64,000 bases of DNA. It comes from Octopus vulgaris (lineage: Eukaryota). Numbering within the stretch: position 1 is the first letter of the stretch; every line of letters starts with the position of its first letter. Under the pieces are notes generated by a model, which was not told where the DNA came from, searched no databases, and saw only the letters and a list, made by a program, of their open reading frames with translations. Location of the stretch: the NCBI GenBank assembly GCA_951406725.2, contig OX597826.1, positions 46,190,001 to 46,254,000 on the forward strand, written 5' to 3'. Both the position numbers and the translations under genes were made by a program. Below, one piece after another: positions 1 through 64,000 of the stretch.

Positions 1-352
1 CTATCTTCCCAGTTAGCCTACCTTTGACATTGCTGCACCTCTTATGTGTCCATAGCTTACACTGGGTACATCTTATAGAGTTTCTACCTACACCTTTTCT
101 ACAGATCGAGCAGGGCCATCTTCCTGAGGATATTTGTGGGTTTTCTACCTTTCTACTTATTAGTACTTTGGTTTTAGCTAGGTTGACTCTAAGGCCCCTC
201 GATTCTAAACCCTCCTTCCACACCTGGAACTTCTCCTCCAGTTCTGATAGTGACTCAGCGATTAGAGCGAGGTCGTCAGCATAGAGGAGCTCCCAGGGGC
301 AACCTGTCTTGAATTCCTCCGTTATTGCCTGGAGGACTATGATAAATAGGAG
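1..352 (-). pseudogene. Frameshifted continuation of the RTE ORF: YADD, thumb and a PHD-like Cys/His cluster
   Basis: Manual translation: LLFIIVLQAITEEFKTGCPWELLYADDLALIAES...VNLAKTKVL...WPCSICRKGVGRNSIRCTQCKLWTHKRCSNVKGRLTGKI. Confidence 0.85.
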
Positions 353-2328
353 GGGCTGAGTACTGAACCCTGGTGGACCCCAACCTCTACTTTGAATTCT
401 TCTGTGTACATGTTGCCAACTCTAACCTTACTTACGGCATCTCTGTACATGGCTTGCACAGCCCTCACCAGCCATTCATCTATCCCTAGTTTCCTCATTG
501 ACCACCAGATGAGGGATCGGGGGACCCTATCAAAGGCTTTCTCCATGTCAACGAAAGCCAGGTACAGGGGCTTATCCTTGGCTAGGTATTTCTCCTGCAG
601 CTGCCTTACCAGGAATATAGCATCAGTGGTGCTTTTCCCTGGGACAAACCCAAACTGCATCTCATCTAAACTAACTCTCTCTCTAATTAGTTGGGCTATG
701 ACCCTCTCCGTAACCTTCATTACCTGATCCAACAGCTTGATACCTCTGTAATTATTTGTATCCAGGGCATCACCTTTACCTTTGTAGCAGTTGACTAGTA
801 TGCTGCTACACCAGTCATTGGGTATGACTCCTTCGTGTATCACCTGGTTGACTATACGGGTGACTAGGTTATAGCCGACACTGCCAGATATTTTGAGCAT
901 CTCTGCAGTAATTCCTGATGGGCCTGGGGCTTTCCCTGTCTTCATGCTTCTAATTGCCTTAGCTACCACGGAACTATCAACTCGGATAGCTGGTCCCTCT
1001 GTTGGGTCAACATTTGGCAGACTCTCTTTATCCCATTCATTTTCTTTATTCAGCAAACTTTCATAGTGGCATCTCCAAACCTCTCTCTTTGCATCCTCAT
1101 TTAGCGCAAGTGAACCATCATCCATGCGAACACACTTCTCTCCTACCACATCACGATTCTCTCTCACACACTGTCTTGCAACACGAAATACCTCAAGTCT
1201 TTCATCCTCACGGCTCAGAACATTGGCAAATTTTTTCTTATCCGCTTCCCCTCTGGCTAAATAAACCTGTCTCCTAGCTTCCCTTTTGGCTGTCTGATAC
1301 AATTCCCTGCTACCACTGTTCTTCCAGTCCTTCCAAGCCTGTCTCTTTTGTCTAATAGCCCCGTCAACCACCGTGTTCCACCACCATGTAACTCTGGGTC
1401 GAGATGGTACTTTGCTCCATCCACAGATCTGGTCAGTGGCTGTCAGCAGATTGTCCCGTAGGAATCTCCAGTTGTCTTCCACATTAAGTGGAGCTATATC
1501 CCCTTCTATTTCGTCAGAGGCTTCGAGTAGTATGTCTCTAAATCTCTGTCCATTTGCAGGATCTTTAAGCTTCCAGACCCTTCTCCTCCAAGCTGGTCTT
1601 CTTCTGGGCAACCATTTAGCTCTGATCCTGAAGTCGCTAACTACTAATCTATGTTGGGGAGTACATTCTTCGCCTGGGAAGGTTTTGGCATTTATAATCA
1701 GCCCTCTTTCCCTTTTTCTGGCAAGGATGTAGTCAATCTGGCTGGTGTGTCTGCCAGAACGGTAGGTGACTAGGTGAGAGGTGGGTTTCCTGAAGTGGGT
1801 ATTGCAGACCATAAGGTCATTTGCATCGCAGAACTCCAGCAGCCTGGTTCCCTCCTCATTTCGAGAGCCAAAACCGTGGCCTCCATGGATGCCATGGAAG
1901 CCCCTGACATGTCGTCCAACATGTCCATTGAAATCACCTGCCACGAAGAGAAGGTCACTGTCATTTGTCAATGAGGTAGTCCGCAATAGGGTGTCATAGA
2001 ATTGGTCTTTTTGTCCTTCCGGTAGCCCTGGTTGAGGGGCATATGCCGAGATGATGGTAGCTGTCCTATGGTGAAGAACTAATCTAATTTTAATTACTCT
2101 GTCACTTACTCTGACTACCTCGATTACCTTACCTATCCATTTCTCCGCAAGAAGTATACCCACGCCCCCGACTCCGTCAATGTTCCCTGCCCAGAAAATC
2201 TTGTACCTGTGTTCCTTGCCCGTGAGGAGCCTAGCAGAACCTCCTCTCCACCTTACTTCCTGGATACAGCATACATCCACACGTCTCCGTTCAAGCAGCT
2301 CTACAATCTCTCCAGACCTACCTTTCAA
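337..2328 (-). CDS. RTE ORF: AP-like endonuclease plus N-terminal part of reverse transcriptase (663 aa in track)
   Basis: ORF track translation with EN and RT motifs. The frame is open upstream to at least 2415 without an ATG and ends early because of a 1-nt frameshift near 352-355. Confidence 0.9.
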   Translation of the reverse strand: MKGRSGEIVELLERRRVDVCCIQEVRWRGGSARLLTGKEHRYKIFWAGNIDGVGGVGILLAEKWIGKVIEVVRVSDRVIKIRLVLHHRTATIISAYAPQPGLPEGQKDQFYDTLLRTTSLTNDSDLLFVAGDFNGHVGRHVRGFHGIHGGHGFGSRNEEGTRLLEFCDANDLMVCNTHFRKPTSHLVTYRSGRHTSQIDYILARKRERGLIINAKTFPGEECTPQHRLVVSDFRIRAKWLPRRRPAWRRRVWKLKDPANGQRFRDILLEASDEIEGDIAPLNVEDNWRFLRDNLLTATDQICGWSKVPSRPRVTWWWNTVVDGAIRQKRQAWKDWKNSGSRELYQTAKREARRQVYLARGEADKKKFANVLSREDERLEVFRVARQCVRENRDVVGEKCVRMDDGSLALNEDAKREVWRCHYESLLNKENEWDKESLPNVDPTEGPAIRVDSSVVAKAIRSMKTGKAPGPSGITAEMLKISGSVGYNLVTRIVNQVIHEGVIPNDWCSSILVNCYKGKGDALDTNNYRGIKLLDQVMKVTERVIAQLIRERVSLDEMQFGFVPGKSTTDAIFLVRQLQEKYLAKDKPLYLAFVDMEKAFDRVPRSLIWWSMRKLGIDEWLVRAVQAMYRDAVSKVRVGNMYTEEFKVEVGVHQGSVLSPSYLS

Positions 2329-2435
2329 TGTGCCAACGTTGAGCGTGCCAACTCTGAGGGTTTGGGAGGTGTGGGCATCAGAGACCCTGGGACGAGGGAC
2401 AGCAGTGTCATGTACCTGAAATATATATATATATA

Positions 2436-2596
2436 TACGACGGGCTTCTTTCAGTTTCTATCTACCAAATTCAATCAAAAGGCTTTGGTTAGCCCAGGTC
2501 TACAGTAGAAGACACTTGCCCAAGGTACCACAGTGGGACTGAACCTGGAACTATGCAGTTGGGAAGCTTCTTACCACACTGCCACACCCGCACCTA
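2436..2596 (-). mobile_element. tRNA-headed SINE family A, 5' half (interrupted at its internal TA tract by the RTE)
   Basis: Matches the head of full copies at 8417 and 57249 (GGTTCAGTCCCACTG B-box-like motif, CCTTGGGCAAGTGTCTTCTACT). Confidence 0.8.
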
Positions 2597-2845
2597 TATT
2601 CACATAATTTGAATTAATCATGTCTGACACTGTAACTTCAAAATTTCAATGATGTGATTATTTATTTTTAGAATGACATTGTAGGGTAGGTGTGAGAATT
2701 CCGATCTGATCAGTTTGAACATAAAACAGATAGAATTTTTGGGGCCACATTTGGCTGGTTTAAATGCTAAAGGATTAAAGTTTGACGTCAGATTAAGATG
2801 CCAGGCCAGACATTAATCCTTTAGCATTCAGATTACTCTGTCAAA

Positions 2846-3123
2846 TGTTGCTACACATCGCTGGTCACAATGCGCTTCACATTGTTTTAGCCTTCAAATG
2901 ATGCCACCCCGCTGGCTAAGCGAGCAGGCCAACAGAAGAAAGAGTGAGAGAAAATTGCGGCAAAAAAGTGCATCAGGGATCGCCACCACCCCCTGCTGGA
3001 GCCTCATGGAGCTTTAGGTGTTTTCGCCCAATAAACACTCACAACGCCCAGTCTGGGAATCGAAACCACAATTCTACGACCGTGAGTCCACTGCCCTAAC
3101 CACTGGGTCATTGCGCCTCCACC
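2846..3123 (-). mobile_element. tRNA-headed SINE family C, inserted into a TTAA-MITE
   Basis: Minus head GGAGGCGCAATGACCCAGTGGTTAGGGCAG...GGTTTCGATTCCC (A/B boxes); second copy at 59700-59960. Confidence 0.8.
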
Positions 3124-4244
3124 AGTGAAATGTAACACTTATTATCCACATTCTTTTGAAATAATATCTTGTGGCTCCAAAATTTCAAGTATGTGAGAAT
3201 TTACATTTAGAATGACATTTTAGGATAGGTGTAAGAGTTCAGATCGGGTCAGTTTGGACAAAAAGCAAATTGAATATTTGGGCTGGATATGGCAGATTTA
3301 AATTGCTTATGGGTAAAACTGCATCCAGTGGTGAGGCTCCATCTTGGGAGTTTAGGGGTTTTAGGGAGTAAGGAAAGGAGTTAACCCTTAGTCACCCCTA
3401 CTCCAACATTTGCCCTGATCAGAAATGATAGTCTCTGCCAAAGACTCTAGTTATGGGTCAAACAGTAGATGATGGTCCTGTAAGGTAAGGCAAACAGGAC
3501 TTGGAGAAGAGCTGACCCCTAGACACATGTCATACAGGCCCACCAGTTTGTGGGCACATCCTGATTATGAGTGAACCAATCCTCCTGCATAAGGACAAAA
3601 CAGGCTTTGATGCTTTAAGGATATGCTTCAGAGAGCAGAAAACTAGCAGAGTAAACTGTGGGTAAACACGAAACCACTGCTGGATCTTTTTCAAGGAAAG
3701 TCATGAATCTTCAAGCTTTGGCATGGAGGCCCATAACAAAAGTCTGTAGGAGAGAGAGAAAGATAGAGAGGGAGAGAGAAGAGGAGAGAATGAAAGGGGA
3801 GAGAAAGAATAGAGAGACAGAGAGGAGAGAGATAGAGAGAGTTAAATTTGCTCCTGCTGTGAATTTATGTGAGACCCTTTCATTAATTCTTTTCTAACTA
3901 AGCTGCCTGAGACTTTCTGATTTTACTTTGAGTGATGGTGTATCATTCAGAACTACAGAACAATTTGGAAAAGAATTTCTTAACTTCCTCCATGCTCTGA
4001 CTGACACACTGTCACTCAAAATACAACTAACCTCTTGTCCACTTGAAGCCCAACCTCTACCCAGCCATTAAAGCGTCTTCTCTCGTAAGATAGTTTGATT
4101 TCAGCCTCACCAATGAAATTCACTTTGTACCTTCTTACTAAACAACATTTCATGATCACCACTCCTACCCACAATACACACACATACAAATCATAGGGTA
4201 CCTGACAGTGTTCTTCAACTACTACACCAACAGATGAACTTTAA

Positions 4245-4688
4245 CCCTTTAGCTTTTAAACAGGCAATATCCGGCCCAATTATTCTACATGTTTTACATT
4301 CAAACTGGCCATATCTAGCCACTCATATCTAACCTACATTGACATTCTAAAAAGTAATCAATCACATAACTGAAACCTCAAAACTATAAGAGAATACATG
4401 ATCAAGTCAAAACAGTTCGAATATAAAAGCATTCCATTCAACAGAATAATCTGAATGCTTAACCCTTTAGTATTCAGATTATTCAATCAAACATAATGCC
4501 TATTGAATCCCATTGATTTGAATTAATCATGCATTATCTCATATCTTCAAGATCTTGATGGTGTAATTACTTAATGTAGAATAACATTGTAGGGTAGGTG
4601 TGAGAGCCTGGATCTGGTCAGTTTGAACATAAAACAGATTAGCTATTTTGGCCGGATATGGCCGGTTTAAATACTAAAGGGTTAAAGG
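4245..4688. mobile_element. Two nested piggyBac-like TTAA MITEs (family 1) in opposite orientation
   Basis: TTAA|CCCTTTAG at 4241; inner copy TTAA|CCCTTTAG...CTAAAGGG|TTAA at 4463-4681. Related copies near 2600-2777, 2813-3320, 6558-6760, 9743-9975, 43410-43630 and 62060-62250. Confidence 0.75.
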
Positions 4689-4959
4689 TTAAACCCCAAA
4701 ATTATGCACCTAAGTATGTCCTTTCACATCACAGAAGCCTATGCTTAAAAGACCCAAAGGGCTCACCCTTAGTTATGCTGCAGTATGACAGGAAGTGAGC
4801 ATGGCTTGAAACACAACGAGGAAGTCAAGTACCAATCCTGAATCAGAGATATTCACTCACCATCGCTATCTTTTATTTTCCATATGTTTCAGTCATTGGA
4901 CTGTGGCCATACTGGAGTACTGCCTTGAAGAATTTGGTAACAGTGGTAACTTCAGGGTA

Positions 4960-5134
4960 GGAGGTAAGTCAATTATCTCAACCCCAGTGTTCAACAGGTA
5001 TTATATTTTATTGACCCTGAAAGATTGAAAGGCAAATTCGCCCTTCGTAGAATTTGAACTCAGAATGTAAGGATGGATGAAATGGTGCTAAGCATTTTGC
5101 CTAGCATGCTAACAATTCTGCCAGCTTGCTGCCT
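4960..5134 (-). mobile_element. SINE family B (Nin/Deu-domain-like), degenerate
   Basis: Matches the 12225-12454 copy (GAATTTGAACTCAGAA, GCTAAGCATTT, CTGCCAGCT). Confidence 0.7.
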
Positions 5135-5171
5135 TAGTAACAACAGTAATAACAACAAACTCACACATAAG

Positions 5172-5246
<75 letters not shown>

Positions 5247-6186
5247 GTTTCTAATTTTTGCACAAGGCCAGTAATTTTCAAAGGAAAGTGAGCAGTCAGT
5301 ACTGTCAACTTGACCACTTAACTGAGGCTTTATTATATCAATCCTGGAAGTACACAAAAGAATGCTGACCATAGCGAGATATGAACTCAGAAAGGAAAGA
5401 GCTGGAACTAATAACTTGCAAAGCATTCTGTCTGCTGCGCTGATGATTTTTCTGAAAGAATACTGGAGTGAATTAGAAAATTTTTTTTGTTGTTTGTTTT
5501 TGAAAATTAGACCAAAAATAGATAAAGGTTTTTGCATTATAAATAACTTGGAAATGAAAAATACCCTTGACAATAGAAAAAGTTGAGACAAAGAAACTAT
5601 TTGAATGTTAAAGAAAAGGAAACAAGGATTCATTGAAAGAATGGTAACAAAATTTATATCTAAATAAGAACTGCCTAAACAAGTAATTTCACAGACTCAT
5701 AAATTCTCAAGATTAACAGCAATAAAATAAATTATTCGTTTAAAAAGATGTTAAAATCTCATAAAAATTATGTTTAAAATTTCTTTTTATTCTCATTTGA
5801 TTTTAAAAGACATTAAAAAAAAAAGAAGTATGGAAGCAAATACAAAATAAGCTGTGTGTGCATTTCTTCAATATGATAGCAAGAGATGGTGTTTAAGGTT
5901 TGACCTTTCTAGATATATCGATTTAGGTGGTTGAGTATGGTTTTTATATAGTGGACTACTAATCAATGCATCCATATACACACACAGACACACACATATG
6001 TGATATGTGTACATATGTGGCAAAGTAGCTACAGTATCCAAAATGATGTATAACATCAAGTCAAAAAAATGATATGTTTATTATAAGTCTAATAAAAACC
6101 ATTTGTATTTAGAAGACAAAGTGGTGTCTCTTGCAAATTATTACAAATACACACACATTTGTGTGTGTATGTGTGTATATATACAC

Positions 6187-6418
6187 AATGGTTAGGGTGT
6201 CAGCATCATGATTGTAAGATTGTGGTTTCAATTTCTGGACTGGGAAATGCGTTGTGTTCTTGAGCAAAACACTTCATTTCACGTTGCTCCAGTCCACTCA
6301 GCTGGCAAAAATGAGTAACGCTGCGATGGACTGGCGTCCCATCCAGCTGGGAAACACACATGCCACTGAAACTGGGAAACCGGGCTCATGAGCCTGGCTA
6401 AGCTTTAAAAGGGTGCAT
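6187..6418 (+). mobile_element. tRNA-headed SINE family D
   Basis: TGGTTAGGGTGTCAGCATCATG...GGTTTCAATT head; body CTGCGATGGACTGGCGTCCCATCCAG. Near-identical inverted copy at 21268-21511. Confidence 0.8.
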
Positions 6419-7465
6419 TCATTTTATTTATATATGTGTGTGTGTTTGTATATATATATATATATATGCGCGTGTGTGTGTGTGAGAGAGTGTGTATATA
6501 TATATATATAAATATGCTAACGTTTGCTTCTGTGTCAAGTTATATATAATAAACACTTTAACTCTGTAGCATTCAGATTATTCTGTCGAATGTAATACTT
6601 CTTCATCCACATCATTTTGAATTAATCATCATTATCTTGTAGCCTTGAGATTTTGATGATTTTGAATGTTTATTTTTAGAATGAGTTTGTAGGGTAGGTT
6701 CATGAGGTCAGAACTAGTCACTCTGAGTATAAAACAGATAGAATATTTCAGCCTGAAATTACTAGTTTTGTGCCAAAATATGAAACCACTACCAAATTGC
6801 AGAGTTATTCAGTACTTTTTTCAGCAGAGCATGTTTATTAAACTTTTATGCACACCACCATCAAACATCATCATTCTTATTATTACTCAACATTTGTTTT
6901 CCACGCCGCCATGGGTTGGACAATTTGACCAGAGCTGGTAAGCAGGAGAGCTGCACTGGGTTCCACTCTGATTTGGTTTGGTGTTCTATGGCTGGATGCC
7001 CTCCCTAACCCCAACCACTTTACAGAACATGCTGGTTGCTTTTTACATTATATATTTCATTGTGTCTGAGGAGAGTCATTCTGTTTTAATGTCTTATTAA
7101 TTAACACATTCACCGATTCGATTTCCACTCATTTACTTAGTTATTTTTTTCTAAAATTTTCATTGCTTCTTGCAACCTCTTAAATAGTCATGCTGAAGAT
7201 CCCTTCTGGATACTTGCATAGGGGTGAAGCAACTGTTGGTGCAATTCTTGCAATTATGGGCAACACATCTGTCACAAAACCCAAAACAAAACCAGCAGAA
7301 GGCCCAGAGTGGAAATGATGCCAAACCTCTTACCACTTACAAGAAAGTTGTTACACTCCAAGTCATGTTGAAAACGACAAAGCACACATACACATATGAA
7401 TGTATCTGTCTAGATACAAACAGATATACCTATCTATCTGTCTACCAACCTATCACACACACTTG

Positions 7466-7545
<80 letters not shown>

Positions 7546-7550
<5 letters not shown>

Positions 7551-7865
7551 ACATATAAAGGGTGAAATATAATTAATTTAATAAAATCAATAAATTTCAC
7601 CTAGTAGTCTTTCGGTATGGAAGGGACCATATTCGGTAAATTATATAATTATAATAAAGGGTTTTTTGCAACAAGTTGCTTAAACCACATACCGAAAATA
7701 TTAGAAATAGCAGTCAAATGGGCTGCTATTACTACTACAATAATAAGTCTGTTGTTTGTGGAGATTTATTTTTGTAGTAATAGTAATAGTAGCCCATTTG
7801 ACTGCTATTTCTAATATTTTCGGTATGTGGTTTAAGCAAATTGTTGCAAAAAAAACCCTTTATTA

Positions 7866-7875
<10 letters not shown>
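7546..7875. mobile_element. (TA)n-embedded short element with about 100-bp inverted arms (7642-7740 and 7772-7875)
   Basis: Arm TATAATAAAGGGTTTTTTGCAACAAGTTGCTTAAACCACATACCGAAAATATTAGAAATAGCAGTCAAATGGGCT recurs as its reverse complement; flanked by (TA)n on both sides. Confidence 0.75.
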
Positions 7876-7932
<57 letters not shown>

Positions 7933-7949
7933 CTGCCTGATTATATAAT

Positions 7950-8403
7950 AGCGCCGCCTGACTGGCACCCATGCCAGTGGCACGTAAAAAGCACCATTTG
8001 AGTGTGGCCAATGCAAGTGACATCTGACTGGCATGTACAATACACCATTCGAGTGTGCTGATGCCAGTGCTGCCTGACTGGCACCTGTGATGGTGGCATG
8101 TAAAAAGTACCATTCAAGTGTGACTGATGCCAGTGCTGCTTGACTGGGTATCCATGCCAGTGGCATGTGAAAACCACCATTTGAGCATGGCCGATGCCAG
8201 TGCATCTGACTGGCTCCCATGCCGGTGGCACATAAAAGCACCCACTACACTCTCAGAGTGATTGACGTTAGGAAGGGCATCCAGCTGAAGAAACCTTGCC
8301 AAATCTGATTGGAGCTTGGTGCAGCCTCCTGGCTTACTAGTTCTCATTTACACTGTCTAAACCATGCCAGCATGGAAAGTGGATGTTAAATGACGATGAT
8401 GAT
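7950..8403 (+). mobile_element. RTE-tailed short element (family E) with internal tandem units of about 58 bp
   Basis: Repeated GACTGGCAC..ATGCCAGTGGCACGTAAAAAGCACC units, then AGGAAGGGCATCCAGCTG...CCATGCCAGCATGGAAAG...TTAAATGA(TGA)n tail typical of RTE 3' ends. Confidence 0.7.
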
Positions 8404-8416
8404 ATATACATACATA

Positions 8417-8810
8417 TAGACGTAGGAGTGGCTGTGTGGTAAGTAGCTTGCTTATCAACCACATGGTTCCGGGTTCAGTTCCACTGCCTGGCACCTTGGG
8501 CAAGTGTCTTCTACTATAGCTTTGGGCCGACCAAAGTCTTGTGGAGTTGGTAGATGGAAACTGAAAGAATCCTGCCGTGTATGTGTGTGTGTGTGTGTTT
8601 CTGTGTCTGTGTTTGTCCCCGCTAACATCGCTTGACAACTGATGCTGTCGTGTTTACGTCCCCGTAACTTAGCAGTTCGGCAAAAGAGACCGATAGAATA
8701 AGTACTAGGCTTGCAAAGAATAAGTCCTGGGGTCAATTTGCTTGACTAAAGGCGGTGCTCCAGCATGGCCACAGTCAAATGAGTGAAACAATTAAAAAAG
8801 TAAAAGAGTA
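8417..8810 (+). mobile_element. tRNA-headed SINE family A, full length
   Basis: GGAGTGGCTGTGTGGTAAG (A box), GGTTCAGTTCC (B box), internal (TG)n, tail GGTGCTCCAGCATGGCCACAGTCAAATGA. Confidence 0.85.
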
Positions 8811-8891
8811 TATACACACACACACACACACAGATATATGTTGTCATTCAATGTCGACTTTACATGCTGGCATGGGATGAACGGGGACACA

Positions 8892-8946
<55 letters not shown>

Positions 8947-9023
8947 GAAAAACTTTTAAATGCTTCTACTTTAACAAATGAGGAAACTTAAAGTATACAG
9001 AATAAGAATGTGCAATGCATATG

Positions 9024-9055
<32 letters not shown>

Positions 9056-9255
9056 ACTACTGATGCTGCTGCCACCTGCAGTGAGTGGATACATTACTGA
9101 AAGCAGTTGCAGATTTAGACTTATTAAGCCTCATGATTATTTTCAAACATATGTTGAGCCAATTAAGAAGAAATAATAAACAATGTCCTAATTAAAGTGA
9201 TATGAGGAGACGATTTAAGTTTACACACATGTACAAACATATATGTACAAATACA

Positions 9256-9291
<36 letters not shown>

Positions 9292-12224
9292 GAGAAAGAG
9301 GGAGAAAGAAAGAGAGTAAGAGAGAGATGGGAGCAACAAGGAGAGGGGATAATGAGAGAAGTGTGTGTGAGTATGGAGGGAGAGAGAGTGGAGTGCTGTT
9401 TCAGGTGAGTATAGAAGCAGGAAATGGTAAGTCTTGGGAATAAGATTGCACTAAAAAGATGAGATATAATGAAAATACACGCAATCTAGTCAGACAGAAA
9501 AGAAAAGAAAAAAAAACAACCATAAACAACAATAACAACCACCACAACAACAATAACAAAGCTATTCATCATTAACCGAAGAATGGGTTCAAAGAGGCAG
9601 AACAATTCGAAATGGAAATATTTATTTATAGAAATTAACTGTTATTATAAAAGATCAAGTGGACTTGCTAATTTCTTTGGCCCAAGAGCTTAAATTGTTT
9701 GACATCATCAGCAACATCATTATCATCATCATCATCATTGGCTTAACCCTTTAGCATTCAATCCAGCCATATCCGGCCTAAATATTCTACCTGTTTTGTG
9801 TTCAAACTGACCAGATCAGGACTGTCACAACTACCCTGGCAGTTTCATTCTAAAAGTAAACAATCACATCCTCAAAAACTGGAAGCTATGAGATGATGCA
9901 GGATTAATTCAAAACAATTTGAATGATTGAATAAGCATTACATGTGATGGAGTAATCTGAATGCTAAACAGTTAATGTCCATTTTCCCATGCTCACATGG
10001 GCAGGACAGAATTTTATCATGGCAAATTTTCTACAGCTGGGATGCCCTTCCTGTTGCCAACCCTCATTTGCAAGGTAAATATTTCACCATGACCTGACAT
10101 GTTTTCATGGAAGATTGTAAAGACAGAATGGTGACACTTGTTTACAAGTATCAGGTGATAAGGCTTCACATTCAATGAGAAAAAGAAATGAGAATATATG
10201 ATGGTTATGCTTTTTCTTCCCTCTCCAGTTCATCAATCAAAAAATCTAAGCGAAGTGGTGGTGGTGGTGGTGGTGGTATGGGGATAATGATGGTGGTGGT
10301 GGCGGCAGCAGTGGTATGTCCTCAACTGCTGATGGAGTTTTAGAGGTGCTGTCACGCTATACAGTGTGTCTGAGTCACTTTTAGAGCTGACTCCTGACCC
10401 CACAAGCCTAAGCACAGTTGATTTTCTTTCACCAGAGAGAGAGAGACAGACAGAAGGAAAGAGAAAGAGAGAAAGAGGGGGAACAGAAAGACAAACAGAG
10501 AGAGAGAGAGAAAAACAAGATGTAAGAAAGAGCTGACCCCATCCAAAACAGTGTATTTTATTTATCATCCCTAAAAAGGATGAAAGCCAATATTGACCTT
10601 GGTGGGGTTCGAACACATAATGCAGAGACCTAGAATGATCACCACAAAGCAATTGATCTAATATTCTAAGGAATCTGCCAATTGGCGAGTGAAACAGCAA
10701 CCAGTAGGAATGGAAACTGTTGTGCTTTCAATGCCTGTGAGAAAAAGATTACTTTTCCTCAAAGGCATTGATAAATATTCCGGTATATGTTCAAGGAAAT
10801 GGCGAAATTGTAAACCAAATAATTACAAAAAGATTTTAAAGCTGGAAGCAGTTGATTTGTTCAGTAGAAAGGACGATTAGATTAGATTAGAGTCTGTTTT
10901 TTAAAAGAATCATTACGTACCATTTGAGTTATGTAAGCAATTTAGATGGAGGAAAAAAAAAATAAGTCAATAGTATTAGGTTTATATTATACAAACACAT
11001 ATTGGCAATTTGAATGGAAGGGATATGTTTTTTTTCTTCTTTTTTTTTTGTTGTTGTTTTTTTGTTCTTCTTCATTCAGATTCTTATATTCTTAAAGCTT
11101 ATGATATAATAAAACCCCTTGAGTGTTTAATTCTCAGGTTCACATTTGCTTTTGATGTACAATTAACAAGCCTGCTGCCCAAACAGTATACCTTTAACAT
11201 TAGCTTTTATACAGCAATCGTATTCCCAGATGATTAATCAGAAAGCAGCACTCAAAAAGCTATAGTAAATCTATTAGCAATTCTTAGGTGCAACCGACCA
11301 GTATGAATGGCCACTTCAAAATAAAACCACCATACAAAAGTGTATGGGATAGGAAAAGAGAGAGAGACAAAGAGGGAGAGACTGGGAGGAGGTTTTCCGT
11401 CAAGGAGAGCAACTGCTCTAAAGAGAAACTACTATAGTTACTGCAGAGCGAAGATGAGAATACTATGATACCATGATATAAATGCTTGTATGTAGTGTAG
11501 TGGTCAGGGTGTTGCACTCATGATCAGGAGATCGTGGTTTCAATTCCCAGAGCAAGAGGTGCGTCATTTTCTTGAGCAAAAAATCCCACTTTCATTCATG
11601 TTTGCTGTTCAGTGGGGGGAATGTTGTGATCTTGGTCATTATTATGTCTTGGAAACTGGGGAACCAGCCCTATGACTTCTAATAATGTCCATGGCTGGAT
11701 GATGATGATGACGAGAATAATGATAATGACAGTGATGACAATGATGATGATAGTAATGATGATGATGTTGATGACGACAACATTGATAAATGTACTAAGT
11801 TTTCAAGTCAAGCTGGGACTTCTGATATCACAACTTTTCAGCTATAATAGATATTACTCTAAGATATATAAAACACGTAATAACATAATCTCAAAATAGT
11901 CTAGTATAGAGTTGTTTTTCTCTAGTGTTTGATAAATCTGAATACATCAGAAGCCACGTTATGTTATAACTAAAGAACCTAATGTTATCAAACCATGATA
12001 TAACAATGCACAGCCTCTTCAGTTGAGAAGTTAGTAAAATAACTTCGTTATTATCAAGCTGGTGTTTGAAACATAAATTTCACATGAAATTTTCAAGGAA
12101 GGTTTTAATTTATATCACTTTAAAACAGGAAGTGCTGTCTCATTGAACCAAAGCAGTCTAGGACAAGTGGCTACTTTTATTTATAAACTTTATTATAAAT
12201 TCTAAGTAAAGAAAAGTAAATCTT

Positions 12225-12454
12225 ATTTCTTTACTGTCCACAAGGGGCTACACAGAGAGGGGACAAACAAGGACAGACAAACAAATTAAGTCGATTATAT
12301 CGACCCCAGTGCATAACTAGTACTTATTTAATTGACCCCAAAAGGATGAAGGCCAAAGTTGACCTCGGCAGAATTTTAACTCAGAACATAGTGGCAGACA
12401 AAATACCGCTAAGCATTTCGCCCGGCGTGCTAACGTTTCTGCCAGCTCGCCGCC
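12225..12454 (-). mobile_element. SINE family B (Nin/Deu-domain-like)
   Basis: Minus GGCGGCGAGCTGGCAGAAACGTTAGCACGCCGGGCGAAATG...GTCAACTTTGGCCTTCATCCTTTTGGGGTCAATTAAATAAGTAC. Confidence 0.8.
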
Positions 12455-12498
12455 CTGTAAAAAAGTAAATCATGTAGAAAAAGAAGTATTACAACCTA

Positions 12499-12909
12499 TA
12501 GGTGCAGGTGTAGCTGCATGGCAAGAATCTTGCTTCCAACCACATGGTTCCAGGTTCAGTCCCACAGCATGGTACCTTAGACAAGTGTCTTCTACTATAA
12601 CCACGGGCCAACCAAAACATTATGGTGAATTTGGTGGATGCAAGTTCTCATCGTGTGTGTACATGTGTGTGAAAGAGCTTGTGTCTCCTAACAGAGAGGA
12701 AGGAATATGTTTGTGTGTGTGTTTTTGTGTCTGTTTGTCCCCCACCACTGCCTGACAACCATTGTTAGTGGGTTTACATCCCTGTAGCTTAACAGTTCAG
12801 CAAAAGAGAACCAATAAAATAAGTACTAAGCTTCAAAAAAATAATGACTAAAAATTTTATAAAGTGGTGCACCAGCATGGTCACAGACTTTGAGTGAAAG
12901 AAATAAGAG
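12499..12909 (+). mobile_element. SINE family A, diverged
   Basis: Colinear with 8417-8810. Confidence 0.75.
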
Positions 12910-13165
12910 ATAGTACAGGAATAAGAGAAGCACAGTATTTAAATGAGGTACTCGGCAGAAGTTCGAGAAAAACTCACTTGATGCTGGCAAAAATTGATAT
13001 GAAGACAACTGGGTGCTTGGCTTATAAATGAAACAAGAATGGCAGAGGAAGTGGGGGTTGACTAAGTAGATGTAACCTAATAGTGAGAAGGTAATTTATT
13101 GAAATGTTTAGAATCTAAATGGAAATGAATATATATTAATTGGAGATGTAATCTATCTAACACTA

Positions 13166-13598
13166 TGGTGGTGAGCTGGCAGAAACGTTAGCATGCCAGA
13201 CGAAATGCTAAATGATATTTCATCTGCTGTTACGTTCTGAGTTCAAATTCTGCCGAGGTCAACTTTGCCTTTCATCCTTTCGAGGTTGATTAAATAAGTA
13301 CCAGTTATGCACTGGGGTCTATATAGTCAACTTAATCCCTTTGTCTGTCCTTGTTTGTCATAGTCCCTTGAGAGCAGTAAAGAAATAAGAAATGTTAGCA
13401 TGCCAGGCGAAATGCTAAGCAGTATTTCGTCTGCTGTTATGTTCTGAGTTCAAATTCCACCTTGCATTTCCTCCTTTCAGGGTCAATTAAATAAGCACCA
13501 ATTACACACTGGAGGGTCGATGTAATTGACTTAATCCCTTTGTCTGTCCTCATTTGTCCCCTCTGTGTTTACCCCACTGTGGGCAATAAAGAAATAAA
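13166..13598 (+). mobile_element. Two tandem SINE family B copies
   Basis: AGAAACGTTAGCATGCCAG...TTCTGAGTTCAAATTC occurs twice, both ending GCA(G/A)TAAAGAAATAA. Confidence 0.8.
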
Positions 13599-13697
13599 TG
13601 ATGCAGTGTGGCACTTTGTCAATGACTCTTCTAAGGTGGAGTTATTTCAGTTTCTCAGCTCAAGTCACACATGTAAAACAAAAACAACTCTAAAAAA

Positions 13698-13745
<48 letters not shown>

Positions 13746-14275
13746 CAAATGTGAGGATAAAATTCTTTTCGAAAAAAATATTTTCTCGAAAAAATTTTAT
13801 CAATGGCCAACATATTAAAAAATACCTTTAACGGTTAAATTTATAAACAATTCATAAATGAGGGCAAAGGAAAAAATTTCTAATGCCAAATATGCCGAAA
13901 AATTGGACATATTGTCCATTAGCCATATAATATTTTCACAATACTACTCGAAAAAAGGTCAACAGAAATTTCTAACAAATTCCATTATTACCATATCAGA
14001 CTGATTTCAGAGTTAGCTACTAAGAGCCCTCTCTTCGTCAGTGATACATGTGGTAAAAGAAATAAATGAGATACTTACTCATACCCACGGAAGAAGCAAA
14101 TACTAAGTCGTGGGCACAACTAAGTACCCCAAATACATCCAAAATAGAAATACTCCGGCCCATTCGAGTAGCGTGCGTATTGTGAAAATATTATATGGTT
14201 AATGGACAATATGTCCAATTTTTCGGCATATTTGGCATTAGAAATTTTTTCCTTTGCCCTCATTTATGAATTGAT
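13746..14275. mobile_element. (TA)n-embedded Penelope-like non-autonomous element with inverted arms (13848-13952 and 14163-14273)
   Basis: About 100-bp near-perfect inverted repeat enclosing a hammerhead-like motif. Confidence 0.65.
13994..14046 (-). ncRNA. Type I hammerhead ribozyme, decayed stem III
   Basis: Minus: TATCA-CTGACGA-AGAG..CTCT-GAAA-TCAG-TC-TGATA. Stems I and II pair; stem III resembles a mutated CCGG palindrome. Confidence 0.6.
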
Positions 14276-14796
14276 TATATATATACATATATATATATAT
14301 ATACATATATATATGTATGCATATATATTAGAGGAAAGGACAAAAAACAAGGTGAATCCACCTTGCTCTAATTAAATTATGACTTTAGATACGTGTCCTG
14401 CCTTGGATTTTATTGACCTTTTCCTCTAATATATACATGCTAGCATGGAAGCCTAATACGCGTCCCTAGCTCCAGCCTCATCTGTGAACTTGGAACCTAA
14501 CAAATGACTCAGCGTACTTATTCGTTTAGATCACCAGTGAACTAAACTCCTCATATTCTTTATATATGCACGCACACACACACATGTGTATGACAGGCAT
14601 CCACACAATTTCTGTCTACCAAATTCACTCACACAGCACTGATTGGCCTGGGGCTATAGCAAGGTGCTGTGCAATGGGGCTGAGCCCAAAACCATGTGCT
14701 CGAAAAGCAAACTTCTTAACCACACAACCATGATTGGTTGGTTAATTGATTAATTGATGGATGGATATACACACATATATATATACATATTCTTTT

Positions 14797-15188
14797 CTTC
14801 TTTTACTTGTTTCAGTCATTTGACTGCAGCCATGCTGGAGCACTGCCTCTAGTTGAGAATATCAACCCCAGGACTTATTCTTTGTAAGCCTAGTACTTAT
14901 TTCGATCTCTTTTGCTGAACTGCTCAGTTATGGGGACGTAAACACACCAACATCAATTGTCATCAAGTGATGGTGGGGGTGACTAACACTGACATACAAG
15001 ATACACACACACACACACCCACACAATAGGCTTCTTTCAGTTTCTGTCTACCAAATCCATTCACGAAGCGTTGGTTAGCCCCAGGTTATAGCAGAAGACA
15101 TTTGCCCATGGTGTCACCGAATAGGACTGATCCTAGAACCATGTGGTTGGGAAGCAAGCTTCTTACCACACAGTCACTTCTGCACCTA
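14797..15188 (-). mobile_element. SINE family A
   Basis: Reverse complement of the 8417 copy. Confidence 0.8.
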
Positions 15189-16651
15189 TCCATGGATCAA
15201 ATAAATGGGTTCTAATTTAGGTTCAAGGCCAGAAATTTTAAAAGTTACAGCATAATAGTGGACACCATCAACCAAATGCTTTGACTGGTAATTCCCTTTA
15301 ATGACCTTGGAGTGATGAAACCTAAAGGTAGTCTTAGTAGTATTTGAACCCAGAATGAACAACAAAAAAAGAAAAGAAAAAAAAACAGGAAGAAATAACA
15401 GAAGGCAAATACTTTGATGATTCAGCTAGCTTGATATATTATGAATCTAACAATGTTGATTTTTGTAGAAGCAATCAAAGTAGAAATTTTTTGCCTAAAT
15501 ATTGAAATTCTGAACCCTGGTTAAATTTTTGCATACGATGACTGTTTGGTGCGTTTCTGATGGCAGCAATGAAACTATGTATTCTGGATGTCAGCCGTTC
15601 TGTAGTTAACAGAACAACAAACCAATCATAGTAGGACAGATAGCATTTACAGGGGTGGATACAGACTGAGTTAAGCACTGAACTTCTAAGATGTTTGAAT
15701 TTGTATTGTATCTATCTACCTGGAGGGAATTAACTGGGAGTGGTCAACAATACCTGAAACAACAACATCAACAACATAAACATGCATACACAACTACAGC
15801 ATAAACAAGAACATAAACAACACCTACAACAGCAACAACAGCCGTTCAAGAATTTGGACCTGGAGATCTCCATTTCCAGCGACTTCGAGGGCCACCTCCC
15901 AGTTGTGTCGGGCGTCAATGAAGAGCCTTCGACTACAACAAGACGACCAAAATTTTTTTTTTTCCCCAAGGTCTGGGGTCTCCCGACCCCTAAGCCCTAG
16001 GTCATCACCTAATCACCCTTACCCGTCTTGTTGCTTAACAACAACATTAAACAGCAACAACAACATGAATAACGTCTTCAACAATTCAGCGAAACGTTGA
16101 CTTGATTGACAAAACGCTAGCGCTTAAGATATGGTGATTAAATACTGGTACAATAACACACAGATTAAACATCTAGCCAGTATTATATTAATATTAGTGG
16201 AGTTAATACACAGCTAATTAGCATGAAGTAAACGAGTAAACAATATCATTCGTCGGCACAAAAGCAGACATAAAACAACATTAAAACAACATTCTTATCC
16301 CTCACTTAGTCAGCAAAACGTCTCTACAATAATTATAAATTGACAACATGATACCATACATATTGGTGGAGAAAGTCAGCAGGAATTATATGTAATGACT
16401 AAAATTGAGGTTTTACTTTCTTTGAGTTTTGGCTTTTTTTTAATATTTTAATCTAGATTAATGTTGGTCTTGTTGTTGATGGTGTTGTTGGAATGAATCT
16501 GATTTCATTAGAACACAGAGAGGAATATTGTTGCACAAAAAGTATCAAATATATATGTATATAAATCCCTTTTTCACATAAGTGGTAAGAAAGGTAATCT
16601 TCAGAAACTGGATAAGGAAGAAAGTGCATGTGTTTGTCTGCATGGGTACAT

Positions 16652-16754
<103 letters not shown>

Positions 16755-16814
16755 CATATATATATATAGGGGTTCAGTGGTATAAACAGGAAAACAGAAC
16801 TGAAAACGTGAGAG

Positions 16815-16850
<36 letters not shown>

Positions 16851-17160
16851 GATATATACACACACAAACACATATAAACATACATATATAAACATATATA
16901 CAGATACATGCACACACACATATATATATAGATATTGATATTTAAAACAAATCCTGTCCCACCCATGCAAGCACACAAGACTGAATGTTAAATGATGATG
17001 ATATGTGTGATTGTGTGTATAAAATTGAAGAAACTGGAGTCAACAGAAAGGAATATGGTTGATCAGTTATTTTTAATCACTACAAGTGTTTCCACATACA
17101 GCACAGGGATGGGGGTGAGCTTTATACCATACCCTACCAAGTTCCTAATAGAATATAACA

Positions 17161-17208
<48 letters not shown>

Positions 17209-17290
17209 TACATACATGTATATATGCATATATGTATATATAAATATATGTTTGTGTGTGGATGGATATATATATATATATATATATATA

Positions 17291-17486
17291 GTTAATCCAA
17301 ACATGAAAACACAACAACGCGAGGACGTGGAACAAATATAGTATTATTGGACGCTCAGGAAAGAAGGAGGGTTTAACGTTTCGAGTGGAGCTGTTCGTCG
17401 GAAACATACGAGAAGGAAAAATCCAGAGAAGGCAAGACAAAGGAAAAAAAATTCCCAACGGTACACACGCGGTCACATTTTGAATG
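17291..17486 (-). mobile_element. (TA)n-embedded short element with a variant minimal hammerhead (17371-17405)
   Basis: Minus GTTT-CCGACGA-A-CAGCTCCACTC-GAAA-CG-TT-AAAC; flanked by (TA)n; downstream TTCCTGAGCGT resembles TTCCTGGGCGT at about 28196. Confidence 0.5.
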
Positions 17487-17816
17487 ATATATATATATAT
17501 ATATATGTTTATATGTAAGTATCTATGTATACATATTAATAATTTTATGTTCAATTATAATAAAGACAATTTTACATTAATCTGATAGATTAGTATATAC
17601 TTTTGTAGAGTAAAAATTTATTATTCGTAAACAGGAATGTGGTTGACAGTCACTTTGAAGTTTCGGCCAGCAACAATGGTGTTTAGCCGGCCAAAATCTC
17701 AGTAACTGTCAACAACACTTGGATGAGCATGCGTGTATGTATACGTGTGTATGAGTGTATATATATATATATATATAAGCGAAATTGAACACACATACAC
17801 ATGTTGTGTGTTGTTA

Positions 17817-18121
17817 GTTCATGTATCAGTTGCAGCTTTTAGGTATAAGAGAAAATATTGTCTATGCGCCTAGTGTAAAGAACACCTGAAAAGAAGACTG
17901 TGACTTATTTTCAGTTGTTTTTCACACCAGGTGCATAGAGAATATATTTTCTTACAGAAATAAATATATTTCTAAATTTATTTAGCCCTAGGAAACAGTG
18001 TTTCCTAGGGCTAAAAAACAGTAGCATTCTTCCCTTTCATGGGACTGTCACATTAAGTTGTCAACATACTATAACTTTATGTTTTCTTATGCCTAAAAAA
18101 AACTACAGCCGATTCATGAAC
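17817..18121. mobile_element. Foldback/MITE-like element with nested inverted repeats
   Basis: Outer IR GTTCATGTATCAGTTGCAG..TTTTAGGTATAAGA / TCTTATGCCTAAAA..CTACAGCCGATTCATGAAC; inner IR about 17847-17954; perfect 17-bp-arm palindrome at 17981-18015. Confidence 0.6.
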
Positions 18122-20894
18122 ATACATACCTTGTGTATGAGTGTTTGATACTGTTTACATACCTCGAGCCACTTCTACATCATATATGAATAAATATATA
18201 TTTATATACACACACACACACACACACACACATACATGATATACATATATATCTACATGCATATACGCATACATACACACAAACACACACACACAAAAAA
18301 CCCTGAAAAGTAACTGAAGATTGTTGACAAAATTTGCCTGGGACAGCAGTTTCAGCTACAATTGCACATGTCAATTTTAAGAATTACCACATAGAAACCC
18401 ATTCCATCATTCTACAAATGACACAGGGTTCAGAATTTTAGCTATTAAGCAAGTATTGAGTTCATTAAGTTGTTTTGCCAGCTGCATCTCTCAGCTACTA
18501 TCTAAGTGGAACCATGTCTGTTGAGGAAGGCTGCAAGTTGCTTTTTCTCTGCACAGATATGTTTAGAAATCGCCAATGAAAACATAAACACTAAATATTT
18601 TTTGCCTTACAATAATAATATATAGTGTTGGGAAGTTATGAGTCAACCTCAACAGTAAATGAAAATGAAATAATCATTGCTAAGTCTGGTTGACATTTAG
18701 GAAATTGTTAAAAATTGTCATTATGCTAAACTTGAGAGAGAAATTTAAGCTCGTTATTCTATCTGGAGATGGTATCAATTAGCAGTCAAATTTCAACTGC
18801 ATTTAAAATTGTATTAATTTCTTTATTCTGTATGATTGTTTTGTTTTTTTTTTTTTGTTTCGTATTCTTATCTTCTTGAAGACTGAAGCTTTCCTAAGCT
18901 CTCAACTACCAGAGCAATGGAAAGACAACAATAATGACAAAAAGAAAGAAAAAATATAGAGGGAATATTTGATGAGCAAAAATGAAAAAGAAATTTTTTT
19001 TTTAAATAAAAAATGGAAATTGTCAATAAATTATTGATAATGCTGAAATTGAAGCCAAGAATCCTATACTAATCTCAAGATGCGAGCATATAAGGAAGAC
19101 TTTGTTCAAAGTTAAATAACCAGTGGCCGAGACGAAGGAAAGAAAATGGTTTAACTGTTGACTGTTCCACAAAGAATAAATAACAGAATTCTCTGTCTGA
19201 ATTATTAAGTGTCTTCTTTGTGTACCAAAAGAAAATAAAAACAAACAAAATAAATAACAGAAGGCATTTTGCAAGGATTTACATTTAAAAATGTCAATAT
19301 GTGAACCATGCATGATTTTATGGTAACTGGCATCTACTACAAGACATCGCATTCATCATGCATTTAAAATTTTTTTTATAATGATTCAAATAAACAGAAA
19401 AAATAATGTAAAAATACCTAGAATTATTAAACTTTTCTTAATTTCAACAGAATATCAAATAAAGCTTTTACAAAGAGAAGAAGCATGCTAAAGTTTCTCC
19501 CCCACCATACCCACCCCCCCCCACCTGCCATTCCTGCCTTCTACGAAAGCATTTTTAAAGATATAGGAAATAATATAAAAGATAATATTGGAATAATATC
19601 TGCTGCCAATATTTGTTCAATATAAACACTAGTTATTAATAGATGTGAACTGAACAATAAAGAAGTGTAAATATATGTAGTGTGTGCAGAGAGCGATATA
19701 ACGAGGGGAGCCGGGCACAAGAGAATGTGTAAATTTAATTGCAGCGAAATTGTAAGTTATGACAGTATGTAATCATTTTCATTATTGCACCACAGCATCA
19801 AGGTAAGAATATGAAATCATTTTCTTTTTGTTTTTCTTTCTTTGCTTTTCTCTTTTTTTTCTTTCACTTGTTTTTTTTCTTTTCTTCGTAATAATCAAAA
19901 TATGAAAATATGCAGAACTCTGAAAAGCTGTAACAAATATACTTCAGATATCTTTTGTGTAAATATCAACTTCTATTTGACAAAACACAAAGCCGACATT
20001 TTACGTTTTATTTTCGCAATTTAAAAAGGGGGAGGGGTAGAGGAGAAGTCTTGTAGCTAGATGACTTGGAAGCGTGATTATATTGTCCTGGGTGAGATTT
20101 GAACCAAGGAAATATTTGGCACAAAGCTAAACCCTTCAACTACTTATAATGACACCCCAAGCAGCCTATCTTATATAAAACATATTTCTATTTGATTTCA
20201 TGACATTGTAGGTTAACAGAATTGGTAAGGTACTAGGTTTTACACTAGTTTACTTCAACTCTCTTATGTTCTGAGTTCAAATACAGCCAGAGTTGACCTT
20301 TCTTTAAATTCCATTAGTTTCTGACCAAGAAATTAGGCATTCACAATAACGGACAATGATCTCATGAAATATAACTCCTTACCTTAAAACTAACCCAGTA
20401 CCTAGTTGAATTAGATCAATTCTAAAGACCCCTGGATTTTGCAAGATAACAGCACCCCCCACACACACACACACACATGTATACATGCCATCATCATCAT
20501 CATTTAATGTGTATTCTTCTATACCTTTATGTGTTTCAGTCATTTGACAGTAGTCAAGCTGGAACACCACCTTGAAAGGTTTTAGACAAACAAATCAACC
20601 CTAGGACTTCTGAGGTTATAGCAGATGAAACTTTCCCAAGATGCCATGCAGTGGGATTGAACCTAGAACCATGTAGTTGGGAAGCAAGCTTCTTACCACA
20701 CAGCCACACCTGTATCTAAGAATATTTAACCCCAGGAGGTTGCACCCTCCTGCTGGTTATTCAATGCAATCTGCACCTGATATATATCACAAGTAGGGGA
20801 GTGAACTCCTACCATCTTCTAGCCACAAGACCACCAAACTGTATGGCTTCGACCTCTTTGTGGTCATCTTTGGTTGTGGATACTTGTCTGCTAG

Positions 20895-20941
<47 letters not shown>

Positions 20942-21267
20942 GTGTGTGTATATATATACTTCAATAAGTAAACAGATGGATGGACAGAAAGAAAATCAAA
21001 AGTAAAAAAAAAATCATATATTTCAGATGTAGTTTGTGCTCAATAGCTGTTACAATGACATAAAATGCCATTATTAATATAATTACATAATTAATCAAAT
21101 TAAAAATGATGTGTTAGCCATATTGTCAAGATCTACTACTTTGTAATAACAAAGTTTAAATATCTGCAATCAGTTGAGCTCTTAATTATCAGAGATATAT
21201 TTTTTGATGTTTATACATCAATTATAAATACACACTCATACATACACACATAATAAATATAAATGCG

Positions 21268-21511
21268 ACCTTTTAAAGCCTAGCCAGGCTCATGGGCCTG
21301 GTTTCCCAATTTCAATGGCGTATGTGTTCCCCAGCTGGACAGGACGCCAGTTCATCGCAGCGTTACTCATTTTTGCCAGTTGAGTGGACTGGAGCAACAT
21401 GAAATGAAGTGTTTTGCTGAAGAACACAATGCGTCGCTCGTTCCAGGTATCGAAACCACAATCTTATGATCATGATGCTGACACCCTAACCACTAAGCCA
21501 CGTGCCTCCAC
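21268..21511 (-). mobile_element. tRNA-headed SINE family D, full length
   Basis: Minus GTGGAGGCACGTGGCTTAGTGGTTAGGGTG...GGTTTCGATACC; matches 6187-6418. Confidence 0.8.
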
Positions 21512-22019
21512 ACACACATACATATATATTATTCTTATACAAGAATGTTGTTGACTGCTAACAAAGGCTTAGCAGGCTGAAACTTTGAAGTCACTGCCAA
21601 CAATATTTTTTGAATACGAATAATAAATTTGTGCTCTACAAGGCCATGTAAGTGGATTTGGCAGAAGGAAACTGAAAGAAGCCTGCCGGGTGTATGTATA
21701 CATAGATATACATACATATATACATACATACATACATACAGCATATATATATTCTTTTCCCCAATTTTTGTCCCACATTAAATAGTGGCACAGAATCATC
21801 ATGAAAATATTCTACAGAATAAAGAATTCAAGGTATTGAAATTCTTGGCAAGCACTGTTACATATCAAAAAATGTGATTTCATTCCACTTTGTTTAGACA
21901 CTTACATATCCATATTCATAATGATAATAAATCATTTGATACAAAAATAATTTTACATCTCCTAAAATGTAATTGAAAGAGAAAATATAAACAAATAAAG
22001 AATGGCAATACTAGTATTA

Positions 22020-22020
22020 C

Positions 22021-22093
<73 letters not shown>

Positions 22094-22265
22094 CATATAT
22101 TTAGATATATTATATGTGTGTGTGTGTATATATATACGTATATATCTATCTATCTATATAAATATATATATAGAGATAGATAGACAGATATAAACATATA
22201 TTTAGATATATTATATGTGTGTGTGTATATATATATGTATATATCTATCTATCTATCTATCTATC

Positions 22266-22299
<34 letters not shown>

Positions 22300-22395
22300 T
22301 AGATAGATAGATAGATAGACAGATAGATATAAACATATATTTAGATATATTATGTGTGTGTAAATATATATATGTATGTATGTATGTATGTATAT
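22020..22395. repeat. Higher-order tandem of microsatellite mosaic, about 3 units
   Basis: AAACATATATTTAGATATATTAT recurs three times among (TG)n, (TA)n and (GATA)n. Confidence 0.8.
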
Positions 22396-23236
22396 AAAAT
22401 GTTTATGTATGTATAATGAAGTAATCTTTTATTTGAAATTTAAGACAAATAGAAATAAAAGGAAGAAATAAAAGCACTGTTAAACTGCTGACATAAATAA
22501 AATGAAAATGACAAAAAGTGGCAAAAAGCAGTAAAAAAAAAAAAGAAAGGAAAAATTGTTGATAGCAAAGTAATGATGAAAGAAAAGAAATGGTAAGTAC
22601 AAATATAATAAGTGAGTTCTTGTTAGAGAATGGATAATGATGGCTTAAAATGTAAGGGGAAAAAAACACAAGAGAGAGAGAGAGCAATATTTCTTAAAAA
22701 AATCAAAAAAATGAAAATTCGAAAAAAAAAAAAATAATAATGCAGAAAAAAAAAAAAAAACAACAAAACCATAAAATAAAAGAAAAGAAATTATAATTCT
22801 TTCTCCCTAAAGCAATGTACAAGTGGGGAACTATGTGCTGATGAAACATCATTTCCTTTGTGAAACTTTCTAACTCAATCTTCTTTCTTCGATATCGAAA
22901 ATTCCACGGAGCTCGGAGCTCGTGGGCTAATGAGATCAGTGAAAGTTTACAACTTATTTCAACATACAACAACAATAACAACAACAACAACAACAACAGT
23001 TCTTAAGCATTTTCGTTCCAAGTCAAATCATTTTCTTTTGTTTTCTTTTTTGCTTTCCTCACCACTTTACTTCTCTATCTTCACCACGATAATCATGATC
23101 AACTTCATTATTATTATTATTGCTATTATGATTATCATTATTATTATTATTATTACTATTATTGTTATTATTATAAGCAGTAGTATTTGTGTCTTGTTGT
23201 TTCTCTTGTTATAATTATTATTACTATTATTATTGT

Positions 23237-23371
23237 GGCCGATGCCGGACCCCACCTGGCACCAGCTGTAGAAACTCTGCCAGATCAGACTGGAGCCTGG
23301 TGCAACCCCTGGCTTCCCAGACCCCGGTCGAACCGTCCAACCCGTGCTAGCGTGGAAAACGGACGTTAAAC

Positions 23372-23402
<31 letters not shown>
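23237..23402 (+). mobile_element. RTE-tailed short element (family E), 3' end
   Basis: CCAGCTGTAGAAAC...CCAACCCGTGCTAGCGTGGAAAACGGACGTTAAAC(GAT)n. Confidence 0.75.
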
Positions 23403-23410
23403 ATCATTAC

Positions 23411-23784
23411 TCTTTTACTTGTTTTAGTCATTTGACTGCGGCCATACTGGAGCATAACCTTTAGTCGATGAAATCGATCCCAGGACTTATTGTAAGCCTA
23501 GTACAGATTCTATCATTCTCTTTTGCTGAACCGCTAAGTTACGGGGACATAAACACACCAGCATCAGATGTCAAGCAATGTTGGTGGGGAAAAACACAAA
23601 CACATACATATACATATATACGATGGGCTTCTTTTAGTTTTCGTCAACCAAATCAACTCACAAGGCTTTGGTCGGCCCGTGGTTATAGTAGAAGACACTT
23701 GCCCAAGGTACCACACAGTGGGATTGAACTTGGAAACATGTGGATGGTAAGCAAGCTACTTACCACACAGCCACTCCTGCGCCT
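23411..23784 (-). mobile_element. SINE family A
   Basis: Reverse complement of the 8417 copy. Confidence 0.8.
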
Positions 23785-25074
23785 CATTATTGAATATTAT
23801 TATTGTTACTGTTGCTCTTCTTATCATCATCTGCATCATGATCATCATCATCTCCATTATCATTTTTACTGTCACCACCACCACCACCACCACCACCATT
23901 ATCATCATCATATATCTTAAGACCGTTTATTTGTTATTTTCCCCTAGATCATTTGTTGAATTCAGTGATTGCATCAACGGAAATGAACAATTCCTCCAAT
24001 TTAGTTATTCAGTCTTTAATTCACAGTTTAAATTCCATTATTTATTTGTTTTTGTCAAGTTTTAAGTTTATGAAAAGAAAAGAAAAAAAGATAACAAAAA
24101 CACAAACAAAAGATGTAAAATCCAAATATATAGATTATTATTTTCATTATATTTTTTACCCTGCTTTGCTTAAAAAATAGTAAAGTCACAGAAATTGTTT
24201 ACTGTCACCAAGGCAACAGGATATGCATAGATACACATTATCGCTCTGGGTAGTTTTATCTTTATTCCATATTGTTTTTGAGTATTTTGGGACTGAAATA
24301 AAGGCAGACTTAATAACACAACACACACAAACGCAGGGTGTTGCTGGGTGGATTTCAATATACAGATATTTTTTTTTCTTTTTTTTTTTTGCACACTAGA
24401 TTACATTTCTAACACATGCACACACACATACACACGCACACACAGATAATAACAAGGAAAAAAAAAAACTGACATGGAAGTCTTTTCAACAGGCTGCGAA
24501 CCAAACGGAAGATTGGTGAATAAGAAAAATTAAGAAGAAAAATGGACTACAAAATCGGGGATTATGAGCGAGAATTATTCAATCATAATTCATAACGTTT
24601 TCTGTCGTTTTTTTTTTATTTTTTGTCTGGGCCTCATTTAAAAAAAAAAAAAAAAAAAAAAACTATTTATTCTTCACTTTTTTTTTATGCTGAAGCTGGA
24701 AAACATGTTTCCTAATTCACATCTTTTACAATCAACCCTTAAATAGGACCATTGAAAATACATGAGACAAAATTCTCCTTTTCTCTCTGACCTGCTAGCA
24801 CTACATGCACACACATACACACACACACACATACACAAGTGTGTGTGGTGTTTTCACTTTCTGTAGAATATTAGTCTAAAAGATATTTTTTTAAAAACAG
24901 GGAAAAAAAAAACTATGTCAAGCACTATGACAAAATGGTAGACCAGAATCCAAAGTTGTTATATATGCAACAATATACAATGTTTATATATATATATATA
25001 CACACACACATACACACAAATATGCAAACACAAACACACATATATAGACAGACATACAAACAGATAGATATACT

Positions 25075-25108
<34 letters not shown>

Positions 25109-25231
25109 CTTAAGGTCAAGGATTAAGAAATTCCATTCATGCATATCTGAGATAACCATTACCGCATATCTGATGCAACATATTGATTTCTGCATTATTT
25201 CATCATCGTATATGTATGTGTGTGCACGTAT

Positions 25232-25262
<31 letters not shown>

Positions 25263-26751
25263 CACATACATGCACACACTTCTTGACCTATGAATGAGAC
25301 AATAATTGTTCATGAGTGTGGACAAATGCACCACACACATGCGCATGCATGCACACACACATGCACATGCATATATACTCTTACATAGATTTACAGGCGT
25401 AAACTGATAGAAACATTTTGAAAGCTACATATTGTGCCTCAAGTAGTGCAGATAGATGCTGCATCAGACAAGAATATATCCTGAACAAAATGTTGAAGCA
25501 ATATGAAGAAACAAAAAAAAAAACAAAAAAATAAAAGAAATAAGATGCAAGATGAATGCCCAATGAGATTAAATATATGAGGTATCCAATTATTATAAGA
25601 TATTTTAAATGTCTGTATATATATATATATGAAGAGTAAGAGAGAGAGAAAAGTACCTGAAGACAAGGGAAGATTATACCAAATGAGACATTTTAAACAT
25701 AAAGAAGAAATAATAACATAATTTTTTTTTAAATGGGATTAATAATGTAGTTAGAGTTTATTACTTCTTCCAGCTTGATATTGCCAAACACAAGAAAAGT
25801 TGAAACCTCATATAAATACTCGAATTTATTACAAGAATCTTTCAATAGTGAAATTAAGCTGGTATTTACTCTGAACTTTGAAAGAATATCACTCTAGCCT
25901 CTGCAGCAATGAAAAACGAAGAACAAAGTAAATGTATAAATAAATAAATAAATAAATAAATAAAATTCTGTCTGTCTGTCTCTCACATTCTCTCTTGCTG
26001 TGAATATGATTCCATACAAAATAAAAACGCTTTTAATCCTTTCATTCTGCAAACAACTCATCCAATTATTATTAACTTTCAACCCTTCGAAACAAAAATC
26101 TGATCCTACCAGAAATTCCTTCCCTCTGGAATGTCTTCCCCCACCAATGTTCTTCTTTCAATCACTGATATATATATACAGAAGTTCAAACTGAATTTCG
26201 ATGCCATCATTGTAATGGACATTCCTCTTCCTACTTTCATGTTAACAAAAAAAAAAAAAAAAAAAAAAAACACTTCCCAACTTTTTTCTGAATATCTGTG
26301 TAATAGCAAAAACTGATAAATGTTACCAAACATAAGATTAATGCAAGTTTCTCATGAAATGAGCTGACAGGTAATTCTTCATTGTTGAATATTTCATTGT
26401 TGGATTTTGACTAAATAAAAATTATAAAATTTATTCTTTCTTTTTAAAAAAAATTACACTACTAAATTATTTTAAAAATTACATTGTGAATTAACAATTG
26501 AATTAGTTTTAATTCAGATGTCACTGGCTATCAACAATAATATACTCCAGATAGCACATATGTACACATCATCTTACTCTCCTTATGTATATGATCACTA
26601 AGTGTGGCAACCTCAGTGACCATCCCAACCTGATAATCTGATCCATTCTGAAGAAAACCCTTCTATTGCCCTCAATCAATGAGCTACAGAGGTAACTTTT
26701 ATTCTTACCAAACTCTTCATTTGAGGAGATCAGGGAGATCACCTAATTTAA

Positions 26752-26973
26752 CCCTTTCGTTACCAACCCGGCTGAAACCGGCTCTGGCTCTATAGTACAA
26801 ATGTCTTGTTTTCATAAATTTTGAATTAAAATCTTCCACCAAACCTTAGTCACAATTTATGTTCCTAACACTAGCTTAATGATAACTAAGTTATTTTATT
26901 AAATTCTTTGTTATATTTCAAATTAATTGAAAGAAACACAGAGCATCTCAAAATAAATACGCTAATGAAAGGG
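26752..26973. mobile_element. piggyBac-like TTAA MITE (family 2), complete
   Basis: TTAA|CCCTTTCGTTA ... TAATGAAAGGG|TTAA, with TTAA target duplication at 26748-26751 and 26974-26977. Confidence 0.8.
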
Positions 26974-27150
26974 TTAAGTAAACCCATAACTGTGTTATAT
27001 TCCCAAGAAGAGTCAGCTTGCCACTCCTGTTAGTCCCCGACATATCACCAACACTTATAATGTTGTAAAAGTGATGTAATTAGTCATAAACAATCATCTG
27101 CTGTGCCACCTTCACACCCTTTCCTTTCGCAATGACAGAACTTGACGAAT

Positions 27151-27372
27151 GCGGTGAGCTGGCAGAAACGTTAGCACGCCGGGTAAAATGCTTAGCAGTA
27201 TTTCGTCTGTCTTCACGTTGTGAGTTCAAATTCCACTGAGGTCGACTTTGCCTTTCATCCTTTCTGAATCAATAAATTAAGTACCAGTTGTCTACTGGGG
27301 TCAGTCTAATCGACTGACCCCATCCCCCCCGGCCAACCCAAAATTTCAGGCCTTGTGCATAGTGTAGAAAAG
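27151..27372 (+). mobile_element. SINE family B
   Basis: GCGGTGAGCTGGCAGAAACGTTAGCACGCCGGG...GTCGACTTTGCCTTTCATCCTTTC. Confidence 0.8.
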
Positions 27373-28149
27373 AAAAAAATGATGGACCTTGATATCTTGT
27401 GTCATTCAAATGTGGCTTCTAAGAATGTCTGCTAAAACTGCATTAATTCCCTTCACATAAGGAAAGTCCCTCCAGTTAAGTTACCTGCCCAAGGGCCCTA
27501 TCTCTAGTTTCTTGGCTTCGAAGTTTCCATGTTAATCCCTTCATAATAGCCTGTTTTAACAAAGCTCATTACGGCCAATATTAAATAAGTACCCCAGATA
27601 GTGAATGAGGGTAATGGAAGTGGTTTTTCAGAATGGGTAATCTTGTAGAGTTGCAGTGATTTTGAACATTATCATACTTGATAATCATGTGCATGAGGAG
27701 AGTAAGTGTATGTGTGAGTATTGTATGTGTACATGTCTGCATATGCATGCAATCTGGAGCATATTTACATATTAGAATTAATCCCCGCCCTCATCATTCC
27801 TTTTGTACATCAATGACTGTTTTCAACATATGCATAGCAATGCAGGCGATATCTTACATCATCATCATCATCAACATTGTTGTTTTCACATAGATTTTTC
27901 TATGCAGGCATGGGTTGGATGGAAATTTCAGGAAAGAGTTTTATTACCATATGCCCAACCCAATTGTGACATTTTAGTTTCCTCTTACAACATGGAAACA
28001 ATTTCACTTGGAAATAATCTGGGAAGACTGGTAAAAATCACAGGTACCTGTTTGTTCTCTTTTCACTAAATTTGCCTCTTTATGTTACAAGAAAGTGAAA
28101 TCGTTAGCCACTACACACATTTTTTTCTCTCCTTGTTTTTTCTGTGTCC

Positions 28150-28185
28150 CTTTCTGTAGAAGAGCGTAGGCTCGAAACGTAAAAG
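28150..28185 (+). ncRNA. Minimal type I hammerhead-like motif with variant core (CUGUAGA)
   Basis: CTTT-CTGTAGA-A-GAGC-GTAG-GCTC-GAAA-CG-TA-AAAG: all three stems are identifiable and stem III is the palindrome ACGT. Confidence 0.5.
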
Positions 28186-28318
28186 ACTTTTTCTATTCCT
28201 GGGCGTTGTGGATACCTAAAACTTGTGGATACCTAAGGCTACAGGTAGTAACCTGCTACCCACATAATCCCTACCAGGAATAAGACTGAACCTGAGACAA
28301 ACCAAAATAATAATGATT

Positions 28319-28527
28319 CCAAATTTTGGCACAAGGCCTGCAATTTCACGGAAAGGGATAAGTCAATTACATTGACCCTAATGTTCAACTGGTACCTATT
28401 CTATTAATGCCAAAAGGCTGGAAGGCAAAGTCAATGTTGGTGGAATGTGAACTCAGAATGTAAAGATGGATGAAGTATTGCCATGCATTTTGCCTGGTGT
28501 GCTAATGATTCTACCAGCTGACTGCCT
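28319..28527 (-). mobile_element. SINE family B, diverged
   Basis: TTTTGGCACAAGGCC...GAACTCAGAATG...CCAGCTGACTGCC. Confidence 0.7.
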
Positions 28528-29143
28528 TAATAATAATAATAATAACAATAGTAATCTCAAGTTTTAAAACAAACATAATTTTCGTATGTTTTTTTTAGAC
28601 ATTCACTAGTACAACACTAAATACAAAACCAAATATATGGCACACTAGGCATAACAACAACATGAACTTCCAACCTGTTGTCTCTTGAGGTCTCTGGGTG
28701 AGACTTGGAGCCAACTTGTACAAATATAAAGCAAAAGTCAAACATAGAATAACAATAATAAATATTAGGCTAAAGATCAGTTAAATTTATAAATTATAAT
28801 TATTGGTTGCTTAAGATTTGAATGTGATTTGAATGTGATTTCAATTCTCACACAAGTCTAATTGTGATTTGCCTTAGTATTTAGGATTATCAAAAGATCA
28901 GCAAGCACACATCTGAGCAATTTTGAGCTTTTGAGCTGGCTGACCAAAGAGAACAAAATGAGATTAAAATATAAATGACCATTGGTTAGAAATAAATCTG
29001 TTTCACTGAATGTAGAATATATAAAAGTAGTATGCTGTCCACCATAAAAGAAAAAAAAACAAAAATAAACCAAAAACTAAACAAAAATGTCTTTATGATA
29101 TACATCAGATGTAGACTCACAGATACACAACACTGATATAGAT

Positions 29144-29252
<109 letters not shown>

Positions 29253-30275
29253 CACCTGCAGTATTGTTGAAATGATTTGTGTCCGATTAGTCATTAGTCA
29301 GTGAAGCCTTTAAACAATCACATTGTCTTGACTGAACCATCGCTCATGTGGAACAGTTTCTCAGAACACTTTCAATGTCTTAATTCATTAATTTAAACTG
29401 AAGATATTAGCAAAAATTTAATCCACTGTACACTTTAATTAAACCTGCTTGTTCTAGCATAAGAAAAACAGTTGTCTCGGAGAACAGCTTATACGAAAAC
29501 AATCTTTATTTGCCTACTTGTTTTGTTTGGCTTATTCGGTTTGATTCTTCTTTTTGAAATTTCTTGCCCGTAAGCACCTTCTGACAATCATTAACTTTTT
29601 AATATAACGGCGACTGTGAAGTCATTATTTGCGGAGAACCTCGTGATGAGAAACACTTTAATGAATATATTGCTTTAGTTTAGAGGTTGTACGAAGAAGA
29701 AATAAAAGCTGCCATGGTACTGTGCAGAAAGAAAGAAAGAAAAGAGAAGAAAAGAGAAGAAAGAAAGAGAATAAAGAAATGCATTTCTGCAATGTAGAAA
29801 CTTTATTAAAGTATGTCTTCTCATAGATGTTTTTATGTTACAAAAGTATGATCGTATTCAACAGTGTTTTCTCCTAAACAACAGACTAATTGTGCGGCAG
29901 CCACTTACGCCCACCAGTATTAAAATGGATTTATATACAGCGACGATAAAAACCTTTCTAAAAGGTGAGATCATTAGGCTAAGTTTTTAAATTTTCTTTA
30001 AAATTGAAATTCTGAAGAATGGCAAAACACAGAAGCGCTATCATAATACAAGTAGATGGAAGACATTATGGTTGAGTGAGACACGTTTTGTTGCTAACTT
30101 GCTCGCTTTAAGGAGTTAAAGCCTGGAGGTATTCAAGCGGAAATTTCAAACTTAATGTAAACAGATATGCACAACTCAAGATATTTTTAATTATCGTCTT
30201 TTAACGAGCCTTATTCTTTAGCTGATAAGCAATATACATTGCCTAAGTTAACGGTTCTTTTTGTTGAGAAAACAA

Positions 30276-30313
<38 letters not shown>

Positions 30314-30629
30314 TAATAATAATAAAAATAATAATAATAATAATGATAATAATAATGAATAAAAGTGTGGAAAACACAAATAAGAAATATGTTTTCCATT
30401 ACAGATGCACCGCCAAACTTGTTGTCGTTGAAATAACAGAACATCTTTCAAAACTGATTGGCTGTATCAATATTCTGTGATAGTGGAGATGAACGGTTAA
30501 TTCACCGAAGAAAAATATGAAGAACTGTACATAAAGGAAAATCAATATTTAAAAGGATGGTCTTAAAAATCTTATGTGGCTGTATAGTGTATATATAAGT
30601 ATATGCATCACATGCATGTATAGATGTAT

Positions 30630-31265
30630 GTAGTGTGGTGAGATAGTAGTGTACAGTGTGTGTGGTGTGATAGTGCATGGGGTGTGATTGTGGCGTTTGG
30701 TGTATGTATGTGTGTGTGTGTGGAGTGTGGTACATAGTGTGTGAGAAAGAGTGTATGGTGCATGTATAATAGTGGTGTATATGATGTGTTGGTTGTATGT
30801 GGTATGAAGTGTGTAAGAGACAGCTATGCGCAATTGTGATAGTAGTGTATAATGTATGGTGTATGGTACAACAGTGGTACAAGGTATGGGGTGTACAGTG
30901 TATTGTACAACAGCGGTACAAGGTATGTAGCGTATGGTGTATTGTACACCAGTGGGTCAAGGTATGCAGTGTATGGTACAACTGTGGTGCAAACTATGGG
31001 TTGTACAGTGTATAGTACAACAGTGCTGAAAGATATAGGGTGTATGGTACAACAGTGGTACAAGGTATGAGGTGTATGGTGTATGTTACAACAGTGGTGC
31101 AAGCTATGAGGTGTATGGTGTATGGTACAAGGTATGGCGTGTATGGTGTATAGTGGAAGGTATAGGGTGTACAGTGTATGGTATGACAGTAGTGGAAGGC
31201 ATGTGGTGTATGATGTATGGTACAATGGTCATGCAAGGTATGGGCCATATGGGGCAACGGTGGAA
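30630..31265. repeat. Degenerate GT-rich minisatellite, unit about 39 bp
   Basis: Recurrent GTATGGTACAACAGTGGTACAAGGTATG..GTGTATGGT. Confidence 0.8.
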
Positions 31266-31583
31266 CATGGCAAGTTAATACGACTGCTGTGTAAATGTTA
31301 ATAAATTTGAGAAAAGGTTTTAAGTGTAAAAGAAGCTACAGGAATTCCCAATAAAGGCTAAATAAGTAATAAGCAGGCAAGATCTTAGAAAGCTAGTGAT
31401 GGAAGATGAAAGATTAAATACTTTAAGTTCACGATGTATAGAATTTATCTGGAGATGAAAAACTAAATATCAAATTAATAATAAAATTCACTGATAGCAC
31501 CAAATGTTTTTTTTTCTCAATTTGTAGTAACCTTAACATGTATAATTTTATACACATAGAATACATACATATATACCCCCCCC

Positions 31584-31625
<42 letters not shown>

Positions 31626-31629
31626 TTAT

Positions 31630-32042
31630 TCTTTTACTGGTTTTAGTCATTTGATTGTGGCCATGCCACAGCACCACCTTTGGTTGAACAAACTGACCCC
31701 AGGACTTATTCTTTGGTCACTTTTGCTGAACTGCTAGCTTACGGGGATGTCAACACACCAACATCGGTTGTCAAGTGATGGTGGGGGAGGAGACAAACAC
31801 AGACACACAAACATATATATATATATATATTTATATATAATATATATAGATAGATACATATATACACACATGCATACATGACAGGCTTCTTTTAGCTTCC
31901 GTCTACCAAAATTCACTCACAAGGCTTTGGGCGCCTGAGGCTATAGTAGAACACACCTGCACTAGGTGCGCTGCAGTGGGACTGAACCCGGAATTATGTG
32001 GTTGAAAAACAAGCTTCTAACCACACAGCGATGCTTGCACTT
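31630..32042 (-). mobile_element. SINE family A
   Basis: Reverse complement of the 8417 copy, with an internal deletion. Confidence 0.75.
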
Positions 32043-32044
32043 AA

Positions 32045-32392
32045 ATACACACACACATATATACATATATATATATACATACATATAATACATATATTAT
32101 ACATATATACATTTATAGATATATATATATTATACATATATACATTTATAGATATAATACAAACATATATATATAATATGAACATATATATATATATATA
32201 TATATAATTAAATATAATATGTATATATAAATATATGTATGTATAAATACATACATATAAATGTTTATTTCTTTTCATTTGTCTAGTTTGTTAACATATC
32301 GCGTCTTGCTAAGTTGAGAGCACAAATTTAGTGGTAAGATAGTTTGACATCTATTTTTAGCATATAGTGATCTCTCATATTGCTTATGTTTA

Positions 32393-32450
<58 letters not shown>

Positions 32451-32494
32451 TGTAAATATATATAAATATATATACATATATTATATATACACAC

Positions 32495-32542
<48 letters not shown>

Positions 32543-33425
32543 TTACATAAACCTTCCTCGAATGGGGCTTTTACATGCCGAAATCTACTTGGTGAAATTA
32601 ATGATTATTCCAAATTAATTAATTTCACCCTATATTATTACTTATATATATATACACACACATATATATACATATATATACATATATAAACATAAATATA
32701 TATATATAGATAAATATATCAATATATATATATATACATAAACATACATATATATATACACACACATATATATACACATATATATACATATATACATACA
32801 TATATACACACATATACATATACACATACACACATCTATATATGCACATATATATATATACATACATACATATATACATGTATATTTATACATACATATA
32901 TATACATATATACATATATGCATTCATATATATACACACACATATACATATATGCATTCATATATACACACACATTTATATATATATGTACACACATTTA
33001 TATATATATATGTATGTACACACATTTATATATATATATATATATATACACATACATATATATACATATACAGTTATACATATACATATATATACATACA
33101 TATACATACATATACATATACATACATATATATACATATACATACATATATATACATATATATACATATATACATATATATATACATATATACATATATA
33201 CATATATATATACATATACATACATATATACATATACAAATATACATATATATACATACATATATATATATACATACATATATACATATACATATACATA
33301 TATATATATACATATATATATATATACATACATATATTTCTACATATACATATACATACATATATTTCTATATATACATATATATACATATATATGTACA
33401 TATATATACATAGACACACACACAT

Positions 33426-33472
<47 letters not shown>

Positions 33473-33720
33473 CATATACATATAAACATGTAGAATTATA
33501 ACCTATAAGGGTGCATGTGTATCAGTATATAAACTGTATATATATGAATAAATGCGTATTTACATATATACACACACATCTAAATATTTATTATACATAA
33601 ATGCATACATATACATACCCACACATACACACACACATGTATATTGATACACACACACACACATACACACACATATACATATTACGGAATGAGAGACAGA
33701 GAGACAGACACACACACACA
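32045..33720. repeat. Long (TA)/(CA)/(TACA) compound microsatellite field
   Basis: Source of the many Y/I/H/T-rich spurious ORFs. Confidence 0.9.
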
Positions 33721-34884
33721 GGTATGCACAAGAGTTTTCCTTATTCCATTAGTCATAACCTGAGAGCGACGTTAGATCGAACAAGTGCAGCTAATCATCA
33801 GCATAAACTTATATAGTAAAGATAAGTAAATAAAAAGTTTTTTATGGTGTAAGATATAATTGTTTTACTGCTTCGAAAGGGAATTTTCGCTTGGAAGCCA
33901 TAACCTTTGCAAATGGAACCATAACATCTTGGAATAATCACACCATTTTAGAAATCAAAGAACTGAACAAAAGATTAAAACATTTTTAAAGCATTTTGTC
34001 AAGTAAAATTTATACAGATTCTATGTCTGAACTATTCCGCAGTAAATTTGATTCTCTAAGAGAACGCGATGAGAATAGTAAAACACTTAGTTCACAGTGG
34101 CTGATTGGCGAGGGGCATCTACAAGATGGCATATATCACATGTTATTAGATCAGTTAAAACTCTATTACATAGGTTTCTCTTCCCCCCATTTCTAGCGAT
34201 ATTCTCATGCAACTGATGTAACAACTCAAATTTAACTTAACATCATTTTATTCATGATCAACACAGAATATTTGATGATTTAATAAATTTTGCCATTAAT
34301 TGGTGGCTAGATATGGCAATAAGGGTGAATTATGGTGTGGCACCTAGAAGATCAAAAAGCCAAAAGCTCGAGTAAAGTCAACGATGTTATGGAATTATGA
34401 TTCAAGAATGAACTTCTTGCAAACAAACACCAGTCTTTATAGGTTCATTAAATGGTATAAAATAGCAATAAAAGACACTGGATTAAAAGCAGTCAATCAA
34501 TTTGATTATATCTGGTTGCAATATTGAAGATGATTAATAATGACAAATAAATCAATAATTACACTGATTAGAGGATATTTACTGACCACAAAACTATCGT
34601 TTCAAATCAAAGGATTCTACATATCAAGCAGGAAGTTCAACTCCTCGTTGGATTGTGATACTTGGTACTGATGTGGGGCGGGGGGAAAAGATGGAGGAGT
34701 AGCAGAGTTCAGTCTTCACAGAAATAAAAATCTACTGGAATATACGAAAGTATTATGAAGAAAACAGAGTTGGCTCGACCAGTTCAATAATGATTTCTTA
34801 CACAGGCACAAAGCAATAGATTTCAGTGGAAGGAGGTGAAGTGGACTAAAATGACCCCGGTACTAAATATTTTTCTTATATTGT

Positions 34885-35655
34885 ACACATGGCTGTGTGG
34901 TTAAGAAGCTTGCTTGGCAACCACATGACTGTGAGTTCAGTCCAACTGCACAGTACCTTGGGCGAGCATCTTCCACTATGCTCTTGAGCTGACCAATACT
35001 TTGTGAGTAAATTTGGCAAACAGAAACTGAGTGGAAGCTTGCTGTGTACATTATTAAGTACATATGTATATACATGCATAAGTACATACACACATATTGC
35101 ACATTTGTATATGTGTATCTTTGTCCTTGTGTTAGTCCCCCTTCCACACACACACACATACACACCCATACCTACTTAACAACTGATGTTGTCTCCTTTG
35201 TCTCCAGAACTTAGCAGTGACACAGGCAAAGAACAATAGGTGCAGGCATAGCTGTGGGGCAAGAGGCTTGCTTCCCAACCACATGGCTCCAGGTTCAGTC
35301 CCACTGGGTGGCACCTGGGCCAAGTGTCTTCTACTATAACTTTGTGCTGACCAAAGCTTCATGAGAGGATTTGGTAGATGGAAACCGAAAGAAGCCGGCC
35401 ATATATATATATATATATATATATGCGTGTGTTTGTGTGTGTGTGTGTTTGTGCCCCTATCACTGCTTGCCAAACAGTGTTGGTGTGGTTATTCACTTGT
35501 AACTTAGGAGTTTGGTAAAAAGAGACCAATAGAATAAGTACTAGGCTTACTTACAAACAATAAGTCCTGGGGGTTGATTTCTTTTACTAAAAACCCTTTA
35601 AGTTGGTGCTCCAGCATGGCTGCAGTCAAATGACTGAAACAAGTAAATGAATAAA
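34885..35655 (+). mobile_element. Two adjacent SINE family A copies
   Basis: Heads GGCTGTGTGGTTAAGAAGC (about 34891) and TAGGTGCAGGCATAGCTGTGG (about 35238). Confidence 0.75.
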
Positions 35656-36329
35656 GGAACAATACCATCATTTCAATGTGTGCTCAATGAGCCATTCTGA
35701 CTCCAGACATAAAGTGATATATGTAAATACCACATCATATTTTATCATGTCGCTCTACTGATTCTACCACTCAACGGTCCTTAACTGACTTAACAATAAT
35801 TAACTAATAATTAATTGATAAGTCAAAGGTATTTTACTCCGAGGTAAAATAACAAAGTTAGGGTTAGATAAAGTGCTGACACCAGGGTGGCTGTGAGGGT
35901 AAGGAGTTTGGTTCATAACTATGAGGTTCGATCCCACTGCTTGGTACCTTGGGCAAGTGCCTTCTATCATAGACTTGTGGGTGAATATTTAGATGGAAAC
36001 TAGATGGAAACTGTGTTGAAGTTTGTTTGTGAGACCATTCCTGCCCTGGGGTGGCAGACTTAATGAATCACATGGTTGAATTCCACTATCTGGTCATCAG
36101 GTGCCTTTTTGAGGTCCACTCTATGGACGCTACTAAAATGTGTGTGCCTGCAAACAAACACACACACTGAAAATATGAAAGGGTTCTGCAGGATCTGTTT
36201 ACAGTTTCTCTCACAAAGCATACTGGTCACCCTGAAGCTTATAACCCTTTTGATACTAACTCCTCTGAGAGGCGACCTTGGTTCTATTACACAAATTTCA
36301 TGTTTATGCAATCTAATTAAAATCGTTCT

Positions 36330-37512
36330 ACCGTAAAAATGTTAAGTAAATTGTTGTTCGAAACACTAGCTAAATAATGAAAAAGATATTTTATTAAACA
36401 CTTCATTGCTTTTAAAATTAACTGCTGCAGAAACAGCATATTTTAATAAAAATATGATAAGAAGAGGATCAAAATGATCTAAATTAGAATTTTCTATCAA
36501 AATTTTCTGTTAATTTTTGCTCTTAATACCAGCTGAATACTGACATTTTACAAAATTCTTAACGATTTTCAATATGAATTGCAACAAAGACAGCACATCT
36601 TAACAGAAATATGATAACAAAAGGGTTAAAGTAATATCAATTACAATTTTTTTTTGAAATTTCCTGTTAATTTTTCTTCTAAACATCAGCTAAATAATGA
36701 CAAAGTTATCTTATTGAATCCCTCTGTTACTTTCTCTTTCACATGTTTCAGTCATTTGACTGTGGCTGTGCCGGAGCACTGCCTTTAGTCGAGCAAATCG
36801 ACCCCAGGACTTATTCTTTGTAAGCCTAGTGCTTATTCTATCAGTCTCTTTTGCCGAATCGCTAAGTTACGGGGACGTAAACACACCAGCATCGACTGTC
36901 AAGCGATGTTGGGGGGACAAACACAGACACACACATGTATATATATACACATACATACAACGGGCTTCTTTCAGTTTCTGTCTGCCAAATCCACCCACAA
37001 GGCTTTGGTCAGCTCGAGGCTATTGTAGAAGACACTTGCCCAAGGTGCCACACAGTGGGACTGAACCCGGAACCATGTTGTTCATAAGCAAGCTACTTAC
37101 CACACAGCCACTCCTACACCTACTTTCAAAATTAATTAAAGCAAAGACAACATATTTTAACAGAAATATTATAACAAGGGGGCTTAAAGTGATACAAATT
37201 AGTATATTTTGTCAAAATACCTTGTAAATTTTTGTTTTAAGCACCAGGTAAATAATGAAGATATTTAACTACATCCTTTGATATTTTGAAAATTAAATGC
37301 AGCAAAGACAGCATATTTTAACAGAAATATTCTAACAAAATTGTTAAAATGATATAAATAAGAATCTTTTGTTAAAGTTTCCTGTTAATTTTTATTCTAA
37401 ACACCAACTAAATAATGGCAAAGTTATTTTTATTTAACCCTTCGTTAAATTTTCAAAACTAATTGCAGCAAACACAGTATATTTTAACAGAAATATGGTG
37501 ATAAAAGGGTTA
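36330..37512. repeat. Cluster of degenerate TTAA-MITE family 2 fragments in tandem, interrupted by a SINE A (36734-37122, minus)
   Basis: AAACACCAGCTAAATAATG..AAAG..ATTTTA..GCAGCAAA..CAGCATATTTTAACAGAAATAT..AAAAGGGTTAA motif recurs several times; resembles 26752-26973. Confidence 0.6.
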
Positions 37513-38134
37513 ATATAGTTTGCATTGATGCATCATGAGTCATGCATTATTTAAACTTTCCTCTGGTTTTGTTTTATATCTTTCAAAAGGTTCTGCCTGG
37601 GGGTTACATTTGAAAGCTAGACTTTCTAAGTCGTCCGCATTAATCATTCTGCTTTTTATTTCTGTCTTATTTTTGTCGAAAAAAATTATTCCAATTTTCC
37701 AAAACCACTCAAAAAAAAAAAAAAAGCATTAATTTCGATAAAAGTAATAAAATTATTTAAAAAGTAAAATAAGGCAACAGCTACAACAACTACGAAAATT
37801 ATTGTCACTGACATCTTGTGAGATTGCCTATACATATATTGTTATAGACTTTGCTGATGGCTCTTATCCAAACACTGCATCATGGTTTGAGATGCTTTAA
37901 CAAGTTATGGCTAATTTCTATTAAAATAACAAGATAAATAGGCAGGCAAGCAGACAGACAGACAGACAGATAGATAGATAGAGAGATAGATAAATAAATA
38001 AAATAAAACAACAGTGGATGCTCAGCAACAGCAGCAACAGTGGTCACCCCTATTACTAAGTTGACCAACAGGATGAAATATAAAAAAAAAAAAACTTTAA
38101 AATAGATAGAAACTGAAGCCTGCCACACCCACCG

Positions 38135-38189
<55 letters not shown>

Positions 38190-38375
38190 CCGGAGTAAAC
38201 ACATAAATGTGAAACAAGGTGGAAAAAAGAGTACTCAAATACCAGTGGTAGAGTAATATGCTTTGTTTAAAGCAGCAGAAAATTCAACAAAACCTGTTAC
38301 TCTGAGTTTCCTGTTGCCGGCAACGGGAAACTCAGAGTAACAGGTTCTGTTGAATTTTCTGCTGCTTTAAATAAA

Positions 38376-38380
<5 letters not shown>
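38190..38380. mobile_element. (TA)n-embedded short element ending in a spacer-less palindrome with 62-bp arms (38257-38380)
   Basis: Centre ...GAGTTTCCTGTTGCC|GGCAACGGGAAACTC... between 38318 and 38319, with only a few mismatches. Confidence 0.8.
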
Positions 38381-38416
<36 letters not shown>

Positions 38417-38918
38417 TGTATGTATGTATATAAATCTATCTATCTCTCTATTAATCTATTTATCCACACACACACACACACATGGTTATTTGAAGTCTTT
38501 CAGAAACAAAGGAACTGGTTTCCAACAAAGATACAGAGTTCCAGCATTAGAATATAAATAAAAATGTCACATACTAAACTTGAGAAAAGTTTGCAAAATT
38601 TATAATATCCATGTTAGCTTCATTCTATTTTCTGAAAACTCAAGTTTTTCTAGAGTGTCTCTTAGGCCTTTACTAATGTATGTATACTATGTGAGTATAT
38701 ATATATATATAAGTTATGAGAGGTAATGGTGTCAAGAAGACCCAAAGATGTCAGGTAATGCTGAGTAAGTGCTATGGACAAACTATAGTTAAGCTCCAGG
38801 TTCGGTGATTATATGAATGAGGAGTCCAACGTAGGTCATATATCAGCATGTGTATATATATATTTAGAAAAATTAACAGAATGAGATAAGAATCAAAGGC
38901 TGTGAAAGATTTCAGGAC

Positions 38919-38965
<47 letters not shown>

Positions 38966-38966
<1 letters not shown>

Positions 38967-39000
38967 TAGCTGGTGTACCTGGTAATTCCCAGGGGTAAAG
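38966..39000 (-). mobile_element. Helitron-like 3' terminus remnant
   Basis: Minus CCTGG-GAATTA-CCAGG hairpin, short spacer, then CTAG|T. Confidence 0.45.
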
Positions 39001-39424
39001 ATGTTCTATTGAAATTTCTTATTACTCTGATTTGAGAAAGAAATAAGTACCTGGGTTGATTTGTTTCACTAGACTCTTCAGTTACCAAATTGTACAGGTG
39101 AAGAGCAGTCTAACACCTGAAACTAGTACAGGACAAACGATAACCAATTTGTCACGCAGAAATCTAAATCAAAAGTAAACACTGACAACAATGGCAGACA
39201 ATGCAGTTCCAACAATGAAGGCAGTGCTCCAGAATAGTCTTGGCTACGACAGCTAAGATGAAGGGAAATATGGATAAGATGAAGGGATATAAAATGAAAA
39301 GAAATTATTAAAACCCTTTTTCCTAACAAACTGATATTTTGGTTTGGCTTTGCAACTGAAATCTTCGAGTTTTTTTTTACTTTCACAAAGTGGTGGCCCT
39401 GTATGCATTGTACATTGTTGTATA

Positions 39425-39642
39425 GAGGTGGTGGTAGTGAAGGTGGTGATAACGATGATGACCACATTGACGATGATGATAATGATCACAATGAATGTGA
39501 TGACTCGTGATGATGATGATGATGATAACAATGATGATGCTGGTTGTGATGTTGCTGTGATGCTTATCGACGATGATGATGATGATGATGACAACAGCAA
39601 CAAAGATGATACCGATGATAATGACAATGGTTGTGGTGGTGA

Positions 39643-39673
<31 letters not shown>

Positions 39674-40450
39674 AATGAAGAGAAGGAGGAAGAAAAGGAG
39701 AAGAATGTTGACAATGGTGGTGATGCTTGTGGTGGTGGTGGTGGTAGTGCTAGTGATGGTGATGACCATGACGTTAAGGAGAACGATGATGATAATGACG
39801 GTGGTGCGGCGATGATGATGATGATGATGAGAAGGTGGCTGGGTGACGATGATGAGGATGATGGCAACAATGATAAAATGAATGAGGTGAAGGATAGTAG
39901 CTGTTTCAATGTCCAAATAACAAGGCGGCAATCACAGTGTTAATGATAACGGGGAGATGGTGCTAATGATAGCTGCGGTGGTAACAGTGGTGATGTGGGT
40001 GGGTGGGTGGATGGATGGCAGTGGCATTGATGATCATAGTGATGACAAGAAGGACAACTCCCCTTACTGCCAGTGCTGCAACTGCTGCTGCTGATGATGA
40101 TAATGATGCGGAGGAGGAGGAGGACAACGATATGTCGATGATGATGATGATGATGCGGAGTAAGCGGGGGAGGACAATGGTGACTAGGTTAATGATGATG
40201 ATAATAGTGATAGTGATGATGATGGGAAGGAGGAAGACAAAGGAAGAGAAAGAGGAGAGGAGGAGGGGGACAATGATGACTGTCAATGATGATGATGATG
40301 ATGATGAGGGGGAGGAGGAAGACAAAGGAGGAGCAAGCAGGAGGACAATGATGACTATACTGATGATGGCATGATTGAAATGATTATAATGATAGTGATG
40401 ATGATGATGATGATGATGATGACCAAGTGTCAGAAGAAGCAGCAGCAGCT
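39425..40450. repeat. (GAT/GGT/GAG)n trinucleotide low-complexity tract
   Basis: Degenerate triplet repeats give poly-D/M/S/I/H ORFs in several frames. Confidence 0.85.
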
Positions 40451-40739
40451 TGGCAATAGAAAGATACACCATCACAACACTGGATGTGTTTTTTTAATTT
40501 TTTTATTTATTTTTTTTCATTTTCTAAAACTTTTGTTATATTTCAATTTTTTTAAACTTCAAATTCATCCCACCCCACCCCCATTGAAACACTGCAATGG
40601 AGGAAGCAAACTGAAATGAAAATCAGAAGGGATAGGTCAAACATCAATCGCAAAACTCATTAATCATTACATTTCTCTTTTTTTAATTTTGAATACACAT
40701 ACACACATGTTTGTATGCCAGCACATGAGTGTATGTGTG

Positions 40740-41295
40740 TATATATATATATATATATATGCATACATGATATATATATATATAAATATATATACATACA
40801 TGATATATATATATATATATAAATATATATACATACATGATATATATATAAATATATATACATACATGATATATACAAATATATATACATACATGATATA
40901 TATATATAAATATACATGCATAATATATATATATATATATAAATATATATACATACATGATATATATATATAAATATACATACATAATATATATATATAT
41001 ATATATATATAAATATATATACATACATGATATATATATATATATAAATATATATACAAACATGATATATACAAATATACATACATACATGATATATATA
41101 TAAATATACATACATACATGATATATATATAAATATATATACATACATGATATATATATATATATATGATATATATATATATGTACACACACATGTACAT
41201 ATGTATATATATTATAGATATAAAATAAAAATATAGTTTATATAATATATACATATGTATGTAATATTCATTATATATATATATATGTATATATA
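40740..41295. repeat. Compound minisatellite (ATATATACATACATG plus (AT)n units)
   Basis: Recurrent AAATATATATACATACATG units. Confidence 0.9.
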
Positions 41296-41802
41296 GTGTG
41301 CATCTTTACATACACACACACGGTTCACCTTCCCATATCACCCCAGTCACCAGACAGTCAACAACATTTCTCTTCACCTCCGTCTTCCACGGTGCTGTAT
41401 TATTGCACACCCTTCTTAGTTCAACACCATTTTATTTACATATTTTTTCCTATTTCATTCCCCACCCACCCCTGCCCCTTTTTTTTTTTTCGTTTGTTGT
41501 TGTTTTCCCAGGACAGTATGTCTGTATTGTTGATAACAGCCATTTTGGCTCTTGGTTAAAGAATTTTCCCTTTTTATTAACAGGGCTGTAGAAGGTGGGT
41601 AATGGATGGGTGCATGGATGGTGGATCCAGGTTTCCAATTAATGGTAAAGTCATTTTACTGCTTATTAATTTTTCCCTCTTATTTTTCTTGAACCCAGCA
41701 CCTACTGCCACCGCCACCACCACCACCACCATCATCCCCAACATCATTGGTATAGTTGTCGTCATCGCCACCACTATTACTGCCACTATGTCATTATTAC
41801 TT

Positions 41803-41833
<31 letters not shown>

Positions 41834-41951
41834 CACGTATCTATGTATCTGTGTATGTGTGTGTATATATACACATATGTATATATATGTATGTATGTAA
41901 ATATATATATGGATGGATGGATGGATGGATGGATGGATGGATGGATGGATG

Positions 41952-41994
<43 letters not shown>

Positions 41995-44397
41995 GGATTT
42001 ATTAATGTAGGCATGTAGGTATATAAAACATCTAGAAGTTCTATATTTTTACTTTAAAAAAAAACATCTTAAAAGCTTCAATTACAAGACACAAGATCCA
42101 AACACATTAATGGACAAATATTAGAAAAAAATGTCAGAAAAGAAAAATAAAATAAATTATTAATAATAGTTATCTATCTGTGTGTATGTGTGTGTGTGTT
42201 TTGCCTGTCTACACATTTATCTATTGGTATCTGTCAATTTTTGAATATCTATATAATTGAATCATCTATCTATCTATCTACCCAGTAACAATCTAACTGT
42301 CTATTGGCTCTTTTGTATCTATCTACCTATCTATTAATGAATTTATCTGTCTATATATTAATATATTGCTTTCTATCAATCTGTCAATATCTATATCTAA
42401 ATTAATCTGTCACTATCTATCTTACCCACCTTTCTGTGTCTGTCTGTATGTATGTATATATGTATGTTGCATATTTTTTATATTTAAAAAAATTCTTTAA
42501 ATTGTGAAGCAAGTGTGTGAGTGTGTACTACACATGGATACATGTGGAGCTCTTAAAATCATGACTGACAACGGTTATGTATGTTATGTAGAAGCTGTAA
42601 GGCAAAAGTGATAATAAGAGGGAGATGAGGAAGGAGAGAGATTTGAATCTTGAGCAAGTTATCCAGTCTATAGTTAGCTTCCAGACTCTGTAGTAGAAGG
42701 CAGTGCAGTACCAAATTTAACTGAACTGGTTCGACAACCGGACTGCAACAGCTGAGCTGCTTACCATTATTATAAATGAGGAAAAAAGTGGATGTTGATC
42801 CTCAGTTGGCAACTGATCCAGTGAGACCAGACTGAGGTGTTTCTTTACAATACATACTGGGAATTGAAATGATTTATGCATATACACATACAAACGCAGA
42901 TAAATACGCATACCTATAGACATGATATATACACATGCATACAGACATAAATTCATACACCAACAAACATAATATATACATATGCACACACTACCTGTAC
43001 ACACAAAAATATATAGATCCATAAACATCAATTATACACATGCATATATATGCACATTCACACAAACATACACAACCTACGCACACACAGATAGATAGAT
43101 AGATAGACAGACAGATAGACAGACAGATAGATATTTGTATTTATGTGTGTGTGGGTAAATATATATAAACACACACACACAATCTTTATAGGGTCAATGT
43201 TATTGACTAACACCCAGCTCACCAAAACATTGTTGGTCAGGTGCCAAAATTTGAAAGAATAATATCTCCACTAACATAAAGAACCTTTGTTTCAATTAGT
43301 TTCAAAAATAACGAAGAATTGTGTAAAATAATTTTTGCTATTATTAAGCTGGTGTGTGGAGCATAAATCAAAATGAAATTAATAAGGAAGTTATTAATTT
43401 AAATCACTTAAACTATTTAGCATCTAGCTTTCTCTGTCAAATATAATGCTTATTTATTTATATTCCTTTTAATTAATCACACATCATCTCATAGCTTTGA
43501 GATTTCAATGATGCGATTGTTAATTTTACCATGACATTGTAGGGTAGGCGTGAGAAGCTGGACATGGTCAGTTTGACCATAAAACAGATAAATTGGGCCA
43601 GATATGGCAGGTTTAAATGGTAGGGGGTTAAAGCAGGAAGTTTGCATCATAAAACCGCAGAGACAGTCTCACGAGGGTTGTATATCAAACAGGTTAACTT
43701 CCCATCATCTATTTCTAACCAGGATCAATCGGAACAAACTATATTGCTTCTTTATCTGTATTTAGATTTATCATCAAACAGGTTAATTCTAGACCAGAAA
43801 GATATTAAAGCATTAATAAACCATGCCTCATTCTGCTGACCAACTATTTTTCTTTTTTTTTCCGCTTGAAGTCACGGATAATGAGGAAGTGCATCCAATT
43901 CTCACTTGAATAATGCTGCAAAATTTTAAAAGTTAAATAGTCAACTGATATTAGTGAGACTGCAAACTGTCGTAAAACGTTTGGAAAGTGCTAGAATGTC
44001 TCTGAACAAAGAAATTTCTTCAGCAGTATTACACTTCATCCTTAGATAAACACTAACTTCAAATGGGAAATGTTTGCTAAATTACATCAGATTTTATCAC
44101 CTACATACATATAAATCAGATCTTAGATATCGCCAACTTTAGGAGATGAAGGTTTGGAGCTAATCCCCTTGTAACGTTTGGGAGAACTATCAAATAATAT
44201 CTATTTCAAATATAATGATTTGACCAAGCTATATTGAGTGAGGTAGAAAGTTTCTGATGAACCATGTTTGCAGATAAGTTTTAATTTGCTTCTGTAATTA
44301 TCTCCTCTTAATTAGAGTAGCTAATGTACTTCAGAAAGTTCTCAATAATAATAATTACAATATTAATAATGACAATAATAATAATAATAATTACAAT

Positions 44398-44447
<50 letters not shown>

Positions 44448-44484
44448 TAATAATAATAATAATAATAGTAGTAACAATAATAAT

Positions 44485-44730
44485 GGTTTCCAATTTTGGC
44501 ACAGGGCCAGCAAACTTGGCAAGGGGGATCAGTTGATTACATTGACTCCAGGACTCAACTGGTACTTAGTTTATTGACCTCAGTACTCAAGTGGTACTTT
44601 ATTTAATCAACCCTAAAAGGATGAAAGGCAAAGTCAACCTCAGCAGAATTTGAACTCAGAACATAAGGACAGACAAAATGCCGCAAAGCATTTTGCCCAG
44701 AGTGCTAACGGTTGTGCCAGCTCACCACCT
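44485..44730 (-). mobile_element. SINE family B
   Basis: AAAGGATGAAAGGCAAAGTCAACCTCAGCAGAATTTGAACTCAGAAC...GCCAGCTCACCACC. Confidence 0.8.
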
Positions 44731-46158
44731 TGTGATGATGATGATGATAATAATAGTAATAATTGTACTAATAATGAGGTGAATGCAGTAGAATGAATGG
44801 TAAGCACCATGTTGAGTGAGCCATACTATCTCCTCTAACTGCTTCTTCTACCACTACTACAATAGCCTCTGCCATTCAAGAGCAAACGGGTCTTGTCCTA
44901 CTCCCACACACGCTCTTTCAATTCCCTTGTTTCCTCTCCTCTTCCTATCACCGTTGCTTTGTCCAACCCCTCACCTAGCCTCAACACAAACTACGCCACC
45001 TAGTCCTTCTCCAGAATTCCAAGTCTCTAGAATTTCTTCCCTGCAGGTGTTGGTTTGTAACATTTTAAAGTAGAACAACATTCATGGGATCAATTTCACG
45101 AATCTTAGAGAAAATGCAAAGTCCATGGACACTGCTCCCTTCTCCAGACCCAGCAAGGCAAGGAATGAGGGAGGAGGAGGAGGAGGAGATGGAGAAAAAC
45201 GCCCTCTTTCCCTCCAAAAAACCCTGTCAATCCCAGATTCATGCCTGTAACCATTTCTCTTTCCTCAGCTCACTAACAACCCCAAAATAAGACATAGGCA
45301 TACTACATCACACAATCTTAGTTCCTTCTTAATAATTTTGAAATTGTGTGCTAAATACCAAAACAAAAAAAAAAAAAAAATTAAACAAAATGAAATGAAT
45401 TTTTAATTTAGAATAAATAAGTAAAGATGGTAAAAATTATAGAACACCAGACTAAATGATTTTCAGGATTTAGTTCCATTTTATTTTTTCTACATTCTTC
45501 ATTTGCAGTCCTGACCTGCAGTCAATGACGGGTGGGTGAAGGATTTAATTAAATATAACCCTTGGTGGCCTTATGTTGATGTTAGACATCAAGAATTATT
45601 TCAAGTAAATAAATTTTAAAAATCCCATTAGAATATAACAGAAATGGGCTGTATTTAATTCTAAATTAAAGAATGCTGTATTTATTTTAAAGTTTCCAGC
45701 AAAATATGTAATTTTAGCTTTCAAAAACATTAGAAGTTTGAGGTTGCATAATGACTATTGCAGCTTCATGTTTTAATGTGTTTCACATGAGAAACAACTC
45801 GTAAATAGGAGGGAAAGCTGACACAACGAGCAGAACAAAGTCTAATAAACAATAGAGACATTAAAAATCTCAGAAACAAAGAGAGCTTTACCTGTTATAA
45901 AGAACTCTGGAGAATCTAATAATAGTCTTCTTCAAGTCAATGATAATGACTAATTTTGGCGCAAGGCCCAATAGGTTTGAAAGGAGGGTGCAAATCAATT
46001 ATGCTGGCCTCAGTACTTAAAATAGTAGTACTTTATTTTATCGACCTCCAAAAGGACTAAAGGCAAAATTGTCCCTGGCAGGATTTGAACTCAGAATGTC
46101 AAGAGTCAGAAGAAATGCTGCTAAGAATTTTATCTCATGTGCTACCTTGATGATGACA

Positions 46159-46196
<38 letters not shown>

Positions 46197-46264
46197 AATG
46201 GTTTCAAAATTTTGTACAAGGCCAGCAATTTTGGGGGGAAACAGGTACATCAATTACATCAACC

Positions 46265-46543
46265 TATAGCCTCGGGCTGACCAAAGCTTTGTGAGTGGAT
46301 TTGGTAGACGGAAACTGAAAGAAGCCCGTCGTATATCTGAAAAAATATATATATATGTATGTATGTCAGTGTTTGTCCCCCCAACATCACTTGACAACCG
46401 ATGCTGGTGTGTTTATGTCCCCGTATCTTAGTGGTTCGACAAAAGAGACTGATAGAATAAGTACTAGGCTTACAAAGAATAAGTTCTGGGGTCGATTCGC
46501 TCGACTAAAAGAACTGAAAGAAACCCATCATATGCATATGTGC

Positions 46544-46587
<44 letters not shown>

Positions 46588-46886
46588 ATATGTTTGTCTG
46601 TCTGTGTTTGTCCCCTCCAACATTGCTTGACAAATGATTCTGGTGTATTTACATCCCTGTAACTTAGCAGTTCAGCAAAAGAAACCAATAGAGTAAGTAA
46701 TAGGTTTACAAAGAATAAGACCTGGGGTCGATTTGCTCAACTAAAGGAAGTGCTCCAGCATGGCTGCAGTGAAAATGACTGAAACAAGTAAAAGAATTCT
46801 ATCAGCCTCTTTTTCTGAACCACTAAGATACAGGGACGTAAACATCAATAACAGTTGCCGAGTGGTGCTGGGAAAAAACACAAATG

Positions 46887-46919
<33 letters not shown>

Positions 46920-47106
46920 CGATTATTTCAAGGGTATATATACAATGGGCTTCTTTCAGTTTCTGTCTACCAAATCCATTCACAAGGTTTGGTCAGCCTG
47001 AGGCTATAGAAAAAGACACAAGCCCAAGGTGCCACACAGTTGGACTGAACCCTGGACCATGTGGGTGAGAAGCAAGCTTCTTACCACACAGCCATGCCTG
47101 TGCCTA
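46265..47106. mobile_element. Cluster of SINE family A pieces (two plus-strand partials, one minus-strand)
   Basis: Body duplicated at 46265-46520 and 46510-46795; inverted copy at 46796-47106. Confidence 0.75.
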
Positions 47107-47407
47107 TATATATATACATTTTCCTTTTTCTCTCTCTGTTCTCTTTAAGGTGAAAACCTGACACTCTAACAACAACATATAATAGACAGACAAAAAAAAA
47201 ACAAAAAGAAAAAAAAACAAAAGCAGAAAAAAAAAAATCATTTGGCTGTTATTTTAAATAGTTCTATATTTATTTCATACTTTGGCATTAGTACATAGCA
47301 GTCACTACGGTAATAATAATTTCTGTAGAAGAAAAAATGATGATAATGACAACAACAAGATCACAGGCGAAGACTGCAATACAGTAACTGTAAAGAATAC
47401 AGCAGTC

Positions 47408-47462
<55 letters not shown>

Positions 47463-48267
47463 TAATAATAATAATCACGATGATTACAGTAACAGCAATA
47501 GTGATAATTTTGACATCAGTGTCAAGAAGTACAAGGTAGATGAAGTAATTCCAGTTTCATAAAAGCAGTTAAGCTACAAAAAACACAAAAGACTCCAGTG
47601 GAAAGCTGAGAAAAGCATTTATATATATTTTCGGGTGCAAGTTTATCAGCAGACTCACTAAACTGAGACCACATCTATTGAATTTATTGCTACATGGTTT
47701 TAGATTTGAAAAGATAAATAATAATGATAATAATAATAATAATGATAATAATAATAATAATAATGATAATAATAATAATGATAATGAAATTCACATTATT
47801 GTATAGCTATAGTACACTTTTGAAGAGATGGAGAAAAAAACATACACACACAAAAAAAAAAAAAAGATTGTCGCAAAAGATAAGTAACATTTTCAACTTG
47901 AAACATACTGAAATAATGGTAGCGTCATCGTCATCATCAACAACAACAACAACAACAGCACTATGAAGCGAATGAATAAATTTAACAAGACTAATGCAAT
48001 GCTATCCTGACAAGCACAACAAATAGTCTGCTACACTCTAGAAATTCTTGACTATAAATCGCTCCTCTCACACATGCTTTATACGTATATATGTATGGAT
48101 GGAGTGTATGTATCTTGGAGTGGTTGGTGGTAGGAAGGGCATCCAGCTATAGAAACCATGCCAAATCAGACTGGAACCTGGTGCGGCTCTCTCGCTTACA
48201 AGTTCCAGTCAAACCGTCTAACCCATGCCAGCATGGAAAGAAGACGCTAAATAATGATGATGTTGAT

Positions 48268-48323
<56 letters not shown>

Positions 48324-48327
<4 letters not shown>

Positions 48328-48531
48328 TGTCCCAGAAGTTGCGCACCACCTTGGTTTTTTAAAAGAATACACCCATACTGATTTCAAAAACACATTACTG
48401 AAATTAATCATAACAAATGCTCAAATTGAGCACCCCCAACAATAAATATGCCGAAAAAAATATAATAAAATAAAATGCTTTAATTATTTTAAATGAAAAC
48501 CAGAATGGTGCACGACTTCTAGAACACCCTG
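48324..48531. mobile_element. Tc1/mariner-type MITE in (TA)n
   Basis: Left TAGGTGTCCCAGAAGTTGCGCACCA versus right (reverse complement) CAGGGTGTTCTAGAAGTCGTGCACCA; TA flanks. Confidence 0.75.
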
Positions 48532-48535
48532 TATG

Positions 48536-48641
<106 letters not shown>

Positions 48642-48752
48642 GCCCACACACACACATGTACTGCCATATATAGCATGTGTGCATGATATGCATATGCAGA
48701 TATATACATATATATATACATATACAGCTACACAAGTGCCCATATGCACATA

Positions 48753-48785
<33 letters not shown>

Positions 48786-48801
48786 TTATTATATAGAAGG
48801 A

Positions 48802-48850
48802 GCTTCTACAGGACTAGTACTGTTTCATTCAAGAGAAATCTTCAGGAAGC
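48802..48850 (-). ncRNA. Type I hammerhead ribozyme (intact core nucleotides)
   Basis: Minus GCTTC-CTGAAGA-T-TTC-TCTT-GAA-T-GAAA-CAG-TACTAGTC-CTG-TA-GAAGC. Stem I 5 bp, stem III CAG/CTG, GUA triplet; stem II weak. Confidence 0.7.
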
Positions 48851-48855
48851 AGGAA

Positions 48856-48907
48856 GCTTCCTGAAGATTTCTCTTGAATGAAACAGTACTAGTCTGTAGA
48901 ACTCCTT
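48856..48907 (+). ncRNA. Type I hammerhead ribozyme, inverted sister copy
   Basis: GCTTC-CTGAAGA-TTTCTCTTGAAT-GAAA-CAG-TACTAGT-CTG-TA-GAACTCC; two 1-nt deletions relative to the minus copy. Confidence 0.65.
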
Positions 48908-48983
48908 CTATATAATAAATTAATTTTACTCTGCTATGTATTGAGTACCTTACTTATGTGGTTAACCCCGTATCAACCCGGGA

Positions 48984-49063
<80 letters not shown>

Positions 49064-49681
49064 AGGGAAAGAGTGATGATGATAATGATAAAATAAATGC
49101 CGACTGACAACACATGCATACAGCTGTGTGTGTTCATGTATATGCATATATATGCATGTAAGTATAGAATTATATAAATAGATGAACGAAACACACACTC
49201 AAACATGTCTGAGTGCGTGTTCGTGCAGTAAAATAGACACAACACACATGCATCACATGCAGACAGAACAGAACTTCAAACACAATGTATTATCACCGTC
49301 ATCATCATCATTGTTGTTGTTGTTGTTATAATTATTGTTTGTCAAGATAAACTTTAGTTTCTTTTGTTTTCTTTCCTTTTATCTTTTGTTTTCTTTTCGT
49401 TTTCGTTTCTATTTCCACTGAATTATAACAAAATGTTCGCTAAAGCTAAGCTAATTAGGGGAGATGGAAAATTATGCAATAATAATTCATTAAGTGGATT
49501 GTAACATAATCACTATTAATACATAATAAAACATGATTTCTGTAACAAAAATTCAACAAAAAAAAAGAAAAAAAAAAGTGAAAACAAAAGCAACAAGAAA
49601 AACACTACATAAGCTTTAATAAATCCATTTTAAAACATGAAATAATGTCAATAAGAAAATATAACTAATATAATAATTATG

Positions 49682-49715
<34 letters not shown>

Positions 49716-50055
49716 ATGTTGATGATGATGATGACGATATACAAAGAATCACAGCAGACTTTGTTCTATGATGTCAGAGTTTTAAGAAGAATGGTGCCTT
49801 GAAGTGATGGTAGGTGCATAATACATATTATTCTACCGAAAATAACGAAGACTATTAAAAAGATAAAAAATGGGAAAAATTATTGTATTATGAAGTGGGT
49901 GGTATGGAGGGTGAGATGGGAGGGTTAAAAGAATATTTAGGAAACAGAAATGGTAATATGTGTCTAAATGATGAGGAATAAGTGGTCTGGAAGACTGTGC
50001 GAAACCCACTTTGCTCTGTCGCATTTCTTTTGTCTTTAACACATATCTCTCTTTA

Positions 50056-50462
50056 CTCTTTTACTTGTTTCAGTCATTTGACTGTGGCCATGCTGGAGCA
50101 CCGCATTTTAGTCGAGCAAATTGACTCCCAGGACTTATTCTTTGTAAGCCTAGTACTTATTCTATCGGTCTCTTTTGCTGAACCGCTAAGTTATGGGGAC
50201 GTAAACACACCAGCATCGGTTGTCAAGTGATGTAGGGGAGACAACACAGACCACGGAGACGCACAAACACATACATATATATATATATATATACATATAT
50301 ACAATGGGCTTCTTTCAGTTTCTGTCTACCAAATCCACTTACAAGGCTTTGGTAGGCCCGAGGCTATAGTAGAAGACACTTGCCCAAGGTGCCACGGAGT
50401 GGGACTGAACCCGGAACCATGTGGTTCATAAGCAAGCTACTTACCACACGGCCACTCCTATG
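50056..50462 (-). mobile_element. SINE family A, low divergence
   Basis: Close match to the 57249-57726 and 36734-37122 copies. Confidence 0.85.
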
Positions 50463-50675
50463 CTCCTTGTTCTTCGAACCCTGATGTGTTCCCACAGTGA
50501 CCCAACTCCTACCTTTGCACCCCACCCCAACACACACATACACAAACTGTGGAATCGACTATATAGCACTTTTGATTCTAACCCAATGATGGCCCTTACT
50601 TCTGTTATACCAACTTCTTGTTTTAAAAAGATCAAAATTAATATATTCCATCAAAATTTCATGTCAACTAATGTT

Positions 50676-50880
50676 CCAACTGGCAGAATCGTTAGCACAT
50701 TGGGTGAAATGCTTGGCAGGATTTTGGCCATCTTCACATTCTGTATTCAAATTCCAGAGGCCCACTTTGTCTTTCATCCTTTTGGAGTCCATGAAATAAG
50801 TACTAGCTGAGAACTGGGGCTGGTGTAATCTATTTACCCCCTCCTTGAAACTTCCTGGCTTTGTGCCAGAATTTGAAATC
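50676..50880 (+). mobile_element. SINE family B, diverged
   Basis: CTGGCAGAATCGTTAGCAC...CTTTCATCCTTTTGGAGTCCATGAAATAAGTAC. Confidence 0.7.
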
Positions 50881-52672
50881 AAATTTCTGTTTCAAACACC
50901 AGCTTAATTTATTTTACTAAATACTTCATTATTTACAAAATTAATTAAAATGAAGACAGCATATTTCAATAGAAAAAGGGTCACAAAAGGTTAAATATTC
51001 TCAAGTTATTGAACTTAACATTCCAAGCAGGAAGATAACATTATAGATGTTGTTGTTGTTGCTCTTTAGCCTCAGATTAGCCTACATCAAGAAATAGGAA
51101 AAAGCATTTTTTGTTGTATTTCAGGATGGCCTTGGTGGGGGGGAAGACTTTTTTTTACCCAAATAAACAAATTATATATTCGTTCTTCACTTGTTTATTA
51201 CTGTTCTTATATATTTGTTTTTCACTTTTTTATTACTATTCATATCCACTGTCCGGAAATCTTTCCTCACACATCTGTGACCTCTTCAGCATTTTTTGTT
51301 GTTAGCCCCTATTAACCCAGATCAAGAAAATGCTATAACAATGGAGAAAAAAAAAGAGGCAGAGCTTCTAGACATTGTTGTTGTTATTAAATCACAGGTT
51401 ACCCTGCATCAGAAATACACTATGATAATGGAATAAAAAAAAAACCAGCTTCTTGTTATTGTTTAGGCTAATCTTTCGTTTGAACACCTGACTTGGTCTG
51501 AGGCTATAGCAGAAGACACCCAAATGCATAGATATAGACAGATAAACATATACATACACATGACAAGCTTCTTTCAGTTTCTGTCCACTACACCCACTCA
51601 CAAGGCCGTGGTCAGTCTGAGTCTATAGTAGAAGACACTTGCCTAAGGTGCCACACGGTAAGACTGAAACTGGAACCATGCAGTTAAGAAGCAAACTTCT
51701 TACCATACAGCCACACGTATTATATGCCATGAAATATAGTACGGGTTAGGGCACATGCATTTATAATAGTGTAAGCCTCTGTTGTAGAAGCATGATCTGT
51801 GGAGGACATGAAATCCGTTTGTGTGTAGTTCTCAAAGACATTTGTGTGCGAAGTCAGTGGTAATGTTTAACAGAGCAATATAGTGTTTGTGTGATTAAGT
51901 CATCTCGTGTGTCAACAATGGATGAAAGCTGAAGGTGGCGCTGGTGGTGTCGGGTGGAGGGTGAATTCGTGCCTGCCGTGTTTATTGTGTTGAGTTTCCT
52001 ACGTGATGTCTTCTGTTTGTATTGGTATTAGACTAACAAGTTCAGTGTCTTCTCCAGTGTCAGCAGAGGTGAGATTTTACAGATGTTAGGTTATGTGTGT
52101 GTGTGTGTGTGTGTGTAAACATCCCCACCTCTCTCTCTTCCTATTTGTATATATATAATGTGCGATGGTTTCTGGTAAGCAGCGTTGATTTTTACAATTC
52201 TGTAAATAATAAATATTTTATAGGCTTAAAGCTTATAAGCTATCACCATGTAATGGCTAAAGAAAATAGTCTAATATTGGGTCAAATATGCTCTCAACAG
52301 AAAAAAAGGGTTTCCTGTACATGTGGGAAACCTACATTTTGCCATTGAGTGCTTGTAAGCTTATATACCCCAATATCAGACTATTGTCTAAGCTTATGAA
52401 ATATTATTATATATATATATAATTTGTCAACATGCAAACCCATACTTATTCCCTTTCTGCAGATATTTTATTGTAGCCATGCCAAAGCACTGCTTCAGAG
52501 GGTTTAGTTGATCAAATCCATACTAGTACATTTTAAAGTCTGTTATATATCTTATTGGTCACTTTTTGCCGTACCACTAAGATATTGTGCAGAGGGACTA
52601 ACCATGAAACCACTGGCTTATAAAGTGCAAACTGCATAAAATACACAGACCATATCTATACCTTTCTCACTC

Positions 52673-52703
<31 letters not shown>

Positions 52704-52812
52704 TTAAGTAGGTGAATGAATTATCCTATGTTTATCGTCAGCATGGAAAATTCGTTTGGTTACCATGTAGGCAATCATTGAAATTTTTGGTTGTCTTGTT
52801 GTTGAGAGAGGC

Positions 52813-52908
52813 TCCTTTTCTTTCCTGATGAGAAGATTGAATAATGCACCCTTTATTCCTTCGGAATGAAAATATGCTGTCTTCGAAACATGTGTCGAGA
52901 GTAAAGGA
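52813..52908 (+). ncRNA. Canonical type I hammerhead ribozyme; predicted cleavage after C52896
   Basis: Stem I TCCTTTTCTTTC/GAGAGTAAAGGA (11 of 12 pairs including G-U); CTGATGA at 52825-52831; stem II GAAGA/TCTTC with G-C closing pair; GAAA at 52885-52888; short self-complementary stem III (ACATGTGT); GUC triplet. Confidence 0.85.
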
Positions 52909-53049
52909 ATTTTGTTAACATCTTCGTTCGACTCCATTCTTTCATTTATATATATATATATTGTTAAATTTATGGGCAATAAATTAGTTACCCCTCTATA
53001 ATACGCAAAATATTTTAACATTTTTTAATGAAATTCCTAATAACATAAG

Positions 53050-53287
53050 CACCATCTGATCGTGGCCATTTGCCAGCCTCATCTGGCACCTGTGCAGGTG
53101 GCACGTAAAAAGCACCCACTACACTCACGGAGTGGTTGGCGTTAGGAAGGGCATCCAGCTGTAGAAACACTGCCAGATCAGACTGGACCCTGGTGCAGCC
53201 TCCCGGCTTCCCAGACCCCAGTTGAACCGTCCAACCCATGCTAGCATGGAAAACGGACATTAAATGATGATGATGATGGTGATGATG
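53050..53287 (+). mobile_element. RTE-tailed short element (family E)
   Basis: GGCACGTAAAAAGCACCCACTACACTC..AGGAAGGGCATCCAGCTGTAGAAAC..TTAAA(TGA)n. Further copies at about 6880-7045 (-), 48117-48268, 55235-55352 and 61055-61257. Confidence 0.8.
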
Positions 53288-53880
53288 ATATAATGAGATA
53301 TTTTCGAACATCAAATGGCTATGGGGGGGGGGTCTGGTAGAATAAAACGGGAACTAAAGGGGTCGATAGGTGAAAAAAAAAATGGTGGAGAAACACTGGT
53401 TTAGTGGTTAGGACCCTTGTCATGGCTGTGGTAATCCAAGTTCACGTCCTGATGATTGCAGCCTCCCTCAATGTTGGTGCAGATGTGGCTGCATGATAAG
53501 GAGCTTGCTTCCCATCCACATTGTTCTGGGTTCAATCCCACTGCATGGTGTCTTAGAGAAGTGTCTTCTACTATAGCCCCATGTTGATGAAAGCCTTGTA
53601 GTGAGTTTGGCAGAAGTCACCATGTAGCCATGAAATTCTTAGCACTTTTATTCTTCTGGCTTTGCTGTCATCACCAACACCAATTTTGTTTTTTGCTTTT
53701 TGCTTTTTTTGTTTGCATTGTCATTGTCATTATTATTTATCATCATCATCACCACCACTATCACAATTATCATCACACTCAGTATTGTGATTGTCAACAT
53801 TATCATCATCTCCATCACCATCAGTATCATAACTTTCACCAGCATCTACCATCACCCCACAACATCCATCATCATCATCA

Positions 53881-54319
53881 TCTCTCTATATATAAAACTG
53901 AGAATGTGTGTGTGTGTGTCTGTCTGTCTGTCTGTGTGTTTCCCTAAAACTTGAGAACTACACAACTAATTTCATTCAAATTTTACACATGCCTTACTTA
54001 GGGTCTGGGGAGTGTTATCGGCAAAAAAAGTTTTTAACTTTTTGCCTAGGGCGAGCCCACAGCAATATCATATCTTCTCCACTATGATTCCCTAAAACTT
54101 GAGAACTACACAACTAATTTCATTCAAATTTTACACATGCCTTACTTAAGGGCAAAAAAAATGTTCAACTTCTTGCCTAGAGTGAGCCCATAGCAATATC
54201 ATATAACTTTGTATTTTGTATTTTATGTGTAGATGTATATATATAAATGTACATGTAATATGTACACATATATACATGCACTAGCACTATGACCCAGCAA
54301 CGACGGGTCATAATGCTAG
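53881..54319 (+). mobile_element. Non-autonomous Helitron
   Basis: A|TC start (TCTCTCTATATATAAAA), (GTCT)n near the 5' end, 3' hairpin GACCC..GGGTC then CTAG|T, no target duplication; internal direct duplication from 53940 and 54088. Confidence 0.75.
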
Positions 54320-54519
54320 TCTTCTCTAAATGAATAGAAGCTGAATGGAAGCTTGTGATGGAAACTTCCTGTTCTTGAATTAGCAAACATAATCCACCAC
54401 CCAGTTTAACACTACCACCTGATCCCTGGGCACTTTTAGCAGAGTCCACTCTGTTGCAGAAATTCAAATCAAGTCTCTGGTTTGTGAACTTCTCATCAAC
54501 TGGTACCTCCCTTAATTCT

Positions 54520-55240
54520 ATCCCTCACCAGCTGAAGGGGTCTTTGTCTTGTCTTGCAAGTTCCTTGATGACCCCTGCCCTCCATCACCAGCTGGGGGGA
54601 CTTTGTCTAGTCTTGCAAGATCCTTGGTGACCCCTTCCCTCCACCACCAGCTGAGGGGGACTTTGTCTTGTCCTGCAAGTTCCTTGTTGACCTCTGCCCT
54701 CCAGCACCAGCTGAGGGGACTTTTTCTTGTCTTGTAAGTTCTTTGATGACCCCTGCCCTCCACCACCAGCTGAGGGGACTTTGTCTAGTCATGCAAGTTC
54801 TTTGATGACCTCTGCCCTCCACCACCAGCTGAGGGGACTTTGTCTAGTCTTGCATGTTCCTTGGTGACCCCTTCCCTCCACCACCAGCTGAGGGGGACTT
54901 TGTCTTGTCCTGCAAGTTCCTTGTTGACCCCTGTCCTTCATCACCAGCTGAAGCTACTGTGTCTTGTCTTGCAAGTTCCTTGGTGACCCCTGCCCTCCAC
55001 CACCACCTAAGGGAACTTTTGTCTAGCAAGTTCCTTGATAACCCCTGCCCTCCACCACCAGCTGAAGGGACTTTGTCTTGTCTTGCAAGTTCCTTGATGA
55101 CCCCTTCCCTCCACCACCAGCTGAGGGGACTTTGTCTTGTCTTACAAGTTCCTTGTTGACCCCTGCCCTTCATCACCAGCTGAAGGTACTGTGTCTTGTC
55201 CTTCAAGTTCCTTGGTGATCCCTGCCCTCCACCACTAGCT
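54520..55240. repeat. GC-rich minisatellite, unit about 60 bp, about 12 copies
   Basis: Unit CCCTCCACCACCAGCTGAGGGGACTTTGTCTTGTCTTGCAAGTTCCTTGATGACCCCTG. Confidence 0.95.
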
Positions 55241-55365
55241 GTAGAAACCGTACCAAAACAGACAATGGAGCTTTGCACAGACCACTGGTATGTCAGCTCT
55301 TCTCAAACTGTCCAACCCAAGCCAGCATGGAATACAGACATTAAAGGATGATCTTTCATTGTTTA

Positions 55366-55776
<411 letters not shown>

Positions 55777-56599
55777 ATGATGATGATGATGATGATGATG
55801 CTTCTCTTCTTCTATAAGTTTTGGAGGCTGCATTAAAAGGTAAAAAATTATGGGTACTACGAAGCCCCCACTCCACAAGCTATTAAAAGCAGTAATGCAA
55901 GTGACACCTGTTGGTGCATTGCTGCATGCAGTTTCAGTATTCCTTCAGTAGAAGTGACAATGGAGTCATCTGCACAAATCTGCTTAGTTGAATAAAGCAT
56001 GTTGAGGTAGATGGCAATGGTGGGCTGTAGCATGGCCACAGACCAGGTCATTTGGTTTGTTTGTGCTGCCTTACAAATAACGTGAAGAAGACGTTTGGAA
56101 ATGAGATCTATAGAGTGTCTTCATGAGACCAAAATGATGAGAGATGTGAGTTAGGCCTAGCTGGGAAATGAAACCCCACTGCAAATGCTACTGTATGGGA
56201 ACTTTTCATATGGTGGCGGTGGGGGGGGTAGGGAAAAGTAAATATTGATGGAAACACAAGACATATAGAAGTTGGAGAAACAGTTGCTCTGAGAATTGGA
56301 GGATATGAAGAGGCAGAAGAGGAAAAAAGAGTGAAAGAGAGAGAAAGTATGCATGTGTGTGAGTGAGATATATATATATATCAAGTAAGAAAATGAGCTG
56401 ATATTAAGTGTATGTGTGTATGTGATTGAGTGTGTGTATGTGAGTGTGTGGTTCTGCACTGCACATGAAGATATGTGAGTAAAGAAATACACACACACAC
56501 ACAAGTTATATCTAAATATTTATACATATAATTGTATATATATACATATATATTTATATATAAATTGCATATGTATATATATATATTTAGATAGATATG

Positions 56600-56646
<47 letters not shown>

Positions 56647-57248
56647 ACGTATATTTTACATTATAAACATTTATGTATGTATGGTATGGCTACTTGGCTC
56701 TCTCTGAACATGAGTGTGTGTGTGTGTGAGAGAGAGAGAGAGACAGAGAGACAGACGAACAGACAGACAGACAGAGAGGGAGGGAGGGAGAGAGAGATCA
56801 AAGCAAGGAACAGAAGCGGTGAAGGAATCTGCCTGAATAAATAACTGAGTGATAATGAAAAGAAGCAATATTATCTTTGCAGCAAGGTTTAACGAGAGGA
56901 ATTGAATGTTATAAGGAAGCCCCACCAAGAGGGTTTAATTAAAAGAAATTACAATAATATATAATTAAAGACACAGACTTGACTAATAAGGTACAACACA
57001 ACCTAACATCACAACCGACAAACCCCTAAATGAAATTGCATACTGCTTCAGAATAAAAAAAAAAAATTTTAAAACATGCTTTCACCAATTGCATGGCCCT
57101 ATTTTTCTTGGAAACCATTGTCATTGCATTTTAATTAATTTTTTAAATAACCAGGAATTAGGAAAGACGTAAAGATCAGTAATTTTTCAAACACATGGAG
57201 TGTTTGTGAAAGGGAGATAATCGTTTCTACATACTCTCTATTTTTTTC

Positions 57249-57492
57249 TCTTTTACTGGCTTCAGTCATTTGACTGTGGCCATGCTGGAGCACCACCTTT
57301 TAGTCGAGCAAATCGACCCCAGGACTTATTCTTTGTAAGCCTAGTACTTAGTCTATCGGTGTCTTTTGCCAAACCGCTAAGTTACGGGGACGTAAACACA
57401 CCAGCATCGGTTGTCAAGAGATGTTGGGGGGGGGGGGGACAAACACAGACACATAAATATACACACACACACATATACATACATATATATAT

Positions 57493-57557
<65 letters not shown>

Positions 57558-57726
57558 TATGCGACAAGCTTCTTTCAGTTTCCGTCTACCAAATCCACTC
57601 ACAAGGGTTTAGTCGGCCTAAGGCTATAGTAGAAGACACTTGCCTAAGGTGCTATGCAGTGGGACTGAACCCGGAAACATGTGGTTCATAAGCAAGCTAC
57701 TTACCACACAGCCACTCCTATGCCTA
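57249..57726 (-). mobile_element. SINE family A, full length (an older copy follows at about 57820-58212)
   Basis: Reverse complement of the 8417 copy. Confidence 0.85.
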
Positions 57727-58249
57727 TAATATATTTCTACATAATATTTAGTGAGATTTAGAAGTTTGAAATTTAAAACTGAGGACCAAAGAAGAAGACG
57801 TACATATTTTCTCTTTTATCTCATACACGTTCCTGTCATTGGATTGATTGCAACCATGTTGAGTCACCACCCTGAAGGGTTCAGTCAAACAAATGAAGAC
57901 TAGTACTTATGTTTTTTTAAGCTTGTTACTTATCCTATTAATTTCTTTTGCCGAACTGCTAGGTCGTAGATACATAAAGTAACTATCACCAGTTCTGAAG
58001 CGATGGTGTAGGACAAATAAAGACGCAGAGACACACATATATAAATAGACTACAGGTTTCTTTCAGTTTTCGTCTACCAAATCCATTCACAAGGCCATAA
58101 TTGGCCTGAAGCTATAGTACAGACACTTGCCCAAGGTGCCACATAGTGGGACTGAACCCAAGGCCACATGGTTGGAAAGTAAGCTTCTCAACCACACAGT
58201 TACACCAGCACCTTTGCCAGTATGCCACCTTATATATCAATAATAATGA

Positions 58250-58463
58250 TTTCAAATTTTGGCACAAGGCCAGCAGTTTCAGGGTGAGGGAGTTAGTTGG
58301 TTACATTGACCCCGGTACTTGACCAGTACTTTATTTCATCAACCATGGAGGGATGAAAGGTAACGTCAACCATGGCAGAATTTGAAGCCAGAACATAAAA
58401 AACATGAAGAAATGCCGCTAAGCAATTTTGTCTGAAACAATAACAGTTCAGCCAGCTCACCAT
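58250..58463 (-). mobile_element. SINE family B
   Basis: TTTTGGCACAAGGCCAGCAG...GCCGCTAAGC...GCCAGCTCACC. Confidence 0.75.
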
Positions 58464-58512
58464 CTGAAATAATGATAACTCATTCATGGTTGACTATACA
58501 TATATATATATA

Positions 58513-59599
58513 CAGGGTGCAGTGAATAAACTGTCATCTAAGTTACACAAAAATGAAAAATATAACACTGACATCTCATTTTAAAAGATATATTTACCAA
58601 AATTACATAAAGATATTTTTGAAATACTTTTCTTTTCTACTCTAGGCACAAGGCCCTAAATTTTAGGGGAGGAGGCCAGTCGATTAGATCAACTCCAGTA
58701 TGCAACTGGTACTTAATTTATCGACCCTGAAAGAATGGAAGGCAAAATCGACCTTGGTGGAATTTGAACTCAAAAGACAGACAAAATACAGCTAAGCATT
58801 TTGCCCGGTGTGCTAACGTTTCTGCCAGCTTGCTGCCTTCAAAATATCTTGAAATACTAAAGGAGTGAATTTATTCAATAAAATCACCATTGGCTCTCAA
58901 CCATGGCCTCCAGATGACTTTGGAATCTCCTGCAACTCTTCTGGATGGTCTCTTTGCTTAAGTTGGTGAAAGCTGCCATAATCCTTGCCTTCAGTTCATC
59001 TTTGGTGTTACAAGGAGTTTTGTTAGTCTCTCGCTCAATTGTGCCCCACACATAATAATGAAGGGGGTTACAGTCTGGGGAGTTAGGTGGCCAGATGTTA
59101 GGAGTGATGTGGTTGCAGAAATTGTCTGACAACCACAAAGGGTTCTCCTGCTTGTATGGCATGGTGCAGAGTCCTGTTGCCAGACATAGCGTCTTCCAGC
59201 AGCCACCCTCTTGACTCAGGGCAGAACTACTTCCTCCAGGCACTGCCTGAGGCAGTGTGGGAAGATGAATGGAGGCATAATATCGCCATCACTAGTGATC
59301 ACTCCAAATACTATAACGTTGACTGGATGATTGATTTTTATCACTCTTGGTACATGTCATCAGATGAACAGCCAAACACTCTGAAATGTTAATAGTGGAG
59401 CTTCCAGCTCAAATGCTAAGCAGAACAGCATGCCATTTCTAAATCTCTGGCAGAGTGAATTGCATCATGGTGCTGTTTTTCTCACAGACGGTGCCCAACT
59501 GTCCCGTCTATACTGTGTAGTCGATAAAATCAAAAACAACCAATGTGCATGCGCAAAATAAAAACTATAAAATGGCAACAATTTATCCATTGCACCCTG
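58513..59599 (-). mobile_element. Internally deleted Tc1/mariner (DD37D, maT-like) DNA transposon with a SINE B inserted at about 58630-58839
   Basis: TIRs CAGGGTGCAGTGAATAAACTGTC and (reverse complement) CAGGGTGCAATGGATAAATTGTT in TA-rich flanks; transposase remnant inside. Confidence 0.85.
58884..59330 (-). pseudogene. Decayed mariner-like transposase catalytic domain
   Basis: HPVNVIVFGVITSDGDIMPPFIFPH..LP*VKRVAAGRRYVWQQDSAPCHTS [frameshift] WLSDNF..WPPNSPDCNPLHYYVWG..DELKARI. About 37 residues separate the second and third catalytic positions; the third D reads H. Confidence 0.85.
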
Positions 59600-59662
59600 T
59601 GTATATATACACATACATACATACATACATACATACATACATACATACATACATACACACAC

Positions 59663-59694
<32 letters not shown>

Positions 59695-59699
59695 CACGT

Positions 59700-59960
59700 G
59701 ACCGACCAGACCATCAGATGTTGTTACATATCGCTGGTCACAATGTGTTCGCATTGTTTTAGCCTTCGAATGACGTCATCCCGCTGGCTAAGCAAGCAGG
59801 CCAACAGGGAGAAAGAGTGGTGAAAGAGTACAGCAAGGATCACCACCCCCTGCCGGAGCATCGTGGGAGCTTTTTAGGTGTTTTCGCTCAATAAACACTC
59901 ACAACACCCAGCCTGGGAATCGAAACCGCGATCCTACGACTGTAAGTCCGTTGCCCTAAC
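59700..59960 (-). mobile_element. tRNA-headed SINE family C, 5' clipped
   Basis: Matches 2846-3123. Confidence 0.8.
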
Positions 59961-61521
59961 AGACAGATATATACATACTACTATTACTACTATATTATAA
60001 CAAGCTACATTGATAAATCCCTAATAAAGTGTAATTAATCACTGAAACTCACTGCAGAAAGAGTGCATGGAATAGTAATAGTAGTAGAAGCAGCAGAAGT
60101 AGCAGCAGGACTGGTGGTGGTGCAGGTGATGGTGGTATAAGCTGCACCTGAGTATTCTAGACTAAACTATATACATAAACTGCACAAGACTACTTAATCA
60201 CGAGTTCCTATTTTTTATTAAAGAAGTGTTAAGAAGGAAATGGCTGTATTCCGTAATATGATATGAGTATTACATCAGCATAAATGGGGGGTCAGGACAT
60301 TTAATCACAGATTATTTGAATAAATTATATTTTATAATTAAAACAATGACGGCATCAACAAATTAACTTTTCTTTTCTTTCTATAAATTTCTTCCCTAGT
60401 CCTTCAATAATCAGTGCAGCAACGAAGGACATGCGTTAACTGAAGTGGCACAGGTCTTTCTCCTTTGCTTTCTCTTTCTCTCCCCACCCCCCACCTCGGT
60501 GAAACGATTTCAATTAAATTGTACATCTCTTTTTAAATAAGCATTAACATGCTGTAACACTAAATATGAACTTGTGAATTTGTAATTTGCAATAATCTCA
60601 GCCTAATTAAGTGAATGAAATCATTACGTTTAATAAAATATCCATTTTCACTATAAACAAAAACTTAAAAGAAAACAAAACATAAGTGCTACATGTGTAC
60701 TACATTACTACATGTGTACTCATGGTTCTATTGTAATATGATCCTCCATTCTTCCTTCCGCCTACTTTTATAGCATAATACTTTACTGTTAAAGAGTTTT
60801 AAACATATTTCTATTATTCAAATTGATTGAAAGTTAATATTTGGCAGTGATAATTCCACACATAGAGTGCAAACCTCTCTGAGTTCAACAACAACAACAA
60901 CAAGGCCTTAGAAAATATAACAGTGTATTAACTACATCTATGCCTTTTCTGAAATAAACGAAAAAAAAATCAAGATCTTTACAAAGGAGATGACAAAGGT
61001 CAGGAGTAAAAGGTGCATTGCTGTCAACAAAATTGATATCCTGAAACCAAAGTGTCATGTAAAACGCATTGGTGTTGGTGCCATGTAAAATAACACTGGT
61101 GTTGGTGATACATTGGTATTAGGAAGGGCATCCAGCTGTAGAAACCAAGCCAAAATAGACTATGTAACCTGATGTGACCCCTGAACTTGCCAGTTCCCGT
61201 CAAGTCATCCAACCCATGCCAGCATGGAAAACAGACATTAAATGATGATGATGATGATAATAATCTTTGTGGTATTCATGCTAAACAGGAATTCCATAGC
61301 ATTGAATAAGAGGTGAATAAATCTGTTTGAAAATTGGCCCTTCCTAAATAGTATTCTCAGAACATCTGGTATGAAGTCTCCATAGCTACAGGAGTGGCAG
61401 AACATGAAGTATATGGACTTCATTGTCCCATGGTTGAACAATTAAGAAGTTTGCTTTGGAATTATGAGGTCATGGTATCATTCCCATTTCATGACATCTT
61501 GGGTGCAAGTGTTTTCACTGT

Positions 61522-61632
61522 AGCCTTGGGTGAGCTTGAGCTTCAATTGAAACTGAGCAGCCTTGGGTGAGCCTGAGCTTCAATTGAAACTGAGCAGCCT
61601 TGGGTGAACCTGAGCTTCAATTGAAACTGAGT
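61522..61632. repeat. 37-bp tandem repeat, 3 copies
   Basis: AGCCTTGGGTGAGC(C/T)TGAGCTTCAATTGAAACTGAGC at 61522, 61559 and 61596. Confidence 0.9.
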
Positions 61633-61682
61633 AGACAGAAGATGTATGGAAGCCCATCAGATGAAATTCACAGGGCCACTCA

Positions 61683-62025
61683 TGTGTGTGTGTGTGTGTG
61701 TGTGTCTCTCCCTTCTCTTTCAGTCAGGCTGTTTGTCTCTCTCTCTCTCTTCTGTCTCAGTCTGTCTGTCTCTCTCTCTTCTGTTGTCTCAGTCTCCTTC
61801 TTCTTCTTCTCTCTCACACATTCTCTTCTGTCTGTCTGTCTGTCTCTCTTCTGTCTCAGTCTCATTCTTCTCTCTCCCACACACATTCTCTTGTCTGTCT
61901 GTGTCTCTTTCTCTTTCTCTATCTCACATTCTTTTCTGTCTCTCTCACATTCTCCTCTCTCTCTGTCTCTCTCTCTCTCTGTCTGTCTCTCTCTCTGTCT
62001 CTCTCTCTCTCTTACACACACACTA
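61683..62025. repeat. (TG)n plus degenerate (CT/CTGT)n tract
   Basis: Pyrimidine-rich low complexity; the S/L-rich ORFs here are artefacts. Confidence 0.9.
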
Positions 62026-62599
62026 CATCACACTGATTCTGTTTGACAACTACATATCATGTAACATTTATCCAGCCCAAATATTCTACGTTTTATTTTC
62101 AAACTGGGCAGATATGGCCTTTCACACCTACCTACAATGTCATCTTAAAAATAAGCAATCACATCATCAAAATTTCAAAGCTACAAGATAATGCATGATT
62201 ACTTCAAAACAGTGTGAATAAATATGCATTACAATTGATAGAGCAATTAATATGAAGTGTTGAGCACTCAGTCACTTACATTCCAATTTAATGAACATAT
62301 AGTTCAGTTGATCAAACAACTAAAAGCTCATCACTGAAACTGACTAAGATCCATTACTGCCTGAATATACCATTCTATCAATATCAATACATCTTTTTGG
62401 ATTGGATTGCCTGTGTTCAATCCACTGCAGGATGAAGACCTCAGCATGACCTCTCTCCACGAACCACAGTCTGATGTGGAAGCCATGAATCTGAGCTTGA
62501 GATCATATTGGTTTGATGAGCATAGTCTGCCACACTGACTCAACATAGCTGAGCAGAAGGGTGCAATTTTATATACAGTTACCCAGGAGTAGTTAAATT

Positions 62600-62755
62600 A
62601 ATAATATCAACCCCCAAAGCTTAACTGGTACTTATTTTATCAACCCCGAAAGGATGGAAGGCCTTGGCAGAATTTGAACTCAGAATGTAAGTACAGATGA
62701 AATACCACTAAGCATTTTACCCAGTGTAGTATTGATTCTGCTAGCTCACCACCTT
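62600..62755 (-). mobile_element. SINE family B, partial
   Basis: AACTGGTACTTATTTTATCAACCCCGAAAGGATG..GAATTTGAACTCAGAA..AGCTCACCACC. Confidence 0.7.
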
Positions 62756-62975
62756 ATGTTACTGGTACTTAAATAAATAAAAAAAAATCACACATTAGAC
62801 TGATGGTATCTGTTCAGGCTCTTAACATTATGAGTCCAAATTCCATCATGGTCACTTGTGAGCTTAACACTATTACCAACAACGGGCTAATTTATGTATA
62901 TATATCAATATACATACATACACTCACACATATATACACACACATATATGTGTATATACATACATACAATGGAAT

Positions 62976-63030
<55 letters not shown>

Positions 63031-63403
63031 TCAAGCAACCTGTTGCCTGTCACTTTTTCTTATATACAATACATATATACACACACATATATGTGTATAT
63101 ACACACATACAATAATTGTGGTCTTTTTTTAAAAACCATTTTAGAAATTATTTACTCTTATATATATATACACATGTATATATTTGGAGTGTTTTGGAAA
63201 TTCCTTGATACTGTTATAATATTTGGAGAGAAGATTTTTTCTGAAAGAGTTAAGCTTGAGAAAAGAACAAATATATATATAAGCATGCATGCAAGTGTGT
63301 GCATGTATGTGTCCTCCATATTCATATGTTTATGTGTTTCTCTGTGTGTGTGTGTGTGTGTGTTTGCAGGTATGCATATATACATACATATATATACATA
63401 CAT

Positions 63404-63457
<54 letters not shown>

Positions 63458-63567
63458 GTATACACACACACACACACACACACACAGAAACACACAAACA
63501 TATGAATATGGAGGACACATACATGCACACACTTGCATGCATGCTTACGTACATACATGTGCACAAA

Positions 63568-63614
<47 letters not shown>

Positions 63615-63654
63615 CATGCACACACATACTGACCCACATACATGTGCACAAAGA

Positions 63655-63685
<31 letters not shown>

Positions 63686-64000
63686 CACATATATAGCAAT
63701 AATAATTCTCTAAATGAGATATATATATATATATATGAAATGAAGAAATATCTAGATACTTTAGAAAGATTGGTGACATGATACATGTAAATTCAGTACA
63801 GAACCAATACACCTGCTGCGGTATTTTAATAGACATCACAGTAATCTGTGAGTGCTGCACAGCCAAGGTAGCTGAAGATCGCAGGCTTAGATTGAACCAG
63901 CTACCCAAACTTTCAATCCAGGTAATTTTCTTAATTGAGAGAAGGCAGCATGAAGATATCAAAGCTAAAACCACAAAAGCCTGATTTAAGTGGATACCCA

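Follow-up and report, generated by a model that had tools for sequence, protein, structure and literature searches.

The region described here lies within a window of 64 kb (the whole stretch of octopus DNA that was analysed), which is AT-rich, of animal type and crowded with microsatellites and repeats. Positions 48784-48989 hold a unit of 206 bp composed of an inverted arm on the minus strand (48784-48850, 67 nt), a loop (48851-48855, AGGAA, 5 nt) and a direct copy on the plus strand (48855-48989, 135 nt), which represents the 3' end, truncated on its 5' side, of a high-copy family of probable retroelements and whose first part is mirrored by the inverted arm. The unit is bordered on the left by a (TA)n run of 23 nt (48763-48785), the final two bases of which overlap the end of the inverted arm, and on the right by an (AT)n run of 42 nt (48989-49030); beyond these TA runs, (GT)n follows on the left side and (GA)n on the right. 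The 206 bp thus read as an insertion in a compound (TA)n microsatellite with the TA run as the likely target, and the presence of TA on both sides hides the target-site duplication. Neither an RT nor a GIY-YIG ORF is present in the 206-bp copy, a GIY-YIG match was obtained for none of the 138 ORF pieces of the window, and the sole RT matches stem from a LINE with an AP endonuclease at 2-2457 (minus strand). This LINE, which we take to be of the RTE type, appears fairly intact, with AP endonuclease and RT and a frame of 706 aa; its RT extends into a second frame, in which a weak PHD-like match is located.

The palindrome and its two hammerhead motifs

A palindrome with arms at 48784-48850 and 48856-48920 had been described in the first-pass annotation, and it is real and located exactly there. 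The arms (67 and 65 nt, respectively) differ only in that the right one lacks two single bases, a C behind 48893 and a G behind 48901, and the RNA fold of both arms together has an energy of -102.5 kcal/mol (z -18.7), a stability reached by 0 of 200 shuffled sequences. The centre on the plus strand reads CAGGAAG-CAGGAAG-CTTCCTG, in which a duplicated piece of 7 nt adjoins a perfect palindrome of 14 nt with its centre at AG|CT (48856|48857). The right arm extends to 48989, so that the direct copy is longer than the inverted arm, whose end is an AT-rich stretch grading into the TA run, 69 nt before the 3' end of the element. Inverted repeats at both termini, as in a MITE or a TIR DNA transposon, are absent: the mirror comprises the first 65 of the 135 nt of the direct copy and the right terminus is partnerless. 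No further copies of the family were detected elsewhere in the window by blastn, and exact-pattern scans for the unit gave no match in viral contigs, metagenome contigs or prokaryote genomes.

Each arm contains the elements of a type I hammerhead core, namely CUGAAGA, GAAA, a stem III of CAG/CUG and the cleavage triplet GUA. The two opposed cores start at 48861 on the plus strand and at 48845 on the minus strand and are 15 nt apart. The plus-strand hammerhead (48855-48904), assigned from sequence, descriptor, fold and contigs, is composed of the 5' strand of stem I (48855-48860, the six bases AGCTTC, complementary to GAAGCT), the core (48861-48867), a U·U followed by a 3-bp stem II with a UCUU loop (48868-48879), GAAA (48880-48883) and a stem III with a self-complementary loop (48884-48896), and the cut is predicted at 48898|48899. 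The 3' strand of its stem I is damaged by the loss of one G.

The motifs were searched for with a type I descriptor that tolerated a mismatch at positions 10.1/11.1 and was applied at two settings, requiring 3/3/3 or 5/3/3 bp in the stems. At 3/3/3 bp, three cores were found in the window, both arms and a further core at 14041 on the minus strand, compared with 0.02 cores per 64 kb in shuffled versions of the window, where four of the 200 contained a core. At 5/3/3 bp, for which the shuffle expectation was 0.005, only the minus arm and the core at 14041 passed. The minus arm has stems I, II and III of 5, 3 and 4 bp, respectively, pair probabilities of 0.91-0.95 in stem I and a hammerhead fold of -6.9 kcal/mol. 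Because of the lost G, stem I of the plus arm is reduced to 3 bp, with pair probabilities of 0.32-0.45 and a hammerhead fold of -0.5 kcal/mol, and in these models the plus-arm ribozyme looks damaged. The proposal that either strand yields one sense ribozyme thus holds for the letters of the core, whereas stem I of the plus arm is mostly gone (3 bp vs. 5 bp).

In both arms, as in the family, the canonical G10.1-C11.1 pair is absent and a U·U is found in its place. Stem II is thinly populated in both arms (pair probabilities 0.05-0.11), and the self-duplex of stem III is calculated at about -15 kcal/mol vs. -1.5 kcal/mol for the hairpin. The Rfam hammerhead models gave no match at the gathering threshold over the 64-kb window and were absent among the 68 matches at E≤10 over 48700-49050; the miRNA models with matches at E≤10 scored far under their gathering scores and reflect a generic hairpin shape. 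On the basis of its sequence, the motif is filed as a Hydra-type hammerhead variant and not as the canonical form.

Two further inserts of the window bear hammerhead motifs and follow the same plan: a short inverted arm is joined to a longer direct copy, and TA borders the insert on either side. The first one (13745-14285, minus strand) belongs to a different family and contains the core at 14041, for which the descriptor gave stems of 5/4/4 bp; its inverted 5' arm (14163-14285) mirrors 13836-13952, which results in a mirror of 117-123 nt around a spacer of 210 nt, with an extra piece of 6 nt close to the junction and a TA run on each side. The other one (38189-38381), likewise unrelated to the unit at 48784-48989, includes a palindrome at 38256-38381 with a mirror of 62 nt, which is centred in GTTGCC|GGCAAC, likely a stem II, just ahead of a half-hammerhead: both arms carry only the 3' half of the motif (GAAA CTC A GAG TA). 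Leftward, its direct copy reaches as far as a TA run near 38189, and TA at about 38380 closes the short arm.

It had also been suggested that a transcript across both arms would form a long hairpin that could sequester the ribozyme or serve as a Dicer or ADAR substrate, and a locus selected as a bidirectional ribozyme or as a source of hairpin RNA, in which read-through gives a duplex of roughly 65 bp, would agree with the intact letters of both cores, with the very stable two-arm fold and with the small RNAs reported for Penelope copies in Adineta vaga (PMC3846280, consulted in part). We nevertheless consider such a locus very improbable, since stem I of the plus arm is broken, the same plan occurs in two unrelated inserts of the window, one of them with half a hammerhead per arm, no host coding exon was recognized among the 138 ORF pieces, and hammerhead mutants of a Poseidon element were unaffected in insertion in vitro, so that cleavage was not needed there (PMC11167929, in the part available). 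An insertion by-product explains all three inserts, which a selected two-way ribozyme does not. As a physical structure, the modelled hairpin is a plausible substrate for Dicer or ADAR if the locus is read through. A-to-I editing is heavy in cephalopods.

Other repeats of the window include an imperfect palindrome of 233 bp (7642-7875, 87.5%) with TA at its right end, possibly a fold-back insert or a MITE, in which no hammerhead core was found; a diverged inverted-repeat element of 450 bp (4239-4687) with relatives elsewhere in the window; a near-perfect palindrome of 41 bp (17978-18018); and a frame of 134 aa (58887-59288, minus strand), which has no Pfam match at E≤0.001 and resembles the C-terminus of a Tc1/mariner transposase.

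A high-copy family with a recurrent fold-back junction

Part of the stretch is shared by 24 public runs, four of which (X1, X2, X4 and X15, from three samples) were aligned to 48826-48996. Contigs fitting this interval numbered 2864 in X1, 161 in X2, 303 in X4 and 24 in X15, figures that are contig counts and not copy numbers; the contigs are mostly 45-85 nt long. The sequence 48855-48989 belongs to a high-copy family. The exact locus was not found among the 24 runs, the best of which contained a fraction of 0.35 of 17 sampled words, and no listed contig spans the stretch. Dips in contig depth at 48898-48903 and after 48956 coincide with gaps of this copy itself, and depth was therefore set aside as a gauge of copy number, of 3' ends or of cleavage; likewise, the zero cover over 48826-48849 in X15, a run guessed to be RNA, has no bearing on expression.

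The only substitution listed at a frequency of at least 5% over 48826-48996 is A>T at 48888, where T is the majority letter in all four runs and both arms share the minority A, as expected if a single template gave rise to both. At the U·U positions, no alternative letter reached 5% in any of the four runs. This invariance indicates that a stem II with U·U is the normal state of the family, and decay or CpG loss of this copy was rejected as the origin of the U·U, which the family contigs carry too; the earlier caveat that stem II is weak is borne out by its pair probabilities, but the U·U does not point to decay. The C and the G missing from the right arm are present in most family contigs and are retained in the inverted arm, so that the left arm is the better preserved one.

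Upstream of 48855, at least 28 contigs of X1, at least nine of X4 and at least two of X15 have loose ends with ordinary, non-palindromic, AT-rich sequence, of which 30 letters are visible. The palindrome is thus not the only form of the family, and since ordinary copies run upstream of 48855, the family sequence begins at AGCTTC in this copy. Positions 48851-48854 are non-family sequence and were rejected as a native part of stem I, as the family upstream sequence joins at 48855. The upstream sequence is pyrimidine-rich and reads ...TAACT before AG|CTTC, which resembles a 3' splice site at the centre of the inversion and may simply be the usual U-rich flank; for comparison, the 5' end of helix I marks where the intron of the D. 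virilis Penelope element stops (PMC4209133, in the part consulted). At the other end, family copies pass from the same 3' end into TA as well.

The fold-back itself recurs in the family. Seven bases are missing at 48843 in 17 contigs, which corresponds to a spacer of 0 nt; one contig lacks eight bases at 48842, again with a 0-nt spacer and with an arm one base shorter; and three contigs lack eight bases at 48851, which leaves a spacer of 3 nt, compared with 5 nt in this copy. The 0-nt centre is therefore found in 18 of the 21 gapped junction contigs. In 18 and one more contigs, a loose end of the mirror type is located at 48850 and accompanied by a core variant of the CUGAUGA type; the consensus of these loose ends finishes in TA after a shorter arm, its far end being read from the handful of longest contigs, as the loose ends have a median length of 9. 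Altogether, 40 of the listed contigs, 21 gapped and 19 with loose ends, from runs X1, X2 and X4, fold back at AGCT, vs. 39 with ordinary upstream sequence. This recurrence is one among the listed contigs and does not measure an enrichment over other sites.

Recurrence of the AGCT junction with spacers of 0, 3 and 5 nt suggests that the mirror arm is rebuilt at insertion. That the inversion arose during reverse transcription, starting at the 5' strand of stem I, had been put forward from this one copy, and the occurrence of the same junction in the 21 gapped and 19 loose-end contigs makes it likely. Restriction and ligation at AGCT during library preparation was judged an unlikely source, because neither head-to-head joints of one and the same repeat in two samples nor spacers of 3 and 5 nt would be expected from it. 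An assembly or library fold-back artefact more generally is hardly credible to us: the absence of the exact locus from the public runs and the two gaps of the right arm, which could be read errors, would fit it, but the mirror symmetry breaks off after 67 nt and the two flanks do not mirror one another, which speaks against a folded-back read, contigs of both sample S1 and sample S2 contain the junction site, and two further inserts of the window have the same plan.

Another alternative is a non-autonomous mini-element with a hammerhead, similar to a retrozyme or a SINE, which is moved in trans by a Penelope enzyme and in which the palindrome possibly is a master copied as a unit. A short non-coding end at very high copy number would be typical of it, a single successful master could account for the 0-nt centre in 18 of the 21 gapped contigs, and animal retrozymes have been proposed to derive from Penelope pLTRs (10.64898/2026.07.22.740005, seen in part). 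On the other hand, the locus consists of a single unit and not of a tandem array, the 3' end leads into TA and not into a further unit in the contigs shown, no end-to-start (tandem) joint is listed among the short contigs, and the variety of forms, with spacers of 0, 3 and 5 nt, two variants of the core and arms of at least two lengths, suggests that the palindrome formed repeatedly. We regard the mini-element as improbable.

Resemblance to Penelope-like elements of the Hydra clade

We consider it highly probable that the unit is the 3' stub of a Penelope-like element with a mirror arm made at insertion. Head-to-head inverted, 5'-truncated copies with junction palindromes are standard for EN+ Penelope-like elements (PMC8557442 and PMC3846280; these and the papers cited below were used in part), and such a copy is present here at the 5' end and recurs in the family. 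The inverted pLTRs of Arkhipova et al. 2013 (PMC3846280) follow the same plan, with a junction palindrome, a shorter inverted copy and joins at microhomologies; the present case differs in that the insert comprises 206 bp, is ORF-less and has its centre in stem I of the hammerhead, and in that we place priming at the end of the cDNA, whereas self-priming on an antisense template is argued for in that work. Opposed hammerhead pairs at distances of 100-700 bp occur in Schistosoma mansoni, and an opposite-strand copy in a Cotesia element (PMC4209133). Inverted ends and opposed hammerheads have hence already been published for Penelope-like elements, and this family is a further case.

An assignment to the Hydra clade specifically is somewhat favoured, and from its sequence the unit probably resembles a 3' end of this clade, a resemblance that does not establish membership. 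According to File S2 of PMC8557442, 14 of the 25 families of the Hydra clade, from three phyla, have U after CUGANGA and U before GAAA, as does the motif described here; to take this shape as a mark of the clade is our own reading of the file and not a published criterion. Four of these 14 families have a stem III of the form acag...ctgt-a, as in the octopus motif (Hydra-1_aMil, Penelope-1_NV, Penelope-1_SK and Penelope-2_SK, the last of which ends in c). The distance from the start of the hammerhead to the 3' end is 154 nt here and 87-425 nt (median 141, n = 24 families, omitting one that has only a 5' position) in the clade, most families falling at about 90-210 nt (PMC8557442). (TA)n targets are given for nearly all families of the clade in File S1 and match the TA run at this locus, a preference that is common to Naiad and Neptune too and thus not specific to Hydra (PMC8557442). 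Penelope-13_HM has an inverted 5' copy and hammerheads on both strands, as does the unit described here (PMC8557442).

There are also differences. The loop of stem III has 8 nt with a palindromic core, in contrast to 1-3 nt in the listed Hydra families; the protein marks of the clade (RWK, DKT, a CxCX5C linker, no CCHH) and its place in the RT phylogeny belong to an ORF, which the 206-bp copy lacks; Hydra-1_Obim has a hammerhead of different sequence from the motif at 48855-48904; and six motifs of the 48855-48989 family were not found in the examined part of the supplement (all PMC8557442). Compared with the minimal hammerheads of Cervera and de la Pena 2014 (PMC4209133), the motif agrees in type I topology and in a palindromic stem III/loop 3 fit for dimers, and like the Penelope hammerheads of that study it has a U-rich 5' flank and occurs mostly as solo truncated copies. 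The consensus of that study has an extra base, G10.1-C11.1 and a long stem II, whereas here a stem II of 3 bp lies behind the U·U; in the extracted text of its Figure S3, the U·U form is seen only in the Hydra magnipapillata row out of 56. Animal non-LTR retrozymes (PMC7229834; 10.64898/2026.07.22.740005) resemble the family in being short, non-coding, high-copy, linked to Penelope and equipped with a type I hammerhead; they differ in forming tandem units of 150-450 nt (PMC7229834), in contrast to the solitary unit found here, whose head is inverted and which lies within a TA run. In the literature consulted, nothing specific was found on an octopus or cephalopod Penelope hammerhead of this family, nor on an assay of U·U at 10.1/11.1, including the accessible parts of PMC544870 and PMC2837043. 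The U·U hammerhead may also be an active variant.

Proposed insertion mechanism and significance

For the preferred stub with an insertion-made mirror arm, the following sequence of events can be proposed. The endonuclease of the element would nick the TA run, and reverse transcription would start at the 3' end near a terminal stem-loop at 48957-48989 (plus strand, 33 nt, -11.1 kcal/mol, z -1.95, 9 of 200 shuffles as stable). By analogy with a Poseidon element, for which the available part of the source describes nicking and extension of both target strands and priming that begins in a stem-loop (PMC11167929), this structure is a candidate for a 'tail', which in EN+ Penelope-like elements is optional, measures 30-40 nt and has a stem-loop at its end, or for a start structure of reverse transcription. 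The copy reads through the predicted cut site 48898|48899, and family sequence stops at 48855; the template was thus uncleaved or rejoined at the cut site. The cDNA 3' end ...GAAGCT would then prime on itself or on a sister cDNA via AGCT, which would yield a 0- or 3-nt spacer in other copies, and a slip of 7 nt would have left the 5-nt loop here. After 67 nt, the new strand would be captured by the other TA end at the AT-rich stretch, and the right arm may later have lost two single bases, unless these are assembly errors. Some 42 nt separate the turn-around from the predicted cut site downstream of it, so that cleavage does not account for the turn. Most likely, the second hammerhead is an insertion by-product and the locus is inert.

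With respect to the turn itself, the short inverted arms favour fold-back of a cDNA, whereas the excess of zero spacers favours the annealing of two cDNAs, or later trimming. A more far-reaching variant, which we put forward as a doubtful possibility, is that the AGCT in the 5' strand of stem I acts as an intrinsic stop-and-turn site of the Penelope reverse transcriptase. On this view, since no simple hairpin can give rise to a palindrome with zero spacer, the prevalence of this form (18 of the 21 gapped junction contigs) would mean that two cDNAs, which an enzyme dimer has primed from the two nicked strands of the TA target, anneal end to end through AGCT, and the folded ribozyme would serve as a structural cue for closing the insertion and not as a cutter.

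As a single locus, 48784-48989 is likely a dead stub and matters little, the window alone having three hammerhead-bearing inserts of the same plan. The family is a useful natural data set on inverted 5' ends and on the role of the hammerhead, which is open for Penelope-like elements (PMC8557442 and PMC11167929, in the parts consulted). With its recurrent turn-around in stem I and its spacers of 0, 3 and 5 nt, the family allows both the fold-back model and the two-cDNA model to be tested on a genome assembly, and the U·U hammerhead is assayable as a 60-nt RNA. The residual value of the finding hence consists in the recurrent AGCT turn-around and in a form of the hammerhead with U·U that apparently is unassayed, and if the stop-and-turn reading is true, thousands of junction variants would provide a genome-wide readout of the second-strand step.

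Follow-up and report, generated by a model that had tools for sequence, protein, structure and literature searches.

Hammerhead ribozymes and one-ended tails have already been published for Penelope retroelements, and the systems closest to the locus studied here are summarised as given in the sections of the respective papers available to us. Elements of the Hydra clade, which includes Hydra-1_Obim, have a single ORF with reverse transcriptase (RT) and GIY-YIG domains, RW and DKT motifs and a C-terminal CxxC/CxH motif; they carry a hammerhead in the pseudo-LTR (pLTR), insert into (TA)n and possess an inverted 5'-truncated arm (Craig et al., 2021; PMC8557442). The minimal type I hammerheads of metazoan Penelope-like elements (PLEs) combine the core with a G10.1-C11.1 pair, a helix II of 6-8 bp and a tiny palindromic stem III, and thousands of solo genomic copies exist. 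They are predicted to depend on dimers, and in the published work monomers did not cut, while dimers cut weakly (Cervera and de la Pena, 2014; PMC4209133). Type I hammerheads with a short stem III were also described by Lunse et al. (2017; via the review PMC6765202).

A further relevant system is PAc (Poseidon, Anolis), which belongs to a different clade and cleaves and extends both strands of an AT-rich target. Two adjacent RT start sites, located downstream of the hammerhead and inside the ORF, define its tail. The template is uncut RNA, the hammerhead is assisted by protein and dispensable in vitro, and PAc itself is predicted to dimerise (Frangieh et al., 2024; PMC11167929).

The locus described here was found in Octopus vulgaris, in a window of 64 kb (the whole stretch of DNA that was analysed, to which all coordinates without a locus name or a plus or minus sign refer). 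We consider it very probable that it represents a two-armed stub of a Hydra-clade Penelope element in (TA)n, likely made by priming on two strands at two fixed RNA sites, and that its ribozyme, which would need a dimer to work, is probably idle in this copy.

The hammerhead motif and its core

The motif at 52813-52908 contains CUGANGA, GAAA and NUH around a three-way junction that is open at stem I (Table 1). Judged from its sequence it is a real type I hammerhead with an intact core, for which cleavage is predicted; all the core nucleotides listed in the initial annotation are indeed there. Since GUC ends at C52896, which we take to be C17 according to the established hammerhead numbering, the cut would fall after this base, in agreement with the position first proposed. 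The estimate of about 12 bp for stem I held for its length of 12 positions, these being made up of 11 pairs (one of them G.U) and one U.U mismatch; the minimum free energy (MFE) fold lengthens the stem to 52800-52920. The (TA)n tracts reported on both sides were found as well.

Table 1. Features of the octopus insert and of its hammerhead (positions in the window).
Feature	Position	Strand	Basis
(TA)n target microsatellite, left part	52679-52703	.	TRF
Inverted arm, leader ~+158 to "long" end ~+210 after the cut site	52704-52757	-	BLAST to L065
TTT microhomology joining the arms head to head	52755-52757	.	query 1-54 and 52-243 overlap by 3
Sense arm, pLTR -141 to "short" end +50, carries the hammerhead	52755-52946	+	similarity to relatives
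Stem I, 5' strand; predicted extension from 52800	52813-52824	+	sequence, fold
Core CUGAUGA (C3-A9; G5 = 52827)	52825-52831	+	sequence
Extended stem II domain, 53 nt	52832-52884	+	alignment, covariation, fold
Core GAAA (G12 = 52885, A15.1 = 52888)	52885-52888	+	sequence
Stem III / loop 3, ACAUGUGU, self-complementary with two U.G wobbles (dimer register)	52888-52895	+	alignment, fold
GUC	52894-52896	+	sequence
C17, predicted cleavage 3' of the base	52896	+	sequence
Stem I, 3' strand; predicted extension to 52920	52897-52908	+	sequence, fold
(TA)n target microsatellite, right part	52947-52961	.	sequence

When a hammerhead descriptor was applied at the motif's own stringency, the window yielded one site, whereas 100 dinucleotide shuffles yielded none. 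The z value of the fold was -2.42. A match to a hammerhead covariance model, which the initial annotation had named as a check, did not appear: Rfam gave no hammerhead for the whole window at gathering score, nor for 52500-53700 at E<=10, likely because of the long stem II. Given this missing match and a stem III of only 2 bp, the word "canonical", by which the motif had been called, fits the core only. A canonical type I architecture with a 6-bp helix I, a 4-bp helix II and a loop-loop contact was rejected, as stem II spans 53 nt.

The window contains other features. A second, unrelated hammerhead-like motif (CUGACGA ... GAAA UCRG UC, with a 26-nt stem II) has its core at 14041, within 13760-14275 of the minus strand; the insert that carries it is a high-copy, inverted-arm, (TA)n-flanked one, with 3,017 candidates, of which 40 were scored. 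An open frame of 706 aa at 337-2457 (minus strand) has LINE-like endonuclease and RT-type motifs, its class being judged by eye. A very high-copy SINE-like repeat with a (GAT)n end (53045-53290, plus strand) adjoins the stub, and 54526-55241 is occupied by 12.2 tandem copies of a 59-bp unit, with 85% matches.

Stem II and the family alignment

Stem II, which had been described as closed by a G-C pair, unusually long and provided with an extra hairpin, proved to be so. It starts from the pair G52832-C52884 and consists of 6 bp, a U.U mismatch, 5 bp (broken in this copy by A52840), an internal loop and a distal hairpin (52853-52869), in which ATTCC-TTC-GGAAT lies at 52855-52867. For comparison, 30 sequences from five subfamilies, out of 72 distinct ones extracted, were aligned. 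The rows were cut out by a pattern that demands the core and the ends of stem III, so that the invariance of the core in this alignment is not evidence. Two-sided changes were observed in 6/11 pairs of stem II, with 88.8% of the cells paired, and in 4/11 pairs of stem I, the relatedness of the 30 rows inflating this covariation. Overall pairing amounted to 85.7%, as compared to 39-48% in controls with slid partners.

The UUAUU of the distal hairpin is invariant in 30/30 rows. Its pairing with the 3' strand of stem I, as a pseudoknot or switch, comprises 9 bp in subfamily A and some members of B and beats shuffles in just 8/30 rows, and a general pairing of this kind was dropped for this reason.

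The domain differs in size from its published counterparts. In the 26 rows published for the Hydra clade (PMC8557442, sections available to us) loop 2 measures 3-10 nt, as compared to 53-56 nt for stem II here, and the long arm is thus peculiar to the octopus hammerhead family. Compared by eye, the hammerhead of Hydra-1_Obim in the same source is different from that of the octopus family. With respect to the minimal metazoan PLE hammerheads, the core, the G10.1-C11.1 pair, the tiny palindromic stem III, the predicted dimer dependence and the solo genomic copies are shared, whereas stem I is long and helix II has 11 bp plus an internal loop and a distal hairpin (PMC4209133, in part).

Stem III, loop 3 and the dimer register

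Stem III had been proposed to be short and of the dimer type, with the palindrome ACATGT. Short and dimer-type it is, and ACATGT is found at 52888-52893; the productive register, on the other hand, is that of ACAUGUGU. ACAUGU is off-centre, and a stem III between two molecules would be rebuilt in the register that spans A52888 to U52895, with tandem U.G wobbles. The off-register ACAUGU duplex and the productive one are equally stable (-6.0 kcal/mol each). Loop 3 is here an even, fully self-complementary 8-mer, which distinguishes it from the Hydra clade as described in the available part of PMC8557442.

In all of the 17 copies that were folded, the probability of stem III in the monomer was at most 0.14. 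The extraction pattern had left the centre of loop 3 free (any pyrimidine-purine), and the 30 rows show UA in 15, UG in 12 and CG in 3; these changes concern whole subfamilies and can all pair in a dimer. The non-pairing centre CA was present in 46/7,888 matches, scattered over the subfamilies. The weak monomer stem III and the self-complementary loop 3 fit the dimer-type animal Penelope hammerheads, and the ribozyme is likely to be one that cuts only as a dimer, as predicted by these models.

Another hammerhead family, with a short stem II and a palindromic loop 3 (CGUACG, CGUUGACG), was observed near elements at L055:2235 and at L064:6833 and 7398, all on the minus strand.

The parent element

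The initial annotation saw no recognisable coding role in the insert at about 52704-52946. A search of the genome (2.8 Gb) with these 243 bp gave 2,697 candidates, and the 40 that were scored had 89-100% identity. With a tolerant pattern, 7,888 related hammerheads in five subfamilies were counted genome-wide, against 0 for the reversed control; a 24-mer of the subfamily to which the window copy belongs occurs 494 times. Longer copies continue upstream into a coding region and are arranged as pLTR-ORF-pLTR. The full layout is visible in L065, where an ORF with RT and GIY-YIG, broken into two frames, stands between two hammerhead repeats, and open ORFs of 900 aa and 775 aa are present in sister subfamilies. 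RT hits led to 15 regions, and for 12 of them the family hammerhead is listed; L061 adjoins L060 and is not listed apart, and no family hammerhead was found in L055 and L069.

The fold model of the element's ORF (pLDDT 81.5) retrieved telomerase RTs at all of the PDB ranks 1-6. The RT was called by fold and motifs and the GIY-YIG domain by motif alone, since Pfam (six ORF pieces and a 16-row alignment) and the PDB sequence search named neither of them. The motifs comprise RW (RIRWL), DKT (SDKT), FDI..FYPSI, GLYRDD and a GIY-YIG-type IYQC..YIG, followed at the C terminus by CxxC..E..N..CxH in the form CLLCNSE..VNT..CKHW. As in EN+ Penelope-like elements, a telomerase-like RT and GIY-YIG are joined in one ORF, and direct or inverted pLTRs with a hammerhead are accompanied by a one-ended tail. 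RW, DKT, the C-terminal CxxC/CxH and the targeting of (TA)n match the Hydra clade as given in the accessible part of PMC8557442, and the single ORF, the hammerhead in the pLTR and the inverted, 5'-truncated arm are likewise shared with it. Neptune, the first guess for the clade, and Nematis were rejected, as neither the DKG motif nor the CX2-5CxxC linker was found.

One feature of the Hydra clade is missing. The CxCX5C linker upstream of GIY-YIG is absent in L063, L058, L032 and L031; as it is present in 14/14 aligned homologues, its absence is read as a loss and the lineage as Hydra-related, derived. The 243-bp insert is thus a pLTR/leader stub of a Penelope-like retroelement that is assigned by its motifs to the Hydra clade, as a derived member, and this replaces the view of an insert without a role.

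An Asn-rich insert of variable length stands in the place of the cysteine linker in the ORFs of L058, L031 and L032, which sets them apart from the Hydra clade (PMC8557442, in part). These copies all still land in (TA)n; targeting was kept after the loss of the linker that had been proposed to mediate it.

Two subfamilies deserve a separate mention. Subfamily E was amplified with the core CCGAAGA (U4C), beside intact 775-aa ORFs (L062:5695, L063, L077). At L060-L061 (G000:C1:119.51-119.53 Mb), at least three full units of subfamily D follow each other head to tail with a period of about 3.6 kb, a setting in which neighbouring hammerheads could dimerise in cis.

Two arms with two fixed ends

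The segment 52704-52757, missed in the initial annotation, is an inverted second arm. BLAST to the natural copy L065 aligned window positions 52700-52757, on the minus strand, with +158..+215; the 3' end of this arm points left into (TA)n. When the ends of arms downstream of the cut site were collected, 36/78 were short (+45..66) and 29/78 long (+187..221), 5 being intermediate and 8 without an end in view. These two fixed ends lie about 155 nt apart and were seen in all five subfamilies; the tail of about 155 nt compares to 30-40 nt in the Hydra clade (PMC8557442, available sections).

The two arms of a copy almost always differ in their ends. Among TA-flanked inverted pairs, from loci chosen regardless of their ends, the combination long and short was found in 55/57, and short and short or long and long in none. 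A further set, predicted beforehand, gave long and short in 17/17 (one locus repeats L110, and two long ends are imperfect). In subfamilies B-E, read by eye, 15/17 resolved pairs were long and short, one was borderline and one short and short. The exceptions to the rule are L096 (short and short), L132 (similar to short and short), L118 (+74) and L129 (+40). No adjacent pair was present within the fetched stretch at 19/89 loci. This pairing suggests that two fixed RNA sites serve to prime both strands of the target. In the literature we found no paper on this hammerhead family, nor on the pairing rule with counts, although older Penelope papers may bear on it; the words "ribozyme" and "hammerhead" do not occur in the main text of PMC13282606.

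Proposed insertion mechanism

In source elements, two RNA copies would pair through loop 3 to reach the active fold, possibly, as in PAc, with the aid of the protein that the element encodes. Both strands would be nicked by the endonuclease within (TA)n, each nick would prime at one of the two RNA sites, and a microhomology would serve to join the two cDNAs in head-to-head orientation. Most of the template would be uncut RNA. In L1 twin priming, too, both target strands prime, and a head-to-head inversion with a microhomology junction results, as here; what differs is that the second priming takes place at a fixed site and that the same RNA region is often copied twice, by both arms, in 27/61 pairs. 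This double copying needs two templates or two passes.

PAc resembles the octopus family in having two RT start sites downstream of the hammerhead that define the tail, an AT-rich target and an uncut template (PMC11167929, sections available to us). The start sites of the octopus elements are instead about 155 nt apart and lie upstream of the ATG (+263 in L065), and a genomic pairing of one short and one long end is not reported for PAc in those sections. In vitro, the use of start sites by PAc did not differ between the strands, with no strand preference (same source), which counts against priming at one site per strand.

A tentative variant, to which we give a low probability, is that loop 3 serves as an RNA dimerisation signal which brings two element RNAs into one protein dimer, with cleavage being secondary. 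The short site would then serve one subunit for priming one target strand, and the long site would serve the other subunit for the opposite strand.

The inverted layout might otherwise arise by self-priming or fold-back of a single cDNA, or from an antisense template, with the tail added at resolution, as was proposed for rotifer Penelope (PMC3846280 and PMC8557442, both in part). Some junctions are palindromic (L173), and in 14/61 pairs the short arm does lie inside the span of the long one. In the other 47/61, as in this copy, the short arm extends past the long arm's span, and fold-back on one cDNA is thereby excluded for them; the arms of this copy (+158..+210 and -141..+50) do not overlap, and neither could have been copied from the cDNA of the other. 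We therefore regard fold-back as a quite unlikely origin of the layout and retain two-strand priming.

Cut-site footprint in genomic copies

If cut RNA were the main template, arms should start at +1. From 91 matches with a break near the cut, 24 collinear small indels were dropped, which left 67 junctions. No peak of arm starts was found at +1 (2/67), and 15/67 fell in -3..+4, as compared to 10.9 expected if evenly distributed. An excess was instead observed just before stem II, with 39/67 ends at -15..-1 against 8 at -30..-16. As copies run through the cut site, the template would have been mostly uncut RNA. PAc, which uses uncut RNA as template and whose hammerhead needs protein (PMC11167929, in part), agrees with the missing peak.

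Activity of the ribozyme at this locus

At 52840 this copy has A, where C stands in 31/31 aligned relatives and also in the first 100 matches listed for the subfamily. Stem II, which has a predicted probability of 0.99 with C, falls to 0.10 with A, and a rough dimer balance is +0.2 kcal/mol for this copy as compared to -3.2 kcal/mol with C at 52840. The copy is solo, not tandem, and so has no partner in cis. Its rank as the best candidate for an active RNA in the window was consequently not upheld.

The core itself is conserved among paralogues, a point on which the first reading had made its case depend: all 11 core positions are intact in 24/31 copies, which were found by DNA similarity, and the core occurs in five subfamilies. 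Within inserted copies, rare variants are found at 8/341 core positions (2.3%) and at 49/2883 positions outside (1.7%). Inserted copies thus decay without sparing the core, which suggests that selection acts on source elements and not on stubs. In contigs of 4 of 23 sequencing runs the family sequence is present, and in the three runs guessed to be RNA the unique flanks 52431-52709 are uncovered, a result that says nothing on expression. Activity here is doubtful because A52840 weakens stem II and the copies show no accumulation of 5' ends at the cut site, and the models indicate that the ribozyme at this locus is probably idle.

A copy acting as a stand-alone ribozyme, with stem II docked on stem I and the monomer cutting host or read-through RNA, would agree with the intact core, with the long, covarying stem II, with the invariance of UUAUU (30/30), which may reflect a contact with protein or within the tertiary fold, and with a hammerhead fold just 3.7 kcal/mol above the MFE. 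We nonetheless judge it highly improbable, since stem III has 2 bp (probability 0.00) and stem II a probability of 0.10, core bases are lost as often as others, no host gene was seen among the ORFs of the window, and metazoan PLE hammerhead monomers did not cut in the published work (PMC4209133, available part).

Hardly credible, finally, is a non-autonomous retrozyme- or MITE-like family whose 243-bp unit would be amplified via cut, circularised RNA: at least 12 other loci have nearly the same short layout and animal hammerhead retrozymes exist (bioRxiv 10.64898/2026.07.22.740005, in part), but the loci in question had been selected for similarity to this copy and have junctions that vary by several bases, the family shows a continuous range of arm lengths, and the copy is not tandem, with 5' ends that show no peak at the cut (2/67 at +1). 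A non-LTR retrozyme, with tandem head-to-tail hammerheads and no coding parent, was also rejected, this being a solo inverted stub of a family with coding copies.

Implications for the Penelope family

As a locus, the insert is of little weight, being one decayed stub among thousands. In the family to which it belongs, a long and covarying stem II is shared by about 7,900 hammerheads, and on these it can be tested whether this arm alters the weak, dimer-dependent activity of Penelope hammerheads. The dimerisation of two element RNAs through loop 3, if true, would assign these hammerheads a function in integration; it would account for the rule of one short and one long end, for the regions copied twice (27/61), for the conservation of loop-3 pairing and for the surplus of arm ends in front of stem II. 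The near-strict pairing of the two ends speaks against self-priming, as it has been published, in the case of most copies, and it yields a sharp prediction on how Penelope elements insert.
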